Positions 1 to 64,000 of a stretch of 64,000 bases of DNA are shown piece by piece. The notes beneath the pieces are model-generated. The model did not search any database, was not told where the DNA came from, and saw only the letters and a program-made list of their open reading frames with translations. The first letter of the stretch is position 1. The number at the start of each line of letters is the position of its first letter. A program made the position numbers and the translations under genes. Where the stretch lies: assembly GCA_965207415.1 (NCBI GenBank), contig CBDBMD010000003.1:3113243-3177242 (forward strand), read 5' to 3'. The stretch is from Dehalococcoidia bacterium (lineage in GTDB: Bacteria > Chloroflexota > Dehalococcoidia > UBA2979).

Positions 1-222
1 TCGTTCGACTCCGAGCTGGGCGTGGCAGTCCGGCATGCCGCGCAGCGCGACGACATGGCTCTCTCCGCCTGGCTCGCCGAGGCGGCCGGGGCGAAGCTGC
101 GGGCGGAGGCGCTCCGGGCCTTCCTCGACGCCTGGAAGCGGGAGCACGGCCCCTTCACCGCGGAGGAGATGCGCCGCGCACGGGCCGAGCTGGGACTCGC
201 CGAGCAGGCTCCCGCCCCGTGA
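1..222 (+). CDS. Antitoxin (VapB/RHH-like), 5'-truncated by window edge
   Basis: Open frame from base 1; LSAWLAEAA...W...HGPFTAEE pattern; GTGA overlap with the PIN gene. Confidence 0.7.
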   Translation, partial: SFDSELGVAVRHAAQRDDMALSAWLAEAAGAKLRAEALRAFLDAWKREHGPFTAEEMRRARAELGLAEQAPAP

Positions 223-602
223 GCGCGCTCGTACTCGACGCCGGCGCGTTCATCGCTGTCGAGCGCGGCGATCGCGCCATGATGGCGCGCCTGGAAGCCG
301 CCGAGGCAGATGAGATCGGGCTGCGCACGAGCGCCATCGTCGTCGCTCAGGTGTGGCGCGACCCGGCCGGCCGCCAAACGCGACTGGCGCGCCTGCTCCG
401 CGCCGTCGACGTCCGCGTGGTGGACGACCGGCTTGCGCGCGCTGCGGGCGCGCTGCTGGGGCAGGCCGGCACCGCCGACCCGATCGACGCGACCGTGGTC
501 CTTGTCGCAGAGAGCGGCGATCACCTCCTCACCAGCGATCCCGAGGATCTGCGCCGTCTCGCCGAGACCGCCTGCGTACGTGTTGCCGTGGTCCCCTGCT
601 AA
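219..602 (+). CDS. PIN-domain (VapC-like) toxin
   Basis: LVLDAG N-terminus, DPIDATVV, LTSDPEDL acidic PIN motifs. Confidence 0.85.
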   Translation: MSALVLDAGAFIAVERGDRAMMARLEAAEADEIGLRTSAIVVAQVWRDPAGRQTRLARLLRAVDVRVVDDRLARAAGALLGQAGTADPIDATVVLVAESGDHLLTSDPEDLRRLAETACVRVAVVPC

Positions 603-917
603 CCGGCACCGGGTCACGATCCATGCGTCGGCTTCGCCCCCGGAGCTCCCTGGGCCACGTGGAACCCACGAGCCACGCCAGCGACGCAGCCGAGTACCGA
701 GGTAACAGGAGCGCGATGCACGGGGAACGCCCTCGCTAACACCCCGCTTCTGTGCACCGCAGTCCCCCGGCTTCATTTCCTCCTTCGCATCGCAGACGGC
801 CGAGCGGATGCTGGCTGTCGCGATTGCGACCGGAGAGTTACCCGGCGCGCGGGCGTGGCTCAGCGGACAGAGCAACCGGCTGTCGGCGCCGCCAGGACCA
901 CCCTTGCATCCATGCGT

Positions 918-996
918 TATGCTGTTCGTAGACAGGGGAGGGGATCTGAGGCGCGGGCCTACCGCGCCGGACTGGTGGATCCGCTGCTCCCCTCCC
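918..996 (+). ncRNA. Structured leader element C, copy 1, with -10 box TATGCT at 918-923
   Basis: GGGAGGGGA/TCCCCTCCC outer stem and GGCGCGG/CCGCGCC inner stem, both retained in the copy at 22121-22181. Confidence 0.45.
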
Positions 997-1099
997 GACT
1001 CTCTATCGCTACTGCTGGTGGTCGGCGGCGATCACGCAACATCCCGACCCACGGCGCTACGGTGGCCCGGACCACGGCGGCCGCGACGGTCACGTCGGC

Positions 1100-1340
1100 G
1101 GTGACAATCGTCGCGCTCGCTACCGCCGTGTTCTTCGGGCCCGTCGCAGCGCTCACCCTCGGCCTCGCCGGAATCGTGATCATCAGCGCGCTGCACGAGG
1201 CCGGGCACCCGCTGCCCGCCGGGCATTCCGGCGCGAGGGGCGAGCAGTTCGCGGACGGGATGCTGCGGGGGCGCTGCGCGCTCACGACGGACCACACGCA
1301 GTACGCGGTGAACGCCGCGCCGGTCGGCGGATCGTGCGAG
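1100..1340 (+). pseudogene. Degenerate N-terminus of a site-2 protease (RseP/M50)
   Basis: TM helix then HEAGH, followed by G-RGEQFA-G...TQYAVNAAPVGG resembling the RseP N-terminus; remainder lost. Confidence 0.6.
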
Positions 1341-2057
1341 CCGGTCCCGATCGGCGCCGTGCCGGCCGTGCCGGGCGCGCACCTCACCGGGCCGTCAGCG
1401 CCGCCACCGATCCGGGCACGAGTCCCGGGGTTGGGATCTCGACGGCCACGCCTCCCCGTCCGCCGGGGACCAGATGGAATCACTCAGAAGGGAGCCGCTA
1501 TCGAGTAGCCGCATCGTCCGGCGGGCGACCGCCACGCAGTCAACTGATCGGTGAACGGAAGGGAATGCCCATGACAAACGCTCGAAAGGAACAGTATCGA
1601 TGGAGGTCCTACGGACACTCGTAGAGCTTCGGGCGCTACCCGCCCCCGCGATTAGCAATAGAGAGACGTCGAGCGCCGCCGGCGCCGCGGAAGCGTACGC
1701 GCCACCTCAGGGTAGGCGCGTCGCGGCAGCGGACAGCGGCGATACGCGAGCCCCTCACCCCGGGGTTCCGACGGCACAGAAGGTCACGGCGAAGGCCCGG
1801 CCTCCGAGCGCGCCACGCCAGCGCTCCCGGAGTGCTGCTGCAGGTGCGGCGCCCGCGGGCACAGCCGTGCCGCACGGCCGCTGCCGCTCGGAAGGCTCCG
1901 CCGGGCGCCCGCGGCGTGCAGCGCGTTTCGCCGGCGGACTGAGCGCGCGCCCCATCACGCACGACCCCCGCAACGGGCCGAGCGCGCTGCCCCGACCGGG
2001 GCAGCGCCCGGCAGCGCTCGCCTGCGCGACCACGTGGACGCCGTAGGGAGGCGGTCG

Positions 2058-3086
2058 ATGCGGACGATCACGCTCTCCGACCACCTTCAGGGCAGGATTG
2101 ATGCCCTGCTCGCTGCGATCGAGCAGGGCCGGGTCCGGGAGCGAGCGCGGTCCTACGCCGCGTACGAGCGGCAGCAGGGCTACGAGGAGGAGAAGCGACG
2201 CTGGGACGAGCGGCAGCAGGGCTACGAGGAGGAGAAGCGACGCTGGGACGAGCGGGTCCAGGCGAGTGAGTCGGTTCGGCGGAGAGCCGCACAGGCCTGG
2301 AGCGACCAGCGGTTCCTGCAGGCGCTGGGCTTGCGCCTGCAACTGCTGTTTCTGCGCCGGGGCCTCCGGCCACGAGAGCTGGAGCCTGTCCCGGCGCCGC
2401 AGCGGCAGCCTTCAGAGCTGGCCGGACTGAAGCCGACGAAGGCCGGGTCGCTCTCACAACTGAGGAAGGAGCGAATCAGGCTGCAGCAGGGCCGGGAGGG
2501 CGAGCAGCGCCTGCTGCGATTCCTCGAGGGGCGACTCGACGATGCGTGGGTGCTGGTCCGGGGATACCGCAACGGGCGGGGCGAGGCGGACTTCGTCCTC
2601 GTGGGTCCACCGGGGGTCTGCGCGATCGAGGTGAAGTACCTGAGCGGCCTGCTCACGGCCGACAGCGACGACTCCTGGCGGCGGCGGAAACACGGCACGT
2701 CCGGGAATCCCCGCAGGGCCGGCAAGCGGGTGCGGGACGCGAGCGGGCGATCGCCCAGCCGGCAGGTTCGCGATGTTGCCGAACTCCTGGAGCGCTTCCT
2801 GCGCGACAGGATGCCCGGGCGGAATCTGCGCGTTCGGACTGCGGTGGTCCTGACGCACGACCGCTCCGAGCTCGGCGAGATCCACGCCGCGGTCGACCTC
2901 GTGGCGACGCTGGCCGGGCTGAGCCCGAACGACCTCGTGCCTGGTCCCGGCGCCGGCCTCGGTCGTGGCGAGGTGGACGAGATCGCGGGGCTGATCGTGC
3001 GCGACCACCGCTTCCACGAGGAGAAGCTCCGGAAGTTGCCGCGGGCAGTCGCGCCCGGCGGATCGTGTGGACAGGAGGCGGCCTGA
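2058..3086 (+). CDS. NERD-domain nuclease-like protein
   Basis: GREGE...EADFVLVGPPGVCAIEVK NERD motifs; RBS GGAGG at 2047. Confidence 0.85.
   Translation: MRTITLSDHLQGRIDALLAAIEQGRVRERARSYAAYERQQGYEEEKRRWDERQQGYEEEKRRWDERVQASESVRRRAAQAWSDQRFLQALGLRLQLLFLRRGLRPRELEPVPAPQRQPSELAGLKPTKAGSLSQLRKERIRLQQGREGEQRLLRFLEGRLDDAWVLVRGYRNGRGEADFVLVGPPGVCAIEVKYLSGLLTADSDDSWRRRKHGTSGNPRRAGKRVRDASGRSPSRQVRDVAELLERFLRDRMPGRNLRVRTAVVLTHDRSELGEIHAAVDLVATLAGLSPNDLVPGPGAGLGRGEVDEIAGLIVRDHRFHEEKLRKLPRAVAPGGSCGQEAA
2164..2254 (+). repeat. Perfect 42-bp in-frame tandem duplication (ERQQGYEEEKRRWD x2)
   Basis: Read directly in the sequence. Confidence 0.9.
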
Positions 3087-3087
3087 G

Positions 3088-3519
3088 ATGAAGATCCTGG
3101 TTTGCCTGGCGATGAACTCGCTGTGCCTCGGCCTCGGCGTGTGGCTGGGAGGGGTGCTCCTGCCCGAGGCAGTCGAGGCCTGGGGGGACGCGGGAGCGGT
3201 AGGCCCCCGAGTGACGCTCGATGCAGCCCCGGCCCTGCCCGCTCGGGACGCTGAGCCGAGTCAGCGCTCCTCGCTCCCCCAGGCCGAGGAATTGGAATAC
3301 GCCGGACCGTGGTACTCCGCCGCATACAGCGAGCACTGGCGGCGGGCGCGGCCGATCAGTATCTGGCTGGGCGGGGCACTGCTGATGTTGGGGCCCGTGC
3401 TCGCCAACGTCGGCAGCTGGGTGGGGATGATCAACGACCCGCTCCGTGGCAGCCGTGACGGGGAAGGAGTTGAGCGCGTGGAGGCAAGAGTCATGCTCCC
3501 CGGGGACGGCGTAGCTTGA
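3088..3519 (+). CDS. Small membrane protein (2 TM), paralog of 22822-23190
   Basis: RBS AGGAGG; two hydrophobic segments; shared GPRVTLD motif. Confidence 0.65.
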   Translation: MKILVCLAMNSLCLGLGVWLGGVLLPEAVEAWGDAGAVGPRVTLDAAPALPARDAEPSQRSSLPQAEELEYAGPWYSAAYSEHWRRARPISIWLGGALLMLGPVLANVGSWVGMINDPLRGSRDGEGVERVEARVMLPGDGVA

Positions 3520-4862
3520 GGCCCGGGCTCGCGGGAACCAGGTGGATGCGCGCCGCGCTCGCGCTCGCCGTCGCCGTCGCACTTGCGGCGGCGACCGGGG
3601 CGCCGGGGGCGTGCACGGAGCCGGCCGGCGCCGAGCTGCCGCCGAGCGTACGGGTGGCCGCCCGGGGCACGGAGAGCGGCAGCGTCGAGTTCGCGATCCA
3701 GGAGTTGGGCCCGGAACGCCCGAGGGGCGAGTTGCTGTTTGGGGGCTCGCGCTTCATGACGGCGCGGCTCATTGCACTGCAGCGCTGGCGCTACGCCTCG
3801 CCGGTCACGATCAGCGCCGGGCTGGAGGTCCGGGTCGCGGCCCGGGGCACGGAGAACGGGAGCGTCGAGTTCGCGGTCCAGGCCCGGGCCGCAGGCGGCG
3901 CGTGGGGTGAGCTGCTGTTCGGGCGCTCACGCTTCATGACGCCGCGGCTGATCGCGCTGCAGCAGTGGCGCTACGCCTCGCCTGTCGTGGTTCAGCTGCC
4001 CACCGCTCGGCCCCCGACCACGCCTGCTCCTTCCGGATCGCCCTCCACCGGCCTCCCCTGCGAGAACTGCCGAGCCGACCCGGCGAACCGCTGGATCAAC
4101 TTCACGCAGGGAGACGGCGTCGCGTCCAGGAACGATTGCCTGTACCAGGCGCGGACGGGCCGCCCGGGCCTGCCCGAGGGGACACCCGTCGAACGCGTCG
4201 CCTCCGGCACGGGCCGGTGCGAGGGCTGGTCCTACGTGACGGCCGGCGAGAAGGCGACGTGGGTCCTGAATCGCTACCTCGCCGACACGCCCCTGCCCTA
4301 CGACAGGTCGTGGCAACCGTCCTTGCCGATGCAGTTCTGCACGATTCCGCTCGACCCCGAGCTCGGTGCGGGGTTCAGCGCCGAGGAGTTCCTCGAGGCG
4401 GTGCGCGACGCCGTGGACACCTGGAATGAACTCCTGCGGGGAGCCGACCACGAGCTGGCCCTGAGCGGCCCCGCACTCGACTACGTTGGCGCTTGCGAGG
4501 GCGGCGAACGTCGCGCGTTGCGCAACGAGATCGCCGTCACGCCGCTGCGCTCGGCCGGGGCGACGCTCAGATTACGCCACTCCAGCGGCGTCGGGAGTCA
4601 CTGTTATCTCAACCGGGATCGCGAGTGGGTGTGCACGCAGCAACCGCTGCGCCGGGACTACGAGGCCGACATCTTCATCGCCCCGACCGGGTGCGGTTTC
4701 CGCAGCACGATCAAGCATGAGCTGGGCCACGCGCTCGGGCTGCTCCACGGCGGCCAGCGAGGGGACCTGATGTACCACGACTTCGCCGGCTGCCCCACGT
4801 CGCTCGATCCGAGCGCCGCAGAGGTGGCGGCGATCCTCGAGGGCCGCGCCAGTGGCGAGTGA
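3516..4862 (+). CDS. Secreted matrixin/M10-type zinc metalloprotease with duplicated N-terminal module
   Basis: Signal peptide; two VRVAARGTE-GSVEFA...WRYASPV repeats; HELGHALGLLH and Met-turn DLMY. Confidence 0.85.
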   Translation: MRPGLAGTRWMRAALALAVAVALAAATGAPGACTEPAGAELPPSVRVAARGTESGSVEFAIQELGPERPRGELLFGGSRFMTARLIALQRWRYASPVTISAGLEVRVAARGTENGSVEFAVQARAAGGAWGELLFGRSRFMTPRLIALQQWRYASPVVVQLPTARPPTTPAPSGSPSTGLPCENCRADPANRWINFTQGDGVASRNDCLYQARTGRPGLPEGTPVERVASGTGRCEGWSYVTAGEKATWVLNRYLADTPLPYDRSWQPSLPMQFCTIPLDPELGAGFSAEEFLEAVRDAVDTWNELLRGADHELALSGPALDYVGACEGGERRALRNEIAVTPLRSAGATLRLRHSSGVGSHCYLNRDREWVCTQQPLRRDYEADIFIAPTGCGFRSTIKHELGHALGLLHGGQRGDLMYHDFAGCPTSLDPSAAEVAAILEGRASGE

Positions 4863-5520
4863 GGCACGGGCCGGCGTGCAGGCAGCGAGCAGCCGCGATC
4901 GGGCAGCGCACCGTGCGGCGGAAGGGACCGCCACACGCCAGCTGGTTGCACGGGCGAGCGGAGCCGCTGCGCTGGGAGGAGCAGCGGGAGGCGCGACTGC
5001 GCTGGAGGCTGGCCGGACCGGGCCTGCAGCAGGGCGTCCGGCGCCGGCCATGCCGGCGAGCGGCAGCAACGGGACGACCACCGCCGCAGGCGTCGCGGGC
5101 GGGCAGCCGGCACCCCGCGCGCGCCGACCCGCGGCAGTACCCACGGCCGGCGCGAGCGGTGCTGCGGGGGCGGCGCCCCCGCACGCCCCGTGCGCGAGAA
5201 CACGCAGCGACCACAGCGGGCACGACGCCGGCGCGCGGGGCCACGACGCCCCGCGCGCCGGGACGTCGATCAGCGCCCACCACGGCAGAGCAGCGCCGGC
5301 GGAGCGTCGCGACACGAGCGGCCCGCCAGCAGCACTGGAAGGAGTATGGCTATCTCTCAGCATCCCTCCGGCGACGGCAGCGCGCCGGATCCCGAGGAGT
5401 AGGAACCTGGAGTTTCAGCGTGCCGGCCCGGCCACGAGGCTCCGGGCGTCCGGCCTGAGTCCCCGGCAGCTGGCGCTGCGGCTCGACCTGCAGCGGCCGC
5501 TGCTCTTCCCGGGCGTCGCC

Positions 5521-6051
5521 ATGATCCGGACCGAGCAGCGCCTTCGCGCCTGGTGGCTGGCGGTGCTCGGGTTGGCGCCCGGCGGGCACACGTTCCTGTT
5601 TTGCGAGACGGTCGACCCCGGCGTGCCGATCCTGGCGGGGGATCTCGCCGCGCAGGGCATCGGCGCGGAGCTGCTCGCGAACAGCGAGGGGTTCGCAGCG
5701 GTCGCCGGGAGGCTGAAGCGCTTCCATCCCGGCTCCGACATCGCCCTGCTAGAGCTCACGAACCTCGCCATCAGGCGGCTCCAGGTCGAGGCGTACCTGG
5801 CCCGCGTCGCGTCCCCGATCGCGGAGGGGCGGATCGTCGACGTTCGCGGCTTGCTCTCCGACCGCGAACGCTCGGCCCTGGAAGCGGTGCTGCGCTTCTA
5901 CCGCGGGAAGACGATCCACGATCCGCCCGCGGCGGGCGCCGATCCGCCGACTCCGCCGTTCGGTGCGGGCCAGGGAATGGAGGGGCTCCCCGGGCGAGAC
6001 CGCGAGCTCGAGCGGCCACCGGGACTCGACGGGCTCGACCCCGCGGCGTGA
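5521..6051 (+). CDS. Hypothetical protein, start uncertain
   Basis: Protein-like C-terminal part of ORF 4852-6051. Confidence 0.4.
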   Translation: MIRTEQRLRAWWLAVLGLAPGGHTFLFCETVDPGVPILAGDLAAQGIGAELLANSEGFAAVAGRLKRFHPGSDIALLELTNLAIRRLQVEAYLARVASPIAEGRIVDVRGLLSDRERSALEAVLRFYRGKTIHDPPAAGADPPTPPFGAGQGMEGLPGRDRELERPPGLDGLDPAA

Positions 6052-6224
6052 CTGTCGGGAATCACTGACTTGCCCGGGAGCTCCGGGGCGGGGATTCGGG
6101 AGCCCTGAACAGGGAGCTGGTTGCAGAGCGTAGGGGCTGTCCGCCGCCGGCGGGCGGCCCCTCGCCCGCTCACGAGCCCGCGCCGTGAGCTCCAACCGGC
6201 GGACCGTCGCAGTGACCCGTGGCG

Positions 6225-7070
6225 TCATCGCCCGCCGGCCGGCCGGGGCGCGGCCGGGGGCACGTAGCCGGACGGGAGCCCCCCGCGGATCTGCCGGATG
6301 GCGGCCTTGACCTCGGCGGAGAAGGACTCGCCCAGCATCCAGTCGAAGTAGTCCGGATCCGAGGCGACCGCCTCCTCCAGTGCCTGCCCGTCATGCTTGC
6401 CGAAGTTGATGTAAAGCCGGTCGCCGTGCCAGACGAGCAGCGCATCCTCGTCGAGCGCACCGGGGTCACGTCCGTAGCGGGCGAGTTCCACGATGTCCCT
6501 GGGCAGATCGGAGTGCCGATCGAGTTGCCCGCGCAGCACCAGCAGCGTGCTGCGCACGTCGCCCTCGGCGTCGTGGGCGTCCTCGATCTCGCGTGCCGCG
6601 TAGAGGCGAACCGCCGCCTCGAGGTCGCGGGGGTGATAGTGATGGTAGATGCTGAGCGCATCGATGATGTGCCGGTCGCGCCGCGAGAACTCCATGCCGA
6701 GGCGCGCGAACTCCTCGCGCAGCACCGGGAAGTCGAACCGCCGGATCCCGTAGCCCGCGAGATCGCAGCCGTCGAGGAAGCTGGCGAGCTCCTGCGCGAT
6801 GTCCGCGAACGTCGGCTCGGCGGCGACGTCCTCGTTGCTGAGCCCGTGCACCTCCGTCGCCCCGGGGGAGATCGGCACGCCGGGATTGAGCCGGCGGGAG
6901 CCGACCTGGCACTTTCCCGAGGGAAGGATCTTCGCCAGGCCGAGCGCCACGATGCGGGCGCGGCGGACGTTCTTGCTGGTCGTCTCCAGGTCGAGCACCA
7001 CCACGGGCCGCCGCAGCGCGAGATCGGCGGCCAGTGATCGCGCGATGGCGCGCAGCGCTTCGGTGTTCAT
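6225..7070 (-). CDS. DEDDh 3'-5' exonuclease (DnaQ/Pol III epsilon-like)
   Basis: DLETT, GY-IRRFD, HDAEGD motifs; C-terminal FGKH-G...YFDWML. Confidence 0.9.
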   Translation of the reverse strand: MNTEALRAIARSLAADLALRRPVVVLDLETTSKNVRRARIVALGLAKILPSGKCQVGSRRLNPGVPISPGATEVHGLSNEDVAAEPTFADIAQELASFLDGCDLAGYGIRRFDFPVLREEFARLGMEFSRRDRHIIDALSIYHHYHPRDLEAAVRLYAAREIEDAHDAEGDVRSTLLVLRGQLDRHSDLPRDIVELARYGRDPGALDEDALLVWHGDRLYINFGKHDGQALEEAVASDPDYFDWMLGESFSAEVKAAIRQIRGGLPSGYVPPAAPRPAGGR

Positions 7071-7122
7071 CGGTTGTTCCGTCCCTGCCCCGGGCGGCTG
7101 CGCGCCGGCAGTCCGGGCTACC

Positions 7123-7136
7123 AGTACACGTGTTCT
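7123..7136. promoter_or_regulatory. Putative LexA (SOS) box upstream of the exonuclease
   Basis: AGAAC-ACGT-GTACT on the minus strand, about 53 bp before the start; one mismatch to GAAC-N4-GTTC. Confidence 0.6.
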
Positions 7137-7484
7137 CTCTCGAGAGTACAGTGTCGCAGATCTCGTCGAGGTGTCGTGGCACACCAAATCTGCGTGGCGG
7201 GCCGGTGTCCCCTCGGCGAACGCGCTCCCGGGCCTGGACAGCCTCGCGATCGACGCGGGAGTGCGCCTGCCGAGCGCTGCGGACGCCCTCGGTGCGCACG
7301 ATCCGATCATTGTCCGGAGGCGCAGGCCTGCGGCCGGGCGGCGCGGTAGAGACCTGGAGGCCGGCGGACCGGATGAGCCGAGCGTTGGGACCGGCAGCGC
7401 GGTGGCCATCAGCGACCCTGCTGCTCGCGGTCGTCATGGCGGAGCGCGACGTAAGCCCGGGGTGGCCTTCTCGCATCGTCTTGA

Positions 7485-7556
7485 GCCATCACCGGAAGGA
7501 CTTCGCGCTCTCGCCGGACGGTCTGCCGGCGATGATCCCCTCGACGTTGACCTGGT
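7485..7556 (-). pseudogene. C-terminal remnant of a DUF2442 protein
   Basis: QVNVEGIIAGRPSGESAKSFR*WL. Confidence 0.55.
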
Positions 7557-7597
7557 GAAGTGACGGATCGATTGCTGCCTCGAAGCCCTCCGTCCGT

Positions 7598-7671
7598 CGG
7601 GAACGCAGGTTCTGATGCACGCGCCGTGAGGTCGGTTACAGGTCAAGAGTCGGCAACAAATCGAATGGTGC
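7598..7671 (+). promoter_or_regulatory. Motif P copy 1 (variant with about 18-nt insertion)
   Basis: CGGGAAC-N8-TGATGC-N14-CGGTTAC...CGGCAAC-N8-TGGTGC. Confidence 0.6.
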
Positions 7672-7679
7672 GCCCCCCG

Positions 7680-7708
7680 TTGACGGGTGGTAGGTGACCA
7701 ACTACGAT
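7680..7708 (+). promoter_or_regulatory. Sigma70-type promoter in front of element A
   Basis: TTGACG-N17-TACGAT. Confidence 0.7.
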
Positions 7709-7713
7709 CATTA

Positions 7714-8016
7714 CAGCGTCTAGGTCCGCCTCGGCGCTGGGATTGAAACGAGGTTGGCAACAAGCTAGCCACGAAGCGAAGGGCTGCCCGTGTACGCGGG
7801 CAGCCCTTCGCTCGTCCTGGCCCATGTTGACGGCTCGCGCCCGCACCAACGGTGCCCCTGTTCCGCGCTCCAGGAGCGCGAATGATCACGTCAGAGGACG
7901 ACGACCGGCTCTCCCCGGGCGCCACAGGCTCGGGGTTGCGCGAGGCGACCACTCCTGGAGCGCCACAGGGTAGCGGACGACCTCGAGGAGTGAGCGCAAC
8001 TCATCACTCCATGCGA
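7714..8016 (+). ncRNA. Structured element A, copy 1 (candidate ncRNA)
   Basis: Multiple stems conserved with 20897-21257, including a compensatory change; no convincing ORF. Confidence 0.55.
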
Positions 8017-8186
8017 TCCGCAGTACGCCGAGCGCCCGGACCAAATCTCCAAGCCTCACAGCGCCGCCAGCTGCCTAGCTGTTCCGGCGTCGAGCACAGC
8101 GGGATCCACTCGTTCACGGAACTGTCCCTGGCCCGCGAGCGTCGCAGCGAGCAGTAGGCCGACGCGGTCACGCTGCCGACGATGCT

Positions 8187-8241
8187 CGGCAACACCGTCC
8201 TGATGCACACGCCAGCATCGCGGCAACAGCTCCGGTGATGC
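8187..8241 (+). promoter_or_regulatory. Motif P copy 2
   Basis: CGGCAAC-N7-TGATGC-N14-CGGCAAC-N8-TGATGC; extended -10 TGgTACCCT follows, hexamer 24 nt after the motif. Confidence 0.7.
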
Positions 8242-8277
8242 GATGCGCGGCGTTGACGCGGCTGGTACCCTTATGGT

Positions 8278-8393
8278 GACCTCTCCACAGGTCCGTTCCT
8301 GCGTATGCGGATGTGGCCCTCGCGCCCCATTTTGTTGTGCGTAGGCTCCGGTGACTCGCGGGGAGGAACCCACATCCTCACCGTGAGGGGGCA
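8278..8393 (+). ncRNA. Pseudoknotted leader element B, copy 1
   Basis: Homologous to 12591-12707; loop GGATGTGG is complementary to downstream CCACATCC. Confidence 0.55.
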
Positions 8394-8491
8394 CGACCGT
8401 CTGTTTCGCAAAGGCCTGCCAAACCTCCTTCTCGTCGCTGTCTCCAGTCCGGTCGCTCAGGTGGTCGCCCGTCGCCGATAGGCACCCAGCC

Positions 8492-10543
8492 GTGTCCAGG
8501 CTCGTGCGGATCGCAGCGAGCGCGCTGGTGCTGGCCATGACGGCCCTGTACGCCCTTGGCTGCGACGGCGGGGAGTCGACGCCGACGGCCACTCCTGGAC
8601 CCGCGGCTGACGTTGTTGCGACAACTGCCACCGAGGCGGCGAGTGACGACCGCGACGGCGCATTGAGGCAGACCGCCACGCCGCAGGCCACCGCCACGTC
8701 CCAGGCGACCGCCACGTCCCAGGCGACCGCCACGCCCCAGGCGACCGCCACGCCCCAGGCGACCGCCACGCCCCAGGCGACCGCCACGCCCCAGGCCACC
8801 GCCACGCCCCAGGCGACCGCCACGCCCCAGGCGACCGCCACGCCGCAGGCGACCGCCACGCCGCAGGCGACCGCCACGCCCCAGGCGACCGCCACGCCCC
8901 AGGCCACCGCCACGCCGCAGGCCACCGCCACGCCGCAGGCGACCGCCTCGCCAACGGCGACCGCCACGCCCCAGGCCACCGCCGCTCAGCCAGCCGGTTA
9001 TCGGACTCTCACCTTCAACTCCGTGAGTGCTGGCACCCTGCAGACGTGTGGTGTCACGACCAATGGGGCGCTTGTCTGCTGGGGCAATGGCCTCGATGGC
9101 CAGCCGTCGGCCGCCGCCGGCTCATTCACTTCCGTTAGCGCGGGGTTGGCCCACAACTGCGGAGTCAGGACCGATGGGTCGGTCACTTGCTGGGGTGATC
9201 ACGGCTCTGGTCGGGCCCGGCCGCCGGCGGGTGCATTCACCTCCGTCAGCGCTGGGTTGAGACACACCTGCGGAGTCAGGACTGACGGGTCGGTAGCCTG
9301 CTGGGGCAACGACGGCTCAGGCGCAGCCTCGCCACCCGATGGTACGTTCACCTCCGTTAGCAGCGGTTCGGGCCACACCTGCGGAGTCAGGACCGACGGG
9401 TCGGTCGCCTGCTGGGGCGACGACAGCTCAGGCCCAGCCTCACCCCCTGATGGCTCCTTTAGCTCCGTCAGTGCCGGGTTGAGCCACACGTGCGGAGTCA
9501 GGACCGATGGGTCGGTCGCCTGCTGGGGCTATGACAACTCGGGCGAAGCCTCGCCACCCGATGGCTCCTTCACATCCGTCAGCGCCGCGTTCAGCCACAC
9601 CTGCGGGGTCAGAACCAACGGCTCGGTGGCCTGCTGGGGCGCCGACCGCTTGGGCAAGGCCTCGCCACCCGATGGCTCCTTCACATCGGTCAGTGCAGGG
9701 TTCAGCCACACCTGCGGGGTCAGCGCCACCGGTTTGGTCACCTGTTGGGGAGACGGCTTCAGCAGCCAAGCGACACCACCCGCGGGAACATTCGCCTCCC
9801 TGAGCGCCGGCGGCTCCCACAGCTGCGCGATCTCCACTGACGGCTCGGTCACCTGCTGGGGCGAGGATCGGGTGGGCCAGGCGACGCCGCCCGCCGGAAC
9901 GTTCGTCTCCGTAAGCGCCGGCGGCTCCCACAGCTGCGGAACCCGTGCTGACGGCTCGGTCGCCTGCTGGGGTAGGGACGGCTTTGGGCAAGCCTCACCA
10001 CCCGCAGGATCGTTCGCCTCTGTCAGCGCGGGGGTTCACCACACTTGCGGCATTAGGTCCGATGGATCGGTTGCCTGCTGGGGCGGAGGAGATGTGGCCC
10101 GCCGAGCCGCCAGACCGCCCGCGGGCACGTTCGCCTCCGTCAGTGCCGGGAGTAGCCACACCTGCGGCATCGGGACCGACGGATCGGCCATTTGCTGGGG
10201 CGACGACGGGGAGGGCCAAGCCTCGCCTCCCGACGGCAGGTTCGCCTCCGTGGTCGCCGGGGGCGGCCACACCTGCGGTATCAGAGCCGACGGCTCGGTT
10301 GCCTGCTGGGGCTTGGACCGTAGCGGACAAGCCTCGCCACCCGCCGGCACATTCGCCTCGCTCACTGCAGGAACAGGGCACACCTGCGGGCTCAGGCACG
10401 ACGGATCCATCGAGTGCTGGGGGCTGAATCTCGACGGCCAGGGCTCCCCGCCCGGCGGCGCTTTCAACTCCGTCAGCGCCGGGCTCTTCCACACCTGCGG
10501 CGTGAGGCCCGATGGCTCCGTTGAGTGCTGGGGCAGGAACTGA
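8492..10543 (+). CDS. RCC1/BLIP-II-like beta-propeller repeat lipoprotein with PQATAT stalk
   Basis: Lipobox ALGC; about 14 repeats of F-SVSAG--HTCGVR-DGSVACWG. Confidence 0.9.
   Translation: MSRLVRIAASALVLAMTALYALGCDGGESTPTATPGPAADVVATTATEAASDDRDGALRQTATPQATATSQATATSQATATPQATATPQATATPQATATPQATATPQATATPQATATPQATATPQATATPQATATPQATATPQATATPQATASPTATATPQATAAQPAGYRTLTFNSVSAGTLQTCGVTTNGALVCWGNGLDGQPSAAAGSFTSVSAGLAHNCGVRTDGSVTCWGDHGSGRARPPAGAFTSVSAGLRHTCGVRTDGSVACWGNDGSGAASPPDGTFTSVSSGSGHTCGVRTDGSVACWGDDSSGPASPPDGSFSSVSAGLSHTCGVRTDGSVACWGYDNSGEASPPDGSFTSVSAAFSHTCGVRTNGSVACWGADRLGKASPPDGSFTSVSAGFSHTCGVSATGLVTCWGDGFSSQATPPAGTFASLSAGGSHSCAISTDGSVTCWGEDRVGQATPPAGTFVSVSAGGSHSCGTRADGSVACWGRDGFGQASPPAGSFASVSAGVHHTCGIRSDGSVACWGGGDVARRAARPPAGTFASVSAGSSHTCGIGTDGSAICWGDDGEGQASPPDGRFASVVAGGGHTCGIRADGSVACWGLDRSGQASPPAGTFASLTAGTGHTCGLRHDGSIECWGLNLDGQGSPPGGAFNSVSAGLFHTCGVRPDGSVECWGRN
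8681..8986 (+). repeat. 18-bp coding tandem repeat (PQATAT), about 17 units
   Basis: CCCCAGGCGACCGCCACG units. Confidence 0.95.
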
Positions 10544-10642
10544 GCGGGCGCTGCGGGGGAGCAGGGATGGGGAGGGAACCGGTCGACGCGTGGGGGGATT
10601 GTCGATCCCGGAGTGCCCCTCCGTGATCGAGGAGTGGAGGAG

Positions 10643-12076
10643 ATGAGCTCGACACCCGCCCGCAAGGTGGCGGTCGTTGCGCTGGTAACGGCGGCGCTGA
10701 TTGCACTCGCGATCGCCGGCGTACGCTGGAGCGCTGACGGCGATCCCGATCGTGTCGCTGCACCGGCCGTTGCGTCACCCGCTCCAACGGCCCCGCCGCC
10801 GCCCACCGCGACGCCGGAGCCCACGCCGACCGCCACGCCGGAGCCCACGCCGACCGCGGCGCCGGAGCCGCCGCCCACCGCGACGCCGGAGCCGACGCCC
10901 ACCGCGACGCCGGAGCCGACGCCCACCGCGACGCCGGAGCCGACGCCCACCGCGACGCCGGAGCCGACGCCCACCGCGACGCCCGAGCCGACGCCCACCG
11001 CGACGCCGGAGCCGACGCCCACCGCGACGCCGGAACCGACGCCCACCGCGACGCCGGAACCGACGCCCACCGCGACGCCGGAACCGACGCCCACCGCGAC
11101 GCCGGTGCCCGTCGATCGGAGCTGGGCGCCGGCGGGTTCGCTCGACGGCGCGACGGACGAGGAGGTCGCCTGGATTCGCGAGCTGTACGAAGCCGACCTC
11201 TGGGAGTGGGACGTGCTTCTCAAGCACTGGTACCCGCTGACCTACGTGGATTCCAATGGGGAAACGCAGGTCTGGGAACCGCCCTTCCCAGGCGCACCGC
11301 GGCTCCTCACGAGCTTCGGTTACCTGGGGGGGTCGGCCAGTCTCGGCTCGGGGTGGGTCACGCTTGTCCCCGGCCTGGAGCTGCCGCCGGCGCTCGTGCG
11401 CTACACGCTGACCAATCCGTTCCCGCCGCGGCCCCCGCGGTACGACCCGAGCGTGGAAGGTTTCTACCCGCCGCTGGAGCCGGGGGTCAACGTGGTCTGG
11501 GTTGCCGGGGCCGACTTCACCGATCCGTCGCAGCGGCCCGAGTGCCCGGTGATCACCAGGATGGAGGAGCTCAACACGGACTGGATGTGGCCCACGGCCG
11601 CGCGCGCGCGCTCTCACTCCATCAGCAGCTACGAGCAGTACAGGGAGTTGATGGACTACACCGGTATCCCGGTTGAATCGGGTAGGGGCAGGGCCTGGTC
11701 GGAGGAGCACAACGCGGCCTTCTACCGCCTCACCGAATCCACGCCATACGGCTGGTACACCTTCGACATCGAGACGATGGAGATGCGCCCGGTGGACACC
11801 GCGCCCGACAGCTGGGACACGCTCAACCTCTGGGGTTCGGAGGTGCCCTACGCTCTCGGGTTCGGGGCTACGTACTACAACCACATCTACGGGGTGACGC
11901 TGCCTCAGGGTATCGAGCCGTGGCCGCCGTTCGACCCGTGGGCCGAGGTGCTTCAGAGGGGCGAGGCCCCTACGGTCCCAGGGCCTTACACGCACGCGCT
12001 CAAATCATTCGTCTTCGAGTCCCCGAATCCTCGTGGAGAGGGCTACGGCGCGTACATGCGAATTACCTGCGAATAG
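10643..12076 (+). CDS. Membrane-anchored/exported protein with PEPTPTAT stalk and unknown aromatic-rich domain
   Basis: RBS GGAGG; N-terminal TM/signal; Pro/Thr linker. Confidence 0.8.
10802..11104 (+). repeat. 24-bp coding tandem repeat (PTATPEPT), about 12 units
   Basis: CCCACCGCGACGCCGGAGCCGACG units. Confidence 0.95.
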
Positions 12077-12590
12077 GCGGCAGCAGGCGCGCCCCGACCT
12101 TGTCCGGGTGCGCCTGCTGCCGGGTTTCGCTACGGATTCGGGATCAGGTACGGTCGGGCGCGGCGGACGGGCAGGCCCTTGGCCGGGTCGCCGTAGCCGA
12201 CGATGCGGGCCCGACGCCTTCATCGCGGAGTGCGTGCGCGGCGGCGTCGCTTCGGAACCGGGGGCGCGAGCCCGTATCGAGTAAGCGTCGTCGATGGGCC
12301 GCACGGTCGTGGGTGACGGCGCGACGGTCAGGTGCCGGGTCACGCTTGCGCCCGGGGCGTCCTTGGGCGACGGCAGCAAGGCCAGCGATCGCTCGAGTGT
12401 CGCCGGGGCAATCGCGTCCGGAACCCTGCTCGGCTCGCGCTCCAACGTCCCCGACGCCATGATCCGCGCCGCGTGAGGGGAGTTGGAACGCCGGTCTGCC
12501 GCCTGCGGATGGACCGTTGGGGTCCCGTGATTCGAGCGCCTTGAGTCCCGCCGCCCGGCGCGACGTTGACGGAACTGCTACTCTCATCAG

Positions 12591-12707
12591 GACCTCTCCA
12601 CAGGTTCGTTCCTATGTATGCGGATGTGGGCCCTCGCGCCCCCTTTCGGTATTCGTAGGATTCGGTGACTTGTGGAGAGGAACCCACATCCTCACCGCGA
12701 GGGGGCA
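12591..12707 (+). ncRNA. Pseudoknotted leader element B, copy 2
   Basis: Starts 7 nt after extended -10 TGcTACTCT (12576-12584); CTCTCCACAGG/CTTGTGGAGAG stem; GGATGTGGG/CCCACATCC pairing. Confidence 0.55.
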
Positions 12708-12836
12708 TCAAGCCGTGTTCTCGGGGCCATCCTCACATCGCGAGCTCGAGCGTCCACGCGTCCGGCAATCCTGCTGCTGCTTGCTGTTGCACACTCCTCG
12801 CCTGGCTCGAGCGCGGAGGGCGTGGGAGGCCCCGTC

Positions 12837-15140
12837 GTGAAGTTAGCTGTCACGAGGTTCGTGAGGAGCACGGCCCCCTCGGCGGCGATCCTGGCCGTTG
12901 CCGCGGCCCTTGTCCTCAGTTGCAGCTCCGAGACACCCGCGACGCCGCCCGCCACGACGGAGGCACCGATACCCTCCGTCACAGCGACCCCGACCCCCTC
13001 TGCGACCCCGGATCGCAGCGCGGTCGCGACGGCGCAGCCGACGCCTACGGCGACTCCGGCGCGCACCGACGGAGGGGTCGCGCAGCCGACAGCTACGCCG
13101 ACCGCCACGGCCACCGCTTCCGGTGACGGCGACGGTCAGGCGCGCGTCGCCGCGCCCGATCGGGTCGCGCTGGAAGCGATCTTCAGCGGTACGGGCGGAG
13201 TGGGTTGGCTGACGAGCACGAACTGGCTCACGGACGCTCCGCTCGGTGACTGGCAGGGCGTCACGACAGATCAGGAAGGCCGAGTTACGGCGCTGGAACT
13301 GCCAGGTAACGGGTTGACGAGATCCATACCCGGGAAGCTCTCGGAACTCACGAGCCTCGCGATACTCGACCTCTCCGGCAACAGCCTGGAGGGACCGATA
13401 CCTCCAGAGATCAGCTCCCTCACGGGCCTCACCGTGCTGAGGCTCGATGGCAACTGGCTGTGGGGGCCGATTCCCGCCGAGCTCGCCAACCTCGAGAACC
13501 TCACGACCCTGTCGTTGTCTTCGAACAATCTCGGGGGCGAGATCCCGCCGGAGCTGGCCAGCCTCTCTCAACTGACCGAGCTGTCGCTCGCGGACAATGA
13601 CCTGCAAGGACCGATTCCAGCCGAACTCAGCAATCTCACGAACCTCACGATTCTGTCACTGTCCGAGAACGGCCTCAGCGGGCGGATCCCGCCTGAGCTG
13701 GGCGGCCTCTCCCGGTTGACCGAGCTGTCCCTCGGCGGGAACAAGTTGAGCGGGGGCATTCCGGCGGAACTCGGGAGTCTCACTTCCCTGACCAGGCTGT
13801 CGTTGTGGGGCAACAACCTGAGCGGGTCGATCCCAGAAGGACTGGGCCGACTGGAGAACCTGACCCACCTGAACGTCGCATACAACGAACTGACCGGGCC
13901 GATTCCACCGGAACTGGGCCAGCTGTCCCGCCTGGAGGTGATGTCTCTTGCGAACAACAACCTGAGCGGGTCCATCCCGGGTGAACTCGCCGAACTCAGG
14001 CAGCTTGCGCGCCTGCTTCTCTGGGGGAACGAGCTTCGAGGGCCGATTCCGGCCGGCATCTGGAACCTCCGGGACCTGACGTATCTCGGTCTGTCACGAA
14101 ACAACCTGAGCGGCGAGATTCCAGAGGCAGCATGCTCGCTGGCGAAGCTGACAACCCTGGGCCTCACAGACAACGAACTCTCCGGTTCGCTCCCGGACTG
14201 CCTCGGCGCGATGGACTCGCTCGAAGACCTTCAACTGCAGGGCAACAGGTTGAGCGGAACGATCCCGGAAGGGCTGTTCGATATCCGCGAGCTCCACGTG
14301 GGCGGGAACGACCTCAGCGGTTGCTTGCCGGATGATCGTCTGGACCGGATCAAAGTCGATACGTTCTTCAGCTCGCTGCCGTTGTGCAGCGGGAATCCCG
14401 CTGCACCGGACTCCGCGCGCGACAGGGACGCCCTGGTTGCACTCTATGAGTCAACCAGCGGTCAGGGCTGGAGGGTTAGCACCAACTGGCTCAGTGACAG
14501 ACCGCTCGGCGAGTGGTACGGGGTCACGACCGATCGCCAGGGCCGAGTTGTTGCGCTGGTGATTACCGGTGAACAGATTCCGGGTACACCTGTCTCTAGC
14601 AACAATCTGAGGGGTGAGCTGCCGGAGGAAATCGGGAACCTCGATAAGCTCAGTGGGCTTGTGCTAATCGGCTTCGGAGATGAAGTGCGCGGGGAAATCC
14701 CGGCGTCAATCGGTGAGCTGGAGGAGTTGCAGGTTCTGGTCCTTCAGAGCCTGGAGCTACGGGGAGAGCTCCCGAATCTCGAGAAGCTCGGGCACCTTCG
14801 GGAGTTGGACCTCAGTTTCAACGGCCTGTCCGGGGAGATCCCCGAGAGCCTCCGGCATCACCGGGGTCTGGAGGACATAAACCTGAGGGGCAACCACCTG
14901 TTCGGTCCAATACCGACGTGGATCGGCGGGCTCGACAGCTTGAGGAAGCTGGACCTCAACGGGAACGGGCTCATAGGTCCGATACCCGAGAGCATCGGCG
15001 ATCTCGGTGAGTTGACCGAGTTGAATCTGGCGGTGAACAGCCTCAGCGGGATGATTCCGGCAGGGCTGATCGGGCTGGTGCCAGAGTTGGAGCTTCTTAA
15101 TCTCGCAGGCAATGACTTTAGCGGGCCGGTACCTGACTAG
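12837..15140 (+). CDS. Leucine-rich-repeat lipoprotein (plant-RLK-like 24-aa LRRs, two capped blocks)
   Basis: Lipobox VLSC; LxxLxLxxNxLsGxIPxEL repeats; two DR-AL...NWL-D-PLG-W-GV caps. Confidence 0.92.
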   Translation: MKLAVTRFVRSTAPSAAILAVAAALVLSCSSETPATPPATTEAPIPSVTATPTPSATPDRSAVATAQPTPTATPARTDGGVAQPTATPTATATASGDGDGQARVAAPDRVALEAIFSGTGGVGWLTSTNWLTDAPLGDWQGVTTDQEGRVTALELPGNGLTRSIPGKLSELTSLAILDLSGNSLEGPIPPEISSLTGLTVLRLDGNWLWGPIPAELANLENLTTLSLSSNNLGGEIPPELASLSQLTELSLADNDLQGPIPAELSNLTNLTILSLSENGLSGRIPPELGGLSRLTELSLGGNKLSGGIPAELGSLTSLTRLSLWGNNLSGSIPEGLGRLENLTHLNVAYNELTGPIPPELGQLSRLEVMSLANNNLSGSIPGELAELRQLARLLLWGNELRGPIPAGIWNLRDLTYLGLSRNNLSGEIPEAACSLAKLTTLGLTDNELSGSLPDCLGAMDSLEDLQLQGNRLSGTIPEGLFDIRELHVGGNDLSGCLPDDRLDRIKVDTFFSSLPLCSGNPAAPDSARDRDALVALYESTSGQGWRVSTNWLSDRPLGEWYGVTTDRQGRVVALVITGEQIPGTPVSSNNLRGELPEEIGNLDKLSGLVLIGFGDEVRGEIPASIGELEELQVLVLQSLELRGELPNLEKLGHLRELDLSFNGLSGEIPESLRHHRGLEDINLRGNHLFGPIPTWIGGLDSLRKLDLNGNGLIGPIPESIGDLGELTELNLAVNSLSGMIPAGLIGLVPELELLNLAGNDFSGPVPD

Positions 15141-15841
15141 TTCCGCCCGCCCCTGGAGTAGAGCGCCCTGTCGGGCCCGCGCTCCTGTCCCACTCGCGAC
15201 GAGCCGCGGTGGTGACGGTCTTCCTCCGCTCACCTCAGCACAGCCCCCTGCTGGTGAGAGACGATGAGGATTCGTCGAGCACTTCGCCGACCTCGGAGCC
15301 CTGAGCAACTCTCCCGGCGGGGTAGAGTCCTCTCGGTATTGCCGAGCATCTCGCGGATCGTGCCGATCTCGCGCCGGGTACCGCCAAGCGAAGCTGGATC
15401 GCCTTGTGCGGATGTTCGTCACCGAACCTCCGAGTGCGCCGCCCCGTTCTCGATGCGCAGACCGCCTCGGGCAGCCGAGTCGGAGACGCCGGGGAGCACC
15501 TGCGCTGCGCTACGTGGCAGTGATGCGCTCGGTGACCAGTTCTAATGTCTCCCGTGAGCAGCGGCAGCCGGCTTACGCGTTGCGCAACGCGCCCGCTGTC
15601 GGCGCCCGGCGCGAGATCGAACTGCGCGAGCCGTCGACATCGGACAGCGGCACCCGCGGACGGCGGCAACACCGCCCACCTTGCCGCCCGCCGACGGGCG
15701 CGAAGCAATGTGCCGGGGCATCTGCAGCCGGTCCGGCTTTGCACGCGAGGGCTGATTTCGATTAAGGAGCCTTAGCATTTGGTAGGATCGCCTCGCGAGC
15801 GGCCGACGAACGCGCCGGGCGAACAACAGAGGGGGTACAGC

Positions 15842-16858
15842 ATGAACGTACTAGCAAACCTCGGCGATCTGGCCTCACTCGACGTGGCGCGGGCGCGCAG
15901 CGTGCTCGCGAGCGTCGAACCGGCGCTCGCCGACCCGGACCTCGAGCTGCGCGAGCTGAACGATCTGCGGGCGCAGCTCCATGCACTCGCCCCCCTGCTC
16001 CGGCGTGTTGGCCCCTCGACCGTCCTCCACGATGCCAGCATCGCGTATCGAATCAAGGCGGAGTCGCTGATCGGCCAGCGCCTCGCCGCGCTCCCGGACC
16101 GGAGCGGGGGGTCCACAGACGAGCCGACTGAGCTTCAGCGCGCCACGAGGGATCTCGGGATCGACGACCGAACGGCGAGACGCTGGCGCGCAATCGGCAG
16201 AGCCCGACCGGAACGGGTGGACGCTTATATCGCCCCGGCGCTCGACGCGCTCGAGCGCAGCGTCGCCGGCGAGGGCTCACCCGACGAGCCCGGCGTCCGG
16301 CTCTCGACCCGACAGCTGGAGCAGATCTCGGGCTCCGATTCGGCCGGCGCTGACGACGCCGCCGCGCGGGCGGACCGCGACGACGATGACGACGGCATCC
16401 CCGCGCTCCATTTGCCCGACGGCCTGGTCGAGGTGTCCCTACGCGTGCTCGGCGGGGTCGATCGCCACGTCGGGGCGCAGGGTATGCGCGACCGCCACTG
16501 GCAGGGCCGGGTGCTTGTCACGCCGCCACCCACGTCGGCCGCGCCGTACGCCGACCATTTGCGGCGACTCTACGAGCTTGGCGCGGTCAGCGACGCAATC
16601 CTAATCGTGCGATCATCGCAGCACTCGTGGTGGCACCCCTTCGCCTGGCGGCCGCACTGCCTGCTCGCGAGCGCCGCGCCGGGGGGCCGGCCGGCGGCCC
16701 CGCTGACCGTGTTCCTGCTCGCGCGGTCCGTGGGGGTGCACGAGCGGTTCATCTCAGAGTTCCGGCGCCTCGGACATGTCTACCCGCGGGGCGCCGTCGT
16801 GGAGATCGGGCCCATGGACGGTGGTGCGGGACCGGCAACTCCCAGGGCGGCGGCGTGA
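15842..16858 (+). CDS. Phage-type DNA adenine methyltransferase-like protein, catalytically degenerate
   Basis: N-terminus like phage MTase fusions (RIKAESLIG...DLGIDDRTARRW); W-GRVLVTPPP where NPPY is expected. Confidence 0.5.
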   Translation: MNVLANLGDLASLDVARARSVLASVEPALADPDLELRELNDLRAQLHALAPLLRRVGPSTVLHDASIAYRIKAESLIGQRLAALPDRSGGSTDEPTELQRATRDLGIDDRTARRWRAIGRARPERVDAYIAPALDALERSVAGEGSPDEPGVRLSTRQLEQISGSDSAGADDAAARADRDDDDDGIPALHLPDGLVEVSLRVLGGVDRHVGAQGMRDRHWQGRVLVTPPPTSAAPYADHLRRLYELGAVSDAILIVRSSQHSWWHPFAWRPHCLLASAAPGGRPAAPLTVFLLARSVGVHERFISEFRRLGHVYPRGAVVEIGPMDGGAGPATPRAAA

Positions 16859-17064
16859 GAGACGCTGGAGAGCCCGGCGAGGGTGGTCCGCCACCCGCCC
16901 GCCACTAGTCTGGCGGAGGTACCTGCCACGCTGGCCGGAAGCGGTGGGTTGCCCTTGGCGTGTAGCCGCTGCGCGCTCTCCTGAAGGGGCGATCGCGCGG
17001 CGCTGCAGGCCCCGGAGTTGAGCGAGCGCGCCGGAGAGCCGGTGCTGGAGCTTGAGAGGCATTG

Positions 17065-17154
17065 CCGCCGCGCCCGCTCGAGAAGATCGAGGCCGACCCG
17101 CAGGCGCTGGAGCAGGAGATCACGGACCTGCTGTCGGAGGTCGTGAGAGGTTGA
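17065..17154 (+). pseudogene. C-terminal remnant of type I HsdM
   Basis: PPRPLEKIEADPQALEQEITDLLSEVV. Confidence 0.6.
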
Positions 17155-17202
17155 CGCACCCCCGGTCCCTGCCGGCACGTGTCCGATAAACCAGGTGGGG
17201 AG

Positions 17203-17420
17203 ATGCCGACGGTTCTGAGGGAAGGGCCCTACCGCTTCTTCTTCTACGCTAGCGATCGGGAGGAACCGCCGCATGTCCACGTGGAGCGAGACCGGCAGAC
17301 GGCCAAGTTCTGGCGGCAGCCGGTCAGGCTCGAACGCAGCGGGGACTGAGGCCCCCCAGATGCGGCGGATCACGAGGACCGTCGGCGACAATGAGACGCT
17401 GTTCGTGGAGGCGTGGAATG
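17203..17420 (+). pseudogene. DUF4160 toxin-like gene, frameshifted near 17345
   Basis: MPTVLREGPYRFFFYASDREEPPHVHV...AKFW. Confidence 0.8.
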
Positions 17421-17592
17421 AGCGTTTCGACACTTGAGGTGAGCGTCCCCGAAGCAGAGACCGTCTCGGTCCCCGGCGACACGCTGACCGCCGAACTCTC
17501 CGACGGCCGCACCATCTCCGTGCCGCTCGACTGGTACCCCCGGCTGACCCACGCCACGCCGGAGGAGCGCGACAACTGGCGGCTGATCGGTG
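17418..17592 (+). pseudogene. DUF2442 antitoxin-like gene, 3'-truncated
   Basis: LSDGRTISVPLDWYPRL-HATPEER-NWRLIG, then homology stops. Confidence 0.8.
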
Positions 17593-18110
17593 TGGACCGG
17601 CTTGCCTCGGGGCTTCATCCAATCGGGCCATTCGGCGGTGCTGATGCCCGGAGGGGGCGGTTCGGGTGATGCGAGCACGTAGTGAGGCGTCGCCAGGTGC
17701 ACGCGCGGCCGCCCTTCGCCGAAGATCAGGTCGAGCCGTTCGGCCTTCGACTCGAGCTGGCTGTTCGTCCAGTTCGTCTCCACCTTCGCCTCAACCAGGA
17801 CGACGTGCGTCGCCGAGTTCCCCTGGAACGCGACGATCAAGTCGGCATCTTCCTGGTTCCCGGAGACGAGTCTGTCGTTGCGGATTCGCTCCGGCGGCGA
17901 GGGATTGGCCGCCAGGTAGAGCGCCATCTGCAGCCAGTCGAGGTGGTAGTCCATCGCGACGAACGCATCGGCGGGAACCGTGACGCCGATGGCGTCGCCG
18001 AGGCGCTCGCGGAAGGCGTCGCCCAGGGTGTCGCTGCCGAGGGCCTCGCGCAGCAGGATGAAGCGCTCCTTCCTGTTGAAGGACCGGAGGTTTTCGATCA
18101 GGTCCGACAT
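17593..18110 (-). pseudogene. PD-(D/E)XK-like hypothetical protein, 3'-truncated at the DUF2442 junction
   Basis: FNRKERF, AMDYHLDW, EDADLIV...LVEAK. Confidence 0.55.
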
Positions 18111-18178
18111 GGTCTGCTCCTTGTCCGTCGTACAGCGCCATCGGCTCAGGGGAGCGCTCGCCCCTAACCCTTCAACCG

Positions 18179-18227
18179 GCGGTCTCCATATTCAAGCTTC
18201 TGTTGTACCCTTGAATATGGAGACCGC
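18179..18227. promoter_or_regulatory. Perfect 18-bp inverted repeat covering the Fic RBS
   Basis: GCGGTCTCCATATTCAAG-N13-CTTGAATATGGAGACCGC. Confidence 0.8.
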
Positions 18228-18228
18228 G

Positions 18229-19497
18229 ATGGCCCGGTTGGAAGCACGGCGCTGGGCGGGCGATGCGAGCGGCCAGACACGCCGCGATCGCCGCCCCTGT
18301 GACTACGAAGTCTATATCCCCGACCCCCTTGTTGATCGGCGGTTCGTGCTCGACGGGGATGTCGCGGCCGACGTCGCGGACGCCGAGGCGGCGCTCGTCC
18401 GGCTCGACGCGGCGGCCGGCGCTCTCGCCGACACTGAGGCACTGGCCCGGCTGCTGCTCCGCGCCGAAGCGGTGGCCTCCTCGCGGATCGAGGGCCTTGA
18501 GGTGGGGGGCCGCCGGCTGCTCCGCGCCCAGGCCGCGCGCCAGCTTGGCGAGGAGCCGCGCGACATCACCGCCGTGGAGGTGCTGGGGAACATCGAGGCG
18601 ATGGCCTGGGCCGTCGAGGCGGTGCCGCCCGGGGCCGCGATCAGCGTGGAGATCGTGCTCGAGGCGCATCGCCGCCTGCTCGCCGGGACGCGCCTCGAGG
18701 AGCACGGCGGTCGCATCCGCACGGTCCAGAACTGGATCGATGGCAGCGACTACAACCCGTGTGCGGCGGCCTTCGTGCCACCGCCGCACGAACTGGTCGG
18801 CGAGCTGCTGTCCGACCTCGCCGCGTTCTGCAACGACGACTCCTTACCTGCGGTCGCGCAGGCCGCCATTGCGCACGCACAGTTCGAGACGATCCACCCG
18901 TTCGTCGACGGGAACGGGCGCACCGGGCGCGCGCTGATCCACCTCGTGCTGAGACGGCGCGGACTGGCGCCGCGCATCCTGCCGCCGGTCTCGCTGATCC
19001 TCGCCACGTGGCCCCGCGACTACGTCGCCGGACTCACCGGGACGCGCTACGACGGCGCGCCCGATTCCGAGGAAGCCCACGCCGGCATCAACCGCTGGAT
19101 CGCGCTCTTTGCGAGCGCATGCCGACGCGCCGCCGAGGACGCCGGGCGCTTCGAGGAGCGGGTGCGAGCGCTGCAGGACTCCTGGCGCGAGCGGCTCGGG
19201 CCCGTGCGCCGTGAATCGGCGGCCGACCTGCTCCTCCGCGCACTGCCCGGCGCGCCCCAGTTGACGGCCACCACGGCATCAGACCTCGTCGGCCGGTCGT
19301 TCCAGGCGACGAGTCAGGCGATCGACCGGCTCGTCGAGGCAGGCGTCCTCAAGCAGGTGACAGTCGGTCGGCGAAACCGTGCGTTCGAGGCACCCGAGCT
19401 CATCGAGGCGTTCACGGCGCTCGAGCGCCAGCTGGCGAGTCCCGAGGGCGACACGCTCGTCTCGGAGCCTGTCAGGCGCGTCCCGCGCGGGCGTTGA
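18229..19497 (+). CDS. Fic family protein with C-terminal HTH
   Basis: HPFVDGNGRTGR; inhibitory SSRIEG motif. Confidence 0.92.
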   Translation: MARLEARRWAGDASGQTRRDRRPCDYEVYIPDPLVDRRFVLDGDVAADVADAEAALVRLDAAAGALADTEALARLLLRAEAVASSRIEGLEVGGRRLLRAQAARQLGEEPRDITAVEVLGNIEAMAWAVEAVPPGAAISVEIVLEAHRRLLAGTRLEEHGGRIRTVQNWIDGSDYNPCAAAFVPPPHELVGELLSDLAAFCNDDSLPAVAQAAIAHAQFETIHPFVDGNGRTGRALIHLVLRRRGLAPRILPPVSLILATWPRDYVAGLTGTRYDGAPDSEEAHAGINRWIALFASACRRAAEDAGRFEERVRALQDSWRERLGPVRRESAADLLLRALPGAPQLTATTASDLVGRSFQATSQAIDRLVEAGVLKQVTVGRRNRAFEAPELIEAFTALERQLASPEGDTLVSEPVRRVPRGR

Positions 19498-19567
19498 CGC
19501 CGCAATCTTGAGTCCTTCGCGCGGGTGGTGGTGCCGAGTAGTACCATGCATGAACGGAGGGGCGGAG

Positions 19568-19978
19568 ATGGCCGCCATCGTCAGCAGGGATCGGGCGCGG
19601 CGAGAGCGCCTCAAGCTCAAGGAGGGCGGCGTGGACGACGAGGCCGCCACCACAATCGGGGATGGGCTCACATCCTTCAGCGAGAAACTGGATGAAGTCG
19701 CGGCGAGCCAGCGAGCCGAGTTCGCGCGCGCGAGGGAGGAGTTCGCGCGCATGCGAGCCGAGTTCGCGCGCGCGAGGGAGGAGTTCGCGCCCGTGCGAGC
19801 CGAGTTCGCGCGCATGCGAGCCGAGTTCGCGCCCATGCGAGCCGAGTTCGCGCCCATGCGAGACGACTTCGCGCCCATGCGAGACGACTTCAGCCGGCTG
19901 CTCAACATCCACACAGGCATCAGGTTGGTAGCCTTGGCGGTGGCCAGCCTCGTGATCGCCGTAGCGCTCTTCGGCTAA
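19568..19978 (+). CDS. DUF1640-like coiled-coil protein with C-terminal TM and 21-bp heptad repeats
   Basis: RAEFARM/RAEFAPM repeats at about 19710-19890; RBS GGAGG. Confidence 0.65.
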   Translation: MAAIVSRDRARRERLKLKEGGVDDEAATTIGDGLTSFSEKLDEVAASQRAEFARAREEFARMRAEFARAREEFAPVRAEFARMRAEFAPMRAEFAPMRDDFAPMRDDFSRLLNIHTGIRLVALAVASLVIAVALFG

Positions 19979-20008
19979 GGCTGGACAGCGGCCGGTACCA
20001 GGCGCAGC

Positions 20009-20063
20009 GCATCATTGGATCTGTTACCGAGGTGCTGGCGCGCGCATCAGAACGTTGTTGCCG
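20009..20063 (-). promoter_or_regulatory. Motif P copy 3
   Basis: Minus strand CGGCAAC-N7-TGATGC-N14-CGGTAAC-N8-TGATGC. Confidence 0.7.
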
Positions 20064-20188
20064 AACCGGCGGCCAGCGACGCCGCACGCGTTGCAAGTCC
20101 ACGCCCGCGCCCCGTTGTTCACGCAGACCAGCTCACCTCATGGTGGCGCCTCGGACGTACGAGCAGCGGGCAGCGGGCTCGGTCGCCA

Positions 20189-20467
20189 TCAACGCGTAAC
20201 TGCGAGCCGCAGGTCGAGGGTCTCCAGCACCCGGAACAGCGTCTCGAGGCGCGGATTCCCATCGCTCGACAGCGCCCGGTACAACGACTGCCGCCCGACT
20301 CCGCTCGCCTCGGCGATGGCAGTCATGCCGCGGGCGCGGGCGACGTCACCGATCGCCCTGGCGAAGAACGCGGGGTCCCGCTCTTCCAGGGCAGCGTTCA
20401 GGTACTCGACCATCGCCTCGTCGCTGTCGAGGAAGTCGACCACATCGAACTGCTTGAGACTCATCAC
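20189..20467 (-). CDS. Addiction-module antidote protein (HTH antitoxin)
   Basis: FDVVDFLDS...YL...GDVARARGMT...LYRALS-DGNP. Confidence 0.88.
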   Translation of the reverse strand: MMSLKQFDVVDFLDSDEAMVEYLNAALEERDPAFFARAIGDVARARGMTAIAEASGVGRQSLYRALSSDGNPRLETLFRVLETLDLRLAVTR

Positions 20468-20731
20468 CTAGCCTCCTCCAGCTGAACTGCCGTCTGCTGA
20501 GCGCGCCGGATGTCGCGCTGCTGGCTCGCCTTGGTACCGCCGCAAGGCGCGATAGTTCCTGCTCACGCGCACCGAATACACCGGGCGCCGCTTCCCCACA
20601 CGCTTGAAGTGGAGGCCGGGGTGCTGCGGGTCCAGCAGGAAGAACCGGTACGCGTCGCGCGCCTGCTGCTTCACGGCGTCCGGGATCCGGCGATAGGCGC
20701 TCCAGAAGCCTGGCAGCGTGTGGGAACGCAC
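20468..20731 (-). pseudogene. Chimeric RelE/ParE toxin remnant
   Basis: ParE-like N-terminus (DPQHPGLHFKRV...YSVRV) joined out of frame to a killer-protein tail (CGGTKASQQRDIRRA). Confidence 0.65.
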
Positions 20732-20784
20732 GCCTGCCGAGATGCATCCGATGGAGTAGGTGGGGAGCTGCCGTCGGGATGCGG

Positions 20785-20885
20785 CCAGTCAGGCTCCAAC
20801 GCAGCGGAGGACGAGGGGCCGTCCGAGCTGCGGCGTATCACGAGGACCGTCGTCGACAACGAGACGCTGTTCATGGAGGCACGGC
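20785..20885 (+). pseudogene. Second DUF4160 C-terminal remnant
   Basis: DNA similar to 17320-17418; ELRRITRTVVDNETLFMEA. Confidence 0.6.
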
Positions 20886-20896
20886 TTCTGATTCTG

Positions 20897-21257
20897 GGTT
20901 GGCAATACACCGACCACGAAGCGACGGGCTGCCCGTGTAAGCGGGCAGCCCGTCGCTCGTTCTGGCCGCGCTATTGAAGGCCCGCGCCCGCACCAACGGT
21001 GCCCCTCTTCTGTGCTCCAGGAGAGCGAATGATCACGTCAGAGGAGAACGACCGGCTCTCCCCGGGCACCGCAGGCTCGGGGTTGCGCGCGCCATCGGCT
21101 CGCGTGTCGCTTCGCGTCCTCGCGAGGCGACCGCTCGTGGAGCGCCACAGGGAAGTCCTGGCGAGCGGGATCTGGGTCGACGCGACGAAGCCAGAGCGTG
21201 GGACCTGACCGCAGGACACGACCTCAAGGAGTGAGCGGAACTCATCACTCTATGCGA
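20897..21257 (+). ncRNA. Structured element A, copy 2 (longer form)
   Basis: Homologous to 7752-8016 with two extra segments. Confidence 0.55.
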
Positions 21258-21531
21258 CTCGCCCGCGCCTCTTCCCCAGGTGGCGGCTGCAGTCCGGCTC
21301 GCTCGTTGATAGCCAGAGGCGACCCGCAATCGGGTTGCGATCAAGCTCAGGCGCGCCAGGATGGTGCGAGAGATCAAGGAGGGGTCGCTGTGCGACCCCT
21401 CCGGGGTGAGTTCCGGCGGTTGACATGCATCCGCCGGGGGCTGAGGCGGTAGGGGCGCGGCGGGGAGACCGGCCCGACAGGCGGGTGTGATACATCGGAG
21501 TCCGCCGCAGGCGGCCGCCTCGCCAGCGCCC

Positions 21532-22015
21532 CTACGCGCTGTCCGGCGCGTCCAGGTCTTCAAGGATGGCTGCGAGTCGCGGGTCGAGTACGGCGCGAAG
21601 CCGTCGCAGGGCGTCGCGCATCCATGCCTGCGTCTCGGCGAGGCGATCAGGCGGGTCGTGGATCGCGCCGTCGCGGACGAGGTTGATGCTCGAGAACGTG
21701 AAGTGGGGGTGCCTGTTCCACACCCACCGCACGTGCGGCACGTCGGCAAGCTCGGCCTCGATGTTCGTGCGGTCGGCGTGGAGCTCGTCGAAGGTGTGCT
21801 TGGTGCGGGCGTTCTCGCCCATCCGGATGCGCAGGCCGACATACGCGGCTCTCTTCCTGAATGCCGCTACATAGCCGATGCCGCGGTAGAGGCGTGAGGG
21901 AAAAAGCCGTTCCTCGTGGCCGTAGTCTCGCAAAACGCGATCGGCGAATCCCGATCGCACCAACTCGTCGATCAGCGGCTCGAAGAAGTCGTGATAGCGC
22001 TGTGCTTCCGGTCCC
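21532..22015 (-). pseudogene. DUF4268-like domain gene lacking its 5' part
   Basis: RY-DFFEPLIDEL...FDEL-A-R--IEAEL...W; no start before motif P. Confidence 0.6.
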
Positions 22016-22020
22016 CCGCT

Positions 22021-22075
22021 CGGTAACCGGGTTGTGATGCACGCGTCGCGACTTCGGCAACAAATCCAATGATGC
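22021..22075 (+). promoter_or_regulatory. Motif P copy 4
   Basis: CGGTAAC-N7-TGATGC-N14-CGGCAAC-N8-TGATGC; -10 TACGAT 24 nt later (22100-22105). Confidence 0.7.
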
Positions 22076-22099
22076 GATCCGCCACATGCGTCCATGCGC

Positions 22100-22181
22100 T
22101 ACGATGACTGTAGACACAAAGGGAGGGGATCTGCGGCGCGGTCGTACCGCGCCAGAATGGCGGGTCCGATGTTCCCCTCCC
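22100..22181 (+). ncRNA. Structured leader element C, copy 2
   Basis: Same stems as 936-996 with different loops. Confidence 0.45.
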
Positions 22182-22252
22182 TGCTGACTATCGCTACTAC
22201 TGGCGTCCGGCAACGACGATGCAACCTGCCGACCCTCGACGCCACGGCGATC

Positions 22253-22825
22253 ATGGCGATGGCCGCATTCGTCGTGCTGCTCGCCGTCGCCGTCCTGTTC
22301 GGCGGAGTTGTCGAAGCGCTTGCGCTCGGGCTCACCGGATTCATGGTCATCGTCGCGCTGCTCGAGGTGGGGCACCTCGCCACCGCCTGTTCCTCGGCGT
22401 CGGGGTCGAGCGTCTCGAGTGGCGAGGCAGGAGGTCGCCTTCCACTCGCGCGCGGCCCGGCAGCACAAGAGATTGAGGCGACGAGGGGCCAGCCACCGCG
22501 CCAGCGCTCTCAGGGTAGTGACGCAGGGGCCGGAGTTCCGGCGCCCATCTGCAAGACGCGAACGCCGACGCCGGGGAAGCTCGGCCGGTTGCCCGCGACT
22601 GGGGCACCGCGAACCGCGGTACGTCCGCGGGAGGCGTTGCGGAACCCGCAGCGCCCGTCTGCAGATCAGCCACGCAGCGGTGACGAGGTGGACTGGGTGA
22701 GGGCGCTAATCAAGGGGGACCACCGCTTCCACAAGGAGAAGCGGGAGCACAAGCGCCCGCGGGTGCTCCTGGCGGAGTGCGGTCCGGTGTCCGGAATCGG
22801 CAGACGCGGCGGCGGCCCGAGATGA
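22253..22825 (+). pseudogene. Collapsed RseP-fragment/NERD-tail remnant (paralog of 1100-3086)
   Basis: IVALLEVGH versus HEAGH; EVDWVRALIKGDHRFHKEK versus EVDEIAGLIVRDHRFHEEK. Confidence 0.6.
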
Positions 22826-23190
22826 AGGGTCGGTACTTCGCGGCATTCGGATGCTGTTTCGCGGCGGGCCTGCTACTGGGAGCGGTGCTCGGGCTCGTGG
22901 CTGTCAATGTATGGGAACACGAGGGAGCAGACGGCCCCCGGGTGACGCTCGATCGCTCCCCGGTCGTACCCGGCGCTCCGGACGGCGAATCGGCGGGGGG
23001 GTCCGGACTGGTTCGTGTCGACGTATCGGGAGACAGCGCGACCGTGGAGTCCATGCGCACACGCCACTGGGAGCCGGCGCAGCGGGTTGCCCTGTTGCTG
23101 CTCTTGATGTGGTCCCTGTTGCTGCTCTTCATTGGGTCCCTGCTGCTGCTCTGGGCGGCGTGCACGCTCGCCCGGGCGGGGTTGAGCTGA
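22822..23190 (+). CDS. Small membrane protein, paralog of 3088-3519
   Basis: Two hydrophobic segments, GPRVTLD motif. Confidence 0.6.
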   Translation: MKGRYFAAFGCCFAAGLLLGAVLGLVAVNVWEHEGADGPRVTLDRSPVVPGAPDGESAGGSGLVRVDVSGDSATVESMRTRHWEPAQRVALLLLLMWSLLLLFIGSLLLLWAACTLARAGLS

Positions 23191-23758
23191 TTTGAAGTCC
23201 TGAGCCGAGACGAGCATGAGCCGCCGTGCGCACGTGGGGATAGGTCCACCCCTCGAGCGGGTGCCGTGGAAGCGCTCGATCCTGTGCGCCCGCCAACGCT
23301 GCCCCGGCCTTCCAGGCGCTCACCACCCAATCGAGCCGCCTGCGCGGGCCTCCCGCGGTCCGCCCGTCACGGGCGCGCTCTGTCAGCGTCGCGATCGCCC
23401 CGAAGCAGGTTGCAGCCATGCACTACAGTGGTTATAGCTGTCAACAGCGCTCGGAAGTGATCCAGGTCAGCGGCTGGATGGTGATCCACTCCGGCGCCAC
23501 GATCCCTGCTGGCGTTCTTGGTGCTGATTCCTTCGTGGACCAGGTCAGGTCTGTGTTCTGTGGCGGGTCCGGTAGGAAGCGCCGCGCGTCGTGAGGATCT
23601 GGGCGTGGTGCCCGAGGCGGTCGGGCGACGCCGTGGTGAGCTTTCTCGTCGCCGAAGACCTGCACCCACTCGCTGAAGAAACCTCGGCCCGCCCTGCGGC
23701 CGCCCGACGGGCGGAGAGCAACGTACTGGGGCATGCTGGACTGCGAGGGAGAATCCCG

Positions 23759-24397
23759 ATGAAGGTCCAGTACGTCGTCGTGTATGAGCGCTGTGAAGAG
23801 AACTACGGCGGGTACGTACCCGATCTCCCGGGCCTGATCAGTACGGGCGCGGATCTGGAGGACATGAGGCGGATGATGCGAGAGGGCATCGCCGTCCACA
23901 TCGAGGCCCTCATGGATGACGAGGACCCCGTTCCGCCCGCAACCAGCTCCGTCGCCGACGCAATGGTGGAGCACGCCAGGATCCTCTCCGAGCCCCTTGG
24001 CGAGGAACTGGAAGCCCTGCTGGCCGAGGATGGGATCGAGCCGCCGGCCGACGCCATCGAGACGATCTTCAGCGTGCTCGAGGTTGATGTGGATAAGGAG
24101 CTGGCGGAGCTCGACAAGTACTGGACGCTCCTCGCCGACGTGACCTGTCCGCACTGCGGGACCGAGTACGAGGGTGGGTTCCAGGTCTACTTCATGGGCG
24201 AGACGGGCTCCAACGCCCAGTCCTACCGGATGAATCAACCCGTCGCGGAGCTTCACAGCCTGTCCGGCCGCCAGCGCGAGATGCAGTTCATGAGCGTCTG
24301 CCCGAACGATGAGTGTCGGGAGTGGGATGACTGGTGCTTCGAGGTCGAGGAGGGCAAGGTCGTGAGGGTCTGGCCACTGGACACCGCCGCCGCCTGA
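23759..24397 (+). CDS. HicB-like antitoxin fused to a zinc-ribbon domain
   Basis: YVVVYE...YVPDLPG...G; CPHCG and CPNDEC; HicA-like tail (SNVLGHAGL) just upstream. Confidence 0.75.
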   Translation: MKVQYVVVYERCEENYGGYVPDLPGLISTGADLEDMRRMMREGIAVHIEALMDDEDPVPPATSSVADAMVEHARILSEPLGEELEALLAEDGIEPPADAIETIFSVLEVDVDKELAELDKYWTLLADVTCPHCGTEYEGGFQVYFMGETGSNAQSYRMNQPVAELHSLSGRQREMQFMSVCPNDECREWDDWCFEVEEGKVVRVWPLDTAAA

Positions 24398-24585
24398 TCG
24401 GTGCAGTCCCTTCGGGGATGTCATTGGGCTGTACAGGGAATCGACGTTGGTGACAGGTTGTCGTCAGTCCAGAGAACCAAGGCAGACCAACGGAAGCGCG
24501 CCCCTACAGGCGGTACCCAGTGAACACCTGGACGGTAGTGCCCGTTCCACTGGAAGCGACACGCTGTCACCCCGGTTGGACGGCA

Positions 24586-24770
24586 TGAACGGGCAGACCT
24601 CAGACGGCGAAGAGGGGGACGGCACGGACGACGCGCAGGTCCTGACGCTGCTGCGCGAGCTGATTCAGACCGAGGGCCTGCCAGAGACGGCTGAGTTGCT
24701 GGAGTGAGCGCCCGCACGCTGCAGCGGACCACGGCGTCGGGCCAGCTCACCGTGCGCAGGGCGACTCGAG
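24586..24770 (+). pseudogene. Frameshifted HTH protein remnant
   Basis: LLRELI...AELL / VSARTLQR continues in another frame at about 24703. Confidence 0.5.
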
Positions 24771-25029
24771 CAGCGCTGCCACCTCCGCGGCGGGAGCGAG
24801 CGCGTGCGGGAGCGGCCCATGTCCCCGGAGAACCACGCCCGTGGCTGACGCACCCTCCGAAACCAGCGTGCACTACACCCATCGCGCTCACGCTGGGCAG
24901 CGGCCTGCAGTCCGCGCTGGTGGTCGTCGCTCCCGTCGTGATCACCGTCGCGATCGTCGCCCGCACCGCCGGGCAGGCCGACGCCTACATCGCCTTCGCC
25001 ACTCTTGCGACCTTCCTTGGTGGTTGAAG

Positions 25030-25887
25030 TCAGTCCGGGAACGAAGCATCTCCCACGACTGGGCGGTAGCCGAGCATGAACATGGCCGACTGGAGTGCGG
25101 AGAGACGTTGGTGCAGATCGAGTTTGCCAAACTCCCCATGAGCGGCGAGAGCACCCAACAGCCACGCAGCGATGACGTTCGAAGTCGCGTACTGCTTTGC
25201 GTCGCGCCAACGCATGTCCCGGAAGCGCAGGGTTTCGGTGGACGGATTCCTCGTGGTCCGTCCCTGGGACGGCGGAACACTCAGGGCGAGCTGTTGCGGG
25301 ACAATGGCGTGGCCGCTCTCCTCGCAATAGCGGCGCACCATGCTCGCGAGTGCGCAGGCAACCCTGCTGTCGTACATCGGGTAGTCGTCGATGATGAGCG
25401 CGTGGATCTTGCTGAAGCCCGAGTTCAGGTAGCTGACCTCGCCAAGTTGACTGAGGTCCGCCCGCTCCGGGCCGAGTCGAGCGGCGTCCGCGAGGACGAC
25501 TGTCAACGCGTCGGGCTCAAGCGTCGCCAGCGTGAAGCGGTTCTGCCTCACTCCGGCCCCGCCCCACTCGAATACGGCGTTGGCCGCCGTCACGAACGCC
25601 TGCGCGTCCCCCCGGTGGGCAGCCTGCCGAAGCAGGTCGGACAGCCGACCGAGCACGGCGAAGTTCTGGTCGAGTGTCCACCCGGAAGACTGGCTGGATT
25701 CACCAGGAAGCTGCACCCTGAACCGCCAGTCGAACGCGTGGTATGCATCGAGCAGCGAACCGCAGCCAAATGAGGCCGAGCGGCCGCTCCACTGGTGGAG
25801 GAGCGCGCGGTCTCCGGTAACGAACGGGCGAGCCCAGCTCAGGAAGGACTGCACTTCCGTGTCGGCCAGATAGGCCTCACGCTTCAT
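25030..25887 (-). CDS. HhH/OGG-fold DNA glycosylase-like protein
   Basis: VFEWGG, SGFSKI, MYDSRVACAL, AMFMLGY pattern; overlaps the mcrC stop. Confidence 0.55.
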   Translation of the reverse strand: MKREAYLADTEVQSFLSWARPFVTGDRALLHQWSGRSASFGCGSLLDAYHAFDWRFRVQLPGESSQSSGWTLDQNFAVLGRLSDLLRQAAHRGDAQAFVTAANAVFEWGGAGVRQNRFTLATLEPDALTVVLADAARLGPERADLSQLGEVSYLNSGFSKIHALIIDDYPMYDSRVACALASMVRRYCEESGHAIVPQQLALSVPPSQGRTTRNPSTETLRFRDMRWRDAKQYATSNVIAAWLLGALAAHGEFGKLDLHQRLSALQSAMFMLGYRPVVGDASFPD

Positions 25888-27445
25888 TGGCGGCCTCCGT
25901 CGCCACGGTCCCGACAGTCACCTCCAGTACCCGGCGGAGCGCAGAACGCGCCTCGTCAACGAATCCACCTGGTCGCTCGGGCAGTGCCCCGAGCGCAGCT
26001 ATGTCTTGCCCGTACAAGATCGATTCGCCGGGATAGATCGTGGCGGCGAACCGAACCACGTGTGCGTTGTCCGGTCCGCGGATCGCGTCGCGGTAAGCAT
26101 GCATCTTGTCTACGTCGGCCTTCACTGGCGTCCCGGATCCCTCGTCGTCTGCGATGAGCTTGTACTTCGGATCGAACAGCACGAACTCGGATGCACGACC
26201 GCGCCGACGCACTTCTACCGTCACGTCCGGTCTCTGGGTCAGGGAGACGCTGTGGTACTCGCCGCTCGTACTGAAATTTCGCTGCGGTGTCACGCTGACC
26301 TCGTCACCCGTAGCTGCATGTCGGAGCTGGACCAAAGGCCGCCCGCCTGGCGCCACCTCTACGAAGAGTGCCCCTGGTACGCGCCGTGCCACTCGCTGGT
26401 GTACGACCCGGTATCCCGCTTCGATCGCCTCACTGACAACCGCTTCGACCACCAGGAGTGCCCCCCACAACTCGTACAGGAACGGCACGTTTGCAAGCGG
26501 CGCATCCAACGCCGGGTCGGAGACCGTCGCCCAGACGGAGCGGTGATACTCAAGGTAGCGGTCGAGCATCGCCCGATATCGGGGCTCGCGCGTCAGGACC
26601 ATTGTTTGACGGTTCGGGCGCTGCGCGGGGAGTTCCACTTCTCTCAAGAACAGTGCTCGGTCCACGACAGCCGTGAACTCGGCTTCCAGTCTCTCCAACT
26701 CGCCGACCTCTCTCGATCCAGCGACCAGTCGGAGCCGTCGGATGCGGGCGAGCAGTTCGGTCGCGAAGAGCTTGGTCAACCGGTTCTCGTGGACGTCGAA
26801 TGTGTGCTCGACACGTTCATCGATCGCGCGCTCGGGGAGCCCTTCTCGGTCCAGATTGCCCGGCCGCATGAGCGTGCGTGCGATGCCTGCCACCGGCACG
26901 CGCCGTGCCCGGTCGCGCGGAACCCAGTGCGCCGTAGCCACGAGGCTCCGGTGAGGATCGGTCGCGATGGCCGGGAGGATGCGCGCCAAGCCAGGGCCGG
27001 AGACTGACCCGTCGATCGCGCGCCGAAGACGCAGTAGGTCCTGCGCGAGTGTCGTCTCACCGGGTGGCTGCAGGTTGATGCCCACCAGGCCACCGCCACG
27101 CTGGATGCCCACTGCGATCGACGTTGGCAGGCGGAGCGTGAGGTCTTCAAGTAACGCCGAGAGCCCCGCTTCACCGAGCTTCGCCGATTCGATCGTAACG
27201 GTCGCTTCCTGCAGCTCCCCGGCCTTGTCCAGCACGATCCGGTACGACCCCGGGCCGCTCACGTCCCAGTCGGCCAGCACCGCCGCCTGCCCGGCGATCC
27301 TGGCGGCGCGCACGGGGATGTCGCGCCCGTTCACGGACAGCTGCACCGACTCCCAGGCCTCCGCGTTGACGCCCAGATCGATGGTTGCCGGTTCCCATTC
27401 CCGTGGACCGGCGATCTCCAGACCGTCCGACCCCAAGAACCGCAT
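25877..27445 (-). CDS. mcrC: McrC-like (DUF2357 + PD-(D/E)XK) nuclease
   Basis: DVHENR, LYELW, RPDV...FDPKYK, DVDKMHAYRDAI. Confidence 0.85.
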   Translation of the reverse strand: MRFLGSDGLEIAGPREWEPATIDLGVNAEAWESVQLSVNGRDIPVRAARIAGQAAVLADWDVSGPGSYRIVLDKAGELQEATVTIESAKLGEAGLSALLEDLTLRLPTSIAVGIQRGGGLVGINLQPPGETTLAQDLLRLRRAIDGSVSGPGLARILPAIATDPHRSLVATAHWVPRDRARRVPVAGIARTLMRPGNLDREGLPERAIDERVEHTFDVHENRLTKLFATELLARIRRLRLVAGSREVGELERLEAEFTAVVDRALFLREVELPAQRPNRQTMVLTREPRYRAMLDRYLEYHRSVWATVSDPALDAPLANVPFLYELWGALLVVEAVVSEAIEAGYRVVHQRVARRVPGALFVEVAPGGRPLVQLRHAATGDEVSVTPQRNFSTSGEYHSVSLTQRPDVTVEVRRRGRASEFVLFDPKYKLIADDEGSGTPVKADVDKMHAYRDAIRGPDNAHVVRFAATIYPGESILYGQDIAALGALPERPGGFVDEARSALRRVLEVTVGTVATEAANEA

Positions 27446-29905
27446 TAGCCGAAGTACGAGACCGTGCCGTGCTGGTTGAAGCCGTCCAACATCGCCTGGG
27501 CCTTGGCACGGCTGAGGGGATAGCGGTCCTCAGCAAGCGCGATGAACCGCTCCAACGCGCTACCGACATCGGGATCGAGACCGCTCACCTTCGTCAGGAT
27601 CTTCTGGAGGATCTGCTCGTCTAGGGCGTCGGTCCAAGCCACCCCCAGGTCGGCGGCGGCGTCAATGTAGAAGCCGATCTCGTCGACCACACGGAAGGCG
27701 AGTGGGGCGACGGTGTGTATCACGTCCCAGATGTCGAGTAGCGCGGGTGCGTGGGGTCGGCCGTCAAGGCGATCGGCGAGCGCCGCCCGCGAAGCTTCGA
27801 GTTCAATGAGCTGAGCGCGGTCGTACACCTTGTCCGCGAAGCCGTGTGTCGTCTCGTCGATGTTGACCGTGCCGACGAAGTTCAGGTTCTGGCCGAGTAC
27901 GACCTCTTCCTGCCCGAGCTGAAGCACACCCTCGCCAGAGCGCGCACGGAACTCCAGCGCAGAGAGGAACTGAGCGAAGTAGTACTCCACGCGTGCCAGG
28001 TTCATCTCATCGAGCACGAGAAAGAACGGCCGTGGCTCGCGCTCGTCGCGCTGGGCCGCAGTCCATTCCCGCGCGGCTGCTCGCACGAAACGGCTGAATG
28101 GTGTGTCGTGATACGCCCCTGTCAGAGGATTGAGGTATCCCAGCAGGTCCTCGTTCGTCGTCCAGTTCGGAGCGACAGGTACAATCTGGACCTCGCCGCC
28201 GGTCGCGCGGCCGTAGGCATCGGCCAGCCAGGTTTTTGCCGGTTCCGCTGACTCCCGACAGGATCACGAACCCACGTACCTGGAGGGCAAGGTGGAAACG
28301 GCGCAGCGCTCGATCATCAATCACCATCCCCTCGTCGCGCACCGACGCGGCGATCGCGTCGAGGTCATGTACGACCTCTCTAGGGGAGCCACCAGTTGCC
28401 TGATCGGTGCTGCCATTGGGCTCGGCGAGCCTCTTGATCCGTGCGACCTCGTGGACGAAGCGGGCGACCTGCGCCGGCACGTCGTCGGCATCGAGATCTG
28501 CGACGATCACGAACTTCTGATCGTCGTCCGTCGTCACAGCCGGGAGATCGGTGTTGCTCCAGAACAGCTCCCGACTCACGCCTGAGCGCCCACCGCCGAT
28601 CCGACCTCGGTGGAGCAGTAGGCGGTGCTCCGTATCGACATCGACGCCGAACGCACCGGCAACCTGCCGGTTTACTCCACTGAGGGACGGATTCACCTCG
28701 CACGTGATCGAGAGTCCGCCGCCGCCATCCGGGTCGCTTGTGCCGAATGGGTTCCAATAGCGCCCGAGATCGGGCAGGACTTCAAACGCGCCCCATACCT
28801 GAAGCTGCGGATGCCAGTACAGCGTGTTCCCCTCCGCAGTACCACCGCGAAAGCCCAGAGACGAGTCCTCGTGGGTTCGCGCCCCGTCAGCGAACCGCCT
28901 GGTGAGCAGTTCCTGCGCAGCCGCAATCTCCTCCGGGTTCTCGATCAGGGCCACGTCAAGCGGACGAGGTTCGTCCAGCCCCCCGACCACGACGTAGATC
29001 GCGCCCTGTACATCCAGCATGTCGCGGGGTGTCCCGCCCGCGCTCACCAGGCGCTTGTCCGCCTCCTCGCAGAAGTTGAGGTGCTCACGGTACTGCTCCT
29101 CCACAGGCAGAGAACTCACCGGATGCTCGCTCACTTCCTTGCGAACAGCGCCGAGCGTCATCGAGCGCATGATCGGTAAGCGGTCGGGCTCGACCGCGAA
29201 GTTGAGCAGTGAGCCAAGCGACAGGATGGCGCCGGGCGTGAGGCCGCGCGACCTCGCGGCGGCTGCGAAGGCATCGAAGCGTGCTTGTGCCGAGCGGTCG
29301 ACCTCCCCGAACTGAGCGACGGCGCCTCTGACACTCTCTGTTGAATCGGGGTCCGCGACCCACGTCAGGAGCCGGTCGTTTACGCGCCAGTTTGTGAGGT
29401 TGTTCGGGGGTCCTAACGCCTCGCGGAGCGTCTCACCCCAGCTTGGGTGACCCCGGAGTGCTGCGTCGATCGCGTTGCGGATCCGTTCCGCGACCACCAG
29501 CTTGTAGTCCCGCTCGCGTTCGTCGAATTGTGGATCGCGGAGGGTTTCCAGCATGCCGCGAACCACGCGGGCCCATCCATCAGGCGAGACCGTCCCCTCC
29601 GAGCCTGGTCGGACGTCCGAAACTGCCGCGTGCGCCAGCTCCCAGCCCTTCTCCGTCAGATGCCATCCGGGGTTCGCCGAGTCGTGTGGCTCCAGGTAGC
29701 CCTTCTCGACCGCGACCTTGTTCACGAAGAAGCGAAGACTGCTCCGTCCCTGCTCGGAGAGCTTGTTCCCACCGAGCTGCGCCTCGACTGTGTCGTAGAG
29801 GTCGGGCATTTCCGCACTGCCACCCTGCTCGGCGATTCGCCGAACAACCAGAGCGACTTGATCGTCCCCAGACAGGCCAAAGTCACTCCCGGTACCGTCG
29901 GCCAT
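27445..29905 (-). pseudogene. mcrB: McrB-family AAA+ GTPase split by an extra A right after Walker A
   Basis: GVSGTGK in ORF 28007-29905; removing one T of 28233-28237 gives GKTWLA...VAPNWTT-EDLLGY, LVLDEMN and GTVNIDE in frame. Confidence 0.85.
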
Positions 29906-30224
29906 CAGGTCCTCCGTCGCTTGCCGTGTCCACGCGGGAGCCCATAGCTACGCGTTTCCGGTCAGACATGTGGCGTAGCGGGATCGCCCGCAGCGATGTG
30001 GATTGTAGTCGAGGCCTGCACCTGGGGTGCTGGAACTGCTCGGCTGCCTCGTCCGATGGCTAGGCCGATCTGGATAGAGTCGGTGAAGTTGTGCCGACGG
30101 GATCGCGGCCTGTCGACAATCACCTGATCGAGCTCAAGGGCGGTCCGTCTGCGTGCAACGTTGATCTCCGCGCGTGATACGGCATAGTTTGCCCGCTGGC
30201 GACAAAGTGGAGGAGGACAGCGGC

Positions 30225-32204
30225 GTGACTGCGGAAGAACCTCGATGGCGATTCCGGCGCATGATGCCCTCGGAAATCAACCAGGACCCCGTCCAAGGCG
30301 AGTTCTTTACCTCCGCTTCCGATCTGCCCGAGCGAGTTGTCCGCGAGGCACTGCAGAATTCCTTGGATGCGCGGCTGGGGGGTGAGCACGTACGCGTCCG
30401 CTTCACGTTCAGCGGCGAGGGCCAGGCTCTTCCGGTTGAAGCCGGAGCCCGCTACCTGCGAGAGCTCGCTCCGCACATCCAGGCCGATCCGAGCGCGGAC
30501 GCTGCAGAGCGCGAGGCGATCGACGAGGCGCTGGCTTGCCTGGACGGGCCGATGCCATGGGTTACGGTCGAGGACTTCGGCACGACCGGCCTTGCCGGCG
30601 ACATTGAGGCGAATGACCCGAAGGAGCCGGGTAACGATTTCTGGGGCTTCTTCCGAAGCATCGGTATCTCACCCAAGGGCGAAGATGCGGGCGGTTCGTG
30701 GGGGTTGGGGAAGTGGGTCTTCCCTGACGCGTCCATGGTGAACGCTTACATCGGCGCGACTCAGCGTGTCGGCGAAGATCGCACCTTACTCATGGGGATG
30801 GCTGTCCTGAGGACGCACACCCTCGACGGCACGAAACACCCGCCGTACGGCCAGTTCGCCGCTGAGACAGATGCACGGGACGACGAGTGGCTGCCACTCC
30901 CAATCAACTCCAGGGACGACCCTGACTTCGTTCTCCAGACGCTGTCTGACTTCCGGCTCGACAGACTGGACCATCCCGGCCTGTCGGTGGTCGTGCCGTT
31001 CCCGAAAGAAGACCTCACTCCCGGCGCGGTAGCGCGCGCCGTCATTACGCAGTACTTCCTCCCGATTGTGCGGGGTGACCTCACGGTCGAAATCCGAGCG
31101 CCGGATGAACGGCAGCGGACGATCAGCGCCGAAACGATCGCTCGCGAGGTCGTCGATATAGAGATGCCTACTACGGAGGACGCTCATGACGAAGAGTCAC
31201 CAGACTCACTCGCCGGGGTGATCCGTCTCGCGCAATGGGCGGTTCAGCTTGATGACGCAGCGCACACCACGCTGCAAGTGCCAACACGGACCAACGACAC
31301 CATTGAGTTGCTCGACCTCGAGGACTTGCGTGAACGCTACGAACGCGGGGAGCGGTTGGCGTTCAAACTCGAGACCCGGGTGCGGCGGAAGGGATCTGCT
31401 GAGCGCACGGAGACCGGCTTCCAGCTGTACCTCGAGCGAGCTGACGGCCTGTCGAGCGGCCACGATTACTTCGTTCGAGGCCACCTCAGCATCCCGAGGA
31501 TGGATCACATCACGCGCTACAAGGCGAGAGTGCTCGTAGTCGTAGACGGACAGTCGGAGCTCGCGCATCTGCTCAGGGACTCAGAGGGACCGGCGCATGT
31601 CTCGTGGGATCCGCACGAGCAGCGTCTCAAGGACCACTGGGTCGGCGGGTACGGCCGCGTTCAAGAAGTCAGGCGAGCTGCCGTGCTTATGCTGCAACGC
31701 TTGGCCGAGCGACCCGATGAGCAGCAGTTCGATGCCCTCGCCGACCTCTTCCCGGCGGATCCAGCGGACATTCGCAGTCGGACGAAGAGCGGTCGCCGCG
31801 GGGGTGACCCGCCACCGCCACCGCCGCCGCCGCCCCCGCCGCCGGTACTGAACACGAGCCGGACAGAGGCCGGCTTCTCCGTGACGACCCCACGAGGCCC
31901 CGACCTCGTAGGCTCGGAGTGGACGCTGCGATTCGCGTACGACGTCGCCCGGGGGAACGCGTTCAGCCTGTTCGATCAAGGTGCGCGACAAGGTGTCCCG
32001 GACTTCTCCATCGGATCAGGACAGGTTGAGGTGCTTGCGCGCTCGGCTGACGTTGAGCGAATTGCGGACAACGCCATCCGGTTCCGAGTGCTCGCTGACG
32101 ACATCCGGCTCGACGTGGCGGGTCTCGACGGTCGCGACGTGATTGTCGACATGCAACGGATCGAGTCATCCGACGACTCCTCAGAAGCGGATGATTCCCC
32201 GTGA
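30225..32204 (+). CDS. GHKL (HATPase_c/MORC-like) ATPase
   Basis: REALQNSLDA, EDFGTTGL, GGSWGLGK; RBS AGGAGG at 30211; poly-Pro linker. Confidence 0.85.
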   Translation: MTAEEPRWRFRRMMPSEINQDPVQGEFFTSASDLPERVVREALQNSLDARLGGEHVRVRFTFSGEGQALPVEAGARYLRELAPHIQADPSADAAEREAIDEALACLDGPMPWVTVEDFGTTGLAGDIEANDPKEPGNDFWGFFRSIGISPKGEDAGGSWGLGKWVFPDASMVNAYIGATQRVGEDRTLLMGMAVLRTHTLDGTKHPPYGQFAAETDARDDEWLPLPINSRDDPDFVLQTLSDFRLDRLDHPGLSVVVPFPKEDLTPGAVARAVITQYFLPIVRGDLTVEIRAPDERQRTISAETIAREVVDIEMPTTEDAHDEESPDSLAGVIRLAQWAVQLDDAAHTTLQVPTRTNDTIELLDLEDLRERYERGERLAFKLETRVRRKGSAERTETGFQLYLERADGLSSGHDYFVRGHLSIPRMDHITRYKARVLVVVDGQSELAHLLRDSEGPAHVSWDPHEQRLKDHWVGGYGRVQEVRRAAVLMLQRLAERPDEQQFDALADLFPADPADIRSRTKSGRRGGDPPPPPPPPPPPPVLNTSRTEAGFSVTTPRGPDLVGSEWTLRFAYDVARGNAFSLFDQGARQGVPDFSIGSGQVEVLARSADVERIADNAIRFRVLADDIRLDVAGLDGRDVIVDMQRIESSDDSSEADDSP

Positions 32205-32980
32205 GGAGTCGACTCAACCACACGGGGCGGAGGCGCATCACAAGGAACCACGCACAGGTGTCCGTGCGTGCTCCCGAGGGTGAAGACGCGCCGATCTTCG
32301 ACGCGAGCCTCGACTTGTCGAGCTACGGCTTCCCGGATGACGCCCGCGTGCGCGTGGAGGCGTGGCGCAGTAACGCCGTGCAGCGCTGGGACTACGGCAC
32401 TGCCGGCACGCTCGAGCCGCCCACAGACGAAGAGCGGCAACTGACCGATGTACCTGCGTCGGCGCAATTCCGCGTGATCGTCGTGGCCGGCGACGGTTCT
32501 GGGCTGCTACTCGGACATGCGCCGAGTATCCGGCCGGTCTTGCCTCGCAGGTCGCTCCTGCCCGTGCGTGAGAGCGACGAGTTGGGCGACGAAGTTTGGC
32601 GCGTGGACTTCGGCGATGGGATGGACAGACCAGAGCTGCTCATCAACCCGTCCGTGGACGGGATCAGCGAGATCGTTCGCAGCGACGAGGCATTCCGTTC
32701 GCTGGTGATGCCTGACGTACTCCGCACGATTCTCGCCCACGTCGTGCTCGTCGAGCGACAGGACCCCGACGACGATGAGGGCCCGTGGGGAGGGTGGTTC
32801 GAGATAGCCGGGGCGCTGCTCCCCGACGAGGAGCCCCCTCACCTGCAGCATCAAGGGACAACGGACGCTGACATCGCGGATGCAAATCGGTGGATCGACC
32901 GTGTGGTAGCCGCCTTCGCTGACGTGCGCCTGGACGCGGCCGACGCCTACAACAATGTGATGCACGGGCGCCGATCATGA
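32201..32980 (+). CDS. Hypothetical protein, partner 2 of the GHKL module
   Basis: GTGA overlap upstream and ATGA overlap downstream; globular composition. Confidence 0.8.
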   Translation: MRSRLNHTGRRRITRNHAQVSVRAPEGEDAPIFDASLDLSSYGFPDDARVRVEAWRSNAVQRWDYGTAGTLEPPTDEERQLTDVPASAQFRVIVVAGDGSGLLLGHAPSIRPVLPRRSLLPVRESDELGDEVWRVDFGDGMDRPELLINPSVDGISEIVRSDEAFRSLVMPDVLRTILAHVVLVERQDPDDDEGPWGGWFEIAGALLPDEEPPHLQHQGTTDADIADANRWIDRVVAAFADVRLDAADAYNNVMHGRRS

Positions 32981-34038
32981 ACGACCACGGCGGCGAGGCG
33001 TTGTCGAGACTGCGTGAGATCCGTGACGTCCTCGGGGAAGAGGGCGCTCCCCGCCGCGTGAACCTCCGGGACTATGCGGAGCCTGGGACCCCTGCGTGGG
33101 ACGCCTTCGTTCAAGCTTCCGGTGTGCCGGGCCACAAGGTGCGTCGCGCGACCATGCTGGCTCGGATCAACCAGGCCATCGACGTGCTTACTGCGCAACT
33201 GCTCGGCGGGGAGGCTCCGCACGAGCCGTCCCCGTCGCAGGAACTCGAGCGAATGGCCGAGACCGTGAGTGCCGGCCTGGGACAGCCAAGCCGAAGCGAA
33301 CGCCAACAGCTGCGTCGCCTGACCCCCGCCGGCATCGAGCGGGCACGTCAGTTCCTCTCCGACCTGCGTGACGACCCGGGGGGTCCCATCGAACCCCCAC
33401 ACGACCTGCTATACGAGGAGCGCAACGCAGCACGTTTCGTCGGTGAGATTGAGGTCGAACGCCGCTCGTTCCAGACGCGCCGGGACGCCGCGGAGTACTT
33501 CGAGCCTTTGCTTAAGCCGATCGCCCACCTCGTGGCCGACCATGCCGGGGTTTGGTCCTGGCTCGGCATGTTCTACTTTGCGGAGACCGTTCGTCGCGAG
33601 AATGGCGCCGTCCGGCTATCACCACTGGACGAGACGTTCGTTGTCGATCGCCGGGATGTCGCCTCCCGTTCGTACCAGCTCCGGTTCCGGCACTACCTCT
33701 GGGGGTCGTGGCGCCTCTACGAACAACACGGCGAGAGGGCTGCATTCCTCCTCGACAAGGAACTGACTTGGTGGGGCGACATCGCACAACGGTCGTTTGG
33801 CGCGATCCGCACTTTCAATTCCGTAGGGATCGTGCCGCTGATCCTTCGCCTCTACACCCATGGGGGGCACCAGAAGCGGGGTTTCAACTTCAGCCGCGGC
33901 AGTCTCCGCCACCTGATCCGCGTGCTCGACCAACTCGAGCGCACGTACGACGTGTACGGGATGGAGCCCGACGCCCTCCTGAAGATCCTGCCCGAGGAAT
34001 TCCGCCAGTGGGACGGAGGCCCGGGCCCGGACCGCTAG
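32977..34038 (+). CDS. Hypothetical helical protein, partner 3 of the GHKL module
   Basis: ATGA overlap; WSWLGMFYF, RHYL, KRGF, QLERTYDVYGM...LPEEF. Confidence 0.8.
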   Translation: MNDHGGEALSRLREIRDVLGEEGAPRRVNLRDYAEPGTPAWDAFVQASGVPGHKVRRATMLARINQAIDVLTAQLLGGEAPHEPSPSQELERMAETVSAGLGQPSRSERQQLRRLTPAGIERARQFLSDLRDDPGGPIEPPHDLLYEERNAARFVGEIEVERRSFQTRRDAAEYFEPLLKPIAHLVADHAGVWSWLGMFYFAETVRRENGAVRLSPLDETFVVDRRDVASRSYQLRFRHYLWGSWRLYEQHGERAAFLLDKELTWWGDIAQRSFGAIRTFNSVGIVPLILRLYTHGGHQKRGFNFSRGSLRHLIRVLDQLERTYDVYGMEPDALLKILPEEFRQWDGGPGPDR

Positions 34039-34123
34039 ATCGCCCGTCCGGCGGCTCGATGCGATACCGTCGGCCTCGATGCGGCCGCGGAAGCGCTCGG
34101 TATTGCCCTGAGGTGAACACGCA

Positions 34124-35680
34124 ATGACCACCGAGAACAGCGTCACGACCGGCTACGAGGCCGAGCTTTGGGAGATGGCGGACGCGCTGCGCGGGAGCAT
34201 GGACGCCGCCGAGTACAAGCACGTCGCGCTCGGGCTGATCTTCCTCAAGTACGTCTCCGACGCTTTCGAGGAGACCCGCGAGCAGCTCGAGGCCGAGCGG
34301 GACCAGGGCGCCAACCCCGATCACCCCGACGAGTACCTTGCCCGCAACATCCTCTGGGTGCCGGAGGCGGCGCGCTGGTCGGTGCTGCGGGCGCAGGCCC
34401 GCCAGTCCACCATCGGGCAGACGGTCGATGAAGCCATGACCGCCATCGAGGAGGCGAACCCCGCGCTCCGCGACGTGCTGCCGAAGGACTACGCGCGGCC
34501 CGCGCTCGACAAGCAGCGGCTGGGCCAGCTCATCGACCAGGTCAGCAACATCATCGTCGGTGACGAGGCCGCCCGCTCGCGGGACGTGCTCGGGCGCGTC
34601 TACGAGTATTTCCTCTCCCGTTTCGCCGAGGCCGAGGGCAAGCGCGGCGGCGAGTTCTACACCCCGCGCAGCGTGGTCCGGCTGCTGGTCGAGATGATCG
34701 AGCCGTACGAGGGTCGGGTGTACGACCCGTGTTGCGGCTCCTCGGGGATGTTCGTGCAGTCGGTCGAGTTCATCCGCGCCCACCAGAGCGGGAACGGGAA
34801 CGGCGGCAAGGCGAGCGCGCCCATCTCGATCTGGGGCCAGGAGTCCAACCACACCACCTGGCGGCTCGCGAAGATGAACCTCGCGATCCGGGGCATCGAG
34901 GGCCAGATCGCCCATGGCGACAGCTTCCACAACGACCGCCACCCGGACCTGCGGGCCGACTACATCCTCGCGAATCCGCCCTTCAACGTGTCCGACTGGG
35001 GCGGCGACCGTCTCGCCGACGACCAGCGCTGGAAGTACGGCGTCCCGTCGGCCGGTAACGCGAACTTCGCGTGGGTGCAGCACTTCGTCCACCACCTCGC
35101 CCCGGGAGGCGTCGCCGGCTTCGTGCTCGCCAACGGCTCGATGTCCTCCAACCAGCGCGGCGAGGGGGAGATCCGCGAGCGGCTCGTCGAGGAGGAACTC
35201 GTCGACTGCATGGTGGCGTTGCCCGGGCAGCTCTTCTACTCGACACAGATTCCGGCCTGCCTGTGGTTCCTCGCCCGCGACCGCCACAACGGCCGCTTCC
35301 GCGATCGCAGCGGCAAGGTGCTGTTCATCGACGCCCGCGCAATGGGCCGCATGACCGACCGCACGCACCGCGAACTGACCGCCGAGGACATCGCGCGCAT
35401 CGCCGAGACCTACCACGCCTGGCGCGGCGAGGAGGGCGCCGGCGACTACGCCGACGTGCCCGGCTTCTGCAAGTCGGCGGACATCGAGGAAGTACGGCGC
35501 CACGGCCACGTGCTGACGCCCGGCCGCTACGTCGGCGCGGCGCCGCAGGAGGACGACGGCGAACCGTTCGAGGAGAAGATGGCGCGCCTCGCCGCAAAGT
35601 GGCGCGAGCAGCGCGCCGAGGCGGAGCGGCTGGACACGGAGATCGAGGCGAACCTGAGGGCGTTGGGGTACAGCGAGTGA
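34124..35680 (+). CDS. hsdM: Type I R-M methyltransferase subunit
   Basis: [19 protein letters not shown]. Confidence 0.97.
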
Positions 35681-37035
35681 CCTTCGCGAACGCTCCGAGC
35701 CCACCCAGGTGGCGGAATGCTCCGCTAGCCGATGTCATTGATCTGACACTCAGCAGCGTCGACAAGAAGTCCAAGGTAGGCGAGTTGAACGTTCTGCTGT
35801 GCAATTACATGGACGTGTACAGCAACGAGCACATCCGTAGCGGAATGGACTTCATGTCGGCAACTGCGACCGCGCGTGAGATAGAGAAGTGCTCCCTGTA
35901 CCCCGGTGACGTTGTCATCACCAAAGACTCGGAGGCCTACGACGACATTGGCGTCCCAGCCCTAGTTCGGGACGACGTACCGGACCTGGTGTGCGGCTAC
36001 CATCTGGCCATTCTTCGGGCGCGGCCAGAAATCGACGGCGCGTACCTGTTCTACGCGCTGAGAAGTAGGGCCGTGCAACAGCAGTTCCACGCTTATGCGA
36101 ATGGAGTGACTCGATTCGGGCTGCGGAAGGCCGACATCGGCCTAGTGGAGATTCCGCTCCCACCTCTCGAAGAGCAGCGCGCCATCGCGCGCGTGCTCGG
36201 TGCGCTCGACGACAAGATCGAGCTGAACCGGCGCATGAGCGAGACGCTCGAGGAGATGGCGCGGGCGCTGTTCCGGTCGTGGTTCGTGGACTTCGACCCG
36301 GTGCGCGCGAAGGCCGAGGGCCGGCCCTCAGGCCTCCCGCCCGACCTCGACGCGCTGTTCCCCGCGTCGTTCGAGGCGTCGGAGCTGGGGGAGATACCGG
36401 CGGAGTGGGAGGTGATGGCGCTGGGGGACGTAGCAGACACAGTCCGAGGAAGATCCTACCGGAGCGCCGAGCTGGCTGAGTCCGACACCGCGCTCGTGAC
36501 GCTAAAGTCGTTCGCTCGCGGCGGCGGCTACCGGCCGGAAGGACTGAAGTCCTATACCGGTCGCTACAAGCCCGAACAGGTTGTCAGGCCCGGCGAACTG
36601 GTCGTCGCGTGCACGGACGTCACGCAAGCAGCCGAGGTGGTGGGCCGTCCGGCCATTGTCCAGGGCGACGAGCGATTCGAGACTTTCGTTGCCTCGTTGG
36701 ACACCCTGATCGTCCGACCGCGCGCCTCTTGTGCCGTATCGGTGCCGTTCCTGTACTGCCTCGGGAAGACTCCGTCGTTCACGCATCACACCTACTCCCG
36801 TGTGTCGGGTACTACGGTCCTCCACTTGGCTAAGGACGCCGTGCCTTCGTACACTTTCCCAGTCGCACCCCAAGGGATCCTCGATGCGTTTAACTCTTTC
36901 GTCGAACCGGCCTTCGGTCGGTTGACAGACTTCGCATCGGACTCGGAACGGATCCGCAACGTCCGCGATGCGCTGCTGCCTCGGCTGGTGTCGGGGGAAG
37001 TGAGGGTCGGGGGTGCGCGCGTCCCGGAGGATTGA
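35677..37035 (+). CDS. hsdS: Type I R-M specificity subunit
   Basis: Two TRDs; [12 protein letters not shown]...LDDKIELN; [12 protein letters not shown]. Confidence 0.95.
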
Positions 37036-37863
37036 GTGAGCAGCTTGACGGCGGTCGACAGAGAGTACCTTGAGGCCATCCTCGGTATGAGTGGCGGGTA
37101 CGTTCTGCATTTCTCGGACAACGCATTCGGTGAGTTCTTCGACGCGCACACCGTCGACATTCACGGTGTGAGGTATCAGACGCACGGAACGTCGAAGGCC
37201 AAGAAGCTACGGGCGTTCTGGGAGAAAGAACCAGACTCACTCGTGGGGCCCGTCTTGTCCGAAATGCTCGACGTCTATGAGGCACGCTGCGCGTTAGACC
37301 AGCGCTCACCGGACACGGGGCTGCTCGCAAAGAGTCGGGAAATCGTGTCTAGGCTCTCAGGCGACATTGCCGACTCACCCTCGAGAGGGGAGACCGGGTT
37401 CCTGAGTGAGGACTTTGCGATCCCCGACCTCCACAAGCTGCCCGTGGACTCCCTTGTCTCTGGGATCATCCGCGACCGCTTGGAGGAAGCCCAGTCATGC
37501 CTGCGGGTAGGCGCGCATCTGTCGGTCATCTTCCAGTGCGGCAGCGTTCTGGAGGCGGTGCTTCTAGGTGCGGCTCAGAGCAATCCGAGGAAGTTCAACC
37601 AGTCTGCTTCCAGCCCCAAGCAGCGTGACGGGAAAGTGAAACCGTTCCCGGAGTGGACGCTCTCCGAACTCATCAACGCCGCGCACGACATTGGCCTACT
37701 GAAGGCGGATGTACATAAGTTCAGCCACGGCCTCCGAGACTTCAGAAACTACATTCACCCGTACCAGCAGATGGTTTCGAAGTTCAGTCCCGACGAACAC
37801 ACTGCTACCTTGTGCCTGCAGGTTCTCAAGGCGGCGCTGGCTGATGTGTCGGGCGAACGGTAA
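37036..37863 (+). CDS. AbiJ-N-like domain plus HEPN-like domain protein
   Basis: GMSGGYVLHFS...SKAKKLRAFW N-terminus; RDFRNYIH. Confidence 0.65.
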   Translation: MSSLTAVDREYLEAILGMSGGYVLHFSDNAFGEFFDAHTVDIHGVRYQTHGTSKAKKLRAFWEKEPDSLVGPVLSEMLDVYEARCALDQRSPDTGLLAKSREIVSRLSGDIADSPSRGETGFLSEDFAIPDLHKLPVDSLVSGIIRDRLEEAQSCLRVGAHLSVIFQCGSVLEAVLLGAAQSNPRKFNQSASSPKQRDGKVKPFPEWTLSELINAAHDIGLLKADVHKFSHGLRDFRNYIHPYQQMVSKFSPDEHTATLCLQVLKAALADVSGER

Positions 37864-37954
37864 CAGTTCCTACCACGCGTCACGAAGCCGAAATCGACTA
37901 TCCGGCCGAGCGCTGGCACCAGTGGTTAACTGATGCGAACATCCGCTTCAACCA

Positions 37955-38950
37955 ATGCTTGACTGGCATGACCTCAATGCGAGGCATACAGCATCGTTCA
38001 TCTGGCTGAGCCTAGCTCTCACGTTGCTCTTCTGGAGATCTGCAAACGCGAGGGGCGCGTTCCGCAATCTGGTGGAATCAGTCCGGAGCAAGCCCCTGCT
38101 TCCGGTACTAGCGGGTTTCCTTGCGGTCGCCGGTGTAGGCACATTCTCAGGATTTGTCCTAGGGAACTGGGTCTCTTATTGGGTCGCATTGCCTGTGGCC
38201 ACTGCGGCTGTGTGGACTCTGGGATCAGGGCTGGGCCTTCTCCTGAACTACGGTGCCTTCATACGGAAAGAGGCAACTTTCTCAAGAACCATTGCTCGCA
38301 CTCTTCTTCCGCCAGCCGTCATCACAGCTCTTGTTGGGTCGTCTACGTTCTCCCTGCCCCTCGAACTAATCCTCGTTCCCGTAGTGATCGGCCTGGGGCT
38401 GGTTCATATCGTCGCCAGTTCAGATGCCAAGCATCAAAGAGCAACTTATGTGACTACTACCTTACTCTTGCTGTACGCGCTTGTGCTGCTTGCACTACTG
38501 ATAAGAGACTCCATCTCGGATCTCGAAAATCTCATATTGGCGTCGCACGCGGTCATCCTGCCAGTCTGGCTTACTGTCTGGGCCGTCGCCTACTTGAGGC
38601 TTCTCATGAGTATTGAGAAGACTGGGTTCGTGCTCTCGACCAGATGTAAGTCTATCCGTGCGAGCGAATACGGCGACGCATGGCCGCTAACTGTCGAGAA
38701 GGCATGGCTATGCTGCAAATCTAGCGCCGTGTGGGTGGAGGTTGGCAAGAATCGGTATCCCCTGAACGGGACTTCAAAAACCGTCTTGCCGGGATACGGT
38801 CTCGAATTCGTCGAACTGGAAGAGATCTGGAGGGAAGACCCAGCATGGGAGAGCATACGGGAGCAGCTCGGGGAGTCGAACCAGACACCACTGCGGGTCA
38901 ATGTCGGGGGTCTCATCAGGGAAGGACTAGCTTTGGAGCGGGAGGGATAG
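37955..38950 (+). CDS. Multi-TM membrane protein with C-terminal YebY/DUF2511-like domain
   Basis: About 6-7 hydrophobic helices; YGDAWPLTV...C...YPLNGT...IW; visibly lower GC. Confidence 0.65.
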   Translation: MLDWHDLNARHTASFIWLSLALTLLFWRSANARGAFRNLVESVRSKPLLPVLAGFLAVAGVGTFSGFVLGNWVSYWVALPVATAAVWTLGSGLGLLLNYGAFIRKEATFSRTIARTLLPPAVITALVGSSTFSLPLELILVPVVIGLGLVHIVASSDAKHQRATYVTTTLLLLYALVLLALLIRDSISDLENLILASHAVILPVWLTVWAVAYLRLLMSIEKTGFVLSTRCKSIRASEYGDAWPLTVEKAWLCCKSSAVWVEVGKNRYPLNGTSKTVLPGYGLEFVELEEIWREDPAWESIREQLGESNQTPLRVNVGGLIREGLALEREG

Positions 38951-39183
38951 AGTAGGACTTGTCGCTGAGGCGCTAGTTGGATCGACGAGGGTTCGGGCGG
39001 CGTGCCCGACCTAGCGACGGTCTTCACTGCCCAGGAGTGCGCGCTCCTCACTCAGGATACGGGAGGCTGCCACGTCACGGGTGGCGGTACGCTCCAGCCA
39101 GCAGCGCGGCGGAAGCCAGGCGAAGCCCTACCGGGTTCGGCGGGTCCGCCAAGCAATCCTGAGAACCACTTGTGAGGAAGCCG

Positions 39184-39384
39184 ATGCACAAGTACGAGGT
39201 CATCATCTACTGGAGTAACGAGGACGAGACCTTCGTCGCGGAAGTTCCCGAGCTCCCCGGTTGCAGCGCCCACGGCGACACGAAGGCGGCAGCCCTGCAG
39301 AGTGTCGAGCAGGCGATCAACCTCCGGATCGACACGGCGAGGGAGTTCGGCGACCCTGTCCCGACCCCAGGGGTGAACGCGTGA
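39184..39384 (+). CDS. hicB: HicB-family antitoxin (HicA remnant AKPYRVRRVRQAIL just upstream)
   Basis: YEVIIYWSNEDETFVAEVPELPGC-AHG. Confidence 0.85.
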   Translation: MHKYEVIIYWSNEDETFVAEVPELPGCSAHGDTKAAALQSVEQAINLRIDTAREFGDPVPTPGVNA

Positions 39385-39485
39385 TGCTGGCGTAGGGGCC
39401 GTATGACCGTGGGGCCGGGCCACATCTCTGTTTGACAGCCTGAGCAACGCACGAGGATCATGACGGCGTGTCGGAGGCGTTGACC

Positions 39486-39713
39486 ATGGACTGGCGCGAC
39501 TACATCACCGTCGACCCGAATGTCTGCCACGGGCAGGCCTGCATCCTCGGCACCCGCGTCATGGTCACCGTCATCCTCGACAACCTCGCTGCGGGCCTGA
39601 CGGCTGCGGAGATCGCGGAAAGCTACCCGTCCGTGTCTGCTGATGCGGTCAGGGCGGCCCTCCAGTACGCGGCTGAACTGGCCAGGGAGCGGACCGTGCC
39701 GCTGGGCGCGTAG
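39486..39713 (+). CDS. DUF433 antitoxin
   Basis: ITVDPNVCHGQACI-GTRV. Confidence 0.92.
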   Translation: MDWRDYITVDPNVCHGQACILGTRVMVTVILDNLAAGLTAAEIAESYPSVSADAVRAALQYAAELARERTVPLGA

Positions 39714-39722
39714 CGACACTCC

Positions 39723-40076
39723 ATGCGGGTCAAGCTCGATGAGAACCTTCCGGTCCAGCTCAAGCGCCTGTTCGCGGAGTCCGGCCACGACGCGGCCACG
39801 GTCGTCGACGAGGGCCTGGGCGGCGCGCCGGACACGGAGATAGCGGCGATCTGCATCGCCGAGGAACGCGTGCTGATCACACTGGACCTGGATTTCGCAG
39901 ATATACGGACGTACCCGCCGAAGGCGTACGCCGGGATCATCGTATTCCGGCTGCCCAGGGCGGTGCGGGATGCTGTCCTGGACGTCGGCGCTGTCCTGAT
40001 TGAGCGGCTGAGAGAGTCATCCCCGGAGGGTCAGCTCTGGATTGTGGAAGACTCACGGATCCGAATCCGGGAGTGA
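39723..40076 (+). CDS. DUF5615 PIN-like toxin
   Basis: KLDENLP, LITLDLDF. Confidence 0.9.
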   Translation: MRVKLDENLPVQLKRLFAESGHDAATVVDEGLGGAPDTEIAAICIAEERVLITLDLDFADIRTYPPKAYAGIIVFRLPRAVRDAVLDVGAVLIERLRESSPEGQLWIVEDSRIRIRE

Positions 40077-40079
40077 CCC

Positions 40080-43217
<3,138 letters not shown>

Positions 43218-43312
43218 CCGGCGGTGACCTTGTGTCTTGCATGGGACATCCGTGAGTGTCGGCTTACGCGATCAGTGCAGGGGGCGTTTCGGCAGCGGTC
43301 CGGTTGCGGTTC

Positions 43313-44005
43313 TCAGGCGGTCGCGCTTCGGACAGGCCTGCCTGGTCCGGTGCTGAACTCGTACGGCTCCTCGAAGACCATGGGAGTTGAGGTCGCAGAT
43401 CGCGGTTCGATGTATACATCACCTTCGCGTCGGCCGCGTGGCTGCCGGACAAGGTAGCCCCCTCGGTCTAGATTCACCAATCGATTCGTCGCAGCGCTCG
43501 GCCGTATGCCCTCCGCTTCAGCCAGTCTGGATGCCGTCACTTGTCCGCCTAGCATGACAATGGTGTCCAGAGTGCTGCTCTCCGTCTCCGTCAAGTTACC
43601 GATCGGAGTCCCTTCCGAAAGGTCGAGAGACGAGGGAGACAGGTAGAGCGGCAGTTGATGTGCTTGGGCCATGTACCGGACAAAATCAGCGACCCCTGGA
43701 TCGGTGGTGCTGATGACGAGGCGGACCGTTCCGTACTCTCCCCCTCGAATGCGCTGGGCGAGCGGGAGGATCAGTTCCTGCAGAGTCGCGGGGGTTAGCG
43801 CGACTCCCCCGAGATCCAGGACAAGAACCTGTGGAGCGTCGAGACGGCCGAGCTGTGTAGCTAGGCGATCTCGAATGACGGCGGCCCGGTGACGGTCCTT
43901 GAGTAACAGAGTGGGCGCTGGCTCGTTGTCCGACGATCCGCGGAGCAAGCTGGACAGGAAGACGATTTGTGCTCTGGGCGACTCTTCCACAGCAGGCCCC
44001 CTCAC
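43313..44005 (-). CDS. STAS-like plus winged-helix protein, putative regulator trailing the Bil operon
   Basis: LVLDLGGV...; LAEAEGIRPSAATNRLVNL--GGYL. Confidence 0.6.
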   Translation of the reverse strand: MRGPAVEESPRAQIVFLSSLLRGSSDNEPAPTLLLKDRHRAAVIRDRLATQLGRLDAPQVLVLDLGGVALTPATLQELILPLAQRIRGGEYGTVRLVISTTDPGVADFVRYMAQAHQLPLYLSPSSLDLSEGTPIGNLTETESSTLDTIVMLGGQVTASRLAEAEGIRPSAATNRLVNLDRGGYLVRQPRGRREGDVYIEPRSATSTPMVFEEPYEFSTGPGRPVRSATA

Positions 44006-44026
44006 GGCCTAGCCATGACTCAACGC

Positions 44027-45541
44027 CTAGGCCCGTGAGGATTCTAGGGCATATTTTGCTCGGTAGGCGGAAACGAAGTCGCGATCTTCGCAGATACACC
44101 TGCCACTCCCAGCGTTGAGTGCCGGCTGGGGCGACGTTTCGCCGAGGGGACGCAGGGGGTACACCCGTCGCACCAAAGTCTTGCGCTGAGCTCCCGCGGT
44201 CAGTACGTCGCGGACAGCCTCGGCGGCCAGCAGGACGCCGGCGAGAGCCGATTGGAACGCAAGCGGAACATGCAGCTCCCTCGGAATCGTTCCGACATCC
44301 CCCAGAGGGATGATGCCGCCGCCACAGACACCGCTGACCCAGAGATCGCGTATCGGCCCCCCCACGTAAGGCTCCAGCTTCGCGGCTGGGACTTCACACG
44401 CCGTTGCGATCGCGTCACAGATGCCCCTGTCGATCCCTTGCCCACTGGCGAGAAGGTCGCGGACCTGAGCCTGCAGCCCGGGGATCCTGAGGCCTTCGGC
44501 AATGACCCGGTCCTCGCTTGCGACCTCGTGGGTTGGAAGGTACAGGCATGCAAGACAGGCGTCTGGCCCCAGGAAGGCATGTGAGGACACACCGAGGTCG
44601 CCGTCCTGAGTCCACGCGTTCACGATCCAACGCGGGAGGCTCGCCTGTACGGCTCGCCTGTCACCGGCGGAATCGAGGGCGACCAGGACGCGTTCCCAGT
44701 CGTAGCCGTTGGCCTCGAGGAAGGACGCCCAGGTTCCTCGGTGGAGGAGCGGCTGCAGCGCCCCCTCGAACATCTCTGCTGAGACTTCGACCTTGACGCC
44801 GCCTTCGTCGCTCCGCGCACAGAGGACGTAGCGCTGGAGATTGCTGAGCTCGATGGTTTCTGGGTCGACTAGGTAGAGTTCGCCGACGAGCGGGGTTCGC
44901 GCGAGAGCCCAAGCGGCGCTGTTGCCGACTGCTCCTGCGCCGACCAGCACCAAGGGGTCGGTCAACGTCGACGCCGTCAGGCTGGGGAAGGAGGCGGCAT
45001 CGGGGGGGAAGGTGATGTCGTCGTCGAGCAAACCTGTGCCGCCGGGTATGAAGAGGAAGCGAAACAGGTTGGCTACCGCCAGGCAGGCGGCGAAGCCGGC
45101 GCCATAGGGATTGCCTAGGTCGCTGGTTTGGTAGGGGCCCTTCGTGCCCACGTGGCCCACCCACCCGTCGCAGCCAGCGTAGAAGACGGTCGGGGCGGCG
45201 ACGGGCGGGGCATCCATTCCGACCGCGAGAGCAACGTCGGGAGTGCCCGTCATGGACGCCTCAATGTTGGGGTTGATGTTTCTGGCCAGGGTCATCAGTT
45301 CATCGGCAAAGCTCTCGCCGGCGGGAACGGTGGCGAACGTCAGGCTCGGGTACAGGCGGGCCGCCAGCCTCACGGAGAGATCGAGGAGTTCGCGCCCATC
45401 GCGGCTGGTGGCCGCCTCCCCGCCGAACGCGATTGCCACCCGGACGCCCTCGAGCTGTTCGATGAAGGCGTCGGTCTCAAACCCTTGGAGTACTTGCGAT
45501 ATCGCGACCGCGTCGCGATCGAAGAAGTCAGCTAGCGCCAT
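44027..45541 (-). CDS. bilD: E1-like (inactive-E2 + ThiF) enzyme, BilD-type
   Basis: GAGAVG, SNLQRY, CLAC, VCGG, C-terminal CIC. Confidence 0.8.
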   Translation of the reverse strand: MALADFFDRDAVAISQVLQGFETDAFIEQLEGVRVAIAFGGEAATSRDGRELLDLSVRLAARLYPSLTFATVPAGESFADELMTLARNINPNIEASMTGTPDVALAVGMDAPPVAAPTVFYAGCDGWVGHVGTKGPYQTSDLGNPYGAGFAACLAVANLFRFLFIPGGTGLLDDDITFPPDAASFPSLTASTLTDPLVLVGAGAVGNSAAWALARTPLVGELYLVDPETIELSNLQRYVLCARSDEGGVKVEVSAEMFEGALQPLLHRGTWASFLEANGYDWERVLVALDSAGDRRAVQASLPRWIVNAWTQDGDLGVSSHAFLGPDACLACLYLPTHEVASEDRVIAEGLRIPGLQAQVRDLLASGQGIDRGICDAIATACEVPAAKLEPYVGGPIRDLWVSGVCGGGIIPLGDVGTIPRELHVPLAFQSALAGVLLAAEAVRDVLTAGAQRKTLVRRVYPLRPLGETSPQPALNAGSGRCICEDRDFVSAYRAKYALESSRA

Positions 45542-46019
45542 CGGCGACAACCTCCACGAATTCACTCAGAGGACCGGTTAGTTCTCGCCAGCCGTCTCCA
45601 CCGAGGCGGTAGGCGGCGATGTCGTTTGATCCGAAGCCGTCGCGGCCGAAGGAGGGCAGGACGATCGATAGGCTACCGTCCAGTGTGGCGATCGGGAACG
45701 TGTCGTCGGTCTCCGAGTGATAGGCGTCTCCCGGATGGCTGTGGATCTGTACTCCGACGACCTGCCGGGCTTCGTAGAGCCACACGTTCAGGCGGTGGAG
45801 CTCGGGGCCGTCAACCCTCACGCAGAGTCCGCCGTCGAGCCTGTACGAGACCTGGCTAGGGACATGCATCTCAGCGACCACAAATGTGTCGCCATCGCGC
45901 GTACCCGACCAGACTACGAACAACTCGTAGCCCTCCAGCCCTGCCGAGCGAATCGCCTCCTCGGTCTCGCGTACGGCGCTTGCCTGAATTCGAAACCGCC
46001 GCACGCCCCGGAGGGTCAC
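45528..46019 (-). CDS. bilC: JAB/JAMM deubiquitinase, BilC-type
   Basis: E...HSHP---YHS-TD. Confidence 0.85.
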   Translation of the reverse strand: MTLRGVRRFRIQASAVRETEEAIRSAGLEGYELFVVWSGTRDGDTFVVAEMHVPSQVSYRLDGGLCVRVDGPELHRLNVWLYEARQVVGVQIHSHPGDAYHSETDDTFPIATLDGSLSIVLPSFGRDGFGSNDIAAYRLGGDGWRELTGPLSEFVEVVADGAS

Positions 46020-47131
46020 TCAGGGGGCTCGGAGACAGCGAAAGTGACCTGCGGTACCAGGTTGACGTTGAAGCCCGTCACCGGCTCGACGCCGTACTTC
46101 GCGATCACATCCAACAGGCGAACCAGTCGACCCGCGCCGGCGGGCCGGTGCAGCTCCCACGGGTCGCCGGTGTGGCCCGGGTGGTCGTGGTACTCCCTGA
46201 CCCCGGGTAGACAGAGGAAGGGCACGTCGTCCGGCGAGTAAGCCTGCATCAGATTCTGCGGGTTCCCCAGCCGCATCTTGGTACCGTCGGGCAGCACCGC
46301 CTCTGGTCCAAGGATCATGCGGGGCAGTTGGGTCGGGAGCTCCCTGCTCAGGAGCGGTCGGCCTGAGAACGGATCGACCAAGAGGACCGAGGGCGGCTCG
46401 GCGTCGTAGTTCGTATAGTCGAACTGGACGGCGGTGACGATCACGGGGGGGATGGTCTTCTTCGAGGCGAGCAGGACGATCGCGTGAGGCCACTCGGCCT
46501 TCACGAGGAACCAGCCGCGGTCCCGGTAGTCAGCATCGAGAGCGAGGTACTCAGCGACCTCGCGGTCGAACTTGGCGCGGGACACGGCCGGATCCACTGA
46601 CTGTGCCGCCGCGCTAGCCATTGCCGCCGCGCTAGCGCCGCCGACCCCCGCCTTCAGGTTCAGGAAGAGCCGGACCTTGTCGTCGAATCCGTAGTCCCCG
46701 ATCGTCTTGTCCAGGTCGAGCAGGTTCCCGTCGGCGTCGCGGAGCTCCCAGTTGTCGGGCGGCTGGCCCGAGTTCCCCGTCTGACGCAGCGCGTCAGGGA
46801 TGATCGCGCGGAGGGGATCGTCCACGACGGCATCAACCACCGTCGGCTGGCCGTTGACGACTACGGTGAGCGGGATCCCTACCCCCGCCTTGAGGCTGAG
46901 GAACAGGGTGGTCTTCTCCGTGAGGGGGTAGTCCTCGATCGGTTTGTTCGGGTCGAGAAGGTTCCCAGCGCTATCGTGGATTTCCCAGTCCTCGGGCGGC
47001 TGTCCCGAGGTGCCTGTTTGGCGGAGCGCCGGCTCGATGATGCTGCGGAGGGGGTCCTCCAGGACGGCATCAACCACGGTCGGCTTGCCGTCGACGACTA
47101 TGGTGAGCGGAATCGTCTTGAGAGTGGCCAT
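46016..47131 (-). CDS. Tandem ubiquitin-like (DUF2604-like x2) domains fused to a CEHH-type E2 (BilA-BilB fusion)
   Basis: Two Ubl repeats of about 80 aa ending LKAGVG-I and LKAGVGG; FLCLPGVREYHDHPGH; RBS AAGGAGG. Confidence 0.8.
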   Translation of the reverse strand: MATLKTIPLTIVVDGKPTVVDAVLEDPLRSIIEPALRQTGTSGQPPEDWEIHDSAGNLLDPNKPIEDYPLTEKTTLFLSLKAGVGIPLTVVVNGQPTVVDAVVDDPLRAIIPDALRQTGNSGQPPDNWELRDADGNLLDLDKTIGDYGFDDKVRLFLNLKAGVGGASAAAMASAAAQSVDPAVSRAKFDREVAEYLALDADYRDRGWFLVKAEWPHAIVLLASKKTIPPVIVTAVQFDYTNYDAEPPSVLLVDPFSGRPLLSRELPTQLPRMILGPEAVLPDGTKMRLGNPQNLMQAYSPDDVPFLCLPGVREYHDHPGHTGDPWELHRPAGAGRLVRLLDVIAKYGVEPVTGFNVNLVPQVTFAVSEPPE

Positions 47132-47148
47132 GGAGCGGCCTCCTTTCG

Positions 47149-47194
47149 ATGTGGACCAACGTACCACATAGACTTCACTAAGGCGAGTGAAGTC
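47149..47194. promoter_or_regulatory. Bil promoter with operator palindrome
   Basis: GACTTCACT-N6-AGTGAAGTC at 47171-47194; minus-strand extended -10 TGgTACGTT. Confidence 0.6.
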
Positions 47195-47259
47195 AGTGAG
47201 ACTGAACATCGAGGGCGGAATGAGGCGCGGTCATTCCCGCGGCAACCGACCCGGACAAC

Positions 47260-47848
47260 GACACGCTGACCTACGCGATGGAGGGCACGGACGCGGCCTC
47301 GTTCACCTTCAATGCGTCCACCCGGCAGATCAAGACCAAGACCGGGGTGACCTACGACTTCGAGGCCAAGTCGAGCTACTCGGTGACGATCAAGGCGGAC
47401 GACAGCAACGGCGGCACCGACACCGTCGATGTGACCGTCAACCTGACCGACGGTGTCCTACTTCCCCGACGCGCCGGAGTTCATGAACCAGGACTTCGCC
47501 GAGCTGTTCGCGGACGGCGTCCCGCCGCTCCTTCCACTGACCGTGCGCAGCACGGGCCCGGCGACGCCGGCCCCGCCCGCGCCCGCGGTCGCCGAGCCGT
47601 TCGCGACGTGCCTCCTCGGCGAGATCTCGGACGGCTTCAGCCTCGTCGTCTACGAGGGCGGCAGCGTCGCAGACCTCGAGGCGTGCGCGGCGGGCCTCGG
47701 CCTCACGGCCGTCTACGCGCTGGTCGAGGGCGAGTGGGAGTCCTACTTCCTCGGCGCGCCGGCGTTCGTCAACCGCGCCTTCGCCGAGCTGTTCGCCGAC
47801 GGCGTCGCGGCGGCGATGCCGCTGACCGTCAAGAGCGCGGGGCCGTAG
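47260..47848 (+). pseudogene. Remnant of a large surface protein: cadherin domain plus repeated C-terminal domain, frames disjoint
   Basis: GTDAASF...YDFEAKSSYSVT; SYF-GAP-FVN--FAELFADG x2. Confidence 0.7.
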
Positions 47849-48053
47849 GCGTCAGCCGCGGACGGGGCGACCCCGCTGGCGGCGGCTACTCGCCGTCACT
47901 TGCGCTTCGCACCGCACGCCGCCCAGGCCGCGGCAACGGCGCCCGAACCACCACCGGCACGCGCTCGATCTTGTCGTGTCTGAGCAGTGAGGCCTCTCTT
48001 GTTCGAGTGGTGAGAAACCGGCCCTCGGTGCTCTGGGGGCGAGGCAATCGTGC

Positions 48054-49325
48054 TCAGTTCGGCCGCTGGGGCACGGGGCGCGAGGGATCCGCGATAGCCG
48101 TATCGCCCTCTGGGCTCGCGAGACCTCGCTCGAATGCTGTGAACGCATCGATGAGTTCCGGCGCCTCAAACGCGCGATTGCGTCGGCCGACTGTGATCTG
48201 GACCAGGATCCCCGCGCGCACCAGTTGATCGATCGCCTGGGTCGTCGCTCGCAGCGAGCGGCCGATGAGATCCGCGGCGACGGACGTGGTCAGGACGGGC
48301 GCCTCCGGGAGCGTGTCGATGAGCAGGCGGAGCGCCGAGTCGCGCCGCGCGGGTCCGGCTCGCTCGAGCCATTTCGCCTGGAGCGCCCGCACCCGCTCCT
48401 CGAAGCGCGCAGCGTCTCCCGCGGCACGCAGGCAGGCTTCGGCGGCGAGCTCCACCCAGCGGTCGAAGCCGTCGCGCGCCTCGGCGCTATCGGGCGGCCC
48501 GACATAGCGCGTCGCGGTCAGGCCGGCCACGTAGGCCGAAGACCACGTCGCCAGTACCAGTGAGATGGGCGGTTGGACGCGGAGCCCCAGGCCGCGGCGC
48601 CGCAGCACCAGATGGATCAAGGCACGGCCCACGCGTCCGTTGCCGTCCACGAACGGGTGGATGGTCTCGAACTGCGCGTGCGTGATCGCTGCCTGAACCA
48701 GCGGTGGCCACGCATCGGTGCTGGCGAAGGCGCACAGATCGTCGAACAGGTCCTCCACGGCCTCTGGGGGTGGCGGTACAAATGCCGCCGCGCACGGGTT
48801 GTACCCGGAGCCTCCGATCCAGTTCTGCTGGTCTCGCAGGCGCCCGCCGTGCTCCTCGAGCGGCGTGCCGGCGAGCAGCAGGCGGTGCATCTCCAGCAGG
48901 ACAGCCGGTTCAATCGGGTCGCCAGGCCCTACCGTCTCGACACCCATCGACATTGCGTCGATGTTGGCCAGCACCTCCTCGGCCGTACGATCCCGCGGGT
49001 CATTGCCGAGACGACGCGCCGCATCGGCACGGAGCAGCCGCCGGCCCCCGACCACCAATCCTTCGATGCGAGACGAAGCGACCGATTCGGCGCGCAGGAT
49101 CAGTCGGGCGAGGGAGCGGGCGCCGGCGAGCGCGGTGGCCGATTGATCGAGGCGCACGAGCGCGGCCTCGGCCGCGGCGACATCTGCGGTGACCTCGCCC
49201 GAGAGCGCGAAGTCGCGGCCGGCGAGCGGATCCGGCAGGTATGTGTTGTAGTTGCAGGGCCGCCGCTCGCGGTAGGTTTGCCCCGTCGGGCTTCCCTGCC
49301 ACTGTCGGCGCTCGTAGCCAGCCAT
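48054..49325 (-). CDS. Fic family protein, paralog of 18229-19497
   Basis: HPFVDGNGRVGR; SSRIEG. Confidence 0.92.
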   Translation of the reverse strand: MAGYERRQWQGSPTGQTYRERRPCNYNTYLPDPLAGRDFALSGEVTADVAAAEAALVRLDQSATALAGARSLARLILRAESVASSRIEGLVVGGRRLLRADAARRLGNDPRDRTAEEVLANIDAMSMGVETVGPGDPIEPAVLLEMHRLLLAGTPLEEHGGRLRDQQNWIGGSGYNPCAAAFVPPPPEAVEDLFDDLCAFASTDAWPPLVQAAITHAQFETIHPFVDGNGRVGRALIHLVLRRRGLGLRVQPPISLVLATWSSAYVAGLTATRYVGPPDSAEARDGFDRWVELAAEACLRAAGDAARFEERVRALQAKWLERAGPARRDSALRLLIDTLPEAPVLTTSVAADLIGRSLRATTQAIDQLVRAGILVQITVGRRNRAFEAPELIDAFTAFERGLASPEGDTAIADPSRPVPQRPN

Positions 49326-49353
49326 AGCAACCTCTCTTGCTGAATGTTACCAC

Positions 49354-49390
49354 CTAACCTCCTATATGGAGCCGTACTATCGGAGGTTAG
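49354..49390. promoter_or_regulatory. Inverted repeat upstream of Fic 2
   Basis: CTAACCTCCtATA-N11-TATcGGAGGTTAG. Confidence 0.6.
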
Positions 49391-49509
49391 CGGTCGCCCG
49401 CACGACCCGCAGGGATCGCGCCTCGCGAGCTCGCGCCGCGAGAGACGGGGCGACCCCGAGGATCACCGCATCCAGAACGACCTATGCAACCAGGAAGCCT
49501 CAACCCCTC

Positions 49510-49628
49510 GTGCCGAGGCCTCTCTAGTGCTGACCGGGCGCTGGCGCTCCGAGCGCATGCCGGCGCTGTATGCACGCGGCGAACACGCGGGCCGGGCTCC
49601 GGTCGCGCGGTACTACGGAGGTGCGTAG
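49510..49628 (+). pseudogene. C-terminal remnant of a Cre-like tyrosine recombinase
   Basis: ASLV-TGRWRSERMPALYARGE-AGR--VARYY (Trp and catalytic Tyr region). Confidence 0.65.
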
Positions 49629-49703
49629 GAGAGCCACTCCTGCCTCCGAGCCGTCCCGCAGGAGTGTTTGTGTGTCCGGGGTGGGCCTCTGGCCTGAGCC
49701 TGC

Positions 49704-50864
49704 CTATGTCCTTCGCCCAGGGTATTCGGTGTCGAAGTCCAGCCCACACTCCAAGACGAACTGACCGGCCAGCTCCTCGACAAGCGCAACGCCGTCCGCT
49801 TCTATCCGTCGCCCAGTCACGCCAAGCGCATACTCAGTGTAGTCGTCGCGCGGGAATGTCGGCCGGAACCGCTGCTGAACCGGGCCGCGACCAGACCACG
49901 GCCTCGATGTCCCCTGGTGGCCCCGCACGCCGCGGATCGACATCGCGATGTCCCAGGGCATCGCCTCCTTGGTGCGCTCGTGGATGGCGCCGATGATCCC
50001 GATGACTTCGATGCAAGCCTGCAGCGCGAGCCACGGCTGAACCGTATCCGCATTCCCGCGATCGAACCCCCGGCTGTACGAGAGGTGCGCGAGTGCGCCG
50101 TTTTTCTCGAACGCGATGTCGCGATACGACATGATTGCCTGCGAGCCCCAACTCGGTCCCTCTGGTGTGGCTTGATGGCTGATGAAGCCCCAGGCTCGTA
50201 CCGGCGCGGGTATCACGATCGGGCCTGTCGGGACCATGAGCTCGAAGGCGAAGTCGTCCCACTCATCCGCCGTCCTGGTCTTCGCGAAGAGCAAGTCGGG
50301 GGCGGCACCGACCGGCCGCGCGACAATGCAGGTCCTCGCATGCAGAGACGCACCTGCCGGTTCCGGTCTCCGCAGCGCTCGCTCAAGTGCCTGCCCGAGC
50401 AAGCGCGGCCGCGCCTTGCGCAGCTCCATTCGATCAGCGACCTCGGCGTCTGACATCGGCCTTGTCCGCGCGTCGTCGCGCGTGTAGTACGTCCCGTCGA
50501 CCTGGTGGAGCATGTGCGGCGATGGCGGGATCTCGATCCAAACGACGCCCTCGCCTGTCTCGTCGGAGTGCAGCACCGACGAGTCCCACTCGATGGGTGG
50601 CACCGACCTGTCCGCGGCCATTTGCCCGACTTTCTCACGGACGCCCGCATACTCGATCGGGGCGACGACGAGTCCGGCTTCTGACTCATCTACACCGAAC
50701 ACGAGAACGCCGCCTTGGACCGCCAGTGCCGCGCACTGCCGCGCGATGTCCCTGTTCGAGGGGAGTTCGCGCTTGAACTCGAGATGCCGACCTTCCTGCA
50801 GAACCCCGGCGGCGAGACTCTCCCGGAGTTCGGCGAGCGTTGCGGGGCGTCTCGGCAGACTCAC
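49704..50864 (-). CDS. AlbA_2/Schlafen-domain protein
   Basis: EGRHLEFKREL...AALA--GGVLVFGVDE; YYTR. Confidence 0.85.
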   Translation of the reverse strand: MSLPRRPATLAELRESLAAGVLQEGRHLEFKRELPSNRDIARQCAALAVQGGVLVFGVDESEAGLVVAPIEYAGVREKVGQMAADRSVPPIEWDSSVLHSDETGEGVVWIEIPPSPHMLHQVDGTYYTRDDARTRPMSDAEVADRMELRKARPRLLGQALERALRRPEPAGASLHARTCIVARPVGAAPDLLFAKTRTADEWDDFAFELMVPTGPIVIPAPVRAWGFISHQATPEGPSWGSQAIMSYRDIAFEKNGALAHLSYSRGFDRGNADTVQPWLALQACIEVIGIIGAIHERTKEAMPWDIAMSIRGVRGHQGTSRPWSGRGPVQQRFRPTFPRDDYTEYALGVTGRRIEADGVALVEELAGQFVLECGLDFDTEYPGRRT

Positions 50865-51101
50865 TGGACCATCGCCTAGCCGTTGGGGCTGCGCCCTGGA
50901 CGAAGCTGGCGACCCCGAGAGCAGTCGCCGATGGCGATGAGGATGATGAGCGAAGACCGGGTGTGGCGCGTCACAGTCTCAGCTCAGGATACGGTCGAGT
51001 GTTCATCGCGCGCATGTCTTACCCACGCCCCGGACGGACGGCGAAGCCATCTCGCGGCGCCGACCTGTCGGCACTGCAATGCGACGATACAATCTGGCGC
51101 G

Positions 51102-52343
51102 ATGGCCGTCGCTACTTCCTCGTCGCTGGGCTGGCTGGACAGCAGTGAGCGCGAACGACGCGCCGTCCTGGAACTCGTCGCGGCGCTGAACGAGCCCGGC
51201 ACGCTCGACGAGTTGGGCATCGGCAGCATCCGCGACACCATCGCCGAAACGCTCTTTCCAGGGACGAGCACCATCCAGACTCGGGCACGATACTTTCTGT
51301 TCATTCCCTGGATCCTCCAGCAGGTCGAACGGAGCTCCACCCGGCGGCCTGAGGACCGTACGACCCGCCTGCAGCTGCAATTGTGCGAAGCGCTCGACCA
51401 GGCACACGGCCCTAACCAGGGCGTCATTGGCCGGGAAGCAAAGGCCGCGCTTCAGCGCTGGCCACTGTCGATCTACTGGCTGGGACTGGCCCGGTGGGGC
51501 ATCCGCCGGTACCCAGGGTCGCTCCGCTCGTATTTCGCAGCCCTCAGGCGGCCCCCGTCCGCACTGGTCACCGTCCCCGCACGCGAGAAGGCAGTGGAAG
51601 GCAGGAGCGACGAGGCCCGCGACTCCGTCCGTGCGAATTGGGCTGAAGTGCCCGATGCCCCCAGCGGGTTTCCAGACGGCGCGTCCTTCGTCCTCACGCC
51701 CGAGGAGGCGCACTTCCTGCGCGAACGGGTCGTACTGACCCATCCCCAGAGCTACCTCGCACACATCCTGCAGACGAGCGCAGTAGGAGAGATCGATGCA
51801 GCCGATGCGCCGTGGGAGCACCCCTCGGTGGAGTCAGCGTCGCAGCACGTTCGGGACTGGCTCCACGACGCTCGTCTCTTCAGCCTTGTCCAGCAGGGCG
51901 CGACTCTCCTCTACAACCGCATGCTCGCCGAGGAGCTGAATGATGACGAGGCTGTCGAGAGGTTCTCGGTAGAACTTGCGACCTGGGCCCAGGCACAGGA
52001 GGCGGCCGAGATCGAACTGGAGCAATGGGACCGGACCGCCATGTGGGCACGGCTGCTGCACGAGAATCCGCGGCTGCGCCGACGGACCAGGGAGTTCGCA
52101 GACCGCTGGTACGAGTTGGCCGCTGCAAGCGGTGGGCCAGAACTAGTCGACCGGCGTGAGGCACGGACGCTCGTACGTGAACGTGAGCGGGAGCTGAAGC
52201 GAGCGCGTGCGCGCCTGACGTACAAGGAGGCTCGCGATCGCCGGAGGGGCTTTCCGGTGTCCGCGCCGTTGCTCTTCCGCTGGCCGCAGGTGCAGGGAAT
52301 CACCATCGATATCCTGGACGGCCTTGGCGTGGCCCATGCTTGA
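51102..52343 (+). CDS. DUF6361-like protein (Azaca-like component)
   Basis: LGWLD...DELGIGSIRD...LFPGTSTIQTRARYFLF. Confidence 0.8.
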   Translation: MAVATSSSLGWLDSSERERRAVLELVAALNEPGTLDELGIGSIRDTIAETLFPGTSTIQTRARYFLFIPWILQQVERSSTRRPEDRTTRLQLQLCEALDQAHGPNQGVIGREAKAALQRWPLSIYWLGLARWGIRRYPGSLRSYFAALRRPPSALVTVPAREKAVEGRSDEARDSVRANWAEVPDAPSGFPDGASFVLTPEEAHFLRERVVLTHPQSYLAHILQTSAVGEIDAADAPWEHPSVESASQHVRDWLHDARLFSLVQQGATLLYNRMLAEELNDDEAVERFSVELATWAQAQEAAEIELEQWDRTAMWARLLHENPRLRRRTREFADRWYELAAASGGPELVDRREARTLVRERERELKRARARLTYKEARDRRRGFPVSAPLLFRWPQVQGITIDILDGLGVAHA

Positions 52344-54174
52344 GCCAGACCGGCGTCAGCTCTTCCTCGAGACGCTCCGGCCTCCTGAGGGCTATCGGTT
52401 TGACCGCGCTGTCGGCACCACCTTCACGCTCGACCTGATGGCGCTGCTCGCGGTGCCCCTCGCGTTCACGTTCCGCGATGCCGAGGACCACGATGGGCAT
52501 CTGGCATCCGAACCGCTCTCCTTGCTGGAGAGTGCCCGTCGCCATGCGAGCCGGATCACCGTGTTCTGCCACGGCGGGTACACGGCCGTCCCGCGTTCCG
52601 GTCAGACCGCTTTGGCCTTTCTCGAGCAGTCGGTGATCACCGCCTTCCCGCGCCGTCCACTGGGTGGCGGGGCGATCTTCCATCCGAAGGTCTGGGTGCT
52701 CCGTTACGAGCCGCGTTCCGACGGTCCCGTCAGATATCGGCTCGTCTGCCAGTCGCGGAACCTGACGTTCGACGCATCGTGGGACGCCTCCCTGGTGCTC
52801 GACGGAGTGCTGCAGGAGCGACGAGTGCGCGGCTACTCGCTCAACGAGCCGCTTGCTAACTTTGTCCGCGGGCTACCCGCGCTCGCGTCCGACCCGGTAT
52901 CGGGTGAGCAGCAGACAACCGTCGATACGGTCGCGGACGAGTTGCGGCGAGTCCGCTTCGAAGCGCCCGAAGGGCTCGAGCTGAGCCGGTTCATTCCCTT
53001 TGGCATCCGCCGTCAGAACCCGATATTTCCGGACCTCGAACACCGCCCGCTGCTAATCATCTCGCCGTTCCTTGACGGGAACTTCCTCATGTCCGCCGCG
53101 AAGGCCCGCCCACGCGCCGTTCTCGTCAGCCGGCGAGAGGCACTGCTCAAGGCGCCCGCCGACGCCATCAACGCCTTTGACGAGGTCTACTCCTTCAGGC
53201 CTGGCCTCGAGCCGGAACCCGACGACTCTGAGACGGAGCTCGTACCACTGGCCGGCCTGCACGCGAAGATCTACATCATCGACGACGGGTGGAACGCCCG
53301 CGTGGCAGTAGGCTCAGCGAACTCCACGGCAGCAGCGCTCGCGAATCCTCCCCGAAACGTCGAATTCATGGTCGAGCTCGTGGGGAGGAAGAGCCGCTTC
53401 GGGATCGATGCCCTGCTGGCCGAGGGCGGGAGCGGGACGGGCACGTTCCATAGCCTGATCGAGCCATTCGACACCGAGGAGGCGGGGACCGTCGACGAGG
53501 ACCATGTCGAGATTCGCCTGGACCGGCTACTCGACGACGCAGCCGAGGCGCTGGCGCGGTCCGACCTGAGAGCGCGCGTGGAGGCTTCGGGTGGGGACCG
53601 CTACGTGCAGCGTCTGGAACTCGGCGAGGCTGTCGAGCTACCGTCGGAAGTGGCGACAGTCACCTGCTGGCCGGTCACTCTCCCCGCTCACCACGGCCGC
53701 CCGCTCGATGATGGTGCCGAGTTCTCGGGCCTGACGCTCCCTGAACTGTCCGGCTTCCTCGCGATCGAGGTTCGTGCCTCGGTCACCGGGCAGTCCCGGA
53801 GCAAGCGGTTCGCCCGCACGATCAGACTGGATGGCCTCCCGGAGCACCGGTTGCAACGGCTTCTCGCCGGGATGCTGCAGGACCGCGCGCGGCTAATGCA
53901 GTTGCTCTGGTTGCTCCTGGCTCCGGACGATGCCATGTCCTTTGGTGAGTTCGGCGGCCTGACGGCGAGCGAAGAGGGGACCACCGGATGGGGATCCGCG
54001 TCCCCTGGCCTGCTGGAGCGAATGCTCGACGCCTTGGGCAGTGACCCGGCACGACTCGACACCGTGGCGGCGCTGCTCGACGACTTGCGGCAGACGGAGG
54101 CCGGGCGAGAGCTGCTCGGCCCGGACTTCGAGGACGCGTGGAGCGCGCTGTGGGCCGTACGGGGTCGGCGGTGA
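52336..54174 (+). CDS. Phospholipase D-family nuclease (Azaca-like component)
   Basis: FHPK and LHAK...GSAN motifs. Confidence 0.8.
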   Translation: MLEPDRRQLFLETLRPPEGYRFDRAVGTTFTLDLMALLAVPLAFTFRDAEDHDGHLASEPLSLLESARRHASRITVFCHGGYTAVPRSGQTALAFLEQSVITAFPRRPLGGGAIFHPKVWVLRYEPRSDGPVRYRLVCQSRNLTFDASWDASLVLDGVLQERRVRGYSLNEPLANFVRGLPALASDPVSGEQQTTVDTVADELRRVRFEAPEGLELSRFIPFGIRRQNPIFPDLEHRPLLIISPFLDGNFLMSAAKARPRAVLVSRREALLKAPADAINAFDEVYSFRPGLEPEPDDSETELVPLAGLHAKIYIIDDGWNARVAVGSANSTAAALANPPRNVEFMVELVGRKSRFGIDALLAEGGSGTGTFHSLIEPFDTEEAGTVDEDHVEIRLDRLLDDAAEALARSDLRARVEASGGDRYVQRLELGEAVELPSEVATVTCWPVTLPAHHGRPLDDGAEFSGLTLPELSGFLAIEVRASVTGQSRSKRFARTIRLDGLPEHRLQRLLAGMLQDRARLMQLLWLLLAPDDAMSFGEFGGLTASEEGTTGWGSASPGLLERMLDALGSDPARLDTVAALLDDLRQTEAGRELLGPDFEDAWSALWAVRGRR

Positions 54175-57100
54175 TGACGGCACCGGAGCCCGACGGCTAC
54201 GCGGAGGTGGTGCTCGCGGGCCTCAAGCCCTTCCAGCGCCGAACCGCCGAGTACGCCTTCCAGAGGCTCTACGAGGCACCGGACAGCACCCGTCGCTTCC
54301 TGATCGCGGACGAGGTCGGGCTCGGTAAGACCCTCGTCGCCGCCGGCGTCACCGCTCTGGCAATCGATCATCTCCGCGCTCTGGACACGCCTCGCATCGA
54401 CATTGTCTACATCTGCTCGAATCAAGCGATCGCACGCCAGAACGTCGAACGCATCAAGCAACGTCTCTCGATCCACACGAAGGCGCTGGCCGAGCGGATC
54501 ACGCTGCTTCCGTACACGCTGCAGTCCCTGGACCAGTCGGTGAACCTCGTCGCGCTGACGCCAGGCACTTCGTTCAGTTCAGCGCACGCCGAGGGCGTCG
54601 TCAGGGAACGGATCATCCTCTTCAGGATGCTGACCGATGCCTGGGGCGACCTCGGACGAACTGCCCGTCAGGTCTTCCGCGGGAGTCTCCGCACCATACG
54701 TCGCTTCCGTGAGTACGAAGAGTGGAACCCTCCGCAGCCGATCGACCGGGGAATCCTGCTGCGGTTCAGGCGCGCCGTCGGCGGACCGGGCTCGTCTCTG
54801 CACCAGGAGTTCATCGACTTGCGTGACAGCCTCGCGCATCACCGCGACCCGGACACGAGAGCGCGGCGCCGCGAGTTCATCGCGAAGATGCGGCGGATCC
54901 TGGCTGATGCGTGCCTCGACGCGCTCGAACCGGACCTCGTGATCCTGGACGAGTTCCAGCGCTTCCGCGCTCTGCTGGATGCGGAGACCCCAAGCGGCGA
55001 GCTGGCAAGGCAGCTGTTTCAGTACGAAGATCAGCACACCCAGGTCCGCACCATGCTGCTGTCGGCGACCCCCTACAAGATGTACACGCTCAGCGGTGAG
55101 GCGGACGACGACCACTACCGCGACTTCCTGCGCACGGTGCAGTTCCTCGAGGAACCCGACGGCTCGGTCGAGCCGCTCGAGGACGCTCTTCGTGCATTTC
55201 GCGCGGAGCTTCCCCGTGCCACGGCGGGCGGGCAGGCCGACGCCGGGACGATGGCACGCCTGTCGGCTCAACGCGACGCGGTGCAGTCGGCCCTGCGGCG
55301 GGTCATGTCCCGCACGGAGCGCCGAGGGCGAGCGTCAGGCGGGGACCCGATGCTCGCGGTCGCGCCGATGGCTGTCGGGCTCGAGGTCGGCGACGTAGAG
55401 ACGTACCTCACGGCCCGAGAACTTGCGGATCTCGTCGATGCGCCCGACATCACGGAGTACTGGAAGTCGAGTCCCTACCTGCTCTCGTTCATGGACCATT
55501 ACCAGCTGTCCGACCGCGTCCGGACGGCGGCCGAGGCCGACCCGAATGGTGAAGTCGCGCGGCTCTTGGGACGGGATTCGAGTCTGCAACTGCGGAGCCG
55601 GGAGACGGCCCGGCGTGGCGCCGTGAACGCCGGAAACGGGCGGATGCGAGCCCTGATGGACGACCTCGACGCCACGGGGCTGCACCGGCTGCTCTGGCTA
55701 CCGCCCTCGCTGCCGGCGTACACGCTCAGTGACGACTTCGAACTGGCCCGTACTGAGACGAAACGCCTCGCCTTCTCGTCGTGGGCGATGGTGCCGCGAG
55801 CTATCGCCGTCATGGCAAGCTACGACGCCGAGCGCCGTCACATCCCGGATCGGGCGCGTGCCGAACGGTATCAGGCGCAACTCCTGAACGTGACCCGCAG
55901 CGCCTACTCTGTGTTCGCTCTCCTTGCACCCTCGTCGACGCTCGCGGATGTCGGCGACCCGCTGCGCTATCGCGCTGCGGATGCGAGCGAACTCGTCCGC
56001 GCGATCGAGGAGCGGCTCCGCCCTGATGTCGAGGAGCTTACGCGTGGTGCGCCGACCGATGGACCACCGCAGGAGATCTGGTATGCGGCGGCACCGCTCT
56101 TGCTCGACCAGCAACGCCAGGCGAGCGCGGAGTGGCTCGATGCACTCTCCGAGGGTCCGCCGACGGCCGGCGGCGAGCATGACGATGAGCCGACTGCCTG
56201 GCGCGACCTGGCTGCCCGCATCCGGGACTCGCTCGCGGACCCTGCAAGGCTGGGCCGACCGCCGCGCAACCTCACCGAGGTGCTGGCGGCGCTCGCAGCG
56301 GGTTCGCCCGCGAACACCACGCTGCGAGCGCTGTCGCGCATCACCGAGAGGCCTGCCACGGACAAGGACCTGCAGGCCTCCGCGGTACGCGCCGCATGGG
56401 CCTTCCGAGCGCTCGTCCGCGCTCCAAGCTCCGAGGGCTTGCTGCGGAACCTCTACGTGCCGACGGTGCCCGGAGGCGAGGGAGCGTACTGGCGACGCGT
56501 ACTTGCCTATGCGGTGGAGGGCGGACTGTCGGAGGTACTCGACGAGTTCTTCCATGTTGTCCGCGAAGCACGTGGCAGCGACACAGATGCTCCCGATCTC
56601 GTCGAGACACTCGTGCAGGCGCTCCGTCTGGCAGTGGGAAGGCTCGATGTCGCCGAGTGGACCAGTGACGGATCGGGGATCCGGCGAGAGCCGTTCTCGA
56701 TGCGCCAGCACTTCGCGCGGCGTTACGTGAGCGATGCACCCCAGAGCGCCGACCAACAGGCAAGCGAGCATCTCGACGCGGTCAGGGCTGCGTTCAACTC
56801 GCCCTTCTGGCCCTTCGTGCTCAGCACGACCTCGGTCGGGCAGGAGGGGCTCGACTTCCACTGGTACTGCCACGCGGTGGTGCACTGGAACTTGCCGCCG
56901 AATCCCGTCGACCTGGAGCAGCGTGAGGGACGCGTGCACCGCTACCACGGGCACGCGATCAGGAAGAACATCGCCCAAGTGGTGGGGTCCGAAGCAGTCG
57001 AGCAGGCTCGCGATGCCGCCCGGAATGGAGCGCACTCCAGCCCTTGGGAGGAGGCCTACCGACTCGCCGACGACCGGTTCGGCACTGACGGCGGGCTCGT

Positions 57101-57341
57101 CCCTCACTGGGTCTTTGGCGAAGGGTCGGCCCGCATTCAACGCCACACGCCGGTCCTGCCGCTGTCGCGCGACGCGGACCGGGCGGACGCACTTCGCCGA
57201 TCGCTCGCCGTGTACCGGATGGTCTTCGGACAGCCGAGGCAGGACGACCTGCTCGACTTCATCCTGCGCGAAGTCCCCGAGGATGGCCGGGAGGCAGTCG
57301 CGTCGGCCCTGACCATCGACCTGAGCCCCCCGCTGCCGTAG
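54174..57341 (+). CDS. SF2 helicase (Azaca-like component)
   Basis: ADEVGLGKT, DEFQ, SATP, GQEGLDF, QREGRVHR. Confidence 0.88.
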   Translation: MTAPEPDGYAEVVLAGLKPFQRRTAEYAFQRLYEAPDSTRRFLIADEVGLGKTLVAAGVTALAIDHLRALDTPRIDIVYICSNQAIARQNVERIKQRLSIHTKALAERITLLPYTLQSLDQSVNLVALTPGTSFSSAHAEGVVRERIILFRMLTDAWGDLGRTARQVFRGSLRTIRRFREYEEWNPPQPIDRGILLRFRRAVGGPGSSLHQEFIDLRDSLAHHRDPDTRARRREFIAKMRRILADACLDALEPDLVILDEFQRFRALLDAETPSGELARQLFQYEDQHTQVRTMLLSATPYKMYTLSGEADDDHYRDFLRTVQFLEEPDGSVEPLEDALRAFRAELPRATAGGQADAGTMARLSAQRDAVQSALRRVMSRTERRGRASGGDPMLAVAPMAVGLEVGDVETYLTARELADLVDAPDITEYWKSSPYLLSFMDHYQLSDRVRTAAEADPNGEVARLLGRDSSLQLRSRETARRGAVNAGNGRMRALMDDLDATGLHRLLWLPPSLPAYTLSDDFELARTETKRLAFSSWAMVPRAIAVMASYDAERRHIPDRARAERYQAQLLNVTRSAYSVFALLAPSSTLADVGDPLRYRAADASELVRAIEERLRPDVEELTRGAPTDGPPQEIWYAAAPLLLDQQRQASAEWLDALSEGPPTAGGEHDDEPTAWRDLAARIRDSLADPARLGRPPRNLTEVLAALAAGSPANTTLRALSRITERPATDKDLQASAVRAAWAFRALVRAPSSEGLLRNLYVPTVPGGEGAYWRRVLAYAVEGGLSEVLDEFFHVVREARGSDTDAPDLVETLVQALRLAVGRLDVAEWTSDGSGIRREPFSMRQHFARRYVSDAPQSADQQASEHLDAVRAAFNSPFWPFVLSTTSVGQEGLDFHWYCHAVVHWNLPPNPVDLEQREGRVHRYHGHAIRKNIAQVVGSEAVEQARDAARNGAHSSPWEEAYRLADDRFGTDGGLVPHWVFGEGSARIQRHTPVLPLSRDADRADALRRSLAVYRMVFGQPRQDDLLDFILREVPEDGREAVASALTIDLSPPLP

Positions 57342-57379
57342 GCGCCTTGCTGGTGAACCTTCCCAGGTCCGCGTGGTGG

Positions 57380-57729
57380 CGAACCGCGATAGAGCGAGCA
57401 CGCGCGGCGATCGAGACGGCGGGCCTGAGTGTCAGCGAACTCGGGGGCAGCGCCGATGTCGAGCCCGGACACGCGGCCGTCGGCACGATGCACCTCGCGA
57501 GGGCCTCGAGTTCCGCGCCGTCGTGGTCGCCGCCTGCGACGACGAGGTGCTCCCGCTGCAGTCCCGCATTGAGGCCGTCGCAGACACCGCCGACGTCGAG
57601 AGCATCTACACCACGGAGCGGCATCTCCTGTACGTCGCGTGCACGCGAGCGCGCGATCACCTGCTGGTGACTGGGTTTGCCGGCGAGCGGTTCGTCTCCG
57701 GCACTGCGGCATTCGTAGATGAGCCGTGA
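57380..57729 (+). pseudogene. UvrD-like helicase C-terminal remnant
   Basis: GTMHLA / GLEFRAV frameshift; ERHLLYVACTRAR. Confidence 0.75.
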
Positions 57730-57744
57730 GACCTGCTGCGTGAA

Positions 57745-58050
57745 GCCACGCGGAGCTGTGAGGCGGATCGCGGCCGCGCCGATGTCTGCGTAGGTTCCAA
57801 TGAATTCGGCCACACCCATGAGCCGGTTGTGGAACCACTCCCTGGGAACCGTCCCCGCTGCAATCGGGTCGTTCCGACCTGCGATCTCCCTGAGCCCTGC
57901 GATGACCGCGAGGTCCGGGCGGAACCGGGCAAGCGTCTCGAGCAGTGCACCGAAGCGGGTCGAACTGGCATAGAGGACGCGGTACGCTCCCTCCGGATCG
58001 TCCCAGCGGTTGCCGAAGGTCCCGTCGAGACTCGCCTGGCTCCAGCCGAA
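57745..58050 (-). pseudogene. RES-domain toxin remnant
   Basis: DGTFGNRWDDP-G-YRVLYASS...ETLARFR. Confidence 0.7.
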
Positions 58051-58066
58051 AGGGAACCTGTCCCCA

Positions 58067-60589
58067 ATGGCCGTCGCGCGTTGCCCTACCCGAACCATCG
58101 ACGATGCACCGGCGGATCAAGACGCGTTCGGCTCGTATGAGTCGAAGGCCGAGGTCATCCATGAACTCATCACAACCGAGTCGGGGGGCCGCACGATCGG
58201 CTTGGAGGGGGAATGGGGATCGGGCAAGTCTACGGTCGTGAGAATGCTCGCCAAGCGTATGACCGACCCGGACTCTCACTTGGTCGTGTTCGATACCTGG
58301 GCGCACGAGGGCGATCCGCTACGACGCTCGTTTCTTGAGAAGCTGATCGACAGCCTGACTGAGAAGTGCTGGATTGACCCCTCTTCGAGGGACAAGCGGC
58401 TTGACGAGTTGGCCACACGCCGCCACGTCGAGCGCACACGACTCGGGTTGCTAGCAGGCGTCGCCGCTGTTGCCGTACTCGTCCTGTCGCTCAGCACCGC
58501 TCTGATCAGCGGTGGACTGGCGTCGAGATCGCCCGACTGGGTGTGGTGGGGAGTAGCGTTTTCGCTAGCGGCTATTGCAGCTGTCATCGTGGCCGGAGTA
58601 GTGCAGTGGGTTCGCACGAGGTCGCCCCTAGCCATCATCGACTCTCAACATGATCGCGAGAGGATCGAGACGCCAAACCCCAGCTCGGTCGAGTTCGAGA
58701 CGAAGTTCAAGGAACTGATGGAGGATGCGCTCGGAGACTCCAGCAGTCGACACTTGGTCATCGTGGTCGACAACCTGGACCGCGTGGCACCCGAGGATGC
58801 GCGCGCGATCTGGGCGACGCTCCAAACGTTCCTGCATCACTCGTACGACCCCGAACCTCGCTGGCTGCAGCAGCTATGGATACTCCTGCCCTACGACCGA
58901 AATGCGATCGAGCGGCTCTGGGGTACCGGCGCGAGGGACAAACGGCCCACTTTGCAGTTCCTCGATCACGATGTTGCCGCTCCACCCCTACGCACCCCTG
59001 CTGAAAGGGCGAGCGCACCTCAGCAGAAACGCGCCGAGCCTTTCATCGAGAAGACCGTGCAGCTGAGGTTCGCGGTTCCCGTACCGCTTCTCACCGACTG
59101 GCGCGAGTACCTGAGAACACTCCTGCGGTGCGCGCTACCGAGTCACGAGGCGGACTTCAGTTCCGTGTACCGCCTGTACGCGGACAAGCTCGACGGCGAA
59201 GGCCGCTCACCGACACCTCGCGAACTCAAGCAGTACATCAACCACATCGGGACCCTCCATCGCGAATGGCAGGATCGCCTGCCCATCTCGAGCCTCGCGT
59301 ACTACGCCTGTTTGCGCAGCGCGGGCACGGACGTAGTGGCAGCCCTTCGCGACCGTCCACTCCGAGAAGCCAGCCTCACGGACCTGCTGGACAGTGAGGT
59401 CGAGGCCCACTTGGCTGCCATCGCGTTGAACAGGCCCCCGGGTGAGGCGGTCGAGCTGTTGCTCGGACCCCGAGTACGAAACGCACTGCTTCAGGACGAC
59501 TCCCGTGACTTCCTCGAACTGATCGAGCGCAACAGCTTCTGGGACGTGCTGCTGGTGAACTTGGGGCGGTTCGTGCGGAGGGCAAGCGGCAACTCTCATT
59601 CGCAACTGCTCGATGTCGCAAACCATCTGGCGGAGATTCCCGAAGCGCGCCGGCACGAAGCGGAGTGGTCCGCAGTCAGGGAGAACCTGGCGACGTGGGC
59701 CAGAGAAGTGCAATGGAGAACGCGGGGACCGCTCACCCTGACTCTGGATGAGGCTGAGACTCTCGTTGGCCTGCTCAGCATCCTCGATGAGGACCGTGCG
59801 GCCGCGATAGTGGCTGACGTTCTGCAAGAGCCCATCGGCATCGAACAGGCGGCTGACTGGGCCGATGGGGCGGACCTTCTTCTCAGTAGGTTCGATTGGC
59901 TTGTCCTGCCCGTAACCGGCAGCACCGAAGCCATCTTCGCGATGGCTGCTAGATTCGGCCTCTGGCTCGAGGCGAAAGCGACGCCACCACGGCTCGATAT
60001 AGAGCCGGGTGCTTTTGCGGAACTGCATGACTTGGTCAGCAAGGGCATTGCCGGGGGTGACATCGCCGACGCTCTGCATGCAGTCGCCGTGCTCGACGGC
60101 ATGGGGTTCGCGATCGACTGGAACGCACTCGCCAAGCAGGCGTCTCAGCGTCTGACACGAACAGACCTCGCCCCTGACGCCAACGACTCGAAGCGTCTCC
60201 TGCGTCGAGTTCTCAGACGTGCCGAAGAGGCTCCACTCTCGGGGGGTGAGCGGCAGTACCTCGGTGAATCCGGCTGGGCATTGCACTATGTGGGTGTTGC
60301 CCGCCGCTACAAGGATGCTGAAGCAATGACCGAGTGGCTGTACGAAGCGCTCTGTGTGCCTCGGCATGATGGGCAGTTCGAACTACCAACCCCTGAAGCA
60401 AGAGACGGTGCTGAGTTCATGGCAAGGATAATCGAGCGGCCTAGCAAAAGGGACGTTACTGACCTCGCTCGGGTCGTTGAAAGCCAGGGGCGCACTGGAG
60501 GTGGGGAGTTGTTGATGTCGCTCCCGCCCAACTCGGAGCTGGCTGAGCGGCTCCGACAGCATCTTGTGGCAGCGAGCCCCGGCCAGTAG
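58067..60589 (+). CDS. KAP-family P-loop NTPase with 2 TM helices
   Basis: GEWGSGKS, FDTW, VIVVDNLDR, FIEK, TPRELK. Confidence 0.9.
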   Translation: MAVARCPTRTIDDAPADQDAFGSYESKAEVIHELITTESGGRTIGLEGEWGSGKSTVVRMLAKRMTDPDSHLVVFDTWAHEGDPLRRSFLEKLIDSLTEKCWIDPSSRDKRLDELATRRHVERTRLGLLAGVAAVAVLVLSLSTALISGGLASRSPDWVWWGVAFSLAAIAAVIVAGVVQWVRTRSPLAIIDSQHDRERIETPNPSSVEFETKFKELMEDALGDSSSRHLVIVVDNLDRVAPEDARAIWATLQTFLHHSYDPEPRWLQQLWILLPYDRNAIERLWGTGARDKRPTLQFLDHDVAAPPLRTPAERASAPQQKRAEPFIEKTVQLRFAVPVPLLTDWREYLRTLLRCALPSHEADFSSVYRLYADKLDGEGRSPTPRELKQYINHIGTLHREWQDRLPISSLAYYACLRSAGTDVVAALRDRPLREASLTDLLDSEVEAHLAAIALNRPPGEAVELLLGPRVRNALLQDDSRDFLELIERNSFWDVLLVNLGRFVRRASGNSHSQLLDVANHLAEIPEARRHEAEWSAVRENLATWAREVQWRTRGPLTLTLDEAETLVGLLSILDEDRAAAIVADVLQEPIGIEQAADWADGADLLLSRFDWLVLPVTGSTEAIFAMAARFGLWLEAKATPPRLDIEPGAFAELHDLVSKGIAGGDIADALHAVAVLDGMGFAIDWNALAKQASQRLTRTDLAPDANDSKRLLRRVLRRAEEAPLSGGERQYLGESGWALHYVGVARRYKDAEAMTEWLYEALCVPRHDGQFELPTPEARDGAEFMARIIERPSKRDVTDLARVVESQGRTGGGELLMSLPPNSELAERLRQHLVAASPGQ

Positions 60590-60919
60590 CAGAAACGCGC
60601 GGTCAGTGCTGCCAGGCGGCGCATCGGCTCATGCCCGTCTTGCACCATGTGGCCGGATCCGGGCTGTTCTAGGGCTGACAGAGGTAGCGAGAAGAGAACG
60701 TAGGTCAGAGTGCCCCATCGGCACCGCGGATGTCCTTATGGCACAAGGGCTCAGCATGGGGCACGATGCCCCAACGCCGTGGCAGGCGAGTTCCCCTACT
60801 GGAAGTCCTGCGAGCGGCCCGATTTGCAGGAGTGCAATTCGAGGAAGAAGTGCAGGCGACGGCGTTCTGGTGCAGCGAGAGCCCGCAACCGCCAGGCCGC
60901 ACCGAGTGGACCCGGTGAA

Positions 60920-61040
60920 GTGAAGTCGACCGACGTGCACCTCGGCGACGACGTGGAGCTCGAGTACTACCGCCTCCAGCGCATGTCGGAGGACAGTATC
61001 CTCGTGTCCGAAGACGGAGGCGTGTACGTCGCCAGCGAGA
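60920..61040 (+). pseudogene. HsdR C-terminal fragment
   Basis: LGDDVELEYYRLQRMSE-SI. Confidence 0.5.
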
Positions 61041-61099
61041 CCCCTGAGGATGAAGTCGCCGTCAGCGGCATCGGCGCGATCGCGGCCGCGCGCGTGACG

Positions 61100-61566
61100 A
61101 GCCCCATCCACCAACAGTAAGTGGAGCACGGGCTATGCGGATGCCTCGGCGCACCGCATCATCTCGGACCTGTCGGCGCTCATCGTCAACGTCGACCCGA
61201 GCACGCACCGAATCCTCGCTGCCGGCGACCTTAACCTGATCCACGGCGCTACGGATGACAATCCGTGGGCGCTGCCCGCCTGCGACCGGACGGTAACGGA
61301 CAGGTTGGCGGCGCTGGGACTCGAGCTTCTCGGCCCCCGGTGTCTGGACGGGCGACAGGCGTGCCCCACACCTAGAGGACTCCCGCCCAACACGCTGAAG
61401 GTGCCGACATGGCATCACTCCACGGAAAACCCCCGAGACAGCCGAGCGCCAGCTCGACTACGCCCTTGCCTCTCGCGGCTTCCACAGAGACGTCACGGTG
61501 CGCGCGATGAACTCGGCCGCCGAGTGGGGAGCGAGCGACCACTGCGGGGCTACTCACTGAAGTGAA
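61100..61566 (+). pseudogene. Endonuclease/exonuclease/phosphatase-family remnant
   Basis: SAHRIISDLS...LAAGDLN...QLDY...SDH across shifted frames. Confidence 0.65.
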
Positions 61567-61616
61567 GGGATAAACGGGACGACAGGGGCGTCCGGTTACG
61601 GTTGCTCCGCTGCGTC

Positions 61617-64000
61617 TCATTCCGGAGCGACGAGCGTGTCGCCTCGCCGACACAGCCGCTCGCTCTCAAGGAGTGAGTCGATCCGCTCGTTCAGTCGGTC
61701 TCTGATGTCGTGCCCGGTACGGCGCCAGCCGAATTGGCGAGCCGTCTCGCGAACGAGATCCGACGACGAGGCGCCGAAGGTGCGACGAGCGACGAGCAGC
61801 AGGCCCTCGTCGAGTTCGGAGTCGGCGACTCGTCCGATGGGGCGGTCCGGGTCGTACCTCGGACGCGGCGCAGTGCCAGCCTCCTCGGCAACCTGGAGAA
61901 ACTCGCCGTCCCGGGACAGGGCGCTGTCCGAGATCGCGGTGGAGATCGCGCGTTCAATGTGAGCGCGAATTCGTGCACCGACCCGTCTGACGCCCAGGAC
62001 GACCCGCAGCCCGTCGACGACCGCGTCGATGTGGACGGGCTGTTCGACCTCGACGAGATGGCGGACTCGTACTGCTAGCGCGGCCAAGGGGATGTCGAGC
62101 GCGTCGCCGTCCCAGAGCTGCCCGTAGGAGCGCCGGTAGTCATCGAAGAACAGCTCGGTCTCTACCGGGGCAGGGCCGTCGATCGCTCTGGCTTCTATAG
62201 CGGGTTCCCTCTCGCCGACAGTTTCGCGCGCGGGGGCGGCCACCTCGGGAACATCGTTCGCGGCGTCGGCGGCCGGCGGCGGGTTGGGCTCGGCAGGTAC
62301 GCCCGCCCGCGCTCGTTCGAGCGCCTCTTCGATCGCTGCGATCTCGGACTCCTGGTCCCGGATCCATGCGGTCGACCACACCCGGTGGATGCGCCAGTGG
62401 AGGCCCTCAAGCACCTTCTGCCTTAGCCAGTCGCGGTCCCGAGCGGCGGGCGAGCGGTGGTAGGTGGCTCCGTCACACTCGATTCCGAGGTCGTACCCGG
62501 CGCCGTCCTGCGACAGGATCGCAAGGTCGATCCGATACCCGGAGACACCTACCTGTGCATGAACGCGATGCCCGCGGCCGCGCAGTGCGGCAAGTACAGC
62601 CTCCTCGAAGGGGCTCTCCGGTTCGCCCGTACCCGTGGGTGTGGCGTCGAGCGCGGTGAGCGGGTTCCGCGCGTACTCCAGGTAGCGGCGCAACTGCTGG
62701 GCGCCGGGCGTGGTGGACGTGATGTCCTCGGGGCGAAGGGCGTGGACGACAGTCATCGACTTGCGGGCGCGCGTGACCGCCACGTTCAGCCTGCGCTCCC
62801 CGCCTTCGTTGTTGATCGGACCGAACCTGTTCGGTACGGCGCCCGCAGGCGTACGGCCGTACCCGATCGACAGGATCATGTGGTCGCGCTCGTCGCCCTG
62901 GACGTTCTCCAGGTTCTTCACGAAGAAGCGCTCGCGGACATCCTCGCTGAACCGCTCGTCGAGATGGCGGCGGATCAGCCGACCCTGCTCGATCAAGTTC
63001 TCAATCAGCTCGGCCTGCGCGCGCGAGAGCGCGACAACCCCGACACTGTCACCCTCGGGGAGCGTCTCCATCAACTCGAACACAATCTCGGCGACGCGCT
63101 CGGCCTCAAGGCGATTCTGGCGGCTTCCGCCGGCGTCGTAGGTCGCGTCCGGCAGATAGACATCGCGGACGCACGGGGCGTCGGGGTCGGGACCGGGGAA
63201 CGTCAGCAGCCGGTTGTCGTAGAAGGCGTGGTTCGAGAAGCGGATGAGACTCTCGCAGCGGCTGCGGTAGTGCACGGAGAGGTACCGCTCGGTGATGCCG
63301 GGGCCAACCTGCCCCACCATCACGTCGAGGATGCTCTCGCGGCCCTCAAAGGCGTCCGCGGGCCTGTCATCGTCTTCATCCGCGTTGTCGTCGTCACCGA
63401 CGCCACCCTGGAAGAACGTCGTGGGCGGGAGCTGGAGGCGATCGCCAACGACGATCACTTGGCGCGCGCGCTCGATCGCTGGGATCGCGTCCTCGGGCAA
63501 CACCTGCGAGGCCTCGTCGAAGATCACCACGTCGAAGGCGAGATGATCGCTCTCCAGTGGGCCGTCCGGCAGGTACTGACTGACCGCGAGGGGACTCATC
63601 AGGAAGCACGGCTTCAGCGCCTGCAGCACGTTCGGGACCCTCGCTATCAGGCGGCGGACGGACATTTGCCGCCGACGCTTCGAGAGTTCGCCGGTGAGCA
63701 GGCCAAGCTGGCCAGCCTGAAGGGGTGTCGCGTGCTGCTCCGGATACCTCCCGAATGCGAGCTCGCGTACCCGCTGACGCGCCGCCGTCGGAAACTGCTC
63801 GTCCAGCTCCCGGAAGCGTGCGCGGACCTCCTCGTGGTCGACCCGGTTGAACTCGCCGAGCTCGGGCTCGGCGGCATACACCTCATCCAGCCACGCTTCG
63901 TAGACGCGCCGCGCGACGATGCTCGGCACATCCGCCGCTGACTCGGTCAGCGAGCGCACGGCGGTTGTCGCTCCCTCGCCGAAACGCGCGTCGAACCCAC
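61617..64000 (-). CDS. SF1 (Dna2/UPF1-like) helicase with Vsr-like nuclease and DUF3320-like tail, 5' end outside window
   Basis: DEASQ, GD-LQLPP, HYRS, VQGDERD, RLNVAVTRAR, ESPFE...IECDG--YH. Confidence 0.9.
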   Translation of the reverse strand, partial: GFDARFGEGATTAVRSLTESAADVPSIVARRVYEAWLDEVYAAEPELGEFNRVDHEEVRARFRELDEQFPTAARQRVRELAFGRYPEQHATPLQAGQLGLLTGELSKRRRQMSVRRLIARVPNVLQALKPCFLMSPLAVSQYLPDGPLESDHLAFDVVIFDEASQVLPEDAIPAIERARQVIVVGDRLQLPPTTFFQGGVGDDDNADEDDDRPADAFEGRESILDVMVGQVGPGITERYLSVHYRSRCESLIRFSNHAFYDNRLLTFPGPDPDAPCVRDVYLPDATYDAGGSRQNRLEAERVAEIVFELMETLPEGDSVGVVALSRAQAELIENLIEQGRLIRRHLDERFSEDVRERFFVKNLENVQGDERDHMILSIGYGRTPAGAVPNRFGPINNEGGERRLNVAVTRARKSMTVVHALRPEDITSTTPGAQQLRRYLEYARNPLTALDATPTGTGEPESPFEEAVLAALRGRGHRVHAQVGVSGYRIDLAILSQDGAGYDLGIECDGATYHRSPAARDRDWLRQKVLEGLHWRIHRVWSTAWIRDQESEIAAIEEALERARAGVPAEPNPPPAADAANDVPEVAAPARETVGEREPAIEARAIDGPAPVETELFFDDYRRSYGQLWDGDALDIPLAALAVRVRHLVEVEQPVHIDAVVDGLRVVLGVRRVGARIRAHIERAISTAISDSALSRDGEFLQVAEEAGTAPRPRYDPDRPIGRVADSELDEGLLLVARRTFGASSSDLVRETARQFGWRRTGHDIRDRLNERIDSLLESERLCRRGDTLVAPE

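Follow-up and report, generated by a model that had tools for sequence, protein, structure and literature searches.

Two copies of a repeated element of 116 bases lie at 8278-8393 and 12591-12707 on the plus strand of the window, the whole 64-kb stretch of Dehalococcoidia DNA that was analysed, and sequence alignment places them where an earlier note on this DNA had put them. One copy stands ahead of an RCC1-repeat lipoprotein gene, with 98 nt to the GTG at 8492, and the other ahead of an LRR lipoprotein gene, with 129 nt to the GTG at 12837, gaps that agree with those first reported. The copies share about 84% identity, and their flanking DNA is unrelated. The repeat match covers 8245-8393 and 12558-12707, as two repeat families at 81% and 86% identity with one 1-nt indel, and the similarity ends directly after ...GGGGGCA. 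With filters off, a covariance-model scan of the window matched at these two copies only (122 and 95 bits), which form the closest pair within a larger family of leaders. The features are listed below, where P1, P2, PK1 and PK2 are the four helices of the leader, SD is the Shine-Dalgarno sequence, and R1 and R3 are covariance models.

8263-8271, plus strand: copy 1 extended -10-like motif TGnTAnnnT, 7 nt before the leader; putative transcription start near 8278
8278-8393, plus strand: copy 1 leader RNA (model match 8278-8411; R3 95.1 bits, R1 124 bits)
8281-8292, plus strand: copy 1 P1 5' strand (partner 8354-8365; two A-C mismatches)
8297-8308, plus strand: copy 1 P2 5' strand (partner about 8335-8346; cognate versus non-cognate duplex test)
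8309-8316, plus strand: copy 1 PK1 5' strand, 8 nt, in the apical loop (partner 8370-8377; duplex -15.0 kcal/mol)
8324-8335, plus strand: copy 1 PK2 5' strand, the anti-SD (partner SD block 8381-8392; 9 of 12 positions paired)
8381-8392, plus strand: copy 1 PK2 3' strand with the SD; start codon absent nearby
8492-10543, plus strand: RCC1-repeat lipoprotein gene, signal peptide ending in a lipobox Cys (Pfam RCC1_2, 6e-94)
12576-12584, plus strand: copy 2 extended -10-like motif TGnTAnnnT, 7 nt before the leader
12591-12707, plus strand: copy 2 leader RNA (model match 12591-12725; R3 122.4 bits; MFE z = -3.9)
12594-12605, plus strand: copy 2 P1 5' strand (partner 12668-12679)
12610-12621, plus strand: copy 2 P2 5' strand (partner 12649-12660)
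12622-12630, plus strand: copy 2 PK1 5' strand, 9 nt (partner 12683-12691; duplex -18.7 kcal/mol)
12638-12649, plus strand: copy 2 PK2 5' strand, the anti-SD (partner 12695-12706; 11 of 12 positions paired)
12695-12706, plus strand: copy 2 PK2 3' strand with the SD (from the pairing columns of the family alignment)
12715-12840, plus strand: relic reading frame (uORF) of 41 codons, GTG start 8 nt past the copy 2 SD block
12837-15140, plus strand: LRR lipoprotein gene (Pfam LRR families), own SD GGGAGG at 12824-12829

Family, fold and covariation

The element had been tied to the two genes of the window; instead, it belongs to a family spread across the class Dehalococcoidia. Three covariance models gathered 47 distinct members. 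Model R3 gave 43 matches in 40 loci among genomes of the window's own family, 39 of them distinct with one reverse-strand match and duplicates left out, and 8 further members came from other families of the class. Of 99 genomes from the window's own family, 18 carry a match, and these fall in 4 of its 21 genera; in a sample of 151 genomes from the class, 12 do. Rfam 15 returned no match at gathering score across the whole window and, at E up to 5, none overlapping the element in 7 member loci, in line with the expectation that no known RNA family would be hit. Among the Rfam matches in the window and these loci there were no known self-cleaving ribozyme families, and no thermometer family matched the element. 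The leader RNA family of Dehalococcoidia is apparently hitherto undescribed.

Structurally, the family has four helices supported by compensatory changes. P1 and P2 together make a long two-part hairpin, a clamp topped by an apical loop about 35 nt long, and PK1 and PK2 join this loop to the 3' tail in the strand order PK1-5', PK2-5', PK1-3', PK2-3', which is that of an H-type pseudoknot. In PK2, an anti-SD segment of the loop forms 12 bp with the SD. P1 is 95.2% paired across 40 distinct rows, with both sides changed in 10 of its 12 pairs; PK2 is 93.3% paired, with both sides changed in 5 of 12, and one of its pairs, in the core of the SD, alternates between U-A (22 rows) and C-G (11 rows). 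None of 500 shuffles equalled the score observed for pairing or for covariation, a statistic that overstates significance for related sequences because these are not independent, and sliding the partner by 1-3 columns left just 41-50% paired. The model that made the alignment excluded PK2, PK1 and P2. For these three helices, cognate strands pair more strongly than non-cognate ones (PK1, -16.7 versus -11.1 kcal/mol; P2, -18.4 versus -10.6; PK2, -21.0 versus -17.5), and the cognate mean was reached in 0 of 5000 permutations each. An SD-free alternative hairpin, made of a G-rich strand and the head of the anti-SD, found no support, with cognate and non-cognate energies of -7.34 and -7.30 kcal/mol and 2086 of 5000 permutations as good as cognate.

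These results uphold the earlier note's proposal that the plus strand encodes a structured leader RNA, in which both suggested pseudoknot pairings are present in copies 1 and 2 and covary among relatives. Its GCCCC/GGGGC pairing is real, but it is only part of the 12-bp anti-SD:SD helix, and the role of the SD had been missed. The inner stem keeps pairing despite substitutions, as had been seen, one pair being G-U or A-U and its neighbour C-G or U-G, and the two mismatches noticed in the outer stem of copy 1 are both A-C. The small CCTCA/TGAGG hairpin is present in five close copies only and does not covary. Copy 2 folds better than its shuffles (z = -3.9; 0 of 200 equally good), for copy 1 z is only -1.1, and the reverse strand shows no gain over shuffled sequences. 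This last result, together with the frequent G-U pairs in the family alignment, favours an RNA made from the plus strand. The stretch of loop that separates the PK1 and PK2 strands is unpaired yet conserved, with a Y-Y-C-R-Y pattern whose C is found in 37 of 39 rows; beyond the SD and anti-SD, invariant unpaired nucleotides are few. The anti-SD sequences differ between copies of one genome.

Promoter-like sequences, downstream genes and the remodelled window copies

The extended -10 motifs first noticed in the window, TGGTACCCT at 8263-8271 and TGCTACTCT at 12576-12584, each stand 7 nt ahead of a G, at 8278 and 12591, respectively. In the family, 18 of 47 members have TGnTAnnnT no more than 22 nt upstream, ending 4-8 nt ahead of model position 1; among control windows, 15 of 1880 have the motif. 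A -35/-10 pair with 16-18 nt spacing precedes 19 of 47 members and 55 of 940 controls. The leader would sit at the 5' end of an mRNA whose apparent promoter has a -10 box ending about 7 nt ahead of the element. The GTTGACG described ahead of the -10 is present, at 8252-8258 and 12565-12571, but not as a -35 box: it lies just 4 nt from the TG of the extended -10 and 7 nt from the TAnnnT hexamer, and so cannot be a canonical -35. A consensus scan of 7900-13000 gave no sigma-70 promoter with 16-18 nt spacing and no terminator after either window copy; the sole terminator-like site in this interval, at 12763-12779, is within chance expectation.

The 3' end of the leader is closely linked to translation. 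In 32 of 39 members an ATG, GTG or TTG lies between 2 nt before and 15 nt after the SD block, and in the other 7 an SD-adjacent start codon is absent. Of these 32 adjacent reading frames, 22 encode a strongly hydrophobic N-terminus, be it a signal peptide, a lipobox or a membrane anchor, and 10 do not; by the same measure, 8.6-11.7% of SD-preceded reading frames in this genome are hydrophobic, a background taken from crude gene calls. Some members without an adjacent start or a hydrophobic frame have short frames ahead of an exported-protein gene, and 6 of the 8 distant members are directly followed by lipoprotein or signal-peptide reading frames. Among 20 downstream proteins scanned, 17 had no Pfam match, and the matches found were to LRR, RCC1 and Trypsin_2. 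The downstream genes are hence not random, as the earlier note required of its idea; they encode exported proteins, among which are further RCC1 and LRR proteins from other species. Unusually for a leader RNA, its genes share the type of protein they encode (exported, lipidated or membrane-anchored) and do not belong to a single pathway.

The two copies in the window have been remodelled, such that a module of promoter, leader and signal peptide now precedes genes with their own start and signal peptide. In copy 1, no ATG, GTG or TTG is found between 2 nt before and 15 nt after the end of the SD block, and GTC occupies the position where relatives carry GTG. With its adjacent start lost, two mismatches in P1 and PK2 paired at 9 of 12 positions, this copy may be decaying. 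The relic frame behind copy 2 is homologous in its DNA to the coding region for the lipoprotein signal peptide in the copies of another genome (G012), but frameshifted. Its TGA overlaps the GTG of the LRR gene, because of which control could reach that gene through translational coupling. Since the real starts lie well downstream, with their own ribosome sites, the buried SD of the leader may have no control over the window genes, least of all in copy 1. The window thus offers an example of a module captured by other genes, leaving a relic upstream frame.

Interpretation and rival explanations

We consider it probable that the element is a self-inhibitory translational leader, cis-acting and Dehalococcoidia-wide, whose SD is buried by a double pseudoknot and opened by some trigger. 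As proposed, the P1 and P2 clamp would hold the apical loop while two loop segments pair with the 3' tail, and PK2 would bury the ribosome-binding site just ahead of the start codon of an exported protein. Since this site is buried in the folded state, the folded leader most likely holds translation off or low until PK1 and PK2 open. The two helices might be opened by a small ligand, by a protein or partner RNA, or else through processing or through competition at the time of transcription. Self-inhibitory leaders opened in trans are known from E. coli rpoS, with DsrA, RprA and ArcZ, and from S. aureus hla, with RNAIII. There, too, an upstream anti-SD of the same mRNA covers the ribosome-binding site, and translation requires that it be displaced. 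PK2 is such a pairing, tracking changes in the SD. The present leader differs in that the anti-SD pairing lies within a double pseudoknot and recurs before dozens of unrelated genes.

A true riboswitch is a special case of this self-inhibitory leader, with the trigger named: clamp and pseudoknot would form a pocket in which a small molecule or ion stabilises or destabilises PK2, setting an exported-protein regulon. We judge this special case rather unlikely. The translational riboswitches SAM-II, SAM-V, preQ1-II/III and SAM/SAH are likewise cis-acting 5' leaders with an H-type pseudoknot (S1-5', S2-5', S1-3', S2-3') carrying the SD in the S2 3' strand, so that fold and ribosome binding are mutually exclusive, and PK1 and PK2 follow the same order. 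The conserved unpaired loop, the position before many unrelated genes across many genomes and the lack of a match in Rfam 15 also speak for a riboswitch. However, none of these known types matches the leader in sequence or by covariance model, and none has its pseudoknot enclosed by a long P1-P2 clamp. Their SD helices have a few base pairs, whereas that of this leader has about 12, and PK2 alone is very stable (mean duplex -21 kcal/mol). They serve the biosynthesis or transport of one metabolite; the gene set here is mostly of unknown function and holds no transporters or single-pathway enzymes, and therefore nothing points to a ligand. The unsupported SD-free hairpin also weighs against it, as does the scarcity of unpaired positions that never vary, the SD and anti-SD aside.

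A 12-bp GC-rich helix is far stabler than the switching helices of known translational riboswitches, and for this reason PK2 fits a constitutive structure equally well as a switch. Such a 5' structure would shield long-lived envelope-protein mRNAs from 5'-end-dependent decay and fix initiation at a low level, which we judge unlikely. Stem-loops at the extreme 5' end stabilise the mRNAs of surface proteins, as in E. coli ompA, and the leader resembles them in its very stable helices, in a fold that begins within a few bases of the putative transcription start, in the surface-protein genes downstream and in the want of support for an alternative state. Unlike the leader, ompA-type stabilisers leave the SD unburied and have no covarying pseudoknots; a stabilising hairpin needs neither a pair of these nor an anti-SD that tracks changes in the SD. 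Additionally, an SD held in 12 bp should nearly abolish initiation, which would be odd for abundant proteins. An RNA thermometer of the ROSE or fourU type, with its short and imperfect SD helix, was rejected, given a PK2 of about 12 bp, GC-rich, with a mean of -21.0 kcal/mol.

A repeat acting at the DNA level, either a miniature mobile element or a promoter cassette with the P1 arms as terminal inverted repeats and no RNA function, is very improbable. It would account for near-identical copies ahead of different genes within one genome (genome G022 has two identical ones, and contig C2 of the window's genome has three, spaced 8257 nt apart) and for P1 arms that form an inverted repeat of 12-16 bp. 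Against it, pairing is held through G-U pairs that are mismatched on the opposite strand, two of the covarying helices are pseudoknots and not inverted termini, and orientation and start-codon register are fixed in 32 of 39 members, so that the leader does not qualify as a miniature inverted-repeat element. Divergent members have each compensated their stems separately, a sign of long vertical evolution. A 19-nt core pattern was found in 88 metagenome stretches, and the 80 screened held no true copy; copies in both orientations relative to genes, copies inside genes and, in a non-systematic look, target-site duplications were not seen. An independent trans-acting small RNA, which the earlier note had allowed for, is equally improbable despite the promoter-like motif directly upstream and the compact fold, as neither window copy has a terminator behind it and the conserved block ends in the SD of the downstream reading frame, followed in most members by the start codon.

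Within the same class, the rdhA motif of Dehalococcoides is a weak riboswitch candidate located immediately upstream of reductive dehalogenase genes, likewise a candidate cis-regulatory RNA ahead of exported-protein genes (PMC11109978). By gene context and model search, the leader was rejected as a form of this motif: R3 gave no match in 30 rdhA loci, the class sample has 10 genomes that bear rdhA and none of them holds an R3 match, and a PF13486 search found no rdhA in the window's genome.

For a poorly studied and mostly uncultured class, the family is a well-supported structured RNA, with 47 members and four covarying helices. Because the ribosome-binding site is tucked into the pseudoknot, the leader probably times the production of surface and host-interaction proteins. 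In host-associated lineages it precedes eukaryote-like LRR and RCC1 proteins, and so provides a concrete handle on their switching. More tentatively, a new riboswitch-like or factor-responsive RNA class could control, as a master gate, the translation of the exported proteome in Dehalococcoidia. If so, mRNAs would be made but stay silent until one shared signal (a metabolite, a second messenger or a host cue) opens them all, including those of the eukaryote-like surface proteins. If a trigger exists, its discovery would define a new regulon or riboswitch ligand.

The repeated block and its promoter-like motifs

A block of about 150 nt is present twice in the window, at 8245-8393 and 12558-12707, as two repeat families that are 81% and 86% identical with one 1-nt indel, and the likeness stops sharply past the final conserved bases. 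Each block combines a promoter-like stretch with the 116-nt element that an earlier note had placed at 8278-8393 (copy 1) and 12591-12707 (copy 2). Alignment and repeat search confirm both copies, and the element is here extended to a family. The associated features are as follows.

8263-8271: extended -10-like motif of copy 1, TGGTACCCT, ending 7 nt before the element
12576-12584: extended -10-like motif of copy 2, TGCTACTCT, ending 7 nt before the element
8492-10543: RCC1-repeat lipoprotein gene, downstream of copy 1
12837-15140: LRR lipoprotein gene, downstream of copy 2

The promoter proposed earlier stands in part. The extended -10 does end 7 nt before each copy, but GTTGACG, found upstream, lies only 4 nt from the TG of the extended -10 (7 nt from the TAnnnT hexamer), a spacing that makes it unusable as a -35 box. 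A consensus scan of 7900-13000 gave no canonical sigma-70 promoter and, together with reading of the sequence around the window copies, no sigma-54 promoter. Across the family, 18 of 47 members have TGnTAnnnT in the 22 nt upstream, ending 4-8 nt before model position 1, compared with 15 of 1880 control windows; a -35/-10 pair spaced 16-18 nt is present in 19 of 47 members and in 55 of 940 controls. These upstream motifs place the start of the fold, most likely, at the transcript's 5' end, the transcription start being deduced from sequence. Folded singly, copy 2 is far better than its shuffles (z = -3.9), copy 1 is not clearly better (z = -1.1), and the reverse strands of both are no better. 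A peptide encoded inside the element is ruled out, since the loop of the copies varies by 1- and 2-nt indels.

The window holds other repeats. One of about 270 nt, unrelated to the leader, stands at 7752-8021, shortly before leader copy 1, and again at 20897-21262. Identity between its copies is 86-91%, the first copy having two deletions; the repeat opens with a perfect GC-rich hairpin and contains a short ATG-initiated frame. Tandem 18- and 24-nt repeats at 8599-9055, 10725-11156 and 12943-13110 encode Thr/Pro/Ala-rich linkers just past the signal peptides of the RCC1 gene, the gene at 10613-12076 and the LRR gene, a linker style also present in leader-associated proteins of other species. 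No leader precedes the gene at 10613-12076, which stands between the two leader-bearing ones and may share a transcript with the RCC1 gene; its product is a proline-rich repeat protein with a membrane anchor, whose only match, to Cornifin, falls below threshold. Additionally, a 21-nt unit is repeated in tandem at 19669-19920, with 9 copies listed.

Extent of the family and known RNAs

BLAST of the 3.4-Mb genome of the window (G000) returns the two window copies only, with two more in the same-genus species G012. The covariance model R1, made from four close copies, gained a divergent third G012 copy and a weak match in another genus; reaching G012 and this one weak match only, it was too narrow, so that two further models were needed, R2, rebuilt with the added matches, and R3, made from a 19-sequence alignment with helix P1 alone specified. 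In the window's family, R3 has matches in 18 of 99 genomes and 4 of 21 genera (the order-level set consists of the same 99 genomes). Within the window's own genus, 11 of 18 species carry a match; for the other three genera the figures are 4 of 5, 1 of 2 and 1 of 1. Class-wide, 12 of the 151 genomes sampled across Dehalococcoidia have matches, among them 6 of the 7 from another family. Run without filters across the 64-kb window, R3 finds the two leader copies and nothing else. Alignment A9 holds 39 distinct sequences from the window's family, one reverse-strand match and duplicates having been removed, and A10 holds 8 distinct sequences from other families.

Six R3 matches fall in G000. Two are the window copies, a third is at C3:1933103-1933239, and the remaining three are on contig C2. 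This contig of 20,044 nt carries its three identical weak matches at 2115-2252, 10372-10509 and 18629-18766, spaced exactly 8257 nt, and looks like concatenated copies of an 8.26-kb unit, which could stem from a small circular element or from faulty assembly.

The exact 19-mer is found in 7 stretches of the genome collection. Chance explains 4 of them; the 3 true matches are on two contigs of G012 and on a 2.9-kb contig that is labelled Gammaproteobacteria MAG. The last (L020, 2,882 nt) has, at 1964-2097 (-), a leader near-identical to that of the window (122.7 bits), then a 96-codon frame overlapping a lipoprotein gene start; it is probably a mis-binned Dehalococcoidia fragment. In metagenomes, a degenerate pattern of the 19-nt core matched 88 stretches; of the 80 that were listed, none is a true member by R1, the best score being 17 bits (E 0.18). 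At locus L138 (G111:C1), two different members stand back to back, 1259-1408 (-) and 1501-1649 (+), 92 nt apart, and the pair drives divergent genes.

The comparison with Rfam put forward earlier was run with Rfam 15 and matched no known family, whether at gathering score in the window or, with the E limit relaxed to 5, in seven member loci. In print, the only candidate RNA found for the class is the rdhA motif of Dehalococcoides (text of PMC11109978). R3 gives no match in 30 rdhA loci, and the 10 rdhA-bearing and 12 leader-bearing genomes of the 151-genome class sample do not overlap. By its loci and genome distribution, the rdhA motif is set apart from the leader. Full-text searches of the literature, covering the body of papers, gave no description of such a leader.

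Helices of the fold

Four helices are supported: the outer and inner stems of a hairpin clamp, P1 and P2, and two pseudoknot helices between the apical loop and the 3' tail, PK1 and PK2. Among 40 distinct rows, P1 is 95.2% paired with both sides changed in 10 of 12 pairs, a count biased toward pairing because P1 was built into the model of the alignment. One of its pairs is A-U in 15 rows, U-A in 15, G-C in 5 and C-G in 4. PK2, which like PK1 and P2 was absent from that model, is 93.3% paired, with both sides changed in 5 of 12 pairs. For P1 and PK2, none of 500 shuffles attains the observed pairing or covariation score, and pairing falls to 41-50% when the partner is slid by 1-3 columns.

By column in the MAFFT alignment, PK1 is only 68% paired. 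P2 and PK1 are too variable for column alignment, and duplex energies were therefore compared, setting each sequence's own two strands against all mismatched combinations in 5000 permutations. The rows include relatives, hence are not independent, and the test is conservative in one way because strands of near-identical relatives are counted as mismatched.

Duplex energies of own and mismatched strands (kcal/mol), with permutations attaining the own mean
PK1: own -16.7, mismatched -11.1, 0 of 5000
P2: own -18.4, mismatched -10.6, 0 of 5000
PK2: own -21.0, mismatched -17.5, 0 of 5000

The strand order is PK1-5', PK2-5', the 3' strands of P2 and P1, PK1-3' and PK2-3'; the fold is an H-type pseudoknot, and its first two strands come from the apical loop that the P1-P2 clamp closes. 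The two loop-to-tail pairings of the earlier note correspond to PK1 and the core of PK2, both supported by the duplex test, but the small hairpin it drew between the tail segments holds in five close copies only and is without covariation. Between the PK1 and PK2 strands lies a loop that is conserved with no pairing partner, as Y-Y-C-R-Y with C in 37 of 39 rows.

Shine-Dalgarno pairing and the genes behind the leader

The 3' strand of PK2 is the Shine-Dalgarno (SD) sequence with its 5' flank, and the loop strand is the complement: an SD core GGAGG goes with loop CCUCC, and GGGGG with CCCCC (columns 79/162). In 32 of 39 family members, an ATG, GTG or TTG falls in the interval between 2 nt upstream and 15 nt downstream of the SD block. 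A strongly hydrophobic stretch opens 22 of these 32 ORFs, 9 of the 22 matching a loose lipobox ending in Cys; the background by the same hydropathy measure is 8.6-11.7% of SD-preceded ORFs in G000 (crude ORF calls, no gene finder). Among distant members, a lipoprotein or signal-peptide ORF directly follows the leader in 6 of 8. Pfam assigns one LRR, one RCC1 and one trypsin-like peptidase among 20 downstream proteins, leaving 17 without a family. Several secreted proteins among the downstream ORFs of L135, L144, L147, L158 and L129 share an N-terminal module outside any Pfam family, with the recurring motif '...VRI.A.R..DGR.EFAL...'.

The best-supported reading is that the leader is self-inhibitory and acts on translation. 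Once the RNA is folded, its ribosome-binding site would be buried in PK2, a GC-rich helix of 12 bp, which PK1 and the clamp would hold in place. The earlier interpretation, a pseudoknotted leader common to host-interaction lipoprotein genes, was right in kind. Functionally, the leader is like H-type pseudoknot translational riboswitches and like self-inhibitory leaders such as rpoS or hla, being a member of none of them. A riboswitch reading is unproven; its main hint of a ligand or factor is the conserved unpaired loop, a feature compatible with either a binding site or a tertiary contact. A purely constitutive role, whereby the fold would protect the 5' end and set a fixed low initiation rate, is a less likely alternative. 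An alternative state freeing the SD is a guess: a hairpin of the upstream G-rich strand with the anti-SD head can be drawn in most members, but it has no co-variation, and its own strands (-7.34 kcal/mol) hardly differ from mismatched ones (-7.30 kcal/mol), 2086 of 5000 permutations being as good.

In G012, lipoprotein ORFs of 366 and 406 residues follow the homologous leaders at once. Both window copies depart from this usual arrangement. Past the SD of copy 2, the DNA is about 75% identical (by eye) to the signal-peptide coding region of G012, and a 1-nt loss has shifted the signal-peptide frame. Here a GTG at 12715 opens a 41-codon frame, whose stop (TGA, 12838-12840) overlaps the start codon of the LRR gene (GTG, 12837); the LRR gene has an SD and a signal peptide of its own. 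Copy 1 has GTC where the corresponding GTG stands and no start near the SD; its P1 has two A-C mismatches, and 9 of 12 PK2 positions are paired (read from sequence). A similar frameshifted relic follows the two identical leader copies of G022 (L136 and L150; G022:C1 4021-4171 and 2132598-2132748), which are on opposite strands 2.1 Mb apart; in each case the signal-peptide frame breaks off after 32 codons, and a long ORF of RCC1-linker type restarts downstream. Copy 2 could pass control to the LRR gene by translational coupling, and copy 1 may be losing function. From the relic frame and the lost start in the window copies, it seems that a module of promoter, leader and signal peptide has been captured by other exported-protein genes.
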